64,000 bases of DNA from Candidatus Latescibacterota bacterium (GTDB taxonomy: Bacteria > Latescibacterota > UBA2968): the NCBI GenBank assembly GCA_965222605.1, contig OZ244960.1:2336001-2400000 (forward strand). The letters run 5' to 3'. Of this stretch, positions 1-64,000 are shown piece after piece (the first letter of the stretch is position 1; every line of letters begins with the position of its first letter). Below the pieces are notes generated by a model that was not told the origin of the DNA, ran no database searches, and saw only the letters and a program-made list of their open reading frames with translations. A program made the position numbers and the translations under genes.

Positions 1-1276
1 GAGCACTCGTGCCAAAAACACCGATAACTGGCACATCAACGGCTGGATAATCGTGGAGCTGAAGTGCTTTAAGCAGGTCGTTTTGATGAATGTCGGGCGA
101 ATAAATCCAGAGGTTCTTTTTACGTGCCTTTTCGATCAGATCTCTTAGATCCTTTTGGTATATGGACAAAAAGCTGAATACATTTAAGTTGGCATCAATG
201 GCTTTCTCAATACTCTCGCGCAGGACATTCTTTTTGGTGATTCGACTCAGTTCATCTACATAACCCAGAATGAGCGTATCAGCCTCTTTCAATATCTCTT
301 GAAATCGTGGCTGAATCCGTATGCCAACGGGCGGTATGCCTATCGCTTCACCAGCATCTTTCCCAACATAACCTTTGGCAATGGGATCAGCGATGCCCAC
401 AATTTCAAAATTTAATAATTCCCTGAAACGCACCAGGCTATGTATTTCTTTGTTATAGGGATAAATAGCTGCTCTTTTGATATTGTTTGGATCAAAGGAT
501 TGGGACGTTTGGGGAGTATGCACGCGAATCTTGCGACCTGATGGGATTTTTTCATGCACTTCTCGATTGGCATTCACTTCCAATATGTTTCTAATCCCAT
601 TCAGATTGGCTTTGGGAAAGGCTTGTCTGATTAACGCGATAATGCCCGTGATGTGGGGCGCGGCAAAGCTACTGCCTTCAACAATATGCTCTCGCCCACC
701 CGCCCAGAGAACGCGCTGAGTTGTCCCTGGTGCGATACATTCAATAGACTCTCCTGCACGAAACAGATAATTGTAACGCCCTTTTATATCCCCCGCTTTC
801 ACACCGATCACATTGGAGAAATAGGCGGGAAAACTCTCCTGCCCTGAATTGTGTTCGGCAGCGACTATTGCGATACCCTTTTTCGTTGCTACCTGACATA
901 TATCCAACAGAGCATGCTTGACTTGCGCGTCCGTCGTTCCAAGGCTCAGGTTAATGATATCGACGTTCTGATCAATTGCCCAGCGAATGGACTCAAGGAG
1001 AATTTTCTGTTCTACAATTAAAGATTGATCGAAGATTTTTATAGCGTATAGCTCTGTACCAGGAGCCTTCTTTTTTACAATACTCGCAACCGCCGTGCCA
1101 TGACCAGATGTGTCTCGATAGTCTTGAGATGTATGGACGCTGCCCACAGAAAGCTCAAAACAAATTCCTGCGGTCACATGTTGCAACATTGCATGCGAAC
1201 GATCAATCCCGCTATCAACGATTGCAACCTTGACACCCTCTCCGTTTAGATCATGGAAATTGCATTTGTATTTCAT
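1..1276 (-). CDS. S8 (subtilisin-like) serine peptidase fused to a C-terminal Rossmann/P-loop (DUF1611/TIGR04066-like) domain; 3' end lies beyond the window
   Basis: Absent from the ORF track; translated by hand from ATG 1276: MKYKCNFHDLNGEGVKVAIVDSGID...DTSGHGTAVASI...IINLSLG...AAEHNSG...EGSSFAAPHITG (Asp/His/Ser triad), then AAIYPYNKEIHSLVRFRELLNFEIVGIAD...VDVPVIGVFGTSA, open to the edge. Confidence 0.9.
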   Translation of the reverse strand, partial: MKYKCNFHDLNGEGVKVAIVDSGIDRSHAMLQHVTAGICFELSVGSVHTSQDYRDTSGHGTAVASIVKKKAPGTELYAIKIFDQSLIVEQKILLESIRWAIDQNVDIINLSLGTTDAQVKHALLDICQVATKKGIAIVAAEHNSGQESFPAYFSNVIGVKAGDIKGRYNYLFRAGESIECIAPGTTQRVLWAGGREHIVEGSSFAAPHITGIIALIRQAFPKANLNGIRNILEVNANREVHEKIPSGRKIRVHTPQTSQSFDPNNIKRAAIYPYNKEIHSLVRFRELLNFEIVGIADPIAKGYVGKDAGEAIGIPPVGIRIQPRFQEILKEADTLILGYVDELSRITKKNVLRESIEKAIDANLNVFSFLSIYQKDLRDLIEKARKKNLWIYSPDIHQNDLLKALQLHDYPAVDVPVIGVFGTSA

Positions 1277-1315
1277 GGTTAGACCACTGTTGTCCACACG
1301 CCATCTTCGATATGC

Positions 1316-1636
1316 TCACTCTGCATCAGGCCGCTGACTTGGACCTTTCACCACAATCGGACTGATAAACATTTTTATTAAAATATCTAACAAAACATGG
1401 CCTGCTATAAGAAAATGCAATAGAGTTACTTCAATGCTAATCCATAAGTAGAGTAATAAGTAAAGTAATAAAAGAAATATGAGGATCGAAATACCGCGTT
1501 TCCAGTAATCAACGCTCCAAATCGTGCCACAATTTTTGCAGGGATACTTGATAAGACCGGCACGCAGTTTGCGCCACCACCCAACGGGATGTCCACACTT
1601 TGGGCAGGTATAAAGGTTTTTTATATTTATTGGCAT
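1316..1636 (-). CDS. Small Zn-ribbon membrane protein (cxxc_20_cxxc-like), copy 1
   Basis: CPKC-x18-CKNC followed by two hydrophobic segments; paralog of 1655..1960. Confidence 0.8.
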   Translation of the reverse strand: MPINIKNLYTCPKCGHPVGWWRKLRAGLIKYPCKNCGTIWSVDYWKRGISILIFLLLLYLLLYLWISIEVTLLHFLIAGHVLLDILIKMFISPIVVKGPSQRPDAE

Positions 1637-1654
1637 ATATTTGGTTCCAAATGC

Positions 1655-1960
1655 TCACTCTGCATCACGCCGCTGTGGTTCCTGCTTCTCAACAACCGGA
1701 TCGACATATCCTGCAACGAACAATCCTGAAGCAAAGATTACCAAAAAGACCCAAAAATTCACATGAGGCTTAAGCCATAATGCGGTTGAAAAGGTAAATA
1801 TAGAAACTAAAATCAGGCGTCTCACAGAACCAAAACCCAAAGGCGTACCGCAATTCTTGCAGGGCCATATACTGAAGATGTTAGCACTCAACTTACGTCG
1901 CCATCCAACGGAATGGCCACATTTTGGACAGGTGTAAATGTTTTTGATGATTCTTGGCAT
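1655..1960 (-). CDS. Small Zn-ribbon membrane protein (cxxc_20_cxxc-like), copy 2
   Basis: CPKC-x19-CKNC plus two TM segments; GGAGG RBS upstream; shares N-terminus and QRxDAE end with copy 1. Confidence 0.8.
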   Translation of the reverse strand: MPRIIKNIYTCPKCGHSVGWRRKLSANIFSIWPCKNCGTPLGFGSVRRLILVSIFTFSTALWLKPHVNFWVFLVIFASGLFVAGYVDPVVEKQEPQRRDAE

Positions 1961-2064
1961 ATTTTAGGCCCTCCATCCTGGATGAGAGAATTTTGCAGGT
2001 ATTGCACTCATATATACAATAGTACAATACCCGCAACCATCAAGATACCTAAGTTTGGCGTTTC

Positions 2065-2460
2065 CTATTCACCATATGCTTGTACGATTGGGTCGTCGTA
2101 GTCAATGTCACTACTCCAATCTATAAATCCTTCCATAATAGCCTCACTTGCATCACTGGCCAACTCTCTTATGGCTTCTCCTGCTTGTGCCTCGGCAGCG
2201 GCCTGATCAAATGTAGTTTCAAGGACACCTTGCAAACCATCTACCATTTCATCATGGTAATAATGGTCAACGATAGGCATAGCTGAAGCCGCATAAGGCC
2301 CAACATAAGGAATTGTTGCTACTGTTGCTGTAGCACCCCAAAAAGTCCAAAAATATATTTCCTCCATATCCATCAACCCATCCATCTTTGTTTCACCCTC
2401 ATAAGCCTCTACGGGCATAATGGTCTCGTAATGCATCTTTCTTTTCACCAGCTTTTGCAT
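2065..2460 (-). CDS. Putative secreted precursor protein/peptide (131 aa; basic leader, hydrophobic segment, acidic body)
   Basis: GGAGG RBS before ATG 2460; MQKLVKRKMHYETIMPVEAYEGE...IYFWTFWGATATVATIPYVGPYAASAMPIV...DDPIVQAYGE; lies between exporter and S8 peptidase genes. Confidence 0.7.
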   Translation of the reverse strand: MQKLVKRKMHYETIMPVEAYEGETKMDGLMDMEEIYFWTFWGATATVATIPYVGPYAASAMPIVDHYYHDEMVDGLQGVLETTFDQAAAEAQAGEAIRELASDASEAIMEGFIDWSSDIDYDDPIVQAYGE

Positions 2461-2543
2461 GTGATCCTCCAATGGTATAAAAATTAGAAATCGATGAATG
2501 TTTCCATTCACCATGAACGAAGCACCGTGTAGTGATCTCTCAT

Positions 2544-2879
2544 TTACCCCCTTTCCTTGTCAAGAGGTGCTTTTCGACTATCAGCGTCAGAATTTTGGTC
2601 TGAAGATTGCACAATTTTAACGCGCAGCAATGAAAGAATGATAAAAACGCCAACTGGCAGAAGACAATAGACAGGAAAGCTCCAATCCTTGACCCAGAAT
2701 TCAAAAAATAACCAGAAAGCTACAAATACCGGTAGTAGCAAGAACGATCTTCTCAGATCATCTTTAAGCATGATGCCACATTTCTTACAGGGCCAGGTGA
2801 GACCAGGTTTCCAGGTCCACCATTTATACCCCTCCCACGGGCGGTTATATCCACAATTTGGGCACTTCGCTTTGAACAT
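2544..2879 (-). CDS. Small Zn-ribbon membrane protein (cxxc_20_cxxc-like), copy 3
   Basis: CPNC-x21-CKKC plus two TM segments; close duplicate of copy 4. Confidence 0.8.
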   Translation of the reverse strand: MFKAKCPNCGYNRPWEGYKWWTWKPGLTWPCKKCGIMLKDDLRRSFLLLPVFVAFWLFFEFWVKDWSFPVYCLLPVGVFIILSLLRVKIVQSSDQNSDADSRKAPLDKERG

Positions 2880-3246
2880 ATTAAATCCTCGCTAAACGCT
2901 TTTGAAGCTTTGTTAAACGGCACTTTGGGGGTTATCAGCGTCAGAATTTTGGTCTGAAGATTGCACAATTTTAACGCGCTTCAATGAAAGAATGATAAAA
3001 ACACCAACCGGTAGGAGACAATAGACAAGAAGGCTCCAATCCTTGACCCAGAATTGAAAAAATAACAAGAAGGCCACATATATGAATAGCAGCAAGAACG
3101 ATCTTCTCAGATCATTTTTAAGCAGGATGCCACATTTCTTACAGGGCCAGGTGGAATTAGGTTTCCAGGTCCACCATTTATCTCTTTCCCAGGGGCTTTC
3201 ATATTCACAGTTTGGGCATTTTGCTTTAAGCATATTAAATCCTCGC
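2577..3246. repeat. Tandem duplication of a ~350-bp unit carrying Zn-ribbon genes 3 and 4
   Basis: Long shared stretches, e.g. tatcagcgtcagaattttggtctgaagattgcacaattttaacgcgc at ~2579 and ~2933, and catattaaatcctcgc at 2877 and 3231. Confidence 0.85.
2913..3233 (-). CDS. Small Zn-ribbon membrane protein (cxxc_20_cxxc-like), copy 4
   Basis: Start re-called to MLKAKCPNC (ATG 3233, AGGA RBS, just after the ABC stop); CPNC-x21-CKKC plus two TM segments. Confidence 0.8.
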   Translation of the reverse strand: MLKAKCPNCEYESPWERDKWWTWKPNSTWPCKKCGILLKNDLRRSFLLLFIYVAFLLFFQFWVKDWSLLVYCLLPVGVFIILSLKRVKIVQSSDQNSDADNPQSAV

Positions 3247-4950
3247 GGCTCGCTCCTGGAGCATAGAATAAACACCATCTTGCAGCATCAAAACTTCGTG
3301 GCTACCTTCTTCCGCAATTCTTCCCTGATCGATGACAACGATTTTGTCTGCACGCCGGATGGTTGACAGACGATGGGCAATGACGATCACCGTCCTTTGT
3401 TTGCAAATTTCTTTCATCGCTTCCTGAATATAAAACTCAGATTCGTTATCCAGTGCCGCAGTAGGTTCATCCAGGATCAAGATGGGCGTGTTCTGCAATA
3501 ACACCCGTGCAAGCGCGACCCTCTGCTTCTGACCCTCTGAAAGTTGCGCTCCCTGCTCACCGATGATCGTGTGATAACCACTGGGTAGCTTCGTGACAAA
3601 ATCGTGGATATAGGCTGCCCGGGTCGCGGCTTCGACATCGATCATGGATATAGGCTTTCCAAACGTCAGATTCTCCAAAATACTCCCCTGAAACAGCGCA
3701 CTACCTTGCATCACAAAGCCAATATTTTGGCGCAGAGAATTGAGACGATATTGCCTGATATCGACCCCATCAATCAAGACTTGACCATCCACTGGATCGT
3801 AGAACCTCGGGATGAGCTTCGCCAGAGTAGATTTGCCCGATCCGCTTCTTCCAACAATGGCGACGGTTTGATCGACACCGATCTCGAGATTGATCTCGTT
3901 CAACACCACCCTTTCGGGTTGATATGCAAAACTGACATCTCGAAACTCTATCCTTCCGTGGACCTCGTTGAGTTCAGCCAACTGCGGTTCATCGCGTATA
4001 TCAGGCGTGATATTATAGACTTCAAAAAAGCGGTCCGTATGAACCAGTGTAGATTCAATGCGCCGCAACAGACCAATAAGACTTTTAATAGGTCCATACA
4101 AATACCCCACATAGCCCGTAAAAGCCATATAACTCCCCAACGTCAAATTGTCAGATAGCACCTCGTGCCATCCGTAGAAACCGTAGGCAAGTGTTCCACC
4201 CGTCTTAACAATGGTGCTGACATATCCCGTTGTGCCCGAAAAAAGCGACACTTTCATTCTGAGATTTGCAACATTGATGAACAATCCCTGCAATTTCTGA
4301 AAAAATGAGGTCTCCAACCCCAAAGACTGTACTGTTCTAATCGAAGAGATTGACTCGTAATTTTTGGCCGATAACTCTGCTGAGCGTTCTGCAACTTCCC
4401 TCGTATATTTGCGGATAAACCGTCTCGAAATCAAAACCAAAAGCGTATCAAAGGGCAAGACCGTGAGGCTGATCAGGGCCAGTTTCCAATTGATAAAGAA
4501 CAGAATAGGCGGAAAGATCACGAGTTGGAGCGAATTGATAATCAGTGTGTTAATCAAACCAATAACACTGGCAATTGAACTCCGCATATCCCTGAACCGA
4601 GATAATATTTCACCCGTCTCTCGATTGTCAAAAAAACTGAAATCCAACGTTTGGATATGTTTGTAAAAACGCGCTTGAAAATCATACCCCATCCGGACGC
4701 CAACACACTGACCAAAATACCCACTGATAAATCTCATCCCGCCCACACCCAACGACATCAGCATGCCCAATAACAGAAGGAAATTCAACAGAGAGAAATC
4801 TTTGTGCGGATATACATCATCGATCATTATTTTTGTGAAATAAGGCCCTGGTATCTGAAACAGCATAAACAAAATGCCAACACAAAGCGACTGAATGATA
4901 TATCGCCAATAAGGTCGAAGCATCTTAACAATAGTGAATATTTGCGTCAA
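3235..4950 (-). CDS. ABC exporter, fused TM and ATPase domains (peptide/type I secretion type, no C39 domain)
   Basis: ABC membrane domain, Walker A GRSGSGKST, signature LSEGQKQR, Walker B ILILDEPT, AHRLST; starts directly with the TM domain. Confidence 0.92.
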   Translation of the reverse strand: MTQIFTIVKMLRPYWRYIIQSLCVGILFMLFQIPGPYFTKIMIDDVYPHKDFSLLNFLLLLGMLMSLGVGGMRFISGYFGQCVGVRMGYDFQARFYKHIQTLDFSFFDNRETGEILSRFRDMRSSIASVIGLINTLIINSLQLVIFPPILFFINWKLALISLTVLPFDTLLVLISRRFIRKYTREVAERSAELSAKNYESISSIRTVQSLGLETSFFQKLQGLFINVANLRMKVSLFSGTTGYVSTIVKTGGTLAYGFYGWHEVLSDNLTLGSYMAFTGYVGYLYGPIKSLIGLLRRIESTLVHTDRFFEVYNITPDIRDEPQLAELNEVHGRIEFRDVSFAYQPERVVLNEINLEIGVDQTVAIVGRSGSGKSTLAKLIPRFYDPVDGQVLIDGVDIRQYRLNSLRQNIGFVMQGSALFQGSILENLTFGKPISMIDVEAATRAAYIHDFVTKLPSGYHTIIGEQGAQLSEGQKQRVALARVLLQNTPILILDEPTAALDNESEFYIQEAMKEICKQRTVIVIAHRLSTIRRADKIVVIDQGRIAEEGSHEVLMLQDGVYSMLQERAARI

Positions 4951-4981
4951 GATTCCGAATCTCCAATTTGTCTGTCGTCAT

Positions 4982-6160
4982 TTAAAAAACCAAAGGATTT
5001 TGCTTATCAACGATGCCAAAAGCATCTTTTATCTTTTTCCACGCAATCTTCCATAAGAAATTTCTTTCAATAATGATCTTTGCATCTAACCTCATGCCAT
5101 AAGCCACGGGATAAATCTGATCGCCACTGCGAACAAAGGGATCATCGATCAATATCTTCACCGGGTATAATGTCAGAGCCGTTGCATTTGGGGGCAAAAC
5201 TTGATTCCGGCTGGGCAATTCACTAACGCTACCACTGAAAATTTTGTAACTCATATGTGGAAACGCATGGATGTACAACTTGACATCTTGACCCATTTCA
5301 ATTTTTGAAATATCCACCTCTTGCACAAAAACCCTTGCCTGCCATTCATTTAACTGCGCCAATTCCAATATCGGACTGCCAACTAAAACCCGATCTCCTT
5401 CGATTGTTTCAATATCTGAGGTCAGCACAATGCCCGAGATTGGGGAAATGATAACGGTTTTTCTTATCTGTTCCTGAATCCAATCGCGTTCTTGTTGGAA
5501 TTTGTCACCGACCAATTTCAAAGTTTGGATTTCTTTCTCTCTGACAACCAGAGCATCAAGCTCAATTTCCAGATAGGTCATGCGTTGCAGGATGCGATTG
5601 AGATTGTTTTCTTGAAGTTTTACAGGCAAAAGCGTCTCAAGAGGTCGTGTCCGTTCCTTTCTCTCTTTGAGATATTTTTGATACAATTGTTGCTCTCGTA
5701 AAATCTGTTCAAGCCGAAGACCACCCGCTTCGTGTTCAAGTCGCGTCTGATCAAGACTCGATTCTATTCTTTGCCTATCAAAAAATAATGTCTCTCTGAG
5801 TTCCTCTATCTGCTGTTGATTGATTGCGATCTCTTTTTCAATTTTCGCGGCCTCTTTTCTCCAATCTGAAGCATCGAGAACAAAAAGTGTATCCCCTTTT
5901 GCGACCTGCTGACCAGCGTGAATAAGCACCTTCTTTATCGTCCCTATGGTCTCTGATTTGACAAATTTTTTCTCAACGGGTTCAACGTGACCAGAAGCCT
6001 CAACACTGATTTCCATTTCGACATCCCAGCCTAAAATCACAATCCCTGCAATAAGCAGAATACTCGATGCTATAATAGACAGAATGAAGAATCTTATAAA
6101 CTCAAAGCCCCTTAGCTTGATCTCATGATCAGATTCAGGCTGTTTGGTGGCTAAAGCCAT
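4982..6160 (-). CDS. HlyD-family membrane fusion protein
   Basis: N-terminal TM, lipoyl-like halves (GTIKKVLIHAGQQVAKGDTL; IISPISGIV), long coiled coil, GMRLDAKI end. Confidence 0.9.
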   Translation of the reverse strand: MALATKQPESDHEIKLRGFEFIRFFILSIIASSILLIAGIVILGWDVEMEISVEASGHVEPVEKKFVKSETIGTIKKVLIHAGQQVAKGDTLFVLDASDWRKEAAKIEKEIAINQQQIEELRETLFFDRQRIESSLDQTRLEHEAGGLRLEQILREQQLYQKYLKERKERTRPLETLLPVKLQENNLNRILQRMTYLEIELDALVVREKEIQTLKLVGDKFQQERDWIQEQIRKTVIISPISGIVLTSDIETIEGDRVLVGSPILELAQLNEWQARVFVQEVDISKIEMGQDVKLYIHAFPHMSYKIFSGSVSELPSRNQVLPPNATALTLYPVKILIDDPFVRSGDQIYPVAYGMRLDAKIIIERNFLWKIAWKKIKDAFGIVDKQNPLVF

Positions 6161-6253
6161 AATGGAGACGTAAGACAGGTAGCGATAATGGCTAAAACCG
6201 ATGGATTTCGACCGAGCAAATAAACATTCAACTCAAACATCCTTCCAAAACGT

Positions 6254-7090
6254 CTAAATTTCTCCGCGCATAAATTTTTTGCGGTACTGGGTAGGAGAAA
6301 TGCCATGTATCCTCTTGAAATCCTCACTGAAACGATTTGATCCACGAAACCCACACATGCGTGCAATTTCATACATAAACAGTGATGATCCCGTTAAAAA
6401 ATGCTCTGCCTGCGCTATTCTGACCTCCCTCAGTTTTTCACGGAAGGTCTTGTCAAAATATTTTCTAAACAGCGCGTGACCATGCGATAGCGAGAGATCA
6501 AAATGGCGCGTGAGATCTTCAAATTTCAGGTCTGGTTTTCTGTAACGCTCCTCCAAAAATGATTCCAATGCCTCTTGCGAAACCTTCTCTCGGCCGACGT
6601 TCAACGGCTGTTGAAAGGATTTGGGCAGTGAACGGGATGCTTCACGGACCCGCGACACATTGTATCCCACTTCATTCAGTAGAATACAGTTTTTGACCTC
6701 TGCCAAAAATTTGTCCTTCACAATCGGTTTATCCAGTACGCTCACAGCACCTGCTGTGAGTATTTCTTTCGTTACTTCCATGAGCAAAACGCTCCCCATC
6801 ATCAGAATATTTGTCTGAATTTTCTCTGCTGCAACGCGCTCCAAAAGTGCGACCCCATCAAGACCTGCTATATCTTTTTCAGCGATAGCGAGAGCAATCT
6901 TCTCTCGTCTCAAAATTTTAAGTCCTTCTTTTGCATTTTCCGCTGTACACACGTCATAAGGTTCATCGCTCAAGAATCCCACAAGGGTCGATAGAACGCG
7001 GGGGTCGGGATCTATAATCAGAATTTTCTGTTTGTTCAGATCAGGACGCGAATGATCGGCACGAGGAGGAACTGTCATATATTTTCGCAA
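6254..7090 (-). CDS. Response regulator, REC plus AraC-type HTH (atypical receiver)
   Basis: KILIIDPD...LDKP receiver fold; C-terminal EIARMCGF...FSEDFKRIHGISPTQYRK AraC signature. Confidence 0.88.
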   Translation of the reverse strand: MRKYMTVPPRADHSRPDLNKQKILIIDPDPRVLSTLVGFLSDEPYDVCTAENAKEGLKILRREKIALAIAEKDIAGLDGVALLERVAAEKIQTNILMMGSVLLMEVTKEILTAGAVSVLDKPIVKDKFLAEVKNCILLNEVGYNVSRVREASRSLPKSFQQPLNVGREKVSQEALESFLEERYRKPDLKFEDLTRHFDLSLSHGHALFRKYFDKTFREKLREVRIAQAEHFLTGSSLFMYEIARMCGFRGSNRFSEDFKRIHGISPTQYRKKFMRGEI

Positions 7091-7162
7091 ATGTATGTAT
7101 CCTTAAGTAAAAAAATAATTGATTTATGACAATACAGATTTTTCACTACTTAAACAGATATA

Positions 7163-7178
7163 TGCAACATGTGTGCCA
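7163..7178 (-). promoter_or_regulatory. Sigma54 (-24/-12) promoter upstream of the exporter cluster
   Basis: Minus strand reads TGGCAC-ACATG-TTGCA, correct consensus spacing, about 70 nt upstream of the regulator start. Confidence 0.7.
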
Positions 7179-7325
7179 ATGTGATTTTTTCTAATGATAA
7201 TTCTTGTAAGGCATTATTTTTAGTTCGCATAGAGGTTATTATCGAGTAAAAGTCAGACTGAATATCGAATTCAAAGGTGAAAACATCGTTCACTTTTCTC
7301 TTTCCGATTGAACATTAAATACACG

Positions 7326-7354
7326 TTGACAACCGCGCTTCAGGTTGTTACTTT
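7326..7354 (+). promoter_or_regulatory. Sigma70-type promoter with no downstream plus-strand CDS
   Basis: TTGACA-17 nt-TACTTT with a TG extended -10. Confidence 0.55.
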
Positions 7355-7360
7355 AGCTTC

Positions 7361-7438
7361 GTCTTCTCAAGTTATCAGCTTGAGATATTTGCCGCCGCTG
7401 ACAGGGGACTTGGTCGAGTCTTGTCAGCGGCTCTTTTA
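7361..7438 (+). ncRNA. Candidate small RNA (two hairpins, the second terminator-like)
   Basis: Follows the promoter; stems tctcaag/cttgaga and gccgctgaca/tgtcagcggc, then TCTTTT. Confidence 0.4.
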
Positions 7439-7536
7439 TGATAATACCATCGCGTCTGTAATTGCAATTCAAAAAGATTCCGCATATCTCTGATTCCTTC
7501 CGTATATATATGATTTTCTCATTTTTTTTCGTTTTC

Positions 7537-8199
7537 TCACTTCTCACTTCTTATTGTCGAACCAAAAAAGTTTGTCTTCAAATCGATCTTCTTTCCAACC
7601 CGGTTGCCCACCAGCCCGCGCGCACCTGCAATATCAAAATCCTTCAACGCAATCTGAAACTCGCCCTTCACCACAAAAAAGTCCCCCGGTGCTCGCTTCT
7701 TTGTCTGCTCTGACGCCAGCAAATACGTCGCCTCAAAGGGAATCGCTATCTCCTTATCCACGCCGTGCAGTAAAAATGTCCCCATTGCCAAACCCGTAAT
7801 AACCGCCTTATCTTTCCCCACCGTCACAGACACATCCTTCAACCCCGCAATATCAAACCCAATCACCGGAAACTGTTTTTCATCCAACCAATCTTCACTG
7901 TGCAAATGCGCGTCGCGCTTCTCAATACCCGTTTCCATACTCGCAACCTGCACCTCAATCTTCCCGGCCATACCCTCCAAATTTGCCGGATCCAGCTTTA
8001 ATTCGCCCGAAATCTCCGACGCTGTACCGTGAATCTCTTCCAGCGGCGCCGAACTCACAAACCGAATCTGATTCTTACCCACCTCATTGCGCAACACAAT
8101 CGTCTGAACACCCTCAACTGGCAACCCCAATAACGTCTCTGCACAAACCTGTTGCGCTGCAATACACCCGACGAAAAATAAACCGACGACCCATCGCAT
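7537..8199 (-). CDS. YceI-family lipid/polyisoprenoid-binding protein
   Basis: Signal peptide; VASMETGIEKRDAHL...WLDEKQFPVIGF, GTFLLHGV motifs. Confidence 0.88.
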   Translation of the reverse strand: MRWVVGLFFVGCIAAQQVCAETLLGLPVEGVQTIVLRNEVGKNQIRFVSSAPLEEIHGTASEISGELKLDPANLEGMAGKIEVQVASMETGIEKRDAHLHSEDWLDEKQFPVIGFDIAGLKDVSVTVGKDKAVITGLAMGTFLLHGVDKEIAIPFEATYLLASEQTKKRAPGDFFVVKGEFQIALKDFDIAGARGLVGNRVGKKIDLKTNFFGSTIRSEK

Positions 8200-8227
8200 A
8201 TTTAGCCTCCTTCTCTAATTTATCTCC

Positions 8228-10517
<2,290 letters not shown>

Positions 10518-10518
<1 letters not shown>

Positions 10519-10583
10519 TAGGGGACGGTCCCTGTGCCGTCCCAAATGACCACCTGCGGGCGACCACAGGAGGTCGCCCCTAC
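10518..10583. repeat. Inverted pair of GTAG-type REP palindromes
   Basis: gtaggggacggtccctgtgccgtccc (10518-10543) and gggcgaccacaggaggtcgcccctac (10558-10583) between convergent genes. Confidence 0.75.
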
Positions 10584-10602
10584 AAATCAGATTATCCACC
10601 CC

Positions 10603-11532
10603 TCACACCTTCCCCTCCAACACACATAACAACACCTCTGCTGTCGTCAGCAGATCCAGCGCATTGTGGTGCAAAATATCGCGCATTTGCACGGCATTTC
10701 CCGACCTTACAAACCGGTGATACGCATTGGGAATCTCCGCACCCGGAATATCGCCTCGCCGGGTGCGGCGGCAAATATATCGTTCCAAAGTCTGCAACTT
10801 GCAATTGGGCAACTGCCTGCCCCAAATGCGCCGCCCCACATGCAACATATCGATATGCGCTTGTCCCAGCCGAAACGGCACGCCCATAAACAAACACCGG
10901 TCGCGGATATAGGGCAAATCATACGACTTGCCATTAAAACTCACGACCACCGTTGACGCATCCAACAATGTGACGAAGTGCGTCAACAACGCGGCCTCTT
11001 CCGTATAATCTCGCGCCAGCAACTGCACAACGCGCAACGCGCCATTAAAATGCCCCAACACACCAATCAAAAACAGCGGCGTACCAGCCGTCAACCCCGT
11101 CGTCTCGATATCGACGTAAATCACATCTTCGGCGCGTGCATCAATCAAAGAATGAAATGTATCATACGGATCATGCGGCACATTCCCCACATGTAACGCG
11201 CCAATCGCGCGTTCGTGCCGCACGCCAAACTCGCGCCCGCCGCCCCGCAAAACCTCTTGAATCGTCTGATCAATCAGCAAAAATGTGCCTGCGGGCGTAT
11301 GAATCTCCTCGCCCTGTGCCACTTCGTCCAGCGCGAGATGCAATCGCGCATCGGACGCAGTAGCCATCACGCGCAACGCGCCGGGATCGGGCGCGCGTCT
11401 CTCTCCACGGCCAGGACGGACTTCGGGTTCCTCTTGCTGCTCGGCTTCAGAAACCTCATCTGCGTGTTTCAAATCGCGGCGATTGAGCGCGGCGATGCGT
11501 TTTCTCATCTCATCAGAAATCATAAGAAACAA
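10603..11532 (-). CDS. YprB-like RNase H-fold (DEDD) exonuclease
   Basis: IYVDIETTGL, VSFNGKSYDLPYI, HIDMLH, CKLQTLE, HHNALDL. Confidence 0.85.
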   Translation of the reverse strand: MFLMISDEMRKRIAALNRRDLKHADEVSEAEQQEEPEVRPGRGERRAPDPGALRVMATASDARLHLALDEVAQGEEIHTPAGTFLLIDQTIQEVLRGGGREFGVRHERAIGALHVGNVPHDPYDTFHSLIDARAEDVIYVDIETTGLTAGTPLFLIGVLGHFNGALRVVQLLARDYTEEAALLTHFVTLLDASTVVVSFNGKSYDLPYIRDRCLFMGVPFRLGQAHIDMLHVGRRIWGRQLPNCKLQTLERYICRRTRRGDIPGAEIPNAYHRFVRSGNAVQMRDILHHNALDLLTTAEVLLCVLEGKV

Positions 11533-11614
11533 TATACTCGCACAACAACCGATCCGTCAAGGTTATAGAAAAAAACTCGCATAAAAGAAGCCGTTTGGTT
11601 AAGTTAGGACACCT

Positions 11615-13519
11615 ATGAGACGAATCTATCCTTTAATTCTTTTACTCCTCTGTGGTTGTCTCGCCCCCGATCCAGGGCACCGTGTAAAAACGGGTGAAGC
11701 CGCTCAATCCAACGCAGCGATTCACGAAACGCGCGCACCCAAACAAATCGACCCAGAAATCCTGATCAACCGCACATTTGAAGAAGCCCCCATCCTCGCT
11801 GAAAAAGTCAAAAAGGGGGAACTCCCCCCCGTATCTGAACGCCTGCCTGAAAATCCACTCATCGTCGTCCCCCTGGACACCATCGGACAATACGGTGGCG
11901 TTTTGCGACGCGCACTCACCGGCGACATCATCCAAACAGCGGGAACCAATAAAACACTGAGCGAAAACCTCATGGGATTTTCGCGTCCCTTGCCCGACAG
12001 CATCGTACACAACCTCGCGGAGAGTTTTGAATTTCGCGACGAAGGAAGAACCGCAATTTTCAAAATCCGCAAAGGCATCAAATGGTCAGACGGCGTGCCA
12101 TTTACAGTTGACGACATATTGTTCTGGTACTACGACATGACCTTTGACGACAATGCCCGTCCCCACAACCAGCCCGTACCCCCCTCTGTCTGGGTGGTCG
12201 ATGGCAAACCCATTGACCTCAAAAAAATCGACGACCACACCCTTGAAGTCTCATCTGCTAAACCACTCGGTCGCGTATTACACGCCCTGTGTTTAGACGT
12301 CATCGCACAGCCCAAACACCATCTGTCACACCTGCACCCCCGCTACAATCCCGAAGCGACCTATGAAGGGTTTCGAGAACAAGCGACCAATGCCATGGTC
12401 ATCATGAAACCCGGCATGCCGCGCCTATCCGCCTGGGTCCCCGTTGAATGGATTCGCGGTCAACGCATCGTCTATGAACGCAACCCCTATTATTGGAAAA
12501 TCGACACAGCCGGCAATCAATTGCCCTATGCGGACCGCATTGAATTTACAGTCATTCAAGATCCCCAGGTGATCCTGCTCAAATTTGTCAACGGCGAACT
12601 CGACCTATTCGGGCGTTACTCTCGCATCAACATGTTTCCCACACTGCGCACCGAAGAAAAAAAGGGCAAATTTAAATTGCGGATCACCGGTCCAGACCGC
12701 GGTCCCGCCTATTACCTCAATTGGGACACCCCAAAACCCGTCCTGCGAGAAGCTTTTCGCAACCGCGACGTGCGCATTGCCCTGTCATACGCGATCAACC
12801 GCGAAGAAATCAACCAGATCGTCTATCACGGCCTCCTTGATCCCGCGGGCTACTCCTTCGCGCCCTCTAACCCGCACTATTCAGAAACAGCCTATCGCCA
12901 ATATTCCAAATTCGACCCCGACAAATCCCGCGATCTCCTCGACAAAGCCGGATACCGCGACACAGATGGCGATGGTTGGCGCGAGCTCAAAGATGGCTCG
13001 CGCTTTGAACTCAACATCGACGTCGTTCCCGGCGTTGGCGTCGATGTTTCCGAACTCGTCTCCGAACACTGGCGCAGCATTGGCATCAAAGCCAACCTGA
13101 ACATTTCCCTGCGCGACATTATATGGCCCCGCCGCCTCAACGGCGAATTTGACATTCACCACTGGGGACTCGAAGGTCCCGCCGACCCCCTGGGCCGCCT
13201 CAATGACTGGGCAATTATGGCACCCACCGTCCCCTTTTGGCACCGCAACGCCTCCAAAGAGGGTCCCGCGTGGTTGCACGAAGCCACAACGCGCATCAAA
13301 AAAGTATTGACAACCGTAGATCCCATAGCCGTACATGAACACATGACAAACGTGCGCGACCTCCACACCGAAAACGTACCCGTTATAGTCGTCGGCTCTG
13401 CCTACTCCATCTGGGGAGCCAGCACGCGACTGGGCAATGTTCCATTTCAGGGCAGTGCCGCCGACGTGCATCGCGGCTGGGGTCGCCCCGTGTTTCACGA
13501 ACAGATATTCATAAAATAG
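11615..13519 (+). CDS. ABC transporter substrate-binding lipoprotein, family 5
   Basis: Lipobox LCGC; GELPPVSERLPENP, IRKGIKWSDGVPFTVDD, RNPYYWKIDTAGNQLPY. Confidence 0.93.
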   Translation: MRRIYPLILLLLCGCLAPDPGHRVKTGEAAQSNAAIHETRAPKQIDPEILINRTFEEAPILAEKVKKGELPPVSERLPENPLIVVPLDTIGQYGGVLRRALTGDIIQTAGTNKTLSENLMGFSRPLPDSIVHNLAESFEFRDEGRTAIFKIRKGIKWSDGVPFTVDDILFWYYDMTFDDNARPHNQPVPPSVWVVDGKPIDLKKIDDHTLEVSSAKPLGRVLHALCLDVIAQPKHHLSHLHPRYNPEATYEGFREQATNAMVIMKPGMPRLSAWVPVEWIRGQRIVYERNPYYWKIDTAGNQLPYADRIEFTVIQDPQVILLKFVNGELDLFGRYSRINMFPTLRTEEKKGKFKLRITGPDRGPAYYLNWDTPKPVLREAFRNRDVRIALSYAINREEINQIVYHGLLDPAGYSFAPSNPHYSETAYRQYSKFDPDKSRDLLDKAGYRDTDGDGWRELKDGSRFELNIDVVPGVGVDVSELVSEHWRSIGIKANLNISLRDIIWPRRLNGEFDIHHWGLEGPADPLGRLNDWAIMAPTVPFWHRNASKEGPAWLHEATTRIKKVLTTVDPIAVHEHMTNVRDLHTENVPVIVVGSAYSIWGASTRLGNVPFQGSAADVHRGWGRPVFHEQIFIK

Positions 13520-13523
13520 CGAT

Positions 13524-14522
13524 ATGACCAACTACATCATCCGCCGTCTATTTCACATGATCCCCACGCTGCTCCTGATTTCAATGGTCAGCTTTGTGGT
13601 CATTCAAGCGCCGCCGGGCGATATGCTCACCTCTCGCCTCGCCGAATTGGCCGAACAGGGTGAACTCGGGTCTGAAAGCGCGATGGCGCAAATTGACGCC
13701 CTGCGCGACCGCTATGGCCTCAACGACCCGATCTATGTGCAATACATCCGCTGGATCTGGAAAATCGTCAGCGAAGGCGACTTCGGGCAATCCTTCACCT
13801 ACGAAATGGATGTGATAGAACTCCTGGCTGAACGCCTGGGACTCACACTAACCCTTACACTCTCCACATTGATCTTCACCTGGATCGTCGCCATCCCCAT
13901 TGGCATCTACTCTGCCACCCGACAATATTCAATTGGCGATTACGGCTTTACATTTCTCGGATTTATCGGTCTGGCCACGCCAAACTTTTTGCTGGCTCTG
14001 GTCATTATGTTCATTCAGGTCGCCGTCTTTGAAGCCAAATCCGTAGGCGGCCTTCTCTCTCCCGAATACATCGGCGCTGCCTGGTCGTGGGCAAAATTTG
14101 TCGATCTCCTCAAACATATCTGGGTACCCATCATCGTCATCGGCACGGGCAGCACAGCGGGCATTATCCGCATTATGCGCGGCAACTTGCTCGACATACT
14201 CGGCCAACAGCACATTCAAACCGGCCGCGCCAAGGGCCTCAAAGAAGGCAAAGTCATCGTCAAATACGGCGTGCGCATCGCCATCAACCCCCTCGTCAGC
14301 CGCCTGGGTCTCGAACTGCCCAGCCTGCTCTCTGGCGCCGTTGTCACCGGCATTGTGCTGGGCCTGCCAACAGCCGGTCCCATTTTTCTCACTGCACTCA
14401 CATCTCAAGACATGTATCTGGCAGGTGCATTCCTGCTCCTATCCGCCACATTCTTGCTCATCGGCAACTTATTAGCCGATATTCTCCTGGCATGGCTCGA
14501 CCCGAGGATTCGCTATGAGTAG
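13524..14522 (+). CDS. Peptide/nickel ABC transporter permease (OppB-like)
   Basis: YIIRRL start, GRAKGLKE loop, LDPRIRY end. Confidence 0.93.
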   Translation: MTNYIIRRLFHMIPTLLLISMVSFVVIQAPPGDMLTSRLAELAEQGELGSESAMAQIDALRDRYGLNDPIYVQYIRWIWKIVSEGDFGQSFTYEMDVIELLAERLGLTLTLTLSTLIFTWIVAIPIGIYSATRQYSIGDYGFTFLGFIGLATPNFLLALVIMFIQVAVFEAKSVGGLLSPEYIGAAWSWAKFVDLLKHIWVPIIVIGTGSTAGIIRIMRGNLLDILGQQHIQTGRAKGLKEGKVIVKYGVRIAINPLVSRLGLELPSLLSGAVVTGIVLGLPTAGPIFLTALTSQDMYLAGAFLLLSATFLLIGNLLADILLAWLDPRIRYE

Positions 14523-15648
14523 TGTCGTCGCAACACCTCCCGACGAGCGCGTGGAAAAAGAAATCACAACCACCGCCACCTATTCACAGCGCCAGCTCAT
14601 CTGGCGGCGTTTCAAAAAACACCGCGCTGGCGTCATCGGTGGATGTGTGGTCATCTTTCTTTATCTCTGCGTCTTTCTGGGCGAATTTCTATCCCCACAC
14701 GACCCGGCGCATCGCTATTACAACTATGTACACCTGCCCGCCCAGCGCATCCACATATTCTCTCAAGACGGCATCCACTGGCCCTTTGTTTACGGCATCA
14801 AAAAATCCTTTGACCTGCAAACCGGCATCAAAAATTATACCGAAGACGCCTCTGTGCGCTATCCCGTGTACCCCTTTGTGCGAGGTGCCCAATATACATT
14901 CTACGGCCTCTTTACCACCGACATCCACCTGTTTGGCACCGGCAAAGACAATCCCATGTTCCTCTTTGGAACCGACCGTTTTGGACGCGACATGCTCTCG
15001 CGCATCATTGTAGGGGGCCGCATCTCCCTCACCATTGGCCTGCTCGCCGTATTCATCAGCCTCACCCTCGGCTCCGCACTCGGCGTAATCTCTGGCTATT
15101 ACGGAGGCAATGTCGATAATATCATCCAGCGCATCATCGAACTCATCTTTGCGTTTCCATCTATCCCCATTCTCATGGCCCTCAGTGCCATATTGCCTCC
15201 CGAATGGCCTTCGCACCTGGTCTTTATGGGCATTGTCACCGTCCTCGCGCTCGTGGGATGGGGCGGACTCGCCCGTGAAATACGCGGCAAAACCCTGTCC
15301 ATCCGCGAAGCCGACTTTGTACTGGCCGCTCGCGTGGCTGGCGCCAAAGATCGGCGCATCATCTTTCGGCACCTGCTCCCGTCCATGTTCAGCCACATCA
15401 TCGTCATTGCAACCCTCGCCATCCCGGGATTTATCCTTGGCGAAAGCACATTGAGTTTTCTCGGCCTGGGCATCAAACCCCCCATGACATCCTGGGGATT
15501 GCTCTTATCCGACGCCATGAACATTCATTCGCTCAGCCTCTATCCCTGGCTTCTCATGCCGGGTGTCTGCATCATCATCGCCGTCCTCGCCTTTAATTTC
15601 CTCGGCGATGGCCTGCGCGATGCAGCCGACCCGTATTCCAGTAGATAA
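14515..15648 (+). CDS. Peptide/nickel ABC transporter permease (OppC-like)
   Basis: FGTDRFGRDMLSR, AARVAGA, FNFLGDGLRDAADP. Confidence 0.93.
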   Translation: MSSVVATPPDERVEKEITTTATYSQRQLIWRRFKKHRAGVIGGCVVIFLYLCVFLGEFLSPHDPAHRYYNYVHLPAQRIHIFSQDGIHWPFVYGIKKSFDLQTGIKNYTEDASVRYPVYPFVRGAQYTFYGLFTTDIHLFGTGKDNPMFLFGTDRFGRDMLSRIIVGGRISLTIGLLAVFISLTLGSALGVISGYYGGNVDNIIQRIIELIFAFPSIPILMALSAILPPEWPSHLVFMGIVTVLALVGWGGLAREIRGKTLSIREADFVLAARVAGAKDRRIIFRHLLPSMFSHIIVIATLAIPGFILGESTLSFLGLGIKPPMTSWGLLLSDAMNIHSLSLYPWLLMPGVCIIIAVLAFNFLGDGLRDAADPYSSR

Positions 15649-15651
15649 AAT

Positions 15652-16641
15652 ATGACCCAACCGCTCTTAGACATCCGCGACCTCAAAACCTATTTCTACA
15701 CCGATGACGGCGTCGTGCGCGCGGTCGATGGCGTATCCCTATCCATAGCGCCCCAAAAAACACTCGGCGTAGTCGGCGAATCGGGCTGCGGGAAAAGCAT
15801 CACGGCCTTTTCAACCATGCGCCTCATCCCGAGTCCACCGGGCAAAATCGAAAATGGACGAATCCTCTTTCACAAAGACCCCGAAAGCGATCCCATTGAC
15901 CTGACACAACTCAACCCCAAAGGCACGCAGATGCGCGACATTCGCGGGAATGACATCGCCATGATCTTTCAGGAGCCTATGACCTCTCTCAGCCCTGTAC
16001 ACACCGTGGGCAATCAAATTGCCGAGGCGATCAGGCTACATCAGAATACAAACAAAAAAGAAGCCCGTGAACGCACGATCGATGCCCTCAACAAAGTGCG
16101 CCTACCCCGTCCCGACCGTCAGGTCGATGCGTATCCCCATGAACTCTCAGGTGGCATGCGCCAGCGCGCCATGATCGCAATGGCCCTCTCGTGCAATCCC
16201 AGCTTGCTCATCGCCGACGAACCCACGACAGCCCTCGATGTCACAGTGCAGGCCCAAATCCTGGACCTGATGCGCGATCTCCAATCCGACATTGGCATGG
16301 CGATCATGCTCATCACCCACGACCTCGGCGTCGTCGCCACCATGGCCGATTATGTCGCGGTGATGTACCTGGGCAAAATCGTCGAATATTCCGACACGCG
16401 CACCGTCTTCAAAAATCCGCGCCATCCCTACACCAGGGGCCTGCTGAACTCCATCCCACAAGTGGGTCAAAAACGCCGCCTGGTACCCATCGAAGGCACA
16501 ATCCCCGATCCTTTTGAAATCCCACAGGGCTGCGCCTTTGCCCCGCGTTGCCCGCATGCAATGGATAAGTGTCGCGAAGAACCACAACTCCTCGAAATCG
16601 AATCGGGTCATCGTGTCAGTTGCTGGCTGGAAAACATGTAA
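15652..16641 (+). CDS. Peptide ABC transporter ATPase (OppD-like)
   Basis: GESGCGKS, LSGGMRQR, ADEPTTALD, C-terminal GCAFAPRC. Confidence 0.95.
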   Translation: MTQPLLDIRDLKTYFYTDDGVVRAVDGVSLSIAPQKTLGVVGESGCGKSITAFSTMRLIPSPPGKIENGRILFHKDPESDPIDLTQLNPKGTQMRDIRGNDIAMIFQEPMTSLSPVHTVGNQIAEAIRLHQNTNKKEARERTIDALNKVRLPRPDRQVDAYPHELSGGMRQRAMIAMALSCNPSLLIADEPTTALDVTVQAQILDLMRDLQSDIGMAIMLITHDLGVVATMADYVAVMYLGKIVEYSDTRTVFKNPRHPYTRGLLNSIPQVGQKRRLVPIEGTIPDPFEIPQGCAFAPRCPHAMDKCREEPQLLEIESGHRVSCWLENM

Positions 16642-16768
16642 AAATGCAACGCCTTGCCATTACCTATCTGCTGTATAGATAGATACGGACAACTCTATTT
16701 TTTAAAATTTTCGAACTTTCCCAATTTGACCAAATTTTTTTTATGTAACGTCAGTATCATCTGAACTT

Positions 16769-17488
16769 ATGCAAAAAATGCGTCAGATGGTCAGAATCAA
16801 AGAAGGGAAGTTCATTCCCAATGTTTTTGATGCATCAATATTTGATGAGCGTCCGCTTAGAGAAATAACAAGAGAGCATAATAATAGGGCACAAGTACTT
16901 ACTGAAACCTTTTTTCGGATGAAATCACAAGGAGGAGTAGTTATCGGGACTGCTGGATTTTTTCGGCCTATAAAAGGGTTTCACATTCTCTTACAGGCAT
17001 TTGGGAGGATTGTTAAAGTTTATCCCGATACTCGCTTGCTCGTTGTTGGCCAGCTTGCAAGACAAGCCTACAAAAGAGATATGTTGCAGCAAATCAGTGA
17101 TATGGGGATCAAACGGCAAGTAGTTTTTACGGGTTATATTCCACATCCAGAAGTGATGGCGTGGATGAACGAGATGGATATTTTTGCATTTCCTTCGCTT
17201 CATGAAGGTTCGCCAAATGCGCTCATAGAAGCGATGGCCTGTGAACTACCCATCGTGGCCTCTCGAGTAGGTGGTATTGTCGATATAGTTGAAGATAATA
17301 GGGATAGCCTTCTCGTTCCTGCAGATGACTCCGATATGTTATCGCAAAAATTACAATGCTTAATTCAGGATCAAGACCTCAGGAAGAGGCTTGGAAAAGC
17401 CGCAAAACATAAAGTAGAAAGCCTATTTTCCCCAACTCAAGAAACGGAAAATTGGCTTGAGATCTATCATCGTGTGCTGAACAAATAA
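16769..17488 (+). pseudogene. N-terminally truncated GT4 glycosyltransferase
   Basis: KGFHILLQAF, FAFPSLHEGSPNALIEAMAC; upstream in-frame VTSVSSEL remnant but most of the N-domain is missing. Confidence 0.7.
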
Positions 17489-17532
17489 CGTGTCTGTCCC
17501 TATGGCATAATCCTCAATCGGAAGATACGCTG

Positions 17533-18303
17533 ATGCGTTTCATAAAAGTATTCACCATTCTCACTATAACCCTTTTGGTCCCGTATATAACCACTACGGC
17601 ACAGGACTTGCCAACAGAAGTATTTGTCCCCCAAAAACACCGAATCAGCGTTGATGTCGGACTGGCAAATTACACAAACAGAGATGATTTGGCATCGCCG
17701 CTACTGTATAAAGGCTACGACAAAACAATCGCGTTTTCGTACACGTATAAAGGGAGGAAGAATTGGCATTGGGTGCAGGTACATATTATGACAGGCGAAT
17801 TAAAAACATCTTCGCTCAGAAATTTCGCTGACCATAATTATGGGCAATTACAATACGGGTATGCGCGTCTATTGTCAGGGAGTTCGAGTGCCAACATGGC
17901 CTTTTGGTTGGGGGGAAGTTTGAATAATATAGCTTCTTTAAGAAGATATTCTTTTTTTCCTTCTCTTTTGCGTCAATCAAAAGAAATAGCAGCTTCGACC
18001 CTCAATATCAACCTTTTGTACGAGCTATTATCTCTTAAAAGACAAAGGATTGTTTTCTCCTTGTCCGCTCCAGTTTTAAGTTATTTAGAGCGAGATGGTT
18101 ATGTTGCGAGCAGCATGAATCACCAGCTAACCAGTCTCAACAGTTATCAACGCTTCCGGTTTTCCTCACTTTATGAACGCACCTTTTCTGCTTATTTCAA
18201 ATTGCGTCTTACATATTGGTTTATCTACCAGCGTTATTCCCAACCGCGAAAAACAATTTCCGTTTTTCACGGTCTGAGTGGGGGCATCTCATTCCAATTC
18301 TGA
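17533..18303 (+). CDS. Putative outer-membrane beta-barrel protein
   Basis: Signal peptide, RDDLASPLLYKG motif, alternating aromatic strands, terminal SFQF. Confidence 0.6.
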   Translation: MRFIKVFTILTITLLVPYITTTAQDLPTEVFVPQKHRISVDVGLANYTNRDDLASPLLYKGYDKTIAFSYTYKGRKNWHWVQVHIMTGELKTSSLRNFADHNYGQLQYGYARLLSGSSSANMAFWLGGSLNNIASLRRYSFFPSLLRQSKEIAASTLNINLLYELLSLKRQRIVFSLSAPVLSYLERDGYVASSMNHQLTSLNSYQRFRFSSLYERTFSAYFKLRLTYWFIYQRYSQPRKTISVFHGLSGGISFQF

Positions 18304-18315
18304 GAGGAGTAGGCA

Positions 18316-19353
18316 TTGCGTTTTTTGACCCGAATCGCTGTCCTCATCTTCTTGCCGGTATTGCTTTCTTGCGGCGAAACCCTGGTCGGTTCTGATCCTG
18401 CCAATACGCCGCAGAACAATTTCCAAATTTTATGGGACGACTTTGATCGCTATTATGCCCTGTTTGAGGTCAAAAACGTCGATTGGAATGCCCTGTATGA
18501 CATCTACGCGCCGCAAGTCACCGATCAGACGAATGATCGCGAGTTGTTTGACATTCTGTCTGCTATGCTGACGCACTTAAACGATGTTCATGTTAATCTA
18601 ATCACAACGTTTGAACGATTCAACTCAAGCTATGCAAACTATCCAAACGGAAAACCTGAAGGGACTCTCAATCTCTCTCTTGTGAAACGCAAATACTTGC
18701 GCTCTGATTATCAAACCACAGGGAATGGTGTTTTTACTTCTGGTCAAATTTCTGATACCATAGGCTATGTACACATTGAGACTTTCGGTAATGACACATA
18801 CCATGACTGGGTCGAAGCGATAGACCCCATTGTGAACGAGTTTGTTGATCACAGGGGTTTCATTGTCGATGTAAGAAATAATGGTGGAGGACACGTTTTT
18901 AACGTCGAAGCGATTGCGGGACGCTTTGCAGACCAGAAGAGATTGTACGCTCTTTCTCAAAGACGTAATGGCACTCGACATTCAGGTTTTACTCCCATTC
19001 GAGAAAGATATGTCGAGCCTGCAGGGAGTAAACAATTTACCAAACCCATTATTGTACTCACAGATAGAGGGACTGTAAGTGGTGCGGAATATTTCGTATT
19101 GGCGATGAAGCAATTTCCTTATGTTACGATAGTCGGAGATTTTACGTTGGGAGGTCTGGCGCATCCTCTCTATCGAGAACTTCCCAATGGTTGGACATAC
19201 ATAATTTCTATAGAAAAGACATTTTCGGCTGATCAGGTTCTGTATGAAGGCGTTGGTATTCCCCCGGATATTCACGTTGCGATCTCACCTGACGACATAG
19301 CTATGGAAAAAGACCCGGTTATCGAGATGGCAATACAACTGCTGAGTGATTGA
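18316..19353 (+). CDS. S41-family peptidase lipoprotein (tricorn C1 plus S41)
   Basis: Lipobox LLSC; NFQILWDDFDRYY, IVDVRNNGGG, TVSGAE, ELPNGW, EGVGIPPD. Confidence 0.9.
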   Translation: MRFLTRIAVLIFLPVLLSCGETLVGSDPANTPQNNFQILWDDFDRYYALFEVKNVDWNALYDIYAPQVTDQTNDRELFDILSAMLTHLNDVHVNLITTFERFNSSYANYPNGKPEGTLNLSLVKRKYLRSDYQTTGNGVFTSGQISDTIGYVHIETFGNDTYHDWVEAIDPIVNEFVDHRGFIVDVRNNGGGHVFNVEAIAGRFADQKRLYALSQRRNGTRHSGFTPIRERYVEPAGSKQFTKPIIVLTDRGTVSGAEYFVLAMKQFPYVTIVGDFTLGGLAHPLYRELPNGWTYIISIEKTFSADQVLYEGVGIPPDIHVAISPDDIAMEKDPVIEMAIQLLSD

Positions 19354-19742
19354 AATACGATGAATCCGGGCGGCAAAAGCCTTATGACTGGCTTGAAGGC
19401 AGATAGCGCATCACCTGATGAACTGCTGTCGCAGTGGTACACCGCTCCGTATTGGCCTTGTAGTATCTTTGGTAACGAATGAATTATTCTTTTGAATTTT
19501 GGTTTAGATGATGGAAAAGGAAACGATATTTTTCATGTACCATCACCTCCCGGCAACGCTTTGTGGTCGGGAATTTTTATTGCGTTAAAACAATGGCGCG
19601 GGATATTGCGATGTCCTATATTATTCATCGGTACGCTCAGTTCCTGCCTGCCGTCAGGCAGGTCTGCACCGCTCGGCAACCGCAAGGTAGGCAAGATGCT
19701 ATTATAGACAGGCGAATGCTCATTGTTGATTTTTAAAACATC

Positions 19743-20771
<1,029 letters not shown>

Positions 20772-20815
20772 AAAAATTAAGGGCGCGTTTCTGCATGCTC
20801 CGTCCTTAACTTCCC

Positions 20816-20843
20816 TTGACTTGATACTATTATTTAGTATATT
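20816..20843 (+). promoter_or_regulatory. TA operon promoter with overlapping palindromic operator
   Basis: TTGACT-16 nt-TATATT containing the inverted repeat atacta-ttatt-tagtat; ATG only 5 nt downstream (leaderless). Confidence 0.5.
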
Positions 20844-20848
20844 CAAAA

Positions 20849-21127
20849 ATGAACTGGACCGTAACAATAGCCAGAAAGGCGCAAAAACAAATCGGACGTT
20901 TGCCCAAACAGGTTCAAAAGAATCTTCTTACTCTGATCAGGGAGATTGAAATAGCAGGTCCAGTCCGAGGAAACTGGCCGAACTACAGTTCCCTTGGAAA
21001 AAATCGGCATCATTGTCATATTAAAAAGGGAAGACCAACTTACGTTTCTGTTTGGGAAGTGAAGGACAAAAATATCAAATTGGTAGAGGTGACGTATGCA
21101 GGTACTCACGAAAAAGCACCGTACTGA
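20849..21127 (+). CDS. RelE/HigB-like toxin
   Basis: 92 aa, basic; AQKQIGRLPKQVQ, HHCHIKKGRPTYV, YAGTHEKAPY; toxin-first order. Confidence 0.75.
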   Translation: MNWTVTIARKAQKQIGRLPKQVQKNLLTLIREIEIAGPVRGNWPNYSSLGKNRHHCHIKKGRPTYVSVWEVKDKNIKLVEVTYAGTHEKAPY

Positions 21128-21452
21128 AACAGAGACCATCGAATTGCGTTTTCTTGGTCCTAAAAAAAAACGCAAGCAGGCCATCAGGACACTCGGTTCC
21201 ATGGGCTTTTTGGACATATCTGATGCAGTTCCATGGCGCGAGTGTTTTCCTTATACCGACGAGCAGTTGCCCGGTGTTTCTCTATCGGGGGCAAGGGGCA
21301 AGGAAGGGTTGACACAGCGGGAATTGTCTGAGTTGACTGGCATTCCACAACGACACATTTCAGAAATGGAAAATGGCAAACGGCCCATTGGGAAGGAAAC
21401 AGCTAAAAAACTCGGAAAAGCACTCGACATCAACTATAAGGTCTTTCTCTAA
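21096..21452 (+). CDS. XRE-family HTH antitoxin (HigA-like)
   Basis: GLTQRELSELTGIPQRHISEMENGKRPIG; overlaps the toxin gene. Confidence 0.85.
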   Translation: MQVLTKKHRTETETIELRFLGPKKKRKQAIRTLGSMGFLDISDAVPWRECFPYTDEQLPGVSLSGARGKEGLTQRELSELTGIPQRHISEMENGKRPIGKETAKKLGKALDINYKVFL

Positions 21453-21493
21453 ACGGTCTTACAAACACAATGTCATAAATCGGAAGCGCGATC

Positions 21494-21655
21494 ATGATCT
21501 ATTGGAAATCGGACAAATTTTGGCTGGGAAAACTCCTTGAATACCCAGAAATAATGACACAGAGAAAAACCCTTGTGGATTTGGAAGAAAATCTGAAAGA
21601 TGCATATCTCTTAATGGCTATGGATGATGTGCCCGAAGAATATCAGGAGAAATAA
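21494..21655 (+). pseudogene. Degenerate HicB-like antitoxin fragment
   Basis: Not in the track; MIYWKSDKFWLGKLLEYPEIMTQRKTLVDLEENLKDAYLLMAMDDVPEEYQEK (TQGxT decayed to TQRKT); no hicA partner. Confidence 0.6.
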
Positions 21656-22452
21656 TGTCCCTAACACAACAACAAATTGACCTCTTTCGCAACTCGGGTT
21701 ACGCCATCGTCCCCGACATGTTCACCCGCCGCGAAATACGCGCCATGCGCGCTGAACTCGACCGCTTCAAACGCGAAGGTCTCCTTCGCAATGTCGCCAC
21801 CGACGGGGATGGACAAACCCATTCACAAACGCAAATCAACCTGCAAATTTGTCCCATCACGCCCAAAAGCACCTTTTACCGCGCCCTGCACTTTCACCCC
21901 AAAGTCCTCGCATTGGTCGCGCAACTCATCGGCTCGCCCTTTGTGTTCTACCTCGACCAGATCTTTCTCAAACCCGGCAAACAGGGCATTGGCACAGACT
22001 GGCACCAGGACAACGCATATTTCAAAGTCAGCGATCCCGCCAAAGGCGTTGGCATGTGGGTTGCCCTTCACGATGCCAACATCGCCAACGGCACCCTGCA
22101 CATCGTACCCGGCAGCCACCGCGAAATTTACACCCACGACCGAGACCCCAACAGCGACCATCACATTCACTGCACAGTACCCGAAGAAAGAGCCATCCCC
22201 ATCGAATTGCCAGCCGGGGGTGCGGTCTTCTTCAACTTTGGCATTGCACATCGCACACTTGCAAATACCACAAACAGAGAACGCGCGGGCCTTGCCCTGC
22301 ACTTTTTGAACACCGACTATATTCCCAAAAACGTCAAAGCGACCCGACGCTATACCCACCTCACGGGTCCTCTTGCCACAGGCGGGAAAAAAGAATACGG
22401 CCTTTGTATTGCCAACACCTGGCCCAACGAAGTAGATCGCCTGCTCGCCTGA
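21655..22452 (+). CDS. Phytanoyl-CoA dioxygenase (PhyH)-family Fe/2OG enzyme
   Basis: WHQDNAY, WVALHDA...NGTLHIVPGSH, distal His in AHRT. Confidence 0.9.
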   Translation: MSLTQQQIDLFRNSGYAIVPDMFTRREIRAMRAELDRFKREGLLRNVATDGDGQTHSQTQINLQICPITPKSTFYRALHFHPKVLALVAQLIGSPFVFYLDQIFLKPGKQGIGTDWHQDNAYFKVSDPAKGVGMWVALHDANIANGTLHIVPGSHREIYTHDRDPNSDHHIHCTVPEERAIPIELPAGGAVFFNFGIAHRTLANTTNRERAGLALHFLNTDYIPKNVKATRRYTHLTGPLATGGKKEYGLCIANTWPNEVDRLLA

Positions 22453-22461
22453 GCGATATTC

Positions 22462-22749
22462 TCACTCTCCCGCATTTACTCTTACAACGAGCCTCACTTT
22501 GAGAACCTCGCGCCAGAGTACCCGGACCTTACCCTGCGTCTCTGTGGTCACCACAATCTCTTCTTTATTTATTCGCAACAAAATCCCCTGAAATGTCGTG
22601 CCATCTCTGGTCTCTATCAACAGAGAATCTCCCACCGCGACTTGCTCTGGGGAATGCACCACCTCGTAATAAATATAAGAAGAGGGCGATGTGGTCTCGC
22701 ATCCACAAATCCACAGGCTCAAAATTGCAACTATTAGCAACCTGTTCAT
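22462..22749 (-). CDS. Small lipoprotein with an Sm/SH3-like beta domain
   Basis: MNRLLIVAILSLWICGC lipobox; IETRDGTTFQGILL. Confidence 0.6.
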   Translation of the reverse strand: MNRLLIVAILSLWICGCETTSPSSYIYYEVVHSPEQVAVGDSLLIETRDGTTFQGILLRINKEEIVVTTETQGKVRVLWREVLKVRLVVRVNAGE

Positions 22750-22757
22750 AATACGCC

Positions 22758-23636
22758 TCACAGGGGTTCTGCTGAAAAAACCCGCCACTGATCCACAGGT
22801 CGAAATTTCTGTTTGAACTGACGCAAACCCGATAAACCCAAATCCCCAGCGTCATTCACACGGCGATAAGCCGATAGCTCGCCATAAACCCGCCACCGCA
22901 AAAAATACGATAAATCGGGCAAATCGGGATTGGTCTTCGCAACAAAAAAATGCGCCAAATTGGGCTGCATATCTCCTGCCAGAGCAAAAGCCTCAATCCG
23001 CCCCGCCACCTCCACGCACCACCCCCACAACACATCTTCTGACCAAAAATGAAACTGATCGAGCGCGGCTCGCGTATATCCCCAGTCCAACAAAAAGGGA
23101 TGCCGACGCCCCTGGCGCCGACGCCAATACTTCAACAACGCGAAACAATCCGGCACATCCCACGCAGTCAAAACGCGAAAACGGGACTCGTGGGCGCGTT
23201 CAAACCGCCGCACGCGCTTGCGCACATCCCTAAAACGCCGTCCTCTGGCCGAAGCAATTTGCGCCGGGTCGTAAACGTATTCCGCGTCTTTATCGCGCAA
23301 CTCAAACTGTTCGGTATCTACATATTTGGCATCACAGGCGTCTAACCACAAAATTCTCGGCAGACGGCCGCCCTGATGAGATGCGAATTTGTCGATAACC
23401 CTTTTCAGCGTACCTGCATCACAGGGAACGGGGGGCAGCAGCAAATCAACGCCTTCTGGACGCTGTACAAACAGACACGTACTCCCCGCAATTTCATCGA
23501 CACACACAATCCGATTGGGTGCGAGACTAAAGGCACAGAGAAAAGGCGGAAAATAACACCAGGCCCGTTTGTTTGCTCGCAAAAACACATCGCGCAAGTA
23601 CTCGCCGTGTGAGGGATCAACAGGATGCCCGATCAC
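22758..23636 (-). CDS. DUF2156 / aminoacyl-tRNA-dependent transferase-like protein
   Basis: EYVYD...GRRFRDVRKRVRRF, VNDAGDLGLSGLRQFKQKFRP; GTG start next to the upstream stop. Confidence 0.7.
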   Translation of the reverse strand: MIGHPVDPSHGEYLRDVFLRANKRAWCYFPPFLCAFSLAPNRIVCVDEIAGSTCLFVQRPEGVDLLLPPVPCDAGTLKRVIDKFASHQGGRLPRILWLDACDAKYVDTEQFELRDKDAEYVYDPAQIASARGRRFRDVRKRVRRFERAHESRFRVLTAWDVPDCFALLKYWRRRQGRRHPFLLDWGYTRAALDQFHFWSEDVLWGWCVEVAGRIEAFALAGDMQPNLAHFFVAKTNPDLPDLSYFLRWRVYGELSAYRRVNDAGDLGLSGLRQFKQKFRPVDQWRVFSAEPL

Positions 23637-23637
23637 T

Positions 23638-24630
23638 TTATCGCCGCCTTTTACATTCAGCCGTGTACAGTGCCCCACGATATGTGCCAGTCACAAGAGG
23701 CTGTGGCTTCCCCGTAGAAATAAGACGCATCATCTGACTGACCCCACCCAATACCTGGGCACCGACATACTCATTAAAATCTGGTATGATTTCCACAGGC
23801 GCAAAGCCCATCTCGATCAATGAGCCAATCGCCCGCGCTGTCTCGTCCGGTGAACGGCGGCCAAAACTGACAAATCCCTGCTTGCCCACCTCGGGTACCA
23901 GTGCAGAAGCCCCACGCGACACAAAAAGCGACAAACCGGGCAACGTGTAGGGCGGATCGGTAAAAAACACATCCATTTTCCCACACAGATCCGACGGAAT
24001 ATCTTCGCGCAAATCGCGTGCAATCACAGTGATAGGCAACCCTTCGCATTCACTGACTACACTTAAAAAATCAATGAGCCGCCCATCGCACTCCAGCACC
24101 ACCACCTGCCCGAGAACAATCTCCAAATGCTGTGCCAGCAAGCCCACCGCCACCGACGTCAAATCGTCGTCCCCCAGAACGAGCAGATTTCGCCCTTCGA
24201 GTGCATCGTGTTCGTACAGATACACAGCGCGCCTTAAAACGGTCTCGGGCGTTGCATGGGATTGATCCAGTTTGACATCGACCTTTGGCCGCCTCGCAGA
24301 AATATCTGCAAGACATTTGCAAATATCTTTCAAAACCACAGGTATGGGGGGTACACCCGGGCGCGCAAAGCGTTTGCGGCACGAAAGCCCCAACTCCGAT
24401 TGCACAACACTCAGACCCTTACCCGTGAGCGAAACCCCACCTTTTCGCGTCAAAATACCTCTCTTTTCCAATTCGCCCCGCACAGCGGCAACCACGGGAA
24501 TGGGCAAGCCCACCTCCTGGCCGACATTGCGAATGGGAATCTGCTCAGACATAAAAACCGTTCGCAGAATGCGACGCACGCCCTCGGCACCTTCGGCCAG
24601 CCGCGCCTGGGTTGCTACCTCGTGCAACAA
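23638..24630 (-). CDS. Branched-chain polyamine synthase (BpsA/DUF43) family protein
   Basis: LDQSHATPETVLRRA, LVLGDDDLTS, DLRE, FFTDPPYTLPG, FNEY; winged-helix N-terminus. Confidence 0.8.
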   Translation of the reverse strand: MLHEVATQARLAEGAEGVRRILRTVFMSEQIPIRNVGQEVGLPIPVVAAVRGELEKRGILTRKGGVSLTGKGLSVVQSELGLSCRKRFARPGVPPIPVVLKDICKCLADISARRPKVDVKLDQSHATPETVLRRAVYLYEHDALEGRNLLVLGDDDLTSVAVGLLAQHLEIVLGQVVVLECDGRLIDFLSVVSECEGLPITVIARDLREDIPSDLCGKMDVFFTDPPYTLPGLSLFVSRGASALVPEVGKQGFVSFGRRSPDETARAIGSLIEMGFAPVEIIPDFNEYVGAQVLGGVSQMMRLISTGKPQPLVTGTYRGALYTAECKRRR

Positions 24631-24649
24631 GTCAGTAGAAAAATTGGAC

Positions 24650-25738
24650 CTATGCCGTTTCGGAATCAGTGTTATCGTCGGCCTCCTCGCTCACAACCTC
24701 GAGATCATCATCCCGAGCAAGCAAATTTTCATCGTCCTTGCGATGTCTTAAAACCACATACATCAAACTCAGCCCCGACGCGTATGTCGCCTGGACATAA
24801 GCAACCACAATCCCCGTAATCACAATGAGCATCACGCCCAGGATACCACCACCCCAGACTGCTGCTCCCGACGGTGTCCCCGGCACGGGCAAACTCGCAA
24901 ACAAATCATCCCATTTCTCTGGGACAAACAAGAGATAGTGCGATGCCACATAAAAAAGATTGGCCAGTTTAACATCCATAAACAAACCGCACGCCATGGC
25001 AATCAGACCAATCGCAGCCATGGTCAAAGCTCCCATCACCATCAAACCAACCCACACCGCAAAAACCATCCACACCGCGTACAAAACCAATCGCCAGGGC
25101 TGTGACCACGTCAGTGAAAACGACTGTATCACAACATCTAAAATATCATACCCTTCAGTGCCCACAATAGCTGGCGACATAATCACAGCAACAACAAATA
25201 CCAGACCGATAAACACAGCCAACAATGCCGCAAAAAAGATCGGAATAAAAAACAGCGCGAAAACTATCTCGCCCACCGAGGGGATCCAGCCGGCAACCCA
25301 CCCTATGGCAATGCCGCCAACCACAAAAAGGGCAAACAGAGCAAACACCGCAACGGGGCCAAACAGCACGGCTTTCCAGCGCGCGCGCGCAAATCGCCAG
25401 GCATCGCCGACCGAATAAAACTCATCGCCCCGCAGTTGCTGAAAAGTGATCTTGCACATCATACTGGTCGTTACAAACGCCACCGACAGGGCAAACACCA
25501 TACCCAAAATGTGCAACCCCGTGCCAAACAGATCAAATTCACCGAGCGTTGCGCCGGGGAATAAACCATAGCGCTGCCACAGGCTCCCGCTGCCCGCGCG
25601 GATATGCGCGATCAGCAACAAAACCGAATAACCCGCCCAGGCCACGAACAACCCCAACAGACCAACCCAAATTTTTTTTCCAGACCAACCCAATCGCACA
25701 CAGCGAAAAATATCTCGAATATCGAAATGCAGATTCAT
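24650..25738 (-). CDS. Multi-pass membrane protein of unknown function
   Basis: Many hydrophobic segments, acidic tail. Confidence 0.75.
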   Translation of the reverse strand: MNLHFDIRDIFRCVRLGWSGKKIWVGLLGLFVAWAGYSVLLLIAHIRAGSGSLWQRYGLFPGATLGEFDLFGTGLHILGMVFALSVAFVTTSMMCKITFQQLRGDEFYSVGDAWRFARARWKAVLFGPVAVFALFALFVVGGIAIGWVAGWIPSVGEIVFALFFIPIFFAALLAVFIGLVFVVAVIMSPAIVGTEGYDILDVVIQSFSLTWSQPWRLVLYAVWMVFAVWVGLMVMGALTMAAIGLIAMACGLFMDVKLANLFYVASHYLLFVPEKWDDLFASLPVPGTPSGAAVWGGGILGVMLIVITGIVVAYVQATYASGLSLMYVVLRHRKDDENLLARDDDLEVVSEEADDNTDSETA

Positions 25739-25746
25739 ATTACTCC

Positions 25747-26313
25747 TTACTGTTCAGATAGTTCTTCCCGCTGGTTCAAATTGAGCACCTCCCGCACCGC
25801 AGTCAAAAAATCGCGCAATTCCATGTGCGATGTTCGCGCTTGCGCGGGTTTGCTGCGCACACCCGGAGGCAAGGGCACATGGCTGAGCCTGACCTCGCGA
25901 TTTCCACCTTCACCCACCTTTACGGCATAACATCCCTGTCCCAATCCCATCGGCCATGGAGATCCAAAATCGTCGCGCTTTGAAAGAAACAGCACGGTCT
26001 CTTGCCCCGCCACAAACTGCGGCATACCTGGCACAAGCATGCGTTGCCCTTCCCATTCACCGCCGGGCAAAGTCAGCACCATTTCTGAATCAGCCTGCCC
26101 TTTGACCACCTCCATGACTCTAAACCGCGTTTGTGTAAAAATACCCTCTCGATCGGCAAAAACTGCATTTTCGCGCGTGAGACATTTGACATATACAATA
26201 GTCTGCGCGGTTTCGCACATCTCTTCAAAGGCAAACGTCTTCACAGTTGTCGCCCAGGCAGGTGTCCACCCCATAGCCATCAACATCAAACCCGCAAACA
26301 ATCGTTTATTCAT
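25747..26313 (-). CDS. Secreted hypothetical protein
   Basis: Signal peptide (AWA-TT); LPGGE...VPGMPQF...ETVLFL. Confidence 0.7.
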   Translation of the reverse strand: MNKRLFAGLMLMAMGWTPAWATTVKTFAFEEMCETAQTIVYVKCLTRENAVFADREGIFTQTRFRVMEVVKGQADSEMVLTLPGGEWEGQRMLVPGMPQFVAGQETVLFLSKRDDFGSPWPMGLGQGCYAVKVGEGGNREVRLSHVPLPPGVRSKPAQARTSHMELRDFLTAVREVLNLNQREELSEQ

Positions 26314-26368
26314 TTTCCTACCTCCTGAAAAAAACATCAGTAATTAAAAAATCTCCAATACCATTGAT

Positions 26369-27642
26369 TCTTATCCTAACAGCCAGTAAAACCCCATGCT
26401 TTAGCATCGAGTCGCCTGACGAAGGGCTTTCAAAATGAGCTTTAGCCCTTGATTTTACACGACTTTAAGTATATATTTTGTATATGCTTAAGGCTTTCAA
26501 ATACAGATTGCGTCCTACGAAAAAGCAAGAGCGCATCTTGCTGGCGCATATCGAAGAATGTCGGTTGCTGTATAACCAACTGGTCTGTGCAAGGATTCAG
26601 GCATGGGAAAGAGAAGAACCATCTTTGTCTTGTTATGACCAGATGAAAACCATTCCATTGATGAAGCAACAACGACGTGAGCTTACACAGGTATATAGTC
26701 AAGTCCTGCAAAATGTGGCCATTAGAGTTGACCTTGCCTTCAAAGCATTTTTTCGCCGCGTTAAAGCGAAGAATGGTAAAGCGGGCTTTCCAAGATATAA
26801 GGGACAGCATCGGTATGATTCGATCACGTATCCCCAATTTTCTAATGGCTGCCGATGGGATGAAAAGGGCCTCCGATTGGGAAAGATTGGCTGTATTCGG
26901 ATTGTGCAACACAGGCCGCTTGAAGGGATGCCCAAAGCCTGCACCATAACGCGCACAGCAACGGGTAAATGGTTTGCCTCTATCCAGTGTGATTTGGGCG
27001 ATGTCCCTTCGCCAGAGAGAGACGACAGACCTGATGTGGGCATAGATGTAGGACTTGAAAAGTTTGCCACGTTGAGCACGGGCGAAGAAATCCCTAATCC
27101 TCGATTTTTCAGACAAAAAGAAAAGGCACTTGCCAAAGCGCAACGCAGATGGGATAAGGTCAAGAAGCAGAAGAAGACCGATCCTGTGCGTGAAAAACGA
27201 CGTAAGGTTGTTGCAAGAGTGCATGAGCGCATTCGCAACAAGAGACACAACTTTGCCCATCAAGAGTCTCGGAAGCTGGTCAACCGCTTCTCCATGATAG
27301 CCATTGAAGATTTGCCTGTCAATCGTATGGTGCATAACCGATGTCTTTCAAAAAGTATTTCCGATGCTGCATGGTCTATGTTCACGGATTGTCTCACCTA
27401 CAAAGCGGAAGAAGCTGGTAGCGTTGTAGAACCTGTGGACCCTGCCTATACGAGCCAAGATTGCTCAAAGTGCGGGCATAGACTCAAAAAGGTCCTATCT
27501 GATAGACGCCATAAATGCCCCTTTTGTGGCCTCGATATGGACAGAGACCACAATGCAGCGATAAATATATTGAGATTGGGACGACAATCTCAGGTGGGTA
27601 AACCGCCAAGAAGCCCAAGCCTTTAGCTTTGGGAGTCGTCAC
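26369..27642 (+). mobile_element. IS200/IS605-family (IS1341-type, tnpB only) element; left boundary approximate
   Basis: Related end motifs aaaccccatgctttagc (left) and gaagcccaagcctttagctttgggagtcgtcac (right); no tnpA. Confidence 0.75.
26484..27626 (+). CDS. tnpB: RNA-guided endonuclease TnpB
   Basis: KAFKYRLRPT HTH; RuvC GIDVG, IEDL, DRDHNAAINI; Zn finger CSKC...CPFC. Confidence 0.95.
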   Translation: MLKAFKYRLRPTKKQERILLAHIEECRLLYNQLVCARIQAWEREEPSLSCYDQMKTIPLMKQQRRELTQVYSQVLQNVAIRVDLAFKAFFRRVKAKNGKAGFPRYKGQHRYDSITYPQFSNGCRWDEKGLRLGKIGCIRIVQHRPLEGMPKACTITRTATGKWFASIQCDLGDVPSPERDDRPDVGIDVGLEKFATLSTGEEIPNPRFFRQKEKALAKAQRRWDKVKKQKKTDPVREKRRKVVARVHERIRNKRHNFAHQESRKLVNRFSMIAIEDLPVNRMVHNRCLSKSISDAAWSMFTDCLTYKAEEAGSVVEPVDPAYTSQDCSKCGHRLKKVLSDRRHKCPFCGLDMDRDHNAAINILRLGRQSQVGKPPRSPSL

Positions 27643-27746
27643 ACATCTCAACAGACAAACAGTTGCAGGACGAACTGCGAATCAGCGAATCTACGAACCC
27701 TATCCATCCTCCCAAAATCAGTATGTATTTCCATTCGTCTATTCGT

Positions 27747-29081
27747 CTATTCGTCTATTCGTCCAAGCGATTCAAACACCTGAACTGCCAATGCCAGCGC
27801 CTCATCGCGGCGCGTCACACGCCCTTCTAACTGGGCATCTTCAACAGCCCGCAAAACCAGCTTAAACGCGGGACCGGGATTTTTTCCCATCGCAATCAAA
27901 TCGCGTCCATTAATCAGCGGAACGGGGCGAATTTGTTCTGGCTCCAGAGTCTCCAGCGCAGTCTTGCAAAACGCATAATTGTCCAACTCGCCATGGCTCG
28001 ACAAACAATCGATCCGGTGCAACATCAGATGATCTTCAAACCGATCTGTACGCAAAAACCGCTTCAACGTACTCGGGCGCATCTCCTGTACATGCATAAA
28101 TTTGTGGTGATCTGCCACCAATGCCGCAATATGCTTTGTCTGTTCCGACGAGAACCGCAACCTCCTGCAAATCTCTTCGGCCATCTCGCGCCCAACTTTT
28201 GTGTGGTTGTGGAACCGAATCCGATCCCGCACCTGATAGGTAGGGGGTTTGCCCACATCGTGCAACAAAATACCCATCGCCAATTCTACAGAGGGATTGC
28301 GCATCAAACCCAACATAATCAGCGTATGGGTCAACACATCGCCCTCGGGATGAAACTGAGGCGGTTGGGGAACGCCATCCATTGCAACAACTTCGGGCAT
28401 AAAAACCGCCATCAATCCCAAATCAATCAGCCAGCGCACCCCCAAAGGCGCGCCCCCCTCGGTCAAAATTTTGACAAATTCATCGCGAACGCGCTCAAGA
28501 CTTATGAACGCAATACTCGCGCTCAGTGTTCCAATAACCTCCTGCGTCTTCTCCTCAATGGGCCAGTGATACCGACACGCAAAGCGAATCGCGCGCAACA
28601 TACGCAATCGATCTTCACAAAATCGAGCATGCGGATCGCCAATCGTGCGGATCACCTTTCTCTGGAGATCAGCCTGTCCCCCCACATAATCGAACACGGC
28701 ATCGGCTACCGGATCGTAAAACATCCCATTAATGGTAAAATCGCGCCTCTGCGCGTCCTCTTCTTCATCCACAAACACCACACCATCGGGATGCCGACCA
28801 TCGGAATACCCCAGATCGCGGCGAAAACGCGCCACTTCATAAGTATAATCGCCCAACCGCACAATCACCACCCCAAAATGCGCCCCAACCACCTGTGCAT
28901 GCGGAAAAATGCCGATCACCTGTTGGAGATCGGCATTTGTGGCAATATCGTAATCGCGGGGCACCTGCCCCATCAACATGTCGCGCACGCATCCACCGGC
29001 CCACAAAGCGCGAAAACCCCGCGCCTGCAACCGACGTACAATTTCCAGCGCGCCCGTGCGTGCATCCTGGTCATTCGTCAC
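27747..29081 (-). CDS. cca: CCA tRNA nucleotidyltransferase with HD domain
   Basis: AGGCVRD, DYDIAT, RRDFTIN, EDRLRMLRAIRF, HPEGDV, LLHDVGKP. Confidence 0.9.
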   Translation of the reverse strand: MTNDQDARTGALEIVRRLQARGFRALWAGGCVRDMLMGQVPRDYDIATNADLQQVIGIFPHAQVVGAHFGVVIVRLGDYTYEVARFRRDLGYSDGRHPDGVVFVDEEEDAQRRDFTINGMFYDPVADAVFDYVGGQADLQRKVIRTIGDPHARFCEDRLRMLRAIRFACRYHWPIEEKTQEVIGTLSASIAFISLERVRDEFVKILTEGGAPLGVRWLIDLGLMAVFMPEVVAMDGVPQPPQFHPEGDVLTHTLIMLGLMRNPSVELAMGILLHDVGKPPTYQVRDRIRFHNHTKVGREMAEEICRRLRFSSEQTKHIAALVADHHKFMHVQEMRPSTLKRFLRTDRFEDHLMLHRIDCLSSHGELDNYAFCKTALETLEPEQIRPVPLINGRDLIAMGKNPGPAFKLVLRAVEDAQLEGRVTRRDEALALAVQVFESLGRIDE

Positions 29082-29104
29082 ATCAAATCACCTCTTACCT
29101 ATCA

Positions 29105-30394
29105 TCACTCTTCCACCGTCACCCGCTGGATATGCGCGCCCAAACTGCGCAAGCGCGTATCAATTCGTTCGTATCCACGATCAATCTGTTCGATATTTCT
29201 AATCACACTTTGCCCCTCGGCACACAAAGCCGCAATAATCAGCGCCATACCCGCCCGGATATCCGGACTCGACAAATGCTCGCCATAGAGTTTTGACGGC
29301 CCCACCACCACCGCGCGATGCGGGTCACAAATCACAATTTTCGCGCCCATATCGATGAGACGGTCCAGCCAGTACATACGCTGTTCAAACATCTTTTCAA
29401 AAAACAGCACCGTACCCCGTGCCTGCGTCGCTAACACAATGGCAATACTCATCAAATCGGGTGGAAAACCCGGCCACGGATCATTGTCAATGCGCGGAAT
29501 CGCATCGCCCACATCCGGCATAATCTCCAGCTTTTGAAAGGGCGGCACCACAATATCCTGTCCATCGACCTCAACTTCCAGCCCCAATCGCCGAAACACC
29601 ATCAAACTCTTGCGCATATTTTTGGGCGCAGCATTGACAATGCGAATCTCGCTATTGGTCGCCCCGGCCAACCCAATAAAACTGCCAACTTCCATATAAT
29701 CTGGACCAATTGTGTGCGTTGTCCCACCGAGTTCTGACACGCCTTCAATAACCAGTTCATTGGTCCCAATACCCGAAATTTGAGCACCCATCTCGTTGAG
29801 CATCAAACACAATTCCTGCACATGAGGCTCTGAAGCCACATTGCACAAAATGGTCGTACCCCGCGCAAGAACCGCTGCCATCACAGCATTTTCAGTGCCG
29901 GTTACACTGCGCTCGTCCAAAAAAATATCAGCCCCCACAAGACCTCTGGGCGCCGTAAAATCGTAAATGTGATTCGTATGGAACCGCACGCCGAGTTCTA
30001 CGAGCGCAATCAAGTGTGTATCGACCCGTCGCCGACCAATGCGGTCGCCCCCAGGTCGCGGAATCGTTGCTTTCCCAAATCGTCCCAACAACGGACCGGC
30101 AAACATAAAACTGCCGCGCACTTTTCGGCACAAATCGGCCCGCAACACAGATTTGCGGACACCCCGTGTACAAATCGTCAACTCGTGATCACTCGAGTAG
30201 CGAACCTCTGCCCCCAGATCGCGCAAAATTTCGACAATAACGGCAATATCGCCAATATCAGGCACATTTTTGAGCACCACAGGTTCTTCTGTCAACAAAG
30301 TCGCCGCCAAAAGAGGTTGGGCCGCATTCTTATTCCCAGCGGGAACAACAGTCCCAGATAACCCATGCCCGCCTTCTATAACAAATTGTTCCAT
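29105..30394 (-). CDS. murA: UDP-N-acetylglucosamine 1-carboxyvinyltransferase (Cys-to-Asp variant)
   Basis: [42 protein letters not shown]. Confidence 0.96.
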
Positions 30395-30531
30395 AAAAAA
30401 CGTCTCCAATCAGTCAAACGGAGAAGATAAAATAAGTAGCTTCGCAGTCATGTCTATCATAGTACAGATATAGAAATATTTCAAGAGTAAAAAGGCAAAA
30501 AAGCAAAAAGGTAAGAAGTGCGGGTGCTTCT

Positions 30532-31593
30532 TCACCCTTCACCCTTCACACTTCTCTCTTCCCAATACAACTGTCCACATCCAGCCGCAATATCATCTCC
30601 CTTGCTATAGCGAACAGTTGCTGTCAATTGCGCCTGAGACAAAATATTTACAAACCGATCAATGGCTTTCTGAGGGGGACGTTCATAGCGCGCATCGTCA
30701 ATGGGATTCCAGGGAATCACATTGATTTTACATGGAATATCGCGCACGAGAGCAATCAACCTTTGTGCATCTTCGGCTGTATCATTAAACCCGTGCAACA
30801 ACACGTATTCAAATGTCACCCATCGCCTGACCTGATCGTAATAGGCTCGCACTGCACACAGGAGTTCTTCAATAGGCCACTTGCGATTGATGGGCATAAT
30901 CTCTGACCGCTGCTCATCCGTCGTCGCATTGAGCGACACAGCCAATCCAATTTTGAGTTTTTCTCGCGCCAGTTTTGCAATACCCGGCACATGGCCAACC
31001 GTTGACAACGTAATGCGACGTATGCCCACAGCCGCCCCATAATCCAGATTGATCAGTCGAATAGCCCGAATCACCTGATTGAAATTCAGCAGAGGTTCTC
31101 CCATCCCCATCATCACCACATGCGTCAACTCATCATCCTTCGAACGCAAAAACCGCTGTGCATACAACACCTGCTCAACAATCTCTGCGGCCGTCAAATT
31201 GCGAATCAACCCCATGCGCGCAGTCGCACAGAACTGGCAATCGAGCGGACATCCCACCTGCGACGACACACACAGCGTGCGGCGCTTGCCATCCCGCATC
31301 AAAACACTTTCGATAAGCCGCTTATCGGGCAACTCAAACAAGAACTTGACCGTATCTGTTGACGAGGAACTCATTGCATCAACGCGATTTAATTTCAAAA
31401 GCGTAAATCGCTCATCGAACCGCGCCCGCACAGTCCTGGACAAATTCGTCATCGACTCAAAGTCCGTGACGCCCTTGTTGTAAAGCCAGTCAATCAACTG
31501 CCGGGTTCTGTACCGCTCCAGACCCATATCGGACACATGTTGCGCCAATTCTTCGGGAAACAAGCCTTTGAGTTCAATTTTCTCAGCATTCAT
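30532..31593 (-). CDS. rlmN: 23S rRNA/tRNA m2A methyltransferase
   Basis: CVSSQVGCPLDCQFC, MGMGEPL, DIAAGCGQL. Confidence 0.96.
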   Translation of the reverse strand: MNAEKIELKGLFPEELAQHVSDMGLERYRTRQLIDWLYNKGVTDFESMTNLSRTVRARFDERFTLLKLNRVDAMSSSSTDTVKFLFELPDKRLIESVLMRDGKRRTLCVSSQVGCPLDCQFCATARMGLIRNLTAAEIVEQVLYAQRFLRSKDDELTHVVMMGMGEPLLNFNQVIRAIRLINLDYGAAVGIRRITLSTVGHVPGIAKLAREKLKIGLAVSLNATTDEQRSEIMPINRKWPIEELLCAVRAYYDQVRRWVTFEYVLLHGFNDTAEDAQRLIALVRDIPCKINVIPWNPIDDARYERPPQKAIDRFVNILSQAQLTATVRYSKGDDIAAGCGQLYWEERSVKGEG

Positions 31594-31616
31594 TCAATAA
31601 CCTCAATTTAGTGCGG

Positions 31617-31688
31617 CGGACAACCACAGGGGGTTGTCCCTACACAAATCACAACATCATCGTAGGGGCGGTGCCCCTGTGCCCGCCC
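31617..31688. repeat. Pair of GTAG-type REP palindromes
   Basis: ggacaaccacagggggttgtccctac and gtaggggcggtgcccctgtgcccgccc; same family as 10518-10583. Confidence 0.7.
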
Positions 31689-31901
31689 GTTGTAAGGAAG
31701 CAGTTTACAACTGCGACCAGCAATCCAATTTACCCAGGCTTGCAGATCGCGTCAAGGTCACAACGCACGTATTACAAGATATAGCAGACACAATTTTACA
31801 ACCCCCATATAATGCGCTTGACGTAAATAGCGAGATGGTTTATTGTTTGGCGCACATTCGGTCAGAAACCATTATGAACGTTTAAAAGGGTCCCTCCCCC
31901 T

Positions 31902-33311
31902 ATGCCAGCTCGCGCCTATAAAAGTCTCCCCCCACCCCCCAAATTACGCAAACCAGGCCGATGGGTATTCTTCTGCATGCTGATATCCGTCAGTATGCTC
32001 TTCGGTCTTGGTAAAGAGCCAGCAAAAACGAAAAAACATGAACCCGTCGCAAAAATGACCGAAGAAAGTTCCACAGAACCCGTTTCGGTTGAAGCAGATG
32101 CAGTTGAAGCAGACCTCATCCTCCCACTTACCCCCCCAAAATCTAAATCTACCAGAATTGTGGGATATATTGCAAATAAAGAAAATCTCACCGAAGCCCT
32201 CATGAGCGAAAATATCTCGCGCCCTGATGTTCTCGAGCTTATCGATGTACTGCACAGAGATATTAAACGCGCGTCATTCAATCCCAATATTGTTCGGCGT
32301 GGGGATCGCTATGAACTGGTAATCGACAGCCGCTCTACCATACAGCACCTGAAATACACCAGACAGGGCGACCACGAAACGCAATTTATTGTCGAACGCA
32401 TAGATGGTCAACTCAAAGCCAGGCAAGAAAACCTGTCATTGAAGCGCGAGGCCATTATCGTATCTGGCCGTATAACAGACAACATCTGGAGCGCACTTCA
32501 AGAAACCGGTGAAAACCCGGCCCTTCTGTGCGACAAACTCGAATACATGTTTGAATATTATATCGACTTTTACAACGATTGCAGAACAGGCGACCTATTT
32601 ACTTTTGCCGTTGAAAAACTCTACGGCAAATCCGGTGCCTTTGTCCGATATGGCGATATTCTCGCAGCCCAATACGAAGGCAACAAAGAATCTTTTCAAG
32701 CATTTCTCTATGTTGATCCCAGTGGCAGAGACAGTTATTACGACTCAAAAGGCCGCTCCCTCCAGGGGCTTTTCTTGCGTAAACCGCTAAATTTTACTCG
32801 CATCAGTTCCAAATATTCCAGCCGCAGATTTCATCCCATTCTGAAAAAATATACTGCCCATCACGGGGTAGATTACGCCGCCCCCCACGGCACAAAAGTC
32901 TGGGCAATAGCCGATGGGACGATTTCTTTTGTCGGACGCAAAGGTCCGCTTGGCAACTATATCGAAATCGAACACAACAATGGTTACAAAACCGGCTATG
33001 GTCATCTGAGGAGCTTTGCGCGGGGACTGAGAGCAGGACAGCGCGTCAACCAAAAACAAACCATCGGTTATGTGGGTTCCACCGGACGCGCCACAGGCCC
33101 ACACGTACACTTCAACTTTTATACCACAGTAAATGGCAAATACAAACTGACCAACCCAACGCGGAAAATCAATCGCCCCGCAGGTCAACCCATTCCCGAA
33201 AAATATATGGCATATTTTCGCCAGCAGCGCGATCAGTATTTCGCGCTCTTAGATCGCAAAAACGGTTCGATTGTCACGACCGCATTGCCGCTAAGGGTCG
33301 TAGCAGAGTAG
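31902..33311 (+). CDS. M23 peptidoglycan DD-endopeptidase (MepM/Csd3-like)
   Basis: RFHPIL, HHGVDYAAP, YGHL, STGRATGPHVHF. Confidence 0.92.
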   Translation: MPARAYKSLPPPPKLRKPGRWVFFCMLISVSMLFGLGKEPAKTKKHEPVAKMTEESSTEPVSVEADAVEADLILPLTPPKSKSTRIVGYIANKENLTEALMSENISRPDVLELIDVLHRDIKRASFNPNIVRRGDRYELVIDSRSTIQHLKYTRQGDHETQFIVERIDGQLKARQENLSLKREAIIVSGRITDNIWSALQETGENPALLCDKLEYMFEYYIDFYNDCRTGDLFTFAVEKLYGKSGAFVRYGDILAAQYEGNKESFQAFLYVDPSGRDSYYDSKGRSLQGLFLRKPLNFTRISSKYSSRRFHPILKKYTAHHGVDYAAPHGTKVWAIADGTISFVGRKGPLGNYIEIEHNNGYKTGYGHLRSFARGLRAGQRVNQKQTIGYVGSTGRATGPHVHFNFYTTVNGKYKLTNPTRKINRPAGQPIPEKYMAYFRQQRDQYFALLDRKNGSIVTTALPLRVVAE

Positions 33312-33410
33312 ATACCAGACACTTTTCTCACCCCCTTGGGTGACCTGTCCCGCTGCATTTCTAAATTCTGTAACCGTGAGCATTCACGGTCTTTTTTTTA
33401 GAGTTATCTC

Positions 33411-34562
33411 ATGAAAGTCGCCTATTTCGACTGTTTTGCTGGCATCAGCGGCGACATGACCCTCGGCGCGCTCGTCGATGCGGGCCTGTCTTTTGCCGCC
33501 CTGAAATCCGAACTCGACAAACTCAGTGTGCGCGAATTTACCCTCTCTCAGCGTCGCGTGGAAAAACACGGCATTGCCGGCACCAAAATAGACGTCAACG
33601 CTCGGGAAGGCCACGTCCACCGGCACCTGAAAGACGTACTTAAAATCATCAACAGCAGCTCAATATCGGCCTCTGCAAAAGAAAAAGCCGCGCGCGTTTT
33701 TCAAAAACTCGCCGAAGCCGAAGCAAAAATCCACGGCACCACCATTGAAGCGGTACACTTCCACGAAGTGGGCGCAGTAGATGCCATCGTCGATGTCGTC
33801 GGCGCTATCGTCGGCCTCGAACTCCTCAATATCGAAGCGATCTACGCCTCCAAATTCCGATTTGGCTCGGGCCATACGCGGGGCGCACACGGAGCAATGC
33901 CCATCCCGGTTCCCGCAGTCGTAGAAATGACAAAAGGCTTTCCCGCCGAACGCACAGATATCCCGTATGAACTCGTCACCCCCACCGGTGCGGCCCTCCT
34001 CACGGCACTCGCCTCTAATATTGGCGAAACAATTCAACTTCGCACAGAAAGCACGGGTTATGGCGCTGGCACGCGCGATGTCGAACAGGTGCCCAACCTC
34101 CTCCGCATTGAAATCGGCGAACTCGTCGCAGATCCCCAGACCGATTCTCCCGTTCTTCTGGAAACAAATATCGACGACATGACTCCTGAAATTTACGGCT
34201 ACCTCATCGACCGCCTGCTCGAAGCCGGTGCTCGCGACGCCTTCCTCACCCCCGTCATCATGAAAAAAGGCCGCCCAGGCATTCAACTCACTGTCCTGGC
34301 CGACCCCAACAAAGAAACCGAACTCACCCAACTCATCTTTTCAGAAACCACCACCCTCGGCATCCGCCGCCTCCCCGTTCAACGCCACACCCTCGAACGC
34401 CGCACAGACACCGTCCAAACCCCGTATGGACCCATCCGCGTCAAAATCGCCGACATTGGCGGCAAACAACGCATCACCCCCGAATACGACGACTGCGCCC
34501 GCATTGCACGCGAAAAACAGGTGCCCATCCTCGACGTTTACAAAGCTGTCAATTTATTATAA
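33411..34562 (+). CDS. larC: Nickel-pincer cofactor biosynthesis protein LarC
   Basis: GISGDMTLGAL, HFHEVGAVD, TPTGAA, ETNIDD, MKKGRPG, PEYDD. Confidence 0.93.
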   Translation: MKVAYFDCFAGISGDMTLGALVDAGLSFAALKSELDKLSVREFTLSQRRVEKHGIAGTKIDVNAREGHVHRHLKDVLKIINSSSISASAKEKAARVFQKLAEAEAKIHGTTIEAVHFHEVGAVDAIVDVVGAIVGLELLNIEAIYASKFRFGSGHTRGAHGAMPIPVPAVVEMTKGFPAERTDIPYELVTPTGAALLTALASNIGETIQLRTESTGYGAGTRDVEQVPNLLRIEIGELVADPQTDSPVLLETNIDDMTPEIYGYLIDRLLEAGARDAFLTPVIMKKGRPGIQLTVLADPNKETELTQLIFSETTTLGIRRLPVQRHTLERRTDTVQTPYGPIRVKIADIGGKQRITPEYDDCARIAREKQVPILDVYKAVNLL

Positions 34563-34625
34563 TTCAAATCAAGAACGATTCACAAACGGGTCTGGATCGT
34601 ATTTTGAATGATGTTGCGAAATGCA

Positions 34626-35150
34626 CTATAGCACTTGATAGCCATCCATAGCCTGCCACATATAAATTCTTCTGCATTGTGCGCATAAAAAAAGAATATT
34701 ATCGTCATCAAGCGGATCGTAGAGTTTCTCAATCAGCGTTGATTTTCCATACTTTTCATATAAGTCTTTGAGCGTCTCCGGGGGAATCGCGCGCAATGCC
34801 TCTTTAGAAATCTCCGGTTTTATGCCCCACAGAGGTCTCAAATCAAACCCACACCCGCACTGTCTATCGCGCATATCTCCGTCCCGTCTGTGTACGCGCT
34901 CATCGTCAAACCATCTCCAATCGTATAGTCTTTTGCACTTTAAACACAACTCATAATGGGTTGCCGTACCCGGCATCTTCTCGTTTTCTATGAGGCGATT
35001 AATCTCCTCCTGTTCTGGCAACTCTTGCACCTTCTTTGTCCCAACCAAACAGTATCGGCAGCGACGATTTTTCTGGCGCAGATAAAAAATCAGATAGATA
35101 GGACCTACCACAATAATCAGCAGAAAAATAATAGACAATAATGGTTCCAT
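34626..35150 (-). CDS. Membrane-anchored Cys-rich hypothetical protein
   Basis: N-terminal TM; CRYC, CLKC, CGC, CAQC. Confidence 0.6.
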   Translation of the reverse strand: MEPLLSIIFLLIIVVGPIYLIFYLRQKNRRCRYCLVGTKKVQELPEQEEINRLIENEKMPGTATHYELCLKCKRLYDWRWFDDERVHRRDGDMRDRQCGCGFDLRPLWGIKPEISKEALRAIPPETLKDLYEKYGKSTLIEKLYDPLDDDNILFLCAQCRRIYMWQAMDGYQVL

Positions 35151-35334
35151 TGTTACTCCAGTTGTAAACCACTTCATCACTTCAGAGGCGAGGTTTTTTC
35201 AGCAAGCCTCTAACTGGGAATGATAAAAGCCCCGCATCATGTGGGAGCTTTTTTATGCAGGGATTTATCCCGGCATACCTCAAATAACCTCATCGCGCCT
35301 ATCTTCAACCTGCACCACGTCAATCGTATAATGG

Positions 35335-36591
35335 TGGAGTTACCCCGCTTCGGTGGCGTATTTAGGGCTTGTGTTTCAAGCCTGTGATTGATGCAGCTTT
35401 TCATAAGCTATCGGCGCATGGTAGGCGATGGAAGAATGCCTGCGATGCGGGTTATACCACCCTTCAATGTAGGAGAAGAGAGCCAACCGCGCTTCATGCT
35501 TGCGTACGGAAAGATCGGCGATTGATCAACTCACACTCAAGGGTGGCGAAGAAGCTCTCGCAAAGTGCGTTGTCATAGCAGTCGCCAGCAGACCCCATTG
35601 AGGGACGCACGCCAGCCTGGCGACAACGCTTTCCAAATGCTATGGAGGTATATTGCGCCCCCTGGTCAGAATGGTGGATCACGCTTTGTGGGCGACGCTG
35701 CCAAAGGGCCATGTTCAAAGCCTTCAAGACCAACTCGCTCTGCAGGTGTGTCGCCATTGCCCAACCCACGACGCGGCGAGAGAAGGCATCCATGACAACA
35801 CTGAGATACAAGAAGCCAGACCAGGTGGGTACGTAGGTGATGTCAGCCACCCAGAGTTTATTGACCGTTGCAGCAGTGAAGTCTCTCTTTACCAGATCAG
35901 GAGCCTTATCAGCTTTTTGCGCCTTACGCGTCGTTTGCGTGCTCTTTCGGCGACTAACGCCACAAATGTCCATCTCACGCATCAGACGCGCTACGCGCTT
36001 CTTACCTACAAGGATGTCTATATCCATCAGATCTTTCCAGATGCGAGGGGCACCATAGGTGCCATCTGATCGGGTGTGGAAGGCTTTGATATGCGCCTTC
36101 AACTGCGTATCAACCTTTGCTCGTTTGGAGGGTGGACGTGTTCGCCAAGCATAATACCCGCTGAGGGAGACACCCAGCACGCGGCATTGCGTGGCGATTG
36201 GCCAAAGTGCCTGATGCGCTTTCACTAACGCGAAGATTTTCTGGGGATCGCGTCGGTCTCCGCTGCGAATTAGCCCGCTGCTTTTGACAGGATCTCGCGC
36301 TCGATGCGCAACTGCTTATTCTCGCGTCGAAGACGACGCAACTCTTCTCGCTCAGCACTGGTCAGACCGTCTTCTCGAAGTCCCTGGTCTCGATCAGCCT
36401 GACCTATCCAGTTTTGGATCGTCTGAGCGGTTGGCTCAAACTCTCTGGCCAATTCAGAAGGACTGCGACCAGCGCGCACAAGCTCGACGATCTGGCGCTT
36501 CAACTCGGGTGGATAAGGGGGACGTGTTGGTGGCATAGTGGGTCTCCTTTCTAACTACTCATAAGGTACCCACCAAAACGGGTCAAGTCCA
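35335..36591 (-). mobile_element. IS3-family element, inactivated
   Basis: Imperfect terminal IRs TGGAGTTACCCCGCTTCGGTGG and TGGACTTGACCCGTTTTGGTGG; 1257 bp; orfA plus orfB. Confidence 0.9.
35376..36536 (-). pseudogene. IS3 transposase OrfA/OrfB with a premature stop and a frameshift
   Basis: OrfA KAAG*FA where a Trp is typical; OrfB WVADITY, HSDQGAQY, DNALCESFF; 1-nt shift near 35496 before EARLALFSYIEGWYN. Confidence 0.85.
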
Positions 36592-36622
36592 GTTGCTGAT
36601 TTCGGCTGGCAGCAGCAGAGCC

Positions 36623-38020
36623 TCAGTACCGTGTTTCTACGTAAATTGCGGCCCGCCCAGGACAGGGATAGCCGGACTTGTCTTTGTGGGGGTTAAGCCG
36701 GGAGGTCATTTTCTTCCGAGGGAAGTGCTTGCCGCAATAAGCGCATTCATAGATGTAGCGTGGCCCGCTGGTCCGACTTACTCGTCTGCGTCTCGGTCGA
36801 GACGCGGCTGATCGGGTTGCAGTCGGCGGGATGATGGCTGGGCCCTGTGGTCTCAACTCCACTACATAGCGCGGGATGAAACTTTGCCCAGTTGTCTGCG
36901 CGCCCTGGATGCGATCAATGCGATAACTGCGGTGTCCACCATCGGAGGCCCTTATGGCGTGCAGAACGATATTGCCGTCATGGGTGCGCCGCAGAGAATA
37001 AGGCTCAATCCGCCGGACAGATCCCTGGTACTTCAGATCCACGCACAAATGGTTGGCAGCGGCAAAGCGGATGATCTCCAGGAATGACTGTGCGGCACCA
37101 GAGACCGGTAGGCGCAGTGTGCGTTCTCTGAGCACGGTTTCACCAGCGGCCATCTGGTATGTGGCCAGCACAGTGGGCGCCACGCCGGTTTCAAGCCAGG
37201 CAAAGAAATCGGGAAGTGCGCTCCAGAAAGATTCGACGGGCGGCAGAGCCTGAAGCTGGTGAGCCAGCATCGATTGCCAGGAACCTTCAAGATCGTCCCT
37301 GTGTATCTCCAGTTCAACAAGGGCCGGAACAGGAATACTGCGGTGAGCACATTTTTGCTTCAGGACATCGTGCAGGACAGTAGACTGCGGCCGTGCTTCG
37401 TTGTTGCGAAAAAGATTAATGACATCATAGAGATCGCGGGGCCGGGCACGCTCACCCAGGGCGCGGACCTTTTCAGCAAAGGCTTCTTCATAGGCGTAGC
37501 ACCTGATACTGATCCCCTCTGCCGGCACATCGCTGTAGTCGTGAAAGATGACAGGTTCCGCTGGCGGCAGGACAAGAAGCTCATCGAGTGTCAAATCAAG
37601 CTTGATGCGCGGTAGGCCGCCTGAGCGCGGAGCGATCGGTCCTCGGTAGCTGAGTTTGCCCTGGCAGGACACCGTGCCGCGTGGGTTTTCAAAGACCTCG
37701 AATTCCTGCATCTCTTCGGGGATCTCAATGCCGGTTTGCTCATAGATCCATTCGCCGATTTCGCGGAAGACCGCGACCAGGAATTCCTGATCAATGCGAG
37801 AGGGATCGGTAAGTGTAAAATCAAGGTCTTCGGAGAATCGGTAAGTTTCGAAATAGCATTTCTTAAGGCAGGTCCCACCCTTAAAAATCCAGTTTTCTGC
37901 AAGAGCAGCGTGCTGATAGATACCGGCGAGAACCCAGCCGAGCACATAGTCCTTTTCGACAACCTGGGGCAGCAAACCAAAGGTACTCGCGATATCGAGA
38001 ATTTCGCGGCGGTCAATCAT
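36623..38020 (-). CDS. AbiEii-family nucleotidyltransferase toxin fused to a WYL domain and a C-terminal Zn-finger-like motif
   Basis: VEKDY, FKGGTCLKKCY, RFSEDLDF, AEKVRAL, PRDLYD; RRIEPYSL...RSYRIDRI; CAYC...H...C. Confidence 0.85.
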   Translation of the reverse strand: MIDRREILDIASTFGLLPQVVEKDYVLGWVLAGIYQHAALAENWIFKGGTCLKKCYFETYRFSEDLDFTLTDPSRIDQEFLVAVFREIGEWIYEQTGIEIPEEMQEFEVFENPRGTVSCQGKLSYRGPIAPRSGGLPRIKLDLTLDELLVLPPAEPVIFHDYSDVPAEGISIRCYAYEEAFAEKVRALGERARPRDLYDVINLFRNNEARPQSTVLHDVLKQKCAHRSIPVPALVELEIHRDDLEGSWQSMLAHQLQALPPVESFWSALPDFFAWLETGVAPTVLATYQMAAGETVLRERTLRLPVSGAAQSFLEIIRFAAANHLCVDLKYQGSVRRIEPYSLRRTHDGNIVLHAIRASDGGHRSYRIDRIQGAQTTGQSFIPRYVVELRPQGPAIIPPTATRSAASRPRRRRVSRTSGPRYIYECAYCGKHFPRKKMTSRLNPHKDKSGYPCPGRAAIYVETRY

Positions 38021-38823
38021 GCGGACGCCGCCTTCGCCCAGTTCTCAGGCATAAGGAGACGCCATCGGGATATGAGACGGCGGCATGAAAGCCTCGGGTC
38101 AAGTTTGGCATTGCCCTGGGTCAGACGCGCGCGGCACGCCTCAACAAGGGTAGCAGTGCCGGGTCCGCGTTCTGCCAGAAAGCCCAGGCGCTTGAATACG
38201 GCACCGTTACCGAGCCGGTCTGCATAGGCAATCAGTTTGTCATCATCCCTGTCCTTGCGGTCAAAATAGACTGCAAGACAATCGGCAACATGCTGGATAC
38301 CGGCTCCAAGCTCCGGATCGTCGAGCATATCGATGATGGTGCGGTGAACATCCGATACAGCGATCTGGGTTCTTCCGCGCCAGACGGTCTTCGTGCCGAA
38401 AATCATACTCTGCCGGACATGCTTCAGGGTGAAGTGTGCGCCATGGCGGTGCTGGCTTTTAGTACGCACGGCCCGCGCTGTCATCACAACAATATCGCGA
38501 AAGATCTGCTCCGTCAGATCCCAGTGTTCGGCGGCAGTCCGGCCGCCGATGTAGGCCGGCTTAAAAAGCGCAGGCACCAGCACCCAGGGATCATCAAGAA
38601 CCTGCTCGCTGCCAAGGGAATCAAGGCCAACAGGTGCGTACACACCCGGACCGACACGCCGCAGCCAGCCCTGTCCCCTCCAACGGGAGAGAAGCTTGGC
38701 GGCGTCGGAACGACTAACGGAAAGGGCATGTTCAGCATCGGCGATATGAATGATATCACCAGCGGCCCGAATAACGGTGGTCAGCCTGAGGCGTCCCTTA
38801 GGTATGGCGGTCTCTGAGTTCAT
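38017..38823 (-). CDS. AbiEi-family antitoxin / transcriptional regulator
   Basis: GWLRRVGPGVY wHTH, YIGGRTAAEHWDLTEQI, SDVHRTIID, KRLGFL; ATGA overlap with the toxin. Confidence 0.88.
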   Translation of the reverse strand: MNSETAIPKGRLRLTTVIRAAGDIIHIADAEHALSVSRSDAAKLLSRWRGQGWLRRVGPGVYAPVGLDSLGSEQVLDDPWVLVPALFKPAYIGGRTAAEHWDLTEQIFRDIVVMTARAVRTKSQHRHGAHFTLKHVRQSMIFGTKTVWRGRTQIAVSDVHRTIIDMLDDPELGAGIQHVADCLAVYFDRKDRDDDKLIAYADRLGNGAVFKRLGFLAERGPGTATLVEACRARLTQGNAKLDPRLSCRRLISRWRLLMPENWAKAASA

Positions 38824-39031
38824 GGTATGTATAGTCAAATTGCAAAAAATCGCATTTTATGTGAATTTTCGTCTCTACAATACATAATATATGTATAGAC
38901 TGGCTCAATGCCAAGTTCATCCAAAAGTTCTGTCAGAAAAAATTTTCGTATTCCTGAAAAATTAGAGTGACCTTTCAAACAATATATCCCAAAGCCAAAA
39001 GGGAGTCAACGAACCCTGAGTCACAAAGGGC

Positions 39032-39070
39032 AATAAAAAAGCACGCTCCGTTAGAGCGTGCTTTTTATTT
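39032..39070. terminator. Bidirectional intrinsic terminator
   Basis: aataaaaaa-gcacgctc-cgtta-gagcgtgc-tttttattt. Confidence 0.8.
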
Positions 39071-39141
39071 CTTGAGATATCCGGTCTATCTTTATCAATA
39101 TCCTCACTTCCCTCTTCTGGTCTAATCGACTCATACGCCGG

Positions 39142-40125
39142 TTAGACCGTCCTGTCCCTCGCAGCGATCTCCGCCAGGAGCTTGACGGCCGCGTACACGG
39201 CCCTGGTGTTGGGCACGGGGACATCGAGCATCTCTCCAAGCTCGATGACAGTGCCCACAACGGCTTCAAGTTCCATCGGCCTTCCAGCCTCCAGGTCCTG
39301 AAGCATAGAGGTCTTGTGCTCGCCCACGGCGACAGCTCCCGCGATGCGCCGCTCGACCGAGATTGGCACCCTCACGCCAAGGGCGCGGGCCACCGCGTCG
39401 GCCTCCTCCATGACGGAGTGAGCCAGAGCGCGGGCCTCGGGATGCGTGGCGATTTCCACCAGAGTCGCGCGAGTCAGTGCGCTGATGGGATTGAAGGCGA
39501 CATTCCCCAGCAGCTTGACCCACATGTCTCCCCGTATCCGGGACCTGATCGGACAGCGCAGACCTGATTCCTTCAAGGCGTCGGCCAACCTTCTGCACCG
39601 CTCACTGGTCGAGCCTTCCGGCTCGCCGATCGCGAACCTGTTGCCCTCCACATGCTCGATCACCCCTGGCTCAGCGATGGAAGCCGAGGGATAGACGATG
39701 CATCCGACGACACGCTCGGCGGGAATGGCGGAGGAGACGACCTCGTTCGGGTCCAGCCTCTCGATCCGCCTTCCGTCCCAATGGCCGCCGTGACCATGGA
39801 AGTACCACCACGGGATGCCGTTTTGGGTCGATATAACGGCCGTCTCCGGCCCGAGAAGCGGTCCCAGCCTGGGGGCGACCTCTGGAAGGCTGTGAGCCTT
39901 GACCGTGAGAAAGACAAAGTCAACCTCGCCCACCTGATCGTAATCGTCCGTTGCGGTAGGATGGGCCTCGAAGTCGCCTTCCGGACTCCGCACGCGGACG
40001 CCGCGCGACTGCATGGCTTGAAGGTGCGGACCACGCGCGATCAGGAAGACCTCGTGACCGGACACGCTGAGTTTAGCACCCAGGTAAGCCCCAATAGCCC
40101 CGGCACCGACCAATGCGAACCTCAC
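39142..40125 (-). CDS. Ketopantoate reductase-family protein (possible oxalyl-CoA reductase)
   Basis: GAGAIG, QNGIPWWYF, WVKLLGNVAFNP, KTSMLQDLEAGRPME. Confidence 0.85.
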   Translation of the reverse strand: MRFALVGAGAIGAYLGAKLSVSGHEVFLIARGPHLQAMQSRGVRVRSPEGDFEAHPTATDDYDQVGEVDFVFLTVKAHSLPEVAPRLGPLLGPETAVISTQNGIPWWYFHGHGGHWDGRRIERLDPNEVVSSAIPAERVVGCIVYPSASIAEPGVIEHVEGNRFAIGEPEGSTSERCRRLADALKESGLRCPIRSRIRGDMWVKLLGNVAFNPISALTRATLVEIATHPEARALAHSVMEEADAVARALGVRVPISVERRIAGAVAVGEHKTSMLQDLEAGRPMELEAVVGTVIELGEMLDVPVPNTRAVYAAVKLLAEIAARDRTV

Positions 40126-41645
40126 GTCGAAGGCCCTCCGGTGATGACCTCCGCGACGATCCGGCGCTGCACCTTGCCCGTTGCCGTCCGTGGGATGGTA
40201 TCTACTATGTGAATCCTGCGCGGGATCTTGAAGGAGGCCAGGCTCTGCCGGCAGTGGGCGATCAGCTCCTTCTCCGTCGCCTCGGAGCCGAGAACGATCG
40301 CCGCGGCGGGCTCCTCTCCGTGGGTAGGGTGCAGGACTCCGAACGACACGGCCTCCGATACGGCGGGGTGCGACAGCAGCACCTCGTCAATCTCGACCGG
40401 AGAAATCTTTTCGCCACTGCGGTTGATGAGTTCCTTGATCCGGCCCCGCAGCGTCAGCACCCCGTTCTCGTCAAGCTCGCCCTGGTCTCCGGTCCTGAAC
40501 CAGGTGCCGACGAACGAAGAAGCGTTCGCCTCGGGGTTGGACTCGTATCCCCGGATCACGTTGGGGCCACTGATCACCACCTCGCCAACCGTACCCGGCG
40601 TCTGAAACTCGCCCGCTTCGTCCATGATCCCGATCTTCACGCCGGTCCCCTGCCCGACCGAGCCGGGGATGCGATTGCCAGGAGGCAGGGGGTTCGACGC
40701 CATCTGGTGTGCGGCCTCCGTCATGCCATAGGCTTCAACCACCGGTACGCTGAAGATCGACTCCATCTGCTGCATTGTAGCCGGGGCGAGAGCCGCGCTG
40801 CACGAGCGGATAAAGCGCAGTCTATCCGCATTCCGGGACGCACGCCCACTCCGGGCCCTGGACAGCAGCGCCCGGAACATCGTCGGCACCGCGGAGAACC
40901 ACGTGACCTCGTACTCCTCGACGAGCGGCCAGAACCCCAGCGGGTTGAAGCGCGGCGGCACGACCACGGTCCCGCCCGAGTGGAGAGTCGAGAGCGTCGA
41001 TGCCATCAGCCCATGCACATGAAACAGCGGCATGATACAGAGCGATACGTCCCTGTCGGACAGGTCGTAGGTCTCGACGATGTTCTCGACGGATACGGTG
41101 AGGTTCCGGTGCGCCAGCGGCACGCGCTTGGGGCGGCTGGTCGTCCCGCTGGTGTGCAGCACGAGCGCCACGTCGTCAGGCTCTGGCAGAGCGGTTTCGC
41201 GACCCTCCGCTGCGGCTCCGGACCCCGTCAGACTGACGCGGCCCGATTCGTCGAGCGCGGCCCGGATGTCCATCACCGAGGCTGGGGCCGCGCTGCGGGC
41301 CTCCTCGCCTCCGTCGTCCGAGGTGATGAGCGCCGTGGCCTTGGTGTCGTCCATGTAGAACTCGAACTCTGCGGCCTTATAGGCGGGGTTCAACGGAGCT
41401 GCCGTGCCAGCCGCCGCGACCGCCAGAAATGTCACAATCGCTTCTATGCCGTTGGGCAGGACGATGGCTACCCTGTCTCCACGGTCTATGCCCCTGGCGC
41501 GGAGCTGCGCCGCGAGCGTCTGCACCTGACGCCGCAGCGAGTCATAATTCACAACAGGCCCACCAGGGGCCACTATAGCCGGGTGCGATGGCGCACCCGA
41601 TTCGAGCAGGTCAAGCAGTGTTTCTGGAGGGGTTTTGCCGGACAT
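40122..41645 (-). CDS. Acyl-CoA synthetase, oxalate-CoA ligase-like
   Basis: LHTSGTTSRPKRVPL, PLFHVHGL, RFIRSCS, EAYGMTEAAHQMASNPLPP, WFRTGDQG. Confidence 0.88.
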   Translation of the reverse strand: MSGKTPPETLLDLLESGAPSHPAIVAPGGPVVNYDSLRRQVQTLAAQLRARGIDRGDRVAIVLPNGIEAIVTFLAVAAAGTAAPLNPAYKAAEFEFYMDDTKATALITSDDGGEEARSAAPASVMDIRAALDESGRVSLTGSGAAAEGRETALPEPDDVALVLHTSGTTSRPKRVPLAHRNLTVSVENIVETYDLSDRDVSLCIMPLFHVHGLMASTLSTLHSGGTVVVPPRFNPLGFWPLVEEYEVTWFSAVPTMFRALLSRARSGRASRNADRLRFIRSCSAALAPATMQQMESIFSVPVVEAYGMTEAAHQMASNPLPPGNRIPGSVGQGTGVKIGIMDEAGEFQTPGTVGEVVISGPNVIRGYESNPEANASSFVGTWFRTGDQGELDENGVLTLRGRIKELINRSGEKISPVEIDEVLLSHPAVSEAVSFGVLHPTHGEEPAAAIVLGSEATEKELIAHCRQSLASFKIPRRIHIVDTIPRTATGKVQRRIVAEVITGGPST

Positions 41646-41855
41646 TCAGTCTCTCCTCTGTAGAGCGTTCGGGCGGACCTGGTGCGTGGGACGCACCAGT
41701 TAGGTTTGTGTTCTATAAAGAATATATTAGAGAAAAACAAAAATCAAGATCGATATGAACAGCCTTGTTCCCACGATGCAATAGACAGTTGCCAGAACCG
41801 AATTCACCCACTATTTTACCAGAGAACTCATGACACAAAAACAGCGGAGGACATA

Positions 41856-44144
41856 ATGAAACTCTGGTATGACGAACCAGCGGAAAATTGGAATCACGCC
41901 TTATCCGTAGGGGGAGGAAAACTCGGCGCCATGGTATTTGGTGGGGTGAGTAATGAACGCATACAAATGAACGAAGACTCAATCTGGGCAGGACCTCCCG
42001 TACCCAAATCACCAGCAGGCGCACAACAGGTCGTTGCACACGCGCGTCAGTTGCTCTTTGAAGGCCAATACACCAGAGCGCAGGACCTCGTGCAAGAAGG
42101 CGTCATGGGAGAACGCATTGTACCGCGCAGCTATCAACCATTGGGCGACTTATTCATCGAACAAAGTGGCGTCGATCAACACACCGATTACCGCCGCGAA
42201 CTCTCACTAAACTCTGCAATCGCCACAACGCGCTGGGTTGCAAATGGCGTCGCATTTCGTCGAGAAGTATTTGCCACCGCAATCGACCGGGCAATAATCT
42301 GTCGCATCGCATCGGACAAAGCAGGCGCGATATCCTGTCGAATATCTTTTCATCGGGAAGAAAACGCACAGTGGTCGGGCACATCTGAAAACACACTACT
42401 CATAACCGGCCGCGCGGGACACGGAGAAACCCATCCCGGCGTGAAATTCTCTGCGGGCATCAAGGCAATTGCAGCAAACGGACGCGTCCAGTGTACCAAC
42501 GGCACCCTCATCGTCGAAAATGCAGACGCAGTCACAATTATCGTCTGCGCCGACACCGACTACAACTTTGCCGATCCCTATACGCCCCTTGAACAAGACC
42601 TGAACGCCTCCGTGATGTCCATGCTCGAAACGTGTAGTGCGCGTCCATATCCCCGCGTAAAGCGCGAACACGTTCGGGATCACAGCACATACTTTGACCG
42701 ATGCGCGTTATCCCTCGGAAACGACAAATACGACAACACACCCACAGACCGCCGCCTAACCGAATTCGAACACACATCAGACCCCGCGCTTGTCGCACTC
42801 TACTTCAACTTCGGACGCTACCTCACAATCTGTTGTTCTCGCCCGGGCAGTTTGTGCGCCAATCTACAGGGCATCTGGAACCAGGAATACGAAGCCCCGT
42901 GGAACAGCGATTACCACATCAACATCAACATCCAGATGATATACTGGCTCTGTGAACTGGTCGGTTTGCCCGAATGCCATGAACCATTTTTGGAATTTGC
43001 AGACAAACTCCGCGAAACAGCGCGTCAAACAGCACAAGAAGTCTATGGCTGTCGCGGAACCGTATCGCATCACACAACAGATGCGTGGCGATTCACCGAT
43101 CCATTGGGAAAGGTGCAATACGGCATGTGGCCGATGGGCTGCGGATGGAACAGCAGGCACTTTGTGGAACATTGGGAATTCAACGGCGCAGAAACATTTC
43201 TGCGCGACTCAGCCTGGCCAGTAGTGCGGGATGCAGCCCTGTTTTACCTCGACTGGTTGGCAGAAGACCCAAAAACCGGCAAACTCGTATCCGGTCCCTC
43301 ATCTTCACCAGAAAACCGCTTCCTCGCGCTGGGCACAGAGGAAGTATGCAACCTCGTAATGGGACCGAGCATGGACCAGCAGATCATCTGGGAAACATTT
43401 ACAAATTGCCTGCGCTGCGCCGAGATCCTGCACCTCGACGACCCCATTATCGACGACATAAAAAGCGCATTATCCCGCCTCTCGGAACCACAAATCGGTA
43501 CTGATGGACGTCTGATGGAATGGACGGAAGAATTTGGTGAACCAGACCCGGGGCACCGGCATATCTCACATATCTACGGCTTGTACCCCGGCTTCCAACT
43601 CGACAATCAGCCCGATTTCTTGGCCGCCGCGCGCAAAAGCATCGAACATCGCCTCGCGCATGGCGGCGGACACACGGGCTGGAGCAGGGCATGGCTCATC
43701 AATGTGTGGGCGCGCTTGAAAGACGCGGATCGCGCCTGGGAAGACGTGCGGCAACTGCTGATACGCTCGACACTACCCAATCTATTCGACAACCATCCCC
43801 CGTTTCAGATGGACGGCAACATGGGCGGCGCCGCAGGCATTGTGGAAATGGTATTGCAAAGCCATCACAACGCAGTCGAACTATTCCCCGCACTGCCAGA
43901 CGCCTGGACAGAAGGCAATGCAAAAGGACTGAGGGCAAGGGGTGGATTTATTGTAGATTTACAATGGGAAAACGGAGAAAAAACCGCGCACATAACTTCC
44001 CTATTGGGCAATCCCATCCGCATGCGATACAATGGATCTATGCGCGCTGTCAATAATGACCGGGCGGTCATTGCAGAAGGCCGGGGTGAAATCGCGTTCC
44101 AAACCGAAAAAGAAAAAAGCTACCATATAGTCATCTCCCAATAA
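41856..44144 (+). CDS. GH95 alpha-L-fucosidase
   Basis: Start re-called ([14 protein letters not shown]); [45 protein letters not shown]. Confidence 0.93.
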
Positions 44145-44892
44145 TTAACCCATCGGGATCGACCTCATCCCGCAAAATGCACAACTCCTCTTCCGCAGGC
44201 GGCACAGTCTCTTCGACATCAGCCACCTGACCCAATTCAAACCCGGTATTTCTCTGCACCTCATCAAACGTCACGCCGGGATGCAAACTCTTGACCTGCA
44301 TGCGACAAGTATCTTCATCAAAACTCATCACACCCAGATCCGTAATCACGCGATAAGGTCCCCCACCCTGGGGCAACCCCGCAGCCTCGCGCGCACCCGG
44401 CCCGGACAGAAAACCGGGCGTCGTCAAAAAATCGACCTCTTCCACAAAACGACGGCGATCGTGCAGTGTAATAACCAGCGTGCGCCAGCAAAAACTCGCA
44501 AAATCATTGGCACCCCCGCTACCTGGAAAACGCACGCGAGGTTTTTTGTAATCACCAATAACCGTAGAATTTAAATTCCCATACGCATCAATCTGAGCAC
44601 CCCCCAAAAACGCGTAATCCATCACACCCCGCTGACATGCTTCCATAATATCACACATACTCGTCGCCATAAGCGCCCGATGTGTCGTGCGCGAATCGCC
44701 CACAGAAATAGGCATCGCGGGCAAAACCGGCGCCAAACCACCCGCTTCAAAAGCCACCAAAAGCCCCGGCGCATGCGTCTTTTGCGCCAGCATCGCCGCT
44801 GCACACGGCGCCCCCGTACCCACCCCAACGGTCGCCCCATCTTCCAGCAACCGGGACGCCACACAAATCATCAGTTCCATTGCATTGTACAT
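44131..44892 (-). CDS. Family I CoA-transferase beta subunit (GctB/PcaJ-like)
   Basis: [28 protein letters not shown]. Confidence 0.9.
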
Positions 44893-44894
44893 AG

Positions 44895-45890
44895 TTATCG
44901 CCCTTCCTCTCTCCGCAACTCCGCCAGCCGCTCTTCGCCACCGCAAATATCCAGATAACTCTCGAAACAATCGACACCATACAAATACTTATCCAGAAAT
45001 GCGCGATATGCCTCCGCATCTTGCTCTGCGTCCAACCACGCTTTGAGATGCACCTCATCGGAAAAATACTCCCCAGCCATATTGCCAGGATAAGATCCAT
45101 AAGGCACATGACACACCGCATCAACACAAAAAGCGGGAATCGCGGTCGCATTTGGATCGCTGCGAATCTCATCTGTACTTACAATGCGCTCGGCACTCAC
45201 AATCACATGTTTGGATGCGCGCGCCAAATCCCAATCAGCCACCGTAATGCCCCGAATGCGACAATTGCCGTACAAATCACTCTCATGCACATGAATAAGC
45301 GCCACATCGGGATACAGAGCGGGCACAGCCGTCAGCGGCTTGCCAGTAAAAGGACACTCGATCTCCTTAGCCGCACTCTCTCTAAACGTATCCGTCCCCA
45401 ACATACTGCGAATAGGCATAAAAGGCACGCCCGTCGCCGCCGCCCGAAACCGACATGCCAGCGCGTAATTTGTCCACTCACACACCTCGACCTCTCCGCT
45501 CTCCATCAATCGCCGCGCCTGTGCCGACAACCCGCGCGCTTCCAACCCTATAATATAAGCCGCATCCAACCGCGAAAAAATCCGCTCTCCCCCGCGCGTA
45601 CCCGCTGCCAAAATCTGAAAATCGTGCGTCGTCGTATGCCCGGCAAACCCCAGATCCGTTCGCTCCTGCCGCACAATCTCGTGCAAAAAAGCCGTCGCAA
45701 TCCTGTTCCCACCAAACCCGCCAGAAGCCACATAATCGCCGTCATGCACAAACTCGGCAACAGCATCAGACACAGACATCAGCTTATCTGTCAACGCGCC
45801 CTTCTTCTCTCGAAAAAACGCCCGTGCAACATCTGGATCGGGATCTGTAAACAGCGGCCCACGACCTGTATTTTCAGAACCCGTCATCAT
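44895..45890 (-). CDS. Family I CoA-transferase alpha subunit (GctA-like)
   Basis: VHDGD, AAATGVPFMP, PDVALIHV, PYGSYP. Confidence 0.9.
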   Translation of the reverse strand: MMTGSENTGRGPLFTDPDPDVARAFFREKKGALTDKLMSVSDAVAEFVHDGDYVASGGFGGNRIATAFLHEIVRQERTDLGFAGHTTTHDFQILAAGTRGGERIFSRLDAAYIIGLEARGLSAQARRLMESGEVEVCEWTNYALACRFRAAATGVPFMPIRSMLGTDTFRESAAKEIECPFTGKPLTAVPALYPDVALIHVHESDLYGNCRIRGITVADWDLARASKHVIVSAERIVSTDEIRSDPNATAIPAFCVDAVCHVPYGSYPGNMAGEYFSDEVHLKAWLDAEQDAEAYRAFLDKYLYGVDCFESYLDICGGEERLAELRREEGR

Positions 45891-45900
45891 CGTTCGCTCC

Positions 45901-46671
45901 TCACAACGCCGTCCAACCGCCATCCACCAGCAGCGTATGTCCCGTAATAAGATCCGCAGCCGGACTGGCTAAAAACACCACCGCACCCACCACATCTTCG
46001 GGCTGTCCTACGCGCCCCAGAGGAATGCGAGAAAGCAAATCCTCGCGCAACTCCGCATTATCAAACGTCGATTGTGTCAACGGCGTCAAAATAAACGTCG
46101 GCCCCACGGCATTAACCGTAATCCGATAGGGCGCCCACTCCACAGCCAACACGCGCGTCAGATTCACCACACCGGCCTTACTCGAACAATAAGCCGCGCG
46201 TTTGTAATAACCCACCACCCCATTTTGCGACGCAATATTCACAATTTTGCCACCACCCGTCTCAATCATCGACCGCGCCACGCGCTGCGACATAAAAAAC
46301 AACCCCTTCAAATTCACATCCAGCACCCTATCCCAATCCGCCTCTGTCACCTCGAGCGCGTCCCTGGGAATATTCACACCCGCATTATTCACCAGAATAT
46401 CAACCCGACCATAAGTATCGATAACCCGGCTCACCGCCGCATCAATACTCTCTTGATCCGGCAGTTGCAATCCCAATGGCAATGCCCGTTGCTCCAAATC
46501 TTCAATCCCTTCACAAACCTCATCCAACGCACCCATCTTCTGCGGCACCTCACACACCGCCACATCCGCACCCACCTCAGCCACAGATAGTGCAATCGCC
46601 CGCCCAATGCCCGAACCCGCTCCCGTCACCAGCACCACCTTATCATCCAATCGCATACTGGGCAAAACCAT
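45901..46671 (-). CDS. Short-chain dehydrogenase/reductase
   Basis: TGAGSGIG, NNAG, YCSSK, VDGGW. Confidence 0.93.
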   Translation of the reverse strand: MVLPSMRLDDKVVLVTGAGSGIGRAIALSVAEVGADVAVCEVPQKMGALDEVCEGIEDLEQRALPLGLQLPDQESIDAAVSRVIDTYGRVDILVNNAGVNIPRDALEVTEADWDRVLDVNLKGLFFMSQRVARSMIETGGGKIVNIASQNGVVGYYKRAAYCSSKAGVVNLTRVLAVEWAPYRITVNAVGPTFILTPLTQSTFDNAELREDLLSRIPLGRVGQPEDVVGAVVFLASPAADLITGHTLLVDGGWTAL

Positions 46672-49595
46672 TACGCCCTCTCCTTTTCCGAACCATAAAA
46701 AATGTCATTCTCCGTATGTCGGCAAGAATTATCATCATCACCGCGAAAATTCCTACACCCCAAAAATGCGCCATAGCGCCCCTTGCGCTGAACCATATCC
46801 GCGCCACATTTTGGGCAAATGGGCATCCATGAATCACAATCAGGATCCAGACATAATTTGAAGCGACCCATGCGCTGCATCGGATTGCCACACGCTTGAC
46901 ATCCACTCTCAGTATGATTGCACAACGGATAATTACTACAACCGTAAAACGGCTTTCCCTGCACGGCAACAAGCGTACCAGTCTTGCACTTCACACAGCG
47001 AATACGCTCAAAAGACGCCTGCTCCAAACTGGTCTCAAACTCGTCCAGAGCCAACGGATATTTATTCTTCAACAACTCGATCAAAAACTCAGAAGCATTC
47101 GTCATATCCCCAATCAAATACACGCGCTGTTTGGCGCGAGTCAGCGCGACATAAAACAAACGGCGCTCCTCCGAATATAGAAAAGGATCTAACGCGGGCA
47201 ATAACGCTTCCAGCAAGGAATGAGAAGTCTTCTGCGAAGGAAAACCGTATTGACCGCGTTCAAGACCCAACACCACCACATAATCCGCCTCCAAACCCTT
47301 CGCGCCGTGAACCGTATTGCACTCAATAGACAAAGTGGGAAATCGCTTTCTCAACATCATCATCTGCGTGCTATTGGGCAAGTTAAAACGAAACCTGCCC
47401 AACAAATAAACCGCACTGCCTTCTTCCGCCCGCGCAGCGACATGTGCCAGCACGCTATCCAGCCGCCCATCAAAATCCGCCTCGTCCGAAGAGCGATGCT
47501 TCTTCTCACGCAACAAAGAAACCGCGGAATGATTTACCATCGCGTGTGTGGTCAACGACTTTTTAACCTGCGCCGGATTTTCAAGCACAAACCGGGAGGC
47601 AACATCACAAATACTATTATTAAACCGAAAAGTCTTATCCAGGACCGTAATTTTAGTAGCCCCAAAATTCGCCTCAAATTCCGTAGTGAACCGAATATCA
47701 CTGCCCGTAAAGCGATAAATCGACTGCCAATCGTCGCCCACACAAAACAGAGAACACGCATCAACAGATTTTCTCAGCGCCTTAACCAGCCGCGCACGCG
47801 GCTCGGATATATCCTGAAATTCATCCACCAGAATATATCGCCACGGCGAAACAAAGCGACCACTTTGCACATACTCGATTGCCCTACCGATCATATCTTC
47901 AAAATCGATATGCTGGTTTTCTTTCAAGAACGCTTCATATTTCTCATAAATCGGCACCACAATTTTCAAAGCCTGCTGCTGAACCAGACTCAAATGATCG
48001 CCCTGAACAATTTCTCTCCACGGTTGATCTGGACGAGGCAAATTGCTCTTGTACCGCCTTAACAAATCCGCGAGCAACGGTGTCAAATCACTAATCGCAC
48101 CAAATTCCCTCAGCGTATCCAGCATCTCCTCCGGAGGTTTTGGATCAAAAACCACCCCAGCCTCTGTTAATTTTTTATCCAGGCCCGTCAGCAAGCGGCC
48201 TTCGGAATATTCGTAGTAATAGGTCTCTATCAAGCGCGTCCCGTACTTCTCGTGTTCTCCGCGCTTCCATTCCATCCCCTTGTGATACTTCGTCTTATCC
48301 ACAAAAGGTGCCGTATTGCCATCGCGGTCTATACCCAAATGCTCCAGATAAATACCGTAATCCGAAAGATAAAAATCGGGTTTGTATTGCCGATAATCCG
48401 GCCCGCTCGTCACATGCTCATAATCCGCTTCGTACTGATATGCCACACCCAGCTTAAACAGATGATTGGCGATCCACAACTCGCCCAGACTCCTTACCAT
48501 CTCCCCCTTCAGCGTGCGAATCTCATTCGCAGAAATATATTCAAAGTACTCGCCCTGGGTTTTAAAATCAAAGGAATTGACCTCTTGGTACCTGTAATAA
48601 CTCAGATAATCCAGAACCCATTGTCTATAGGTCGGGATCGCGAGCAACGTCTCAAACCACTGATCCACATGCTTTTCCAACAACGCGCCATCTGTTGCCA
48701 AAGGTGAGATCGAAGGCTGCACCTTTTCGACCGAAGCAATAATATCTTTCCCCAACTTGTGGAACGTACTCGCAACAACACCTTTTTCCTCCACGCGCTC
48801 ATCCAGCCGCTCCTGCATTTCTCGTGCCGCCTTATTCGCAAAAGCTAGCATGAGAATCTGCTCGGGCTGTGCCTGCCCGCTCTTAACCAAAAAACCCGCG
48901 CGCCCCACCATTGCACTCGTCTTGCCAGTACCCGCACCGGCCAGCACCAGATTATTGTCTTCGTCTATCACACAGGCATCGCGCTGGCTCTCGCTCAGCG
49001 GATTGCTCTCCACCTGATCAAAATAGGTTGAAAACTGTTCTTTGAGGCGATTCACATATTGCGCGCGAAAATCTTCCACCTGTTGATCGCTCCAATATGC
49101 CATCTCCTGCACCAGTGTAAAATCAGCATAGCGATTGCGATCCAGAGAACCCACCACCGGCACCTTGCGAAACCGATTGAGCGTTTCCATCGCCAGTGCC
49201 CTGATCTTCAGCCAGCGGGAACGCCTCAAATAGCCCTCATCCAGCAACTTATTAATCTCCTCGGCACACCGCCGCACCGCTGCTTCAAATTTTTGATCCT
49301 CCTGCAACCAACACCAATAATCCTGCAACCAGACGAAAAACCCCTCCACCTCTGCTTTGTGCAACCCCGGCAACCGCTGCTCTCCGCAATCCGTCGGCAA
49401 CACCAGCTCAAAAAACAGCCTCCCGCGATGTAACACATTTTCTCGCGTCACATCTTCAGTGCATACAGCAAAGCGTTTACCCCCGGCCCTCTCCAAAATC
49501 AGACCATCAGATGAAATTAAAAGAACCGCCTTCCTCGCGCCCAAAAGACGCATCATCCAATGCGGGGTAATGCTTTTGTTTTCAAGTATATCCAT
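46671..49595 (-). CDS. helD: UvrD-family DNA helicase IV-like protein with C-terminal topoisomerase-type Zn ribbons
   Basis: AGAGTGKT, VDEFQD, VGDDWQSIYRF, TVHGAKGLE, EERRLFYVALTRA; GRYGAFLGC. Confidence 0.85.
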   Translation of the reverse strand: MDILENKSITPHWMMRLLGARKAVLLISSDGLILERAGGKRFAVCTEDVTRENVLHRGRLFFELVLPTDCGEQRLPGLHKAEVEGFFVWLQDYWCWLQEDQKFEAAVRRCAEEINKLLDEGYLRRSRWLKIRALAMETLNRFRKVPVVGSLDRNRYADFTLVQEMAYWSDQQVEDFRAQYVNRLKEQFSTYFDQVESNPLSESQRDACVIDEDNNLVLAGAGTGKTSAMVGRAGFLVKSGQAQPEQILMLAFANKAAREMQERLDERVEEKGVVASTFHKLGKDIIASVEKVQPSISPLATDGALLEKHVDQWFETLLAIPTYRQWVLDYLSYYRYQEVNSFDFKTQGEYFEYISANEIRTLKGEMVRSLGELWIANHLFKLGVAYQYEADYEHVTSGPDYRQYKPDFYLSDYGIYLEHLGIDRDGNTAPFVDKTKYHKGMEWKRGEHEKYGTRLIETYYYEYSEGRLLTGLDKKLTEAGVVFDPKPPEEMLDTLREFGAISDLTPLLADLLRRYKSNLPRPDQPWREIVQGDHLSLVQQQALKIVVPIYEKYEAFLKENQHIDFEDMIGRAIEYVQSGRFVSPWRYILVDEFQDISEPRARLVKALRKSVDACSLFCVGDDWQSIYRFTGSDIRFTTEFEANFGATKITVLDKTFRFNNSICDVASRFVLENPAQVKKSLTTHAMVNHSAVSLLREKKHRSSDEADFDGRLDSVLAHVAARAEEGSAVYLLGRFRFNLPNSTQMMMLRKRFPTLSIECNTVHGAKGLEADYVVVLGLERGQYGFPSQKTSHSLLEALLPALDPFLYSEERRLFYVALTRAKQRVYLIGDMTNASEFLIELLKNKYPLALDEFETSLEQASFERIRCVKCKTGTLVAVQGKPFYGCSNYPLCNHTESGCQACGNPMQRMGRFKLCLDPDCDSWMPICPKCGADMVQRKGRYGAFLGCRNFRGDDDNSCRHTENDIFYGSEKERA

Positions 49596-49678
49596 TCATC
49601 GTGGTCTCAAAAGAAAAAGCCTCCTTACTCAGGAGACTTTTCAGAAAATAAATTTGGCACAATAACGGCAGCACCCTT

Positions 49679-50486
49679 CTGGACCGCGGCTTTAATCATG
49701 CCGCGATGACGGGTGCTTTTAACTTCACACTTCTCACTTCAATCGTCTATCTCATCAAACCCATTCACAACCCGGCTGATCAACCCGTATTCCACAGCCT
49801 CATAAGGACTCATCCAATAATCTCGATCCGTATCTTCCTCCACCTTTTCAAGCGGCTGACCGGTCTCATCGGCATACATCTCGTTAATTTTCTTCTTAAT
49901 CTTCACAACTTCCTCAGCCGTACGCCGCACATCTTCCGCCACCCCCTGAAACCGCATCGAAGGCTGATGAATCATAATACGCGAATTGGGCAAAGCCAGC
50001 CGATCTTCCTTATCTGCAGCCAGCATAATCACCGTCGCAGCACTCGCCGACAAGCCCGCGCTGATTATCTTTACCCTGGGTCGGATAAACCGAATCATAT
50101 CGTAAATCGCAAACCCATCGTACACACTACCGCCGGGCGAATTGATAAAAATTTTAATCGGCTTTTCCGAATCTTGATGATCCAAAAACAGCAACTGAGC
50201 TGTAATCTTAGCCGTCAATTTGTGATCCACGGAATCGGAAATTAAAATCGTACGCGCATCAATCAACCCCTTGGTCAAAATACCGTTCTTAGACGCCTCG
50301 TCTTCCTCTTTTTCCTCATCTTCGAGAATCAAATCGTCCTCACAAATCATCCAGTCCTCCAAAAAATAAAACAATTACAAATGAAGAATTAAAAGCAACC
50401 CCCATCCTGGACGCCTGCTTAAGCCATGCAGGCGTGACGACAGGAATGGCGATTGTCATCGCGGCATGATGTTGAACCGCAACCCA
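49679..50486. repeat. GTCATC-type palindromic repeats flanking clpP (49679-49710, 50407-50438, 50455-50486; also 63206-63238)
   Basis: Core atcatgccgcgatgac or its complement in three copies; 50407-50438 is more diverged; each forms a hairpin. Confidence 0.65.
49739..50350 (-). CDS. clpP: ATP-dependent Clp protease proteolytic subunit
   Basis: INSPGGSV, GLSASAA, IMIHQP, DRDYWM. Confidence 0.95.
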   Translation of the reverse strand: MICEDDLILEDEEKEEDEASKNGILTKGLIDARTILISDSVDHKLTAKITAQLLFLDHQDSEKPIKIFINSPGGSVYDGFAIYDMIRFIRPRVKIISAGLSASAATVIMLAADKEDRLALPNSRIMIHQPSMRFQGVAEDVRRTAEEVVKIKKKINEMYADETGQPLEKVEEDTDRDYWMSPYEAVEYGLISRVVNGFDEIDD

Positions 50487-50525
50487 ATTTATCCCATATC
50501 CCCATTTGAGTCAAGAGGCTTGCCG

Positions 50526-53500
50526 TTAATTTTTCTTCATACCTCTATCCGCCCTCACCAACTTCACCTCCACACTCTTGCTGTCCTGACACATAAACGC
50601 CACAACTGTCTGATCCGACTGAACCTTTGCATCCACCAGATCATACATGTCATCCAAACGCCATGTTCCCCGCACCGTCACCTCTACCTTCCGCGGCATA
50701 CTCGGCTGATTGACAATCAGCGAACCATCCTGACGGTGCGGCGTCTGGATCTCCCAGTTCCACCCAAAATCCGGATCAGCCACCGAAAGCAATAACCCAT
50801 CCTCCACCTCTCGAACCATCACCAAACTCGGCAAAGACACAGACACAATAGGTCCATCCGTCAGCCTTGCATCCGCATCGAACAGCGCGTAGCCCGTCGC
50901 CTTCAACCCCCGATGATATACGATATGTGCCTCGTGATCTTGTTGCCAGACATCATACTCGGGCGCATTGGCAAACGCGCGCACTCTATCCGGCGACCTC
51001 TGAACCAGCACCGCATAGTGATATGACGCACCTTGAGGCGAGCTCCCGTGATCCAGATACGCCAATTCAAAAGCTCCTGTACCCCCACTATCTCTACCAT
51101 AATCTTTGGAAACTTGCACCTCGCGCTGCACCCGCAGACCCTCTCCATCGGGAATCACATACCCATTGCCCAACGAATCCATCAACCATGCGGCTTGACC
51201 TGTTGTTCCCGCAAACGCATAAGGAACCGCCAACACACTTTCCCCATTCACCCCCGTAGAACGGTCTTGGGATATAAACGCCTGAAACAACGGCGTCACC
51301 GTCGCATGCTCACCATCATCGTTCTCAATACCCGATCCCAGACAAATTAGCACATCGCCAAAGCAGAACACCGTTTTAACCGCGCGAAAACTCGTATTGT
51401 GTTCTGTATCGTGCAACTTCAGTGCAAACACACCATCTTGCCCTTTCAGATTCACCCCACCCACAAAAGTCTCATCCGAAAAATTGCGATCGCGCCCCTC
51501 GTGTTTGAGCTGCTCATGACTCAGGCGAATCGCCGTCGTACCGGGCCACATGCTCCAATCCCACCCATCCCGAACAATCCCACTCGCCTCGCGGCCAACC
51601 GGATCCCCACTCGCATAAATCAGCATCGAACCATAGCTCAAATAACGACCAAGCGGATTATTCCTACCCGACGACTCAAAATCCCATACATATTTACTCC
51701 ACCCCTTCATACTCACCATCCACTCCCCGCGCCGATGAATAGACAACGCGCCATAAGGCAATGTCCAATGCCCAGATGGCGGCGCATCTGATGCATGGCC
51801 CGCACTCGCAAAATCCGTCATCATCTGCATCGCACCCGGCGTATGCAAATACATCAGCCGCACCGATACCCGCTCAAATAAATCTTCTATCAGCAACTGC
51901 GACTTCGGCTTCCAAAGCTGCATAAACGCACCAGATAATTCTGCATCCACCGGAGCATAACTCAAAGCCACATACATACACGCCGGCAACAATTTGGTAG
52001 CCACCGCAGTATTCCGCGGAAAACGACCATTAACAGCCATTGAAATATCATACGTATTCGCCATCACCCTGGACGTCAACAGCGCCCGCTTCAAATTATC
52101 ACGCTTATCATCCGCAACTGCAAAAGGCGTATCGTGCAACAAATACACCAGAACTGAAGCCACGTGAAAAGCATTTGGCGCATACCCACTGGCATAAATA
52201 CCCCGATGGTGGAACCCCAAAAAATCCGGCTTAATCGTATCCAACCACCCGGGCGCAATAGATAGCGCATTATTCAACCATGCCACATAGCGATGCATAT
52301 CTGCCACTTTCTCTGGCGTATCGTCCATCATCAAAATGCACAACAATCGATACATCGCCACCGAACGCAAAAAATCTGCATTCGCGCCCGGCATTGGAGG
52401 ATCCTCATACAACTCGCCAAACATGCTGTACCATTTCAAACTCGCCAATTCCCGCGCCAACACACCTCTGCTCTGCAAAATATCCCGCATCAAATACACC
52501 GCATGGGCATAGCCTGCAACCCGCAAAAACTCGTGATGCATCGCACCAACACCACTGCCATCTGCCCATCCCTGATCGTGCAAATAATCGAAAACATCTA
52601 TCACCCGGTCTCTGGCCTCCTCATTGCCATTCAACCGATAATCCAGCACCAGACGCAACAAAACCCCCTGGAAAACACTCTGAAAAAGGGGCGTATAGGG
52701 CGATAGCTCGGCAAACAGGGGCTTCCCCAAAATGCGGTCATCCTCGCGCCGAATCTTGTAATCTGCCAGATTGCGATGCCCGCGCTTGATATAATCTATA
52801 AGCGCATCGTGCCGAATCCTAACAGGCTCCCGCTGGTCATCCTTCACCCCATCACCCAGAACCCATGCCTCATATCGCTGGACAATCGTCTCAAAAGCCT
52901 CGCGTTCTTCATCGGTCATCTCCGCAGGAAGTGGCTCCGGCAGCCTGTTCAGACTCCATCGATATTCGCGGCTCCTATCCGCTCTCTTCGCATTGACAAA
53001 TGGAATCTGCGCATCGGGAGAACGCCTGGGGTGAATCCTCTCCACCAATTCCATCAGATCCAGATAAACAGTCCCGCTATTCGGCGCACGGATATCAAAC
53101 GCCGTCACCTGCCCATTTCTCGCCCCCTTATAAGACCTATTCCGCGCATCGTCTCGCAAATTGATCCACATCGCCCGCCAGCCCGTAAAACTCAAGCCAA
53201 ACTCAAACTGATAACGCGGATTATTTGCCCCCAATTCTGATTCTGTGCCAAACCCAAACGTCAGCACCTCATCGAGGGCCTCCTCGTTGTACACCCACGC
53301 CCGAAAACCGTTCAGCGCCTTATTGCGTCCCGGCGCGGGGTCCGTGAATAAAAGCCGCCCATTATTCTGCCAGGTCCACTTTAGAGATTGCTGCCCTGCC
53401 TTATAACGTCTCGTCGAAAGCGAAACCTCGCTACCTGCATCTACCTCATAGCTCTCGCCCATCGCCTCAAAATCATAGCGCCAGGGCATATCCTGTGCCA

Positions 53501-53546
53501 TCGCCGCACTGGCCAGGCCAACTGCAAAAATAACAATCCACTTCAT
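50526..53546 (-). CDS. PL8 chondroitin ABC lyase-like polysaccharide lyase
   Basis: Start re-called at signal peptide MKWIVIFAV; FTGWRAMW, DQGWADGS, IKPDFLGFHH, GRYLSYGS, GWDWSMWPGTT. Confidence 0.88.
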   Translation of the reverse strand: MKWIVIFAVGLASAAMAQDMPWRYDFEAMGESYEVDAGSEVSLSTRRYKAGQQSLKWTWQNNGRLLFTDPAPGRNKALNGFRAWVYNEEALDEVLTFGFGTESELGANNPRYQFEFGLSFTGWRAMWINLRDDARNRSYKGARNGQVTAFDIRAPNSGTVYLDLMELVERIHPRRSPDAQIPFVNAKRADRSREYRWSLNRLPEPLPAEMTDEEREAFETIVQRYEAWVLGDGVKDDQREPVRIRHDALIDYIKRGHRNLADYKIRREDDRILGKPLFAELSPYTPLFQSVFQGVLLRLVLDYRLNGNEEARDRVIDVFDYLHDQGWADGSGVGAMHHEFLRVAGYAHAVYLMRDILQSRGVLARELASLKWYSMFGELYEDPPMPGANADFLRSVAMYRLLCILMMDDTPEKVADMHRYVAWLNNALSIAPGWLDTIKPDFLGFHHRGIYASGYAPNAFHVASVLVYLLHDTPFAVADDKRDNLKRALLTSRVMANTYDISMAVNGRFPRNTAVATKLLPACMYVALSYAPVDAELSGAFMQLWKPKSQLLIEDLFERVSVRLMYLHTPGAMQMMTDFASAGHASDAPPSGHWTLPYGALSIHRRGEWMVSMKGWSKYVWDFESSGRNNPLGRYLSYGSMLIYASGDPVGREASGIVRDGWDWSMWPGTTAIRLSHEQLKHEGRDRNFSDETFVGGVNLKGQDGVFALKLHDTEHNTSFRAVKTVFCFGDVLICLGSGIENDDGEHATVTPLFQAFISQDRSTGVNGESVLAVPYAFAGTTGQAAWLMDSLGNGYVIPDGEGLRVQREVQVSKDYGRDSGGTGAFELAYLDHGSSPQGASYHYAVLVQRSPDRVRAFANAPEYDVWQQDHEAHIVYHRGLKATGYALFDADARLTDGPIVSVSLPSLVMVREVEDGLLLSVADPDFGWNWEIQTPHRQDGSLIVNQPSMPRKVEVTVRGTWRLDDMYDLVDAKVQSDQTVVAFMCQDSKSVEVKLVRADRGMKKN

Positions 53547-53565
53547 ACGCACACCCCTCTGAATC

Positions 53566-54825
53566 CTATACCGGCGCATCTTCTGGCCTGGGGATATACA
53601 CAAACCAGGCAAAAACGGCAACCAGCAACACCGCTGGAGCCAGCGCGTAAAACGCGGGTGCATAAGTACCAGCAGAGCTAAAAATGGATTCAATAAACAA
53701 CGGTCCTGTTGCAGAAGCCAAAACCGCAAACACCTGTGCCGCACCCTGAATTTTGCCCAAATGAAGACGGCCAAAAATATCTGCCCAGGCCGTAAAAAAA
53801 ATCACCGAAACCACACCCCCGGAAAACCCGAGCAACCCCGCATGTGTTAGCGCTTGCCCCGATGTCTTAAGCTGCGAAAACAAAAGCAAATAAAGACCAA
53901 CCGCCAGCATCGCAACCGTCATCAGCCTGCCCAAAGACCATCGGCGCGCCGCCCACCCCGCTGTAAAATTCCCCAATAATCCCGTCCCCATAAACACCGC
54001 CATCGCGTATTGAAACACCGTCTCATCAAACCCCAACTCGCCCAATATAGACTGATTGAACAGCAGCACACCTGCGATAACCAAATTGTAGAGCGCACTA
54101 CCCACAGCAAAGACATAAAAAGCCGGCGTCATCAGTGCTTGCACGAGCGTAAACCCAATCACCGGATCCTGCGCATCATCATTCGTCACAACCTCGGTAT
54201 CCAGCCCAACCGTCTCCGGATCCCGACGAACAAATAACATACACAAACCGGCCAAAATCATCAGAATCCACCCCAGCCCCGACCACATAACCCGCCAACC
54301 GTGGTTGAGCACAACATCGCCAGCAACAACAATAGCAACCACAAAACCCAGACTCATCAGCACCGCAAAAATACCCATCGCAACGCTCAACCGCCGCACA
54401 AACCATTTGCCAACCATCGTCAAACTAACCACAGACAGCGCGCTTTGCCCCACGCCCCGCATCAAAATCAGCAGAAAAATAAAAACAATACCCGCACTCG
54501 CCACCTGACTAAAACCCAAAACCACCGCGCCCAGAACAAATAGCACCGCCGTCACAACAGCGCGAACCCCAAATCGATCAATGGTCACACCACAGATCAA
54601 ATTGAACAACGCCCCTAAAATGGTCGCCCAGAAATTCATCCCAGCAAAATCGAGCCGGGAAATCCCCAAATCTGCGATCAAAGGCTCTGTAATCAAACCA
54701 ATGCCAACACTTCTGCCCGGCAGCGTCGCCACCATCGCAATCGCCGCAAAAATTAGAACTATCCAACCGTAATAAAACGGCACGCGCGCGGGCAGCGCAT
54801 TGCCAAAAATATTTTTGAAAATCAT
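53566..54825 (-). CDS. MFS transporter
   Basis: FYYGW, IDRFGVR, FGRLHLGKIQG; about 12 hydrophobic segments. Confidence 0.9.
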   Translation of the reverse strand: MIFKNIFGNALPARVPFYYGWIVLIFAAIAMVATLPGRSVGIGLITEPLIADLGISRLDFAGMNFWATILGALFNLICGVTIDRFGVRAVVTAVLFVLGAVVLGFSQVASAGIVFIFLLILMRGVGQSALSVVSLTMVGKWFVRRLSVAMGIFAVLMSLGFVVAIVVAGDVVLNHGWRVMWSGLGWILMILAGLCMLFVRRDPETVGLDTEVVTNDDAQDPVIGFTLVQALMTPAFYVFAVGSALYNLVIAGVLLFNQSILGELGFDETVFQYAMAVFMGTGLLGNFTAGWAARRWSLGRLMTVAMLAVGLYLLLFSQLKTSGQALTHAGLLGFSGGVVSVIFFTAWADIFGRLHLGKIQGAAQVFAVLASATGPLFIESIFSSAGTYAPAFYALAPAVLLVAVFAWFVYIPRPEDAPV

Positions 54826-55643
54826 TCCACGCACGCCCTGAGCTTTGCCAAACCCTCTTCTGCCACCACAACAGAACCCTTCTCCCAATAGCTCGGATTA
54901 AAAAGCTCCAGAGACAACATACCCTCATACCCCACATTTTCAAACCCCGCCACAATTTCTGCCCAGGGCACCAATCCATCCCCCGGATAAACCCGATCGG
55001 CATCTGTTATGGTATCGCGGCCAGGCGATGCCGGATAATCATTCACATGCACCAACCCCAACTTGCCCGGACCCAGATGCTCCAGCCCGTGAAAATGTCC
55101 ACTGCCTTTGTACATATGATACACATCCGCCAGAAGCACCGTGTTGGGACGCCCGCATTCAGCCGCCACCAACAAAGCTTCGCCCAACGTGCCCAGGGTT
55201 TGTGCAACACCCCAAAACTCCAGCAGAGGTTTTGCCTGAAACCCGGCAACCTCATCCATCAACTCACCGTAGCGACGCACCACAGAAAACAAATCGACAT
55301 CCCGGTCTCGAATCCCAAAAGGCGGCGCCGCGACATACGTGCAATTGAGCGCATCGGCCATTTCAAAACAGCGACGCGCCTCTTCCATTCCCTTTGCCCA
55401 CTCCTCATCCTCTGGCACTGACCACTCAAAAAACGCGATCAAATTGACAATCTGAATCCCCCTATCCGCTGCTCTATCGCGTATATCAAACAGCGACCCA
55501 CCCCCCGCAACCCATTCATCAATTTCTGCCACCCACGGTTCAATCCCATCATAACCCGCATCCGCCGCAATATCGATGGCATCAACCACAGAAACACCCT
55601 CATTGCGAATCGTGCTGGTATTCAAACAATACGAAAAACCCAT
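54822..55643 (-). CDS. Sugar phosphate isomerase/epimerase (xylose isomerase-like TIM barrel)
   Basis: GYDGIEPW, LEF, DVYH, VHVND, LSLELF. Confidence 0.88.
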   Translation of the reverse strand: MGFSYCLNTSTIRNEGVSVVDAIDIAADAGYDGIEPWVAEIDEWVAGGGSLFDIRDRAADRGIQIVNLIAFFEWSVPEDEEWAKGMEEARRCFEMADALNCTYVAAPPFGIRDRDVDLFSVVRRYGELMDEVAGFQAKPLLEFWGVAQTLGTLGEALLVAAECGRPNTVLLADVYHMYKGSGHFHGLEHLGPGKLGLVHVNDYPASPGRDTITDADRVYPGDGLVPWAEIVAGFENVGYEGMLSLELFNPSYWEKGSVVVAEEGLAKLRACVE

Positions 55644-55654
55644 AACTATTCTCC

Positions 55655-57043
55655 TCAAATACTCGGCAAAGGCGCAGTATCACCCGTCTCGTGCTGCCAC
55701 AAACGAATCGCCGCCGCCATATTGCGGATGCGATCCCGGTGTTCGGGCGCATCGAACAAATTATTCTCCTCAAAAGGATCGGTATTCAAATCGAACAACT
55801 CGCACTGATCGCCCGCACACAAATTCAACTTCCACCGGTCGCCCGTCACAACACAACGCCACGGCAGCGTCGCCACCAAATTGATATCGGGATTCCCCAA
55901 ATTGCGGTCGCCAATCCCATTCCACTCCATAAACGCCATGTGTTCCCTCAAATCGCGGTCACCCGTCAAAGCACCTGCCACACTCTCACCCTGACACTGG
56001 TCTGGAATCGGCAACCCCGCCAGATCCAAAAGCGTCGGGATCAAATCCGCGTGACCGAACACCCCATCCACTCGCGTCTGCTCTGTGCTCAACCACGGCA
56101 CATGCATCAAAAACGGAATCCGCGCCGACTCCTCGTAAAACGCCCGCTTTTCCCACATGCGATGATCGCCCGCCATCTCACCGTGATCACTCGTAAACAC
56201 AAAAATCGTATTCTCCATCTGACCCGTCTCATCCAGAGCCTGCACCATCTTGCCAATGGCGTCATCCACAATTTTCACATTGCCCAAATACTGCGCCCGC
56301 AACTTCCGCCAATTCTCATCCCGCGTCATATCTTCGGCCACAACCCGCGCATCTGTGGTGTTGCGATAAAAATCTGAACGCACCCGGTTAAACAGCGAAT
56401 GCCCCTCTGGATGCTTCAAAAATGTCGGCCCCAACGCTATCTCTTCGGGATCGTACATCCCGTCATAAGGTCCCCGATAAGGCGGATGCGGCTCAAACGT
56501 ACTGGCAACGAGCAGCCATGGACCACCTGTATTCTCTCGAATAAACCGCTCTGACTCCTCGCCCACATAAGCCCCAATCTGCGCGGATGCCGGCATAGCC
56601 GCGCGTTGCTGGGGCGTAAATCTATTGGGCACATCCGGCGCAAAGCCCTGATCCAAAAGCCACTGGTGGTACCCACAGCCATCCGCAATACTGCACCACT
56701 CGTCAAATCCGTGCTGACAGTTGCCATCATCTCCCAAATGCCACTTGCCCACATACCCCTTGCGGTACGTATTGGGCATCATCTCCGCGATGGACAACGT
56801 CTCCTCTCTCAGCGGGATCCCATTGACCACACACCCATGCGAATGCGGATAAAGCCCGGTAATCAGCGACCCCCGCGACGGCGTACAAACCGCCTGCGTC
56901 ACATAAGCATTCTCAAAAACAAAACTGCGCTCGGCCAGCGCGTCATGATGCGGCGACTGAATCCACCCATTGCCATAACACGCCATCGTATCCGTGCGCT
57001 GCTGATCCGTAATCACAACTACAATATTCGGTTGACGGGACAC
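55655..57043 (-). CDS. Formylglycine-type (S1) sulfatase
   Basis: PNIVVVITDQ, CTPSRGSLITG, GKWHLG, FTSDHG. Confidence 0.94.
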   Translation of the reverse strand: MSRQPNIVVVITDQQRTDTMACYGNGWIQSPHHDALAERSFVFENAYVTQAVCTPSRGSLITGLYPHSHGCVVNGIPLREETLSIAEMMPNTYRKGYVGKWHLGDDGNCQHGFDEWCSIADGCGYHQWLLDQGFAPDVPNRFTPQQRAAMPASAQIGAYVGEESERFIRENTGGPWLLVASTFEPHPPYRGPYDGMYDPEEIALGPTFLKHPEGHSLFNRVRSDFYRNTTDARVVAEDMTRDENWRKLRAQYLGNVKIVDDAIGKMVQALDETGQMENTIFVFTSDHGEMAGDHRMWEKRAFYEESARIPFLMHVPWLSTEQTRVDGVFGHADLIPTLLDLAGLPIPDQCQGESVAGALTGDRDLREHMAFMEWNGIGDRNLGNPDINLVATLPWRCVVTGDRWKLNLCAGDQCELFDLNTDPFEENNLFDAPEHRDRIRNMAAAIRLWQHETGDTAPLPSI

Positions 57044-57055
57044 TGCGATTCCTCC

Positions 57056-57626
57056 TTGTCTGAATCAGGATGGGCAGGATGAAAGGATGAACAGGATACC
57101 CCCCGCCACACCACACCAAAACTGCCAAACCCCATCCTGTTAGTTTCGATCCGGGTGCTTTTTGTCATTGAATATCCGTTTGTACTCCAGCCTTTTTGCC
57201 CCGAAGTTGATTAAAAGGCCAATATCAAAATCATAAGCCACTACATAGTTCTTCGCTTGCGCCAGGTGAACATCCTCCAGAATAGTTAAGGCTTTTAACT
57301 CAACAACGACGCAATTGGCTACGATAAAATCTGCTCTTCTCGTTCCGACTTCAATGCCCTGATAAAAAATGGGTTGCTCCACCTCCCGTCCAAAATCAAT
57401 GCCTGCCTGTTCTAACTCAATCGCAAGACACCTCTGATAAATCACTTCCTGAAATCCATTTCCAAGCGTACTGTGTACTTTCATCGCGCAACCAATGATT
57501 TTATACGTCAAATCATCACTTTTCACTCTGGCTATCCTCTTATTGTCTGAATCAGGATATACAGGATTTTAGGATGGGCAGGATGCTCCTTGCCATATCC
57601 CGCCAAGCGTGCCAAACCCCATCCTG
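57056..57626. repeat. 84-bp imperfect direct repeats (57056-57139, 57543-57626) flanking the GxxExxY gene
   Basis: Both start ttgtctgaatcaggat, contain AGGAT iterations and end tgccaaaccccatcctg. Confidence 0.8.
57140..57526 (-). CDS. GxxExxY protein (PD-(D/E)xK nuclease fold)
   Basis: LGNGFQEVIYQ, RADFIV, VELKA, GLLINFG. Confidence 0.93.
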   Translation of the reverse strand: MKSDDLTYKIIGCAMKVHSTLGNGFQEVIYQRCLAIELEQAGIDFGREVEQPIFYQGIEVGTRRADFIVANCVVVELKALTILEDVHLAQAKNYVVAYDFDIGLLINFGAKRLEYKRIFNDKKHPDRN

Positions 57627-57708
57627 ATGTTGTGCCCATCGAAAAAAAGACCTCGCAAAAATCAGGCGAGATCTTTCGGTAAGGCAATTCAAGCAAAATA
57701 ATCAATGA

Positions 57709-58098
57709 TTATTGTTCTTCATCCTGCTGAACCAAAACCGTATGGCTTGCTATATATTCATCATTTATGAAAACTTCAAACTTGAGTTCTCCGGGTTTTG
57801 CAATCTGCAGATTCACGAATTCCTGAAAAAGACGATGCCGATTCGACTCAATCTTGATATTTGTCGAAAAATTTTTCGGCTTTTCTTTGCCAGGTAAAGA
57901 TACGTGAACTTTCACTTGATAATCTATATCCTCATCTCCGCTTTCATAATTCCAAGCACTTATTACAACTGCTTGGGGTATAACTGCCGGAAATTGATCT
58001 GATCGAAATTCACTTAAAATATTGAACAGACTTAACCTATTTGTCCGCTGATCAACTGAAATACTTTCACTCACGAGGAAATATTCTAACTTTGGCAT
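57709..58098 (-). CDS. Hypothetical beta-sandwich protein (DUF6941-like)
   Basis: DQRTNRLSLFNI, KPGELKFEVFIND. Confidence 0.6.
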   Translation of the reverse strand: MPKLEYFLVSESISVDQRTNRLSLFNILSEFRSDQFPAVIPQAVVISAWNYESGDEDIDYQVKVHVSLPGKEKPKNFSTNIKIESNRHRLFQEFVNLQIAKPGELKFEVFINDEYIASHTVLVQQDEEQ

Positions 58099-58581
58099 TT
58101 ACGCAGCCTCGACCGTGTGATAGTTTATAGTTCTTTCTCGTGCTTTAAAAGTATCCCCATAGACATTGAACGCTTCTACAGAGGAAACAGAAAATGTGCG
58201 ATAGATATTATTAGTGCTTTGCTGGCGTCTTTGTACACAAAATTTCGCTACTCGGATACTCAAAGGCATCTCCGATAGCTCCAGGTTAGCCAGCGTGGTG
58301 AGATACTCTTCAGCAAAAGGCGTGTTAAAAGGCTCCAGAGCAATTGCTACCAACGATAATGTTATATCATAGGAAAATTTTTCACCAGACACAAATTTTT
58401 CCAGTAAACTCTGTATATATCTGTGCAATTCTGCCTCGGATAAATTCCCACTCCAATATGCATCTCGAAGTTGCTTGCACTCTTCGGTCCGTACAAGAAT
58501 ATATCGCATCGCTTTGGGTGGCATTTCATAGCCAATAGAAAAAATGAAGTCATCAGACTTTATTTTTTGTAGCAAATTCAT
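58099..58581 (-). CDS. Hypothetical helical protein
   Basis: GAGGAG RBS; abuts both neighbours. Confidence 0.65.
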   Translation of the reverse strand: MNLLQKIKSDDFIFSIGYEMPPKAMRYILVRTEECKQLRDAYWSGNLSEAELHRYIQSLLEKFVSGEKFSYDITLSLVAIALEPFNTPFAEEYLTTLANLELSEMPLSIRVAKFCVQRRQQSTNNIYRTFSVSSVEAFNVYGDTFKARERTINYHTVEAA

Positions 58582-58592
58582 TGGAATACTCC

Positions 58593-59120
58593 TCAAAGGG
58601 TTCGGTCTGTCCAATACCTCAGTTGAAAATCAGTGAAATGATCTCGAAAGGGCACGTCCCCTGGGAAATGGATATACTCTCCAGATGCATCATCCCATTT
58701 GCTTAGTATTCTAGGGATCGGTCTTCCTGTTGGTAAAATACCCGGTTCGAGAGATAAAACCTGACCTACATGAATGTATCCGACTTCACTATGTGAATAA
58801 ATGGCAAGATCCCCAGGCATCGGCGATTCACTGCCATTTAATTCACGGTACTCATCATCTTGGTAAATTTTATCCCACTCAGGGTCATCGTAAATAGCTG
58901 TTCTCCGACTGGCCCAAACAAGGCCAGCACAATTATATATACCACAAGGTCCAATACGTTTTATCCACTTGGCTCTAAATTTATTTAACCATACCTGTTC
59001 ACGGGCTAATGATTGTTGTGCTGGAGGAGGGGCAACTTCATTCTTGATATGTTGTCCTGCCCGAGTATCGAGACGGAGACTCTGCCTATTTTGACCAATT
59101 AATCTCTGCACATCAAACAT
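58593..59120 (-). CDS. Papain/NlpC-like Cys-His hydrolase (putative)
   Basis: YNCAG...PGDLAIY...IHVGQV...SKW...YIH. Confidence 0.6.
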   Translation of the reverse strand: MFDVQRLIGQNRQSLRLDTRAGQHIKNEVAPPPAQQSLAREQVWLNKFRAKWIKRIGPCGIYNCAGLVWASRRTAIYDDPEWDKIYQDDEYRELNGSESPMPGDLAIYSHSEVGYIHVGQVLSLEPGILPTGRPIPRILSKWDDASGEYIHFPGDVPFRDHFTDFQLRYWTDRTL

Positions 59121-59434
59121 AATATCATTGTATTATATGATTTTCAAAATCTCTCACATGATCTTAAGAAGAGAGGACCCAATTTAAAACTCCATTATTC
59201 AAGATACCGTCACAGGGAATAGATATCAAGGGGAAATTCTCCAATATCTGTTATCTAGCTATTCCTGGTGCGAGTCTATTTTCACATTAGCACTCGCCAT
59301 CCTGTTCATTCTTCATACTCGGTAAACTGGCTTGGGGAACAGCCAGTTGTACACCACCGCTCCGATGTACTGTATGGGTATGGCTACACCATGCTGCGCG
59401 TGCGCCTACCCATCCTGATCCAGACAGTTTCCAC

Positions 59435-62400
59435 TTAAATGTCCAAAAAACCGTGGTACCCAGCACTCAAAAGGGTTTCTTGCGCACGCTCCGCATTCTT
59501 GTACACGCTTTCATCCTCGCTGTTCAGACCTGCCTTCAGAATGGGCTTGGCTTTGTCTGCGTCAATGTAAATTCTGCCACTCTGATCAATCGAATCAGTA
59601 ATTTTTGCGAAGCATTCAACGACTTTCGCAGTATGGCTTTCGAGCATTTCGTTCAGCATGTCCAACCCGAAAAAAATACTCCGGCTATCCGGCTGGCTTA
59701 CATCAAGAATTTTAGAGTAAGCATCTAATCGCCAATCAGGGTCAAGACATTCCGCTTCCAGCCAAAATGTGAACAATTGCAGTTCTTCTGGTTCCTTAAC
59801 TTCAAATCGCCAGTCAAAAAAAGCGACTATGCGATCTCTCAAGTCTTCCCCCAGATGCTTTCCGCTATTTTTCAGAGAACTCCCGACATGATCGAATAAG
59901 CGTGTCCACCGTTGCTTGTCATCTGTGGTTTTCTCGTAAAATCTTTCCAGCAGACTATCTTCGCTCTTGAGTGGATAAACTTCCCACAAATAATAGGAAA
60001 AAAGATGTTCTCCCAGCGTATCGGGAATTTCCCTAATTGAGTGCTTTCTCCCTTTCAGGTCGGCCAAATGGTCAAGTGCAAGTGCAAAATCCTCTCTCAA
60101 AATTTCAAAGGTTGGCTTAAATGGACCATTGAAGCGCAAGAAACTTCCAAATGCCTCTACCCATACGGATAGATTATCTTGAGGGAAAAAGACCGCTTTG
60201 TGTTCAACTGCCCATGTTTGATTCAGGTCCCAAAGTTGAACGTAATACATGCCTAATATCGCACGTTCCGGCATTGTCAGAGGGTAATACGCTTCAGCCT
60301 TAAAACGCGCTTCAAGTATTGAGGTAACTTCTGGCACCTTATCCTTATCATCGTGCCTCCGTACCCATAAACTGAACTTCACAAGGTCTTGCAAAGCGCG
60401 GCTGCGAGTGTTATTGATCGCCTCGGTAATTTGATCGTTATGGCTCAGTAAGGTCGGCTCATTGAGATCTAATTGCCTGTCAAATTGTGTGCATAACAGT
60501 CTAAGGATATTTGCCAGTAATTCCCTTGCAGTGAATGGAACATTCATATCCTCTTTGAGACACTCACCAATGAAATCTCCCACTGCTCGCCGGGAACTTC
60601 CCCAGTCTGGCTGTTCCCGTGACTCATCGCCCCTTTCTCCTTGATCCCTTTTTATGTCGGGATGCGATAGCACCCACTCGCAGAATTCAAACCATAGATC
60701 AAGCCGCTCATAATGTTGCTCTTTTACATGCTCCTGAACTGCCAAGACAATTGCCTTAACATAAATTGGCCGCTTGATCCGATCACGGTTTTTCAGCCAG
60801 AATGTCAATCGTTTCTCATTAGGAATGATCGTATCTTTGAACGCCGTTTGAAAGGTCAAGGCAAGTGCTCTGATATTAATTGATTCATTTTGTTCAAAGT
60901 CATAGCGTGCCTCTTGCCATTCATTGATATAGTGGAGTAATTCTTCATCCGGAAAGTTTGTAAGGTCTTCTACTGATCTCGGGCTACTATAGGACACAAT
61001 TCCGCCTTTTGACTTCCCAATTGGTGAATAGTCTTCATCGGAAAGAGGCTTTTCGCCGGAAGTGTTTTCCAGTTCTCGGAAATAGTTTTGATATTCTCCA
61101 GTCTGCAAGTGTTCAAATGGTCGGAGTTGCATTCTGTGAAAATAACGTTGTCGTTGCTGGAATCCCTCCTCAGTGAACCGCTCTCCCATCCATTCTCGGA
61201 AATCTTCTCTCGAGGGTCCGCTCAGAATGGCGTCAAATATCGTCGTTCGTTCTCTCTTGCTAAGCAGGCTTGCGCCAAAGTGCTCGCAAGCCTTGCGAAT
61301 CATGAGTTGAAACTCGTAATCATGTTCCCATTTGGCATAGTCTTTGTGTTCGAGGATGAACTCGTGAATCCATGGCCTAGTCTGTTCGTTTGGATACAGC
61401 GCGTATAGATGTTGGCGAAGACGTTTAAATATTTTCCAGTGCTGATTGCGTAGAGCGTTGTCCAAGATTGCGATTGACTCCGGTGCCTTTTTGAATATCT
61501 CCTCGCAGGCAAAAGTCAAGGTATGAACAAGCGTTTCTTCGGACTCGCTGTAGTCACTATCATCTAATTCATTGAGACGCCAGCACCAGATTTCGGAGTA
61601 ATCTTCATCTCCTTCTTTATCGAGGTCTTCTCGATGCTTGCTCAGACGAATCATGCTTGCCGTGGCATTAATAAGCATGCGAGCTATTTGATATGGCTCT
61701 TGATCGCATAGAGGACGTATGCCATTTTCGAGAATCTGCTGGTATTCCCATTGATCAAAAAGAGGCGATGGTTTAAGCTCTGTTGTCCAATCCTTTGGGT
61801 TCTCCAATCGACGTGCTTGCTTTTCCCCAGACATAGGATCAGCTCTGAACGAAACAGCGATTTTAGAAAGTTCCAAAGCCGCCTTTATTGAATCTTTTGA
61901 TCCTCCTATCCAATGGTTTACAATCTTAGCAATCAAATCATACAGGCTAATCTGTTTATGAGGCGATTTGATGTATCTTGTGAACCGGGGCTTGAGTTTC
62001 AGTGATAGCTCAATGTTCTCTATATCACACGCTATCTCACAGATTTCTTGCAAAACACGAGGATTGTCCGTTTCTGGAATATCAGCAAGAATGTCCACGA
62101 CCTGCTCTGGGACATTGTTCGCGACTCGTTTCAGATATGAAAGAGGCGACCAGAATGGATAGATCACGTACCCATCATCGGTAGGCTTAACGTTTGGTGG
62201 TGTATTAAAGAAGCCCTGATCTTTCAGTATTGGAATCCACACTGGGTTTTCTACGTATTCGAAGAAGAACCTGTAATTTGCTCCTCTGCGCGTTATTAAT
62301 TCCAACATAGAATTTATGTCGTCTTCAGTGGGTGCGGGCTTCTCAAGTATGGTCCTGATTTCTTGTTGATTCTGCGCTGTGATGGGAGCAAGCAGGTCGA

Positions 62401-62998
62401 AAATTATTTGATCTATGGTAGAAAAATACTCCATGAAGCTTTGCTCATCCGGATTGCTTCTGTGATGGGCAAAGCCTTCGATTTCCATCCAGACTTTATG
62501 AAATTGGTCACGCTTTGCTTCTTGAATCCTCGGATCGAACATGTCTGCCATCGGATCAATTTGCCCGATTGCTGATTGAATCTGTTCTCTGCGTGTTGGT
62601 CTCTGGTTCAATTCCAGGTACTGGTCAATCTTTCGAAGCGTTTTATCAAGTTGTCCATCAACCTCTTTATCCTTCCATTTTCCATCATATCGTGTCTTGT
62701 CCTTTATCCAGCGATTATATATGCCTCGTCGCATCCCCACTAAATCATGCGATCTTACCACATCGCTTTCACGGACTACTCTTGGAAGTTTTTCAAGAAG
62801 TTCCCTCAAAGACTGAGCAGCTTGCGAGATTCGGTCAGGATTGTATGTATTTTGGAGTGCGAAAAGGGCACCTAAATACCAGTCACCCAAGGGATATTCA
62901 TCTGTTTCTTTCGCCCTGAGCGCATCCAAAACCTGCCTCTGCGTTGCATCAAGAATCGGCGACATCGGTTGATTATTATCTGGGAAGTTTTCATTCAT
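59435..62998 (-). CDS. Large (~1187 aa) protein: N-terminal HEPN-like domain plus long helical region; candidate defence protein
   Basis: NPDRISQAAQSLRELLEKLP...GFAHH; WIPILKDQGFF...YLKRVANNVPEQV; no Walker A seen. Confidence 0.6.
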   Translation of the reverse strand: MNENFPDNNQPMSPILDATQRQVLDALRAKETDEYPLGDWYLGALFALQNTYNPDRISQAAQSLRELLEKLPRVVRESDVVRSHDLVGMRRGIYNRWIKDKTRYDGKWKDKEVDGQLDKTLRKIDQYLELNQRPTRREQIQSAIGQIDPMADMFDPRIQEAKRDQFHKVWMEIEGFAHHRSNPDEQSFMEYFSTIDQIIFDLLAPITAQNQQEIRTILEKPAPTEDDINSMLELITRRGANYRFFFEYVENPVWIPILKDQGFFNTPPNVKPTDDGYVIYPFWSPLSYLKRVANNVPEQVVDILADIPETDNPRVLQEICEIACDIENIELSLKLKPRFTRYIKSPHKQISLYDLIAKIVNHWIGGSKDSIKAALELSKIAVSFRADPMSGEKQARRLENPKDWTTELKPSPLFDQWEYQQILENGIRPLCDQEPYQIARMLINATASMIRLSKHREDLDKEGDEDYSEIWCWRLNELDDSDYSESEETLVHTLTFACEEIFKKAPESIAILDNALRNQHWKIFKRLRQHLYALYPNEQTRPWIHEFILEHKDYAKWEHDYEFQLMIRKACEHFGASLLSKRERTTIFDAILSGPSREDFREWMGERFTEEGFQQRQRYFHRMQLRPFEHLQTGEYQNYFRELENTSGEKPLSDEDYSPIGKSKGGIVSYSSPRSVEDLTNFPDEELLHYINEWQEARYDFEQNESINIRALALTFQTAFKDTIIPNEKRLTFWLKNRDRIKRPIYVKAIVLAVQEHVKEQHYERLDLWFEFCEWVLSHPDIKRDQGERGDESREQPDWGSSRRAVGDFIGECLKEDMNVPFTARELLANILRLLCTQFDRQLDLNEPTLLSHNDQITEAINNTRSRALQDLVKFSLWVRRHDDKDKVPEVTSILEARFKAEAYYPLTMPERAILGMYYVQLWDLNQTWAVEHKAVFFPQDNLSVWVEAFGSFLRFNGPFKPTFEILREDFALALDHLADLKGRKHSIREIPDTLGEHLFSYYLWEVYPLKSEDSLLERFYEKTTDDKQRWTRLFDHVGSSLKNSGKHLGEDLRDRIVAFFDWRFEVKEPEELQLFTFWLEAECLDPDWRLDAYSKILDVSQPDSRSIFFGLDMLNEMLESHTAKVVECFAKITDSIDQSGRIYIDADKAKPILKAGLNSEDESVYKNAERAQETLLSAGYHGFLDI

Positions 62999-63242
62999 TG
63001 GGATATAAACACCTCTTTTGAAGGTTATTTCAACTAAAAAGAGGACTTGACCACAAGTCCTCTTTGAAGGATTTCGCTCGGTTGTACCATCTTGCTCTAC
63101 GCAGATCCGAACGGGTCTGCGGTCGCAGTTCAACAGGTATTAATTATAAATAACGAACAAATATACCATTGTCAAGGGCAGAGAATTTCTTCATCAAAAA
63201 ATAGACTGGATCACGGCTCAACATCATGCCGCGATGACAGAC

Positions 63243-63268
63243 GGGACGGCACGGGGACCGTCCCCTAC
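63243..63268 (-). repeat. GTAG-type REP palindrome
   Basis: Reverse complement gtaggggacggtccccgtgccgtccc, nearly identical to 10518-10543. Confidence 0.75.
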
Positions 63269-63388
63269 AACACCATCTCGATCATCCCGCCAAATCTTCA
63301 TCCTGTTCATCCTTCGATATTCGCTACGCTCATTGTAGGCTTCGCCTGTGCCTGCCCATCCTGATTCTGACAGTTTTTTCACATCCCA

Positions 63389-64000
63389 TCATCTGAGAAG
63401 CATGAAGGTTGACAGGGGCATGCTAACAATTCGGGGATCGTCAACTTCTTCAGAATTGTCCTGTGTGATCAGCAGGCCAAAAGCGGCGTTGTTCACTGAT
63501 TTTTCGAGAAATGACCGAATGCCCAGCGTATCCCGTAAGGGATCTATCCTGCGTTGATATTTGATTTCTATCGGCACGCGTTGAGCGCCGACGGTCAAAA
63601 CAAAATCCACTTCACGGTCTGTTCCTCGTTCGGGGAAATGGGCGATGTCCAATCCGTGAATCGTCGAGGCAGTTGCGCCGAAAATACTCTCTGCGAGATG
63701 CCCGGCTATTGTGGTGAGTTCAGGACGCTCTGTCAGAGCTTCCGACGTCAATGGAATCTGCTCTTGAAGCCAACTGGCTCGCAAGCCGTGATCAACCAGA
63801 CAAAGTTTGGAACTCCCTCTCTTTCTTTTGAGCCGTAATTCAAGCGGAGGAATCAATCGAAGCAGAAGTGTCTCACCGAGAAATCTCAAATAGTGCGTCA
63901 CGCGCTGGCTGCCGATATTTGCGCCAAGCGATAGGCGCGCCTCGTCCGCAAGCATTGAAACCGTCGGCGTCTGCCCAGCGTAGCGACAAGTCAGGCGAAA
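63389..64000 (-). CDS. AAA+ ATPase with DUF4143 domain (3' part; start lies beyond the window)
   Basis: KLCLVDHGL, GHLAES, EVDFV, PIEIKY. Confidence 0.8.
   Translation of the reverse strand, partial: FRLTCRYAGQTPTVSMLADEARLSLGANIGSQRVTHYLRFLGETLLLRLIPPLELRLKRKRGSSKLCLVDHGLRASWLQEQIPLTSEALTERPELTTIAGHLAESIFGATASTIHGLDIAHFPERGTDREVDFVLTVGAQRVPIEIKYQRRIDPLRDTLGIRSFLEKSVNNAAFGLLITQDNSEEVDDPRIVSMPLSTFMLLR

Follow-up and report, generated by a model that had tools for sequence, protein, structure and literature searches.

A predicted AbiE-family toxin-antitoxin module whose toxin carries a WYL domain and a zinc-ribbon-like tail

A two-gene locus in a Candidatus Latescibacterota bacterium raises the question of what a WYL domain and a putative zinc-binding tail are doing in the same polypeptide as a nucleotidyltransferase toxin. 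The window analysed is the whole stretch of 64,000 nucleotides (contig OZ244960.1), and all positions are those of the window. From its sequence, the gene pair is predicted to be an AbiE-family (AbiEi/AbiEii, COG5340/DUF1814) two-gene toxin-antitoxin or abortive-infection module with the following layout.

38886..38914, minus strand: promoter-like site, TTGGCA, 17-nt spacer, TATATT, matching the consensus at 10 of 12 positions
38846..38869, minus strand: operator-like inverted repeat read from the sequence, 9-nt arm, 7-nt spacer, 8-nt arm
38017..38823, minus strand: abiEi antitoxin gene, 268 aa from the ATG at 38823, with a winged-helix N-terminus and a C-terminal toxin-neutralising part
36623..38020, minus strand: toxin gene (abiEii-WYL-Zn), 465 aa plus stop, its ATG overlapping the abiEi stop

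The abiEi stop and toxin start share the sequence ATGA, and AbiEi would be 273 aa long if translation began at an in-frame TTG at 38838. A promoter consensus scan turned up 2 sites where 1.6 were expected and is therefore weak taken alone; in an alignment of 11 related upstream regions, the -10 region was kept and the core of the inverted repeat, which lies downstream of the -10 box and ahead of the abiEi start, was conserved. The repeat is probably the AbiEi auto-repression site, by analogy with published AbiEi/MenA autoregulation.

The window's copy is chromosomal and a related genome has the module at the same site. A defence island was considered and rejected, as the neighbours (M23 peptidase, LarC, a ketopantoate-reductase-like protein, an acyl-CoA ligase and GH95) are housekeeping genes. 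An IS3 element was found inserted approximately 30 bp past the toxin stop. It was also rejected as the maker of the toxin's tail, since the IS ends at about 36591–36595 and homologs with 93% identity share the tail.

Both genes matched PADLOC models, a check proposed in the first-pass annotation, with PDLC02271 detecting AbiEi (E 9e-129) in the upstream open reading frame and the AbiEii model matching the toxin at 660 bits. The AbiEii subfamily model involved, PDLC02317, already extends over the WYL part and is the only one to do so. In Pfam, AbiEi_4 matched AbiEi residues 19–69 (E 9.2e-9), while the match of AbiEi_1 to residues 92–223 was below the cut-off (E 0.0067). The toxin had been described as a 'one-component' sensor-effector of Type IV, and neither part of this description was retained. 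In 77 of 80 related loci, the gene directly upstream of the toxin encodes an AbiEi homolog of 262–274 aa, and a 2026 preprint, in which AbiEi binds AbiEii and induces its auto-phosphorylation, assigned AbiE, until then Type IV, to Type VII. In the same preprint, the Streptococcus agalactiae system gave no protection against 32 coliphages.

The order of domains originally proposed for the toxin (AbiEii, WYL, basic linker, zinc tail) was correct according to Pfam, the AlphaFold2 model and the residue composition.

37181..38020, minus strand: nucleotidyltransferase core, residues 1–280 (DUF1814/AbiEii/MenT fold), from the Pfam and fold matches
36857..37144, minus strand: WYL domain with its leading helix, residues ~293–388 (helix 308–322, then five strands), from Pfam and fold
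36761..36856, minus strand: basic linker, residues 389–420, predicted to be disordered from composition and pLDDT
36626..36760, minus strand: CCHC zinc module, residues 421–465, modelled at pLDDT 94–97 with conserved ligands

The core was identified by an AbiEii match (PF08843) at residues 30–270 with an E-value of 1.4e-39, and a PDB sequence search with the toxin profile returned nucleotidyltransferases only. A search of NCBIfam with the toxin and AbiEi identified no family, the only match being PP0621_fam, whose 14.6 bits (E 0.029) fall short of the cut-off of 45. In the full-length model (mean pLDDT 92.7, pTM 0.82), the best fold matches of the core were MenT3/TglT (6j7r, Z 20.9, rmsd 3.3 over 257 residues) and MenT4 (6y56, Z 20.7). 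These toxins share the R-x-S-x-D active-site loop with the window's toxin; together with MenT1, the other MenAT toxin compared, they are only 13–19% identical to it and have no WYL or zinc module. The core motifs are G48-G49, R61-F-S63-E-D65-L-D67, E183-K184 and R195-D196-L-Y-D199. Among 70 homolog sequences G48, G49, D196 and D199 are invariant, and conservation is 90% or higher at R61, S63, D65, D67, E183, K184 and R195. Of the residues beside the S63 loop, T59 was found in all 57 long forms versus 3 of 13 short forms, and E58 in 89% of long forms versus 31% of short ones.

S63, two residues ahead of the first catalytic Asp, is the positional match of AbiEii T65 in the 2026 preprint. R61, S63 and D65 also line up with R76, S78 and D80 of the MenT3 loop (PMC11375011). 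By analogy, S63 would be the phospho-acceptor in the window's toxin. The MenT toxins of Mycobacterium tuberculosis are tRNA acceptor-stem nucleotidyltransferases that are controlled by antitoxin-induced auto-phosphorylation. The AbiE systems of S. agalactiae and Lactococcus lactis have in common with the window's module the bicistronic operon, a COG5340-type winged-helix antitoxin and a DUF1814 nucleotidyltransferase toxin with the same motifs. However, their toxins are approximately 280–300 aa in length and do not include the C-terminal domains.

The WYL call was confirmed by the sequence profile and by the modelled fold, a Sm/SH3-like five-stranded barrel after a helix. A Pfam scan of the toxin for known domains found AbiEii and WYL only, with HTH and WCX absent. 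The WYL match (PF13280, residues 314–375) had an E-value of 6.6e-5 and scored 23.3 bits against a cut-off of 21.8, rising to 25.6 bits when the C-terminal 188 aa were scanned alone. A separate AlphaFold2 model of residues 278–465 (pLDDT 90.6) was used for a fold search, and the best nine of 48,161 PDB representatives were all WYL proteins (Z 8.7–11.1). They included PafBC (6sj9_B, Z 11.1, rmsd 2.5 over 86) and CapW with ssDNA (9c5g_B, Z 10.1, rmsd 1.7 over 78). The WYL matches recurred with the full-length model, the ranges over both models being 11.1–11.3 for PafBC, 10.1–10.4 for CapW-ssDNA and approximately 10 for both DriD and BrxR. Sm/Hfq RNA binders rank below the WYL proteins with Z ~6. 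Both searches barely probe residues 421–465. When PDB sequences were searched with those 188 C-terminal residues, no WYL protein was found and the only matches were human C2H2 fingers, at an E-value of 0.25 or worse.

The motifs RRIEPYSL (336–343), RSYRIDRI (364–371) and SEDLD (S63–D67) are present as first reported, as are the CxxC and H-x7-C of the tail, although the spacing from the second cysteine to the histidine is x15 and not x13. The putative zinc ligands are thus C426-x2-C429-x15-H445-x7-C453. H432, a candidate fifth ligand, is not conserved. The module is modelled as three beta strands (421–426, 432–435 and 457–464) with no helix, the CxxC forming the turn of the hairpin 421–435. A classical C2H2 finger was ruled out by the CCHC ligands with H-x7-C, the strands-only structure, the PDB E-values noted above and the sub-threshold Pfam profiles (zf-C2H2 14.5 bits versus 25.2, zf-BED 16.0 versus 20.6). 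The tail end is, on its model, a zinc-ribbon-like metal module with four conserved putative ligands on a small beta structure. Of the 120 best 90%-cluster matches, 96 bear the tail and 95 of these keep the zinc motif, as do 38 of the 42 50%-cluster representatives that have a tail. The motif is therefore not due to chance; it persists to ~38% identity. The linker preceding it contains eight K/R and no D/E, with an R-P-R-R-R-R run at 408–413, and block-mean pLDDT was 53–63 over residues 391–420, falling below 50 at 406–416. Net charge is -18 for the core and +15 for residues 389–465. Alignments of the full model to JHP933 extend to model residues 456–459, a hint from the model that the tail may dock on the core.

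Outside AbiEii toxins, the search for the tail in shorter proteins gave eight matches, all of them pieces of 179–225 aa consisting of WYL and tail. One of these is on the contig of a frameshifted locus (L021). In longer proteins, none of 386 candidates matched, which is weak evidence, and the best scores in an ESM Atlas search for the tail were 0.77–0.80, under the lead level.

The architecture of AbiEii, WYL and zinc module is neither rare nor new, and is very widespread. It was matched by 7811 of 8000 scored candidates, and 544 clusters at 50% identity scored E 1e-30 or better, with members of the family found in Latescibacterota, Acidobacteriota, Proteobacteria, Planctomycetota, Cyanobacteriota and Bacteroidota. 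The toxin is full length in one frame in 55 of the 80 genome loci, from many phyla, and is frameshifted in nine. One short form (L056) is cut by a convergent gene. Hence, some 'short' toxins may be truncations or frameshifts. Full-length copies were found on Rhizobium and Thiodictyon plasmids, and reading of the neighbourhoods of 14 diverse loci revealed defence or mobile-element marks in seven (DruA with IS66; IS21; AcaB; an integrase with restriction-modification genes; SIR2, Piwi and IS3; conjugation genes; TIR with an integrase).

In a tree of 68 cores, the presence of the WYL domain changes at least 15 times, as does that of the zinc module. The tail is dispensable for catalysis, because it is absent from close relatives and from the characterised AbiEii/MenT toxins, its presence changes so often on the tree and AbiEi is approximately 268 aa in length with or without it. 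The median net charge of the core shifts from -3 (no tail, n=24) through -5 to -10.5 (full tail, n=14). This trend is consistent but did not reach significance when phylogenetically independent pairs were compared (median p 0.5), and charge compensation between core and tail was rejected on this basis.

The combination had been put forward as one not known to be characterised. The literature search found no paper that characterises AbiEii-WYL-zinc toxins experimentally, and this claim stands. Both the architecture and the idea of ligand sensing were published in 2014. Makarova, Anantharaman, Grishin, Koonin and Aravind (PMC4012209, Supplementary file 6) listed a class 'AbiGII-like-nucleotidyltransferase+WYL+C2H2' of five proteins, one of them tagged zf-C2H2, and proposed in silico in the main text that the WYL domain regulates the Abi system by sensing a ligand, either a nucleotide or a nucleic acid. 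The order of DUF1814, WYL and zinc finger is that of the window's toxin, and the examples (486, 476 and 407 aa) represent two length classes, both of which were also seen here. That entry is a bare list item, given without structure, antitoxin context or experiment. The fold confirmation, the ligand positions, the extension to thousands of proteins, the repeated gain or loss and the link to AbiEi and S63 are added here.

As first suggested, the closest solved WYL relatives in the fold search are ssDNA sensors. In the wHTH-WYL-WCX regulators DriD and CapW, 3–4 nt of ssDNA is held on the WYL face and serves as an allosteric signal, while WCX completes the pocket by contributing one half of it and also mediates dimerisation; PafBC is likewise reported to bind ssDNA as an allosteric signal. 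The WYL barrel and leading helix of the window's toxin superpose on those of DriD, PafBC, CapW and BrxR (Z 9.4–11.3), and by motif inspection only, Y331, S334, R336/R337, R364, Y366 and R367 resemble the DriD contacts Y168, S172, R178, K202, R204 and W206. Unlike these regulators, the toxin has no HTH or WCX, and it acts through an enzyme on the same polypeptide rather than through transcription. In CapW/BrxR an arginine stands on either side of the WYL motif (RWHVR; R164 and R168 in CapW); the toxin has N350 and H354 in their place. The toxin is not a member of the wHTH-WYL-WCX group and resembles the sensor half at most.

The explanation we favour, tentatively and at rather less than an even chance, is that the WYL-zinc tail acts as a gate on the toxin and does so by binding single-stranded nucleic acid. 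By analogy, the toxin core would add nucleotides to tRNA 3' ends and thereby stop translation, while AbiEi would repress the operon at the conserved inverted repeat and, following the Type VII logic, keep the toxin inactive by causing it to phosphorylate its own S63. At rest, the WYL barrel, basic linker and CCHC module would restrain the acidic catalytic core, and ssDNA or ssRNA arising from phage replication or DNA damage would engage the tail, so that the toxin is released or stimulated. The analysis demonstrates the gene pair with its domains and folds, the intactness of the motifs, and how the family is conserved and distributed; the tRNA target, the phosphorylation of S63, the nucleic-acid binding and the gating are all things that we infer. 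By analogy, the ligand complexes of DriD, CapW and PafBC would support a gate, as would the opposite charges of core and tail, the hint of docking, the T59 and E58 pattern beside the S63 loop, the dispensability of the tail and the defence or mobile surroundings of related loci. Against it, the WCX half of the ssDNA pocket is missing, the flanking arginines are not kept, the charge trend is not significant, some 'short' forms may be broken genes, and the retention of the antitoxin means that a second switch is not required. Rather doubtful is the more specific version, in which the tail would be a post-translational ssDNA/ssRNA switch on a tRNA-modifying toxin, with phage single strands pulling the basic tail off the core, or blocking S63 phosphorylation, and so firing abortive infection.

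A close rival, which is possible and which we rank second, is that WYL, linker and zinc module form an arm that holds the tRNA 3' end or body (or another RNA or ssDNA) and sets affinity or target, with control exerted by AbiEi alone. In PIF1 helicase, with its 'activating WYL domain', and WYL1-Cas13d, WYL is, according to the discussion of the DriD paper, an accessory domain that binds single strands and raises activity. WYL there aids catalysis rather than sensing, which counts against the gate. As in the window's toxin, WYL is coupled to a nucleic-acid enzyme in these cases (WYL1, 6oaw, Z 7.1–7.3), although the enzymes are different ones, without a toxin-antitoxin context or a zinc module. 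An arm would also suit the unusually acidic core and strongly basic tail, the Sm/Hfq binders that come next in the fold list, the weak and non-significant likeness of the tail to C2H2 nucleic-acid fingers and the near-constant presence of AbiEi. However, no arm is needed for the characterised MenT/AbiEii toxins and many close relatives to work or persist, the charge trend is not significant, and the nearest WYL structures belong to sensors, not substrate binders. The data fit the gate and substrate recruiting about equally, and the original statement that ssDNA activates the toxin was pure conjecture.

It is improbable that the tail serves in assembly or as a DNA tether, i.e. in oligomerisation, AbiEi contact or DNA binding (for example as an operator co-repressor) with no part in sensing or substrate binding. 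WYL regulators are dimers, the promoter region holds a conserved inverted repeat and in one related locus (L015) AbiEi and toxin form one continuous frame of 698 aa. However, DriD and CapW dimerise via the WCX that is missing here, and the length and conservation of AbiEi are the same whether or not the tail is present. A neutral leftover under loss, with no role in this genome's copy, is very improbable despite the frequent losses on the tree and the frameshifted copies, given the confidently folded tail, the conservation of the zinc ligands in close and distant homologs and the many full-length loci across phyla.

For the window, the outcome is mostly the correct annotation of one more copy of a catalogued variant. 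For the family, the WYL-bearing subfamily offers a direct handle on the question of what triggers AbiE/MenT toxins during infection, as a domain that reads ssDNA in other proteins is here part of the toxin. The full-length copies on plasmids of cultured Rhizobium strains make a test practical. If the switch reading is true, no earlier case would exist in which WYL signals to an enzyme in cis, and the molecular trigger of an AbiE/MenT-family toxin would be defined.

Two overlapping minus-strand ORFs occupy the interval, and the abiEi stop overlaps the toxin start in the sequence ATGA. The pair and the adjacent IS are:

38017..38823, minus strand: abiEi antitoxin ORF, 268 aa from ATG; Pfam AbiEi_4 (E 9.2e-9), PADLOC PDLC02271 (E 9e-129)
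36623..38020, minus strand: AbiEii-WYL-Zn toxin ORF, 465 aa; Pfam AbiEii (residues 30-270, E 1.4e-39) and WYL (residues 314-375, E 6.6e-5, 23.3 bits against a cut-off of 21.8)
35400-36595, minus strand: IS3-family element, with orfA at 36270-36536 and orfB at 35494-36225

An alternative in-frame TTG start at 38838 would extend AbiEi to 273 aa. The PADLOC AbiEii model PDLC02317 (396 positions) covers toxin residues 1-397 with 660 bits, and therefore already includes the WYL part. The motifs quoted in the first-pass annotation were found at S63-D67, 336-343 and 364-371. The Cys/His spacing of x13 that it gave is incorrect, as the motif is C426-x2-C429-x15-H445-x7-C453.

An AlphaFold2 model of the full-length toxin, made with an alignment of 70 homologs as input, had a mean pLDDT of 92.7 and pTM of 0.82. 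The sole weak block was 391-420 (block means 53-63, with 406-416 below 50), and the zinc module (421-465) was predicted at pLDDT 94-97 as all-beta, with strands at 421-426, 432-435 and 457-464. The core matched MenT3/TglT (6j7r; Z 20.9, rmsd 3.3, 257 aligned) and MenT4 (Z 20.7; Foldseek E 1.3e-9), and the PDB entry of the MenT3 D82A mutant was also among the fold matches of the toxin models. When a separate model of residues 278-465 (pLDDT 90.6) was compared with 48,161 PDB representatives, the best nine matches were without exception WYL proteins, including PafBC (Z 11.1), ssDNA-bound CapW (Z 10.1, rmsd 1.7 over 78), DriD (Z 9.6-9.8), BrxR (Z 9.4-9.6) and a second CapW (Z 8.7). WYL1 (Z 7.1) and then Hfq/Sm proteins (Z about 6) followed. 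The claim that the toxin carries a WYL domain therefore holds, with both a Pfam match above cut-off and structural matches found. These fold searches bear on the core and WYL, and barely probe the zinc module, for which sequence searches of Pfam and PDB returned nothing above threshold, BED and C2H2 finger matches being sub-threshold only.

Homologs are abundant. A word-indexed search gave E of 0.001 or better for 7811 of 8000 scored candidates, and an exhaustive search found 5011 50%-identity representatives at that level and 544 at 1e-30 or better. One of the best 120 matches bears the NCBI name 'WYL domain-containing protein'. Classes were assigned using three HMMs cut from the homolog alignment A1.

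Domain classes of toxin homologs
Best 120 90%-cluster matches: core+WYL+Zn 96; core+WYL 24; core only 0; other 0
67 representatives with a complete core, among 150 listed 50%-identity representatives: core+WYL+Zn 14; core+WYL 28; core only 24; core+Zn 1

The CCHC pattern was present in 95 of the 96 tail-bearing close matches (among the 120 best) and in 38 of 42 tail-bearing 50%-identity representatives. In contigs from one genome per species, at least 581 of the 600 pattern matches listed were confirmed. The best 80 loci come from Latescibacterota, Acidobacteriota, Planctomycetota, Cyanobacteriota, Bacteroidota, Alpha-, Beta-, Gamma- and Deltaproteobacteria, and others. Full-length copies are plasmid-borne in Rhizobium sullae, two other Rhizobium strains and Ca. 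Thiodictyon syntrophicum, annotated merely as AbiEii/AbiGii toxin.

The toxin was full length in a single frame at 55 of the best 80 loci. Another 16 had a one-piece match to part of the query only; several of these stop at about residue 390-410 and lack the zinc module, and a contig end truncates some. The remaining nine (L006, L021, L055, L061, L064, L065, L068, L070 and L079) are frameshifted, with the toxin split over two or three frames, and are either pseudogenes or indel errors; several come from single-contig 'chromosome: 1' MAG records. In one relative (L056:4887-5870) the toxin stops at about residue 290 and is overlapped by a convergent 483-aa gene, a truncation by rearrangement and not a native short toxin.

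AbiEi lies directly upstream of the toxin in 77 of the best 80 loci, the exceptions being L019, whose toxin begins 63 bases from the edge of its contig, and two broken loci (L062 and L068). Of 70 extracted AbiEi ORFs, 69 encode 262-274 aa, regardless of the toxin tail. The sole exception is in an Acidobacteriaceae MAG (L015:4200-6296), where AbiEi and the toxin are read in one continuous 698-aa ORF; this is a natural antitoxin-toxin fusion or else results from faulty assembly. According to a 2026 preprint (10.64898/2026.01.19.700257), AbiEi of S. agalactiae binds AbiEii and induces its auto-phosphorylation at T65, on which ground AbiE was reclassified as Type VII. MenT3 residues R76, S78 and K79 sit in the same loop, as stated in PMC11375011. 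The window's toxin has R61-F-S63-E-D65-L-D67 as its corresponding loop, and conservation of S63 is at least 90% in 70 homologs. Together, the reclassification and the conserved S63 suggest that the 'Type IV' label in the first-pass annotation is probably out of date for the window's system too.

Upstream of abiEi, an inverted repeat at 38846-38869 is conserved downstream of a conserved TATATT box, common to 11 related upstream regions, and fits a putative AbiEi auto-repression site. The 9-nt word TATGTATAG (plus strand) occurs within 38826-38898 as two exact copies 64 nt apart, bracketing the -10 box and abiEi start, and as an inverted copy. A perfect 13-bp inverted repeat flanked by A- and T-runs (39036-39066), resembling a bidirectional terminator, stands between the upstream ketopantoate-reductase-like gene and the abiEi promoter region.

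In the window, the neighbours of the pair are housekeeping genes. In a related Latescibacterota locus (L003; about 90-92% nucleotide identity), the pair occupies the same site, with larC on one side and a GH95 gene on the other. Two window segments are absent there: 34567-36612, comprising a 184-aa Cys-rich (CxxC-rich) ORF plus the IS3, and 38890-41838, comprising two genes of GC 0.61-0.66 (ketopantoate-reductase-like and an AMP-dependent ligase). The site resembles a hot spot for insertions. About 30 bp separate the end of the IS3 from the toxin stop, and the toxin is intact. A 99% copy of the IS3 is found at G000:C1:3223-4414 in the source genome, with fragments elsewhere; its OrfB is only 243 aa, ends within the Pfam rve_3 match and may be truncated. 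By our reading, 7 of 14 diverse related loci carry defence or mobile-element marks: DruA with IS66; IS21; AcaB; an integrase with restriction-modification genes; SIR2, Piwi and IS3; conjugation genes; and TIR with an integrase. The source genome also holds a second, unrelated AbiE-type pair (L002:839-2502; G000:C1 about 5274131-5275794), a 207-aa DUF6088/AbiEi_4 antitoxin and a 347-aa AbiEii without WYL.

The observation of a WYL-fused AbiE toxin is confirmed, and the interpretation given in the first-pass annotation is supported in part. We tentatively favour a tail that acts as a sensor or gate on the toxin, though at less than even confidence. The closest structures to the WYL part are ssDNA-sensing regulators, and the enzyme family can do without the tail. 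WYL and zinc-module presence each change at least 15 times on the core tree (68 tips). Beside the S63 loop, T59 is present in 57 of 57 long forms versus 3 of 13 short, and E58 in 89% versus 31%. Net charge is -18 in the core and +15 in the last 77 residues, and whole-model alignments to JHP933 reach residues 456-459, which hints that the modelled tail may pack on the core.

That the tail instead serves as a substrate arm is a serious possibility, if a doubtful one. WYL domains attached to PIF1, or acting with Cas13d, promote catalysis, and tail-bearing cores lean more acidic, though the difference is not significant. Whereas WCX builds half of the pocket in DriD and CapW, the toxin has no WCX, and where arginines flank the motif in CapW the toxin has N350 and H354. 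An assembly or tethering module is unlikely, and a tail without any role very improbable.

WYL combined with an 'AbiGII-like nucleotidyltransferase (DUF1814)' was already stated by Makarova et al. 2014 (PMC4012209). In the full text of open papers and bioRxiv, no paper characterising an AbiEii-WYL fusion was found, and the word WYL was absent from those AbiE and MenT primary papers that the search matched. The architecture as such is not novel. This locus adds one more member to an AbiE variant that is catalogued but experimentally untouched, and it is valuable as a widespread, well-defined test case for the triggering of an AbiE/MenT toxin.
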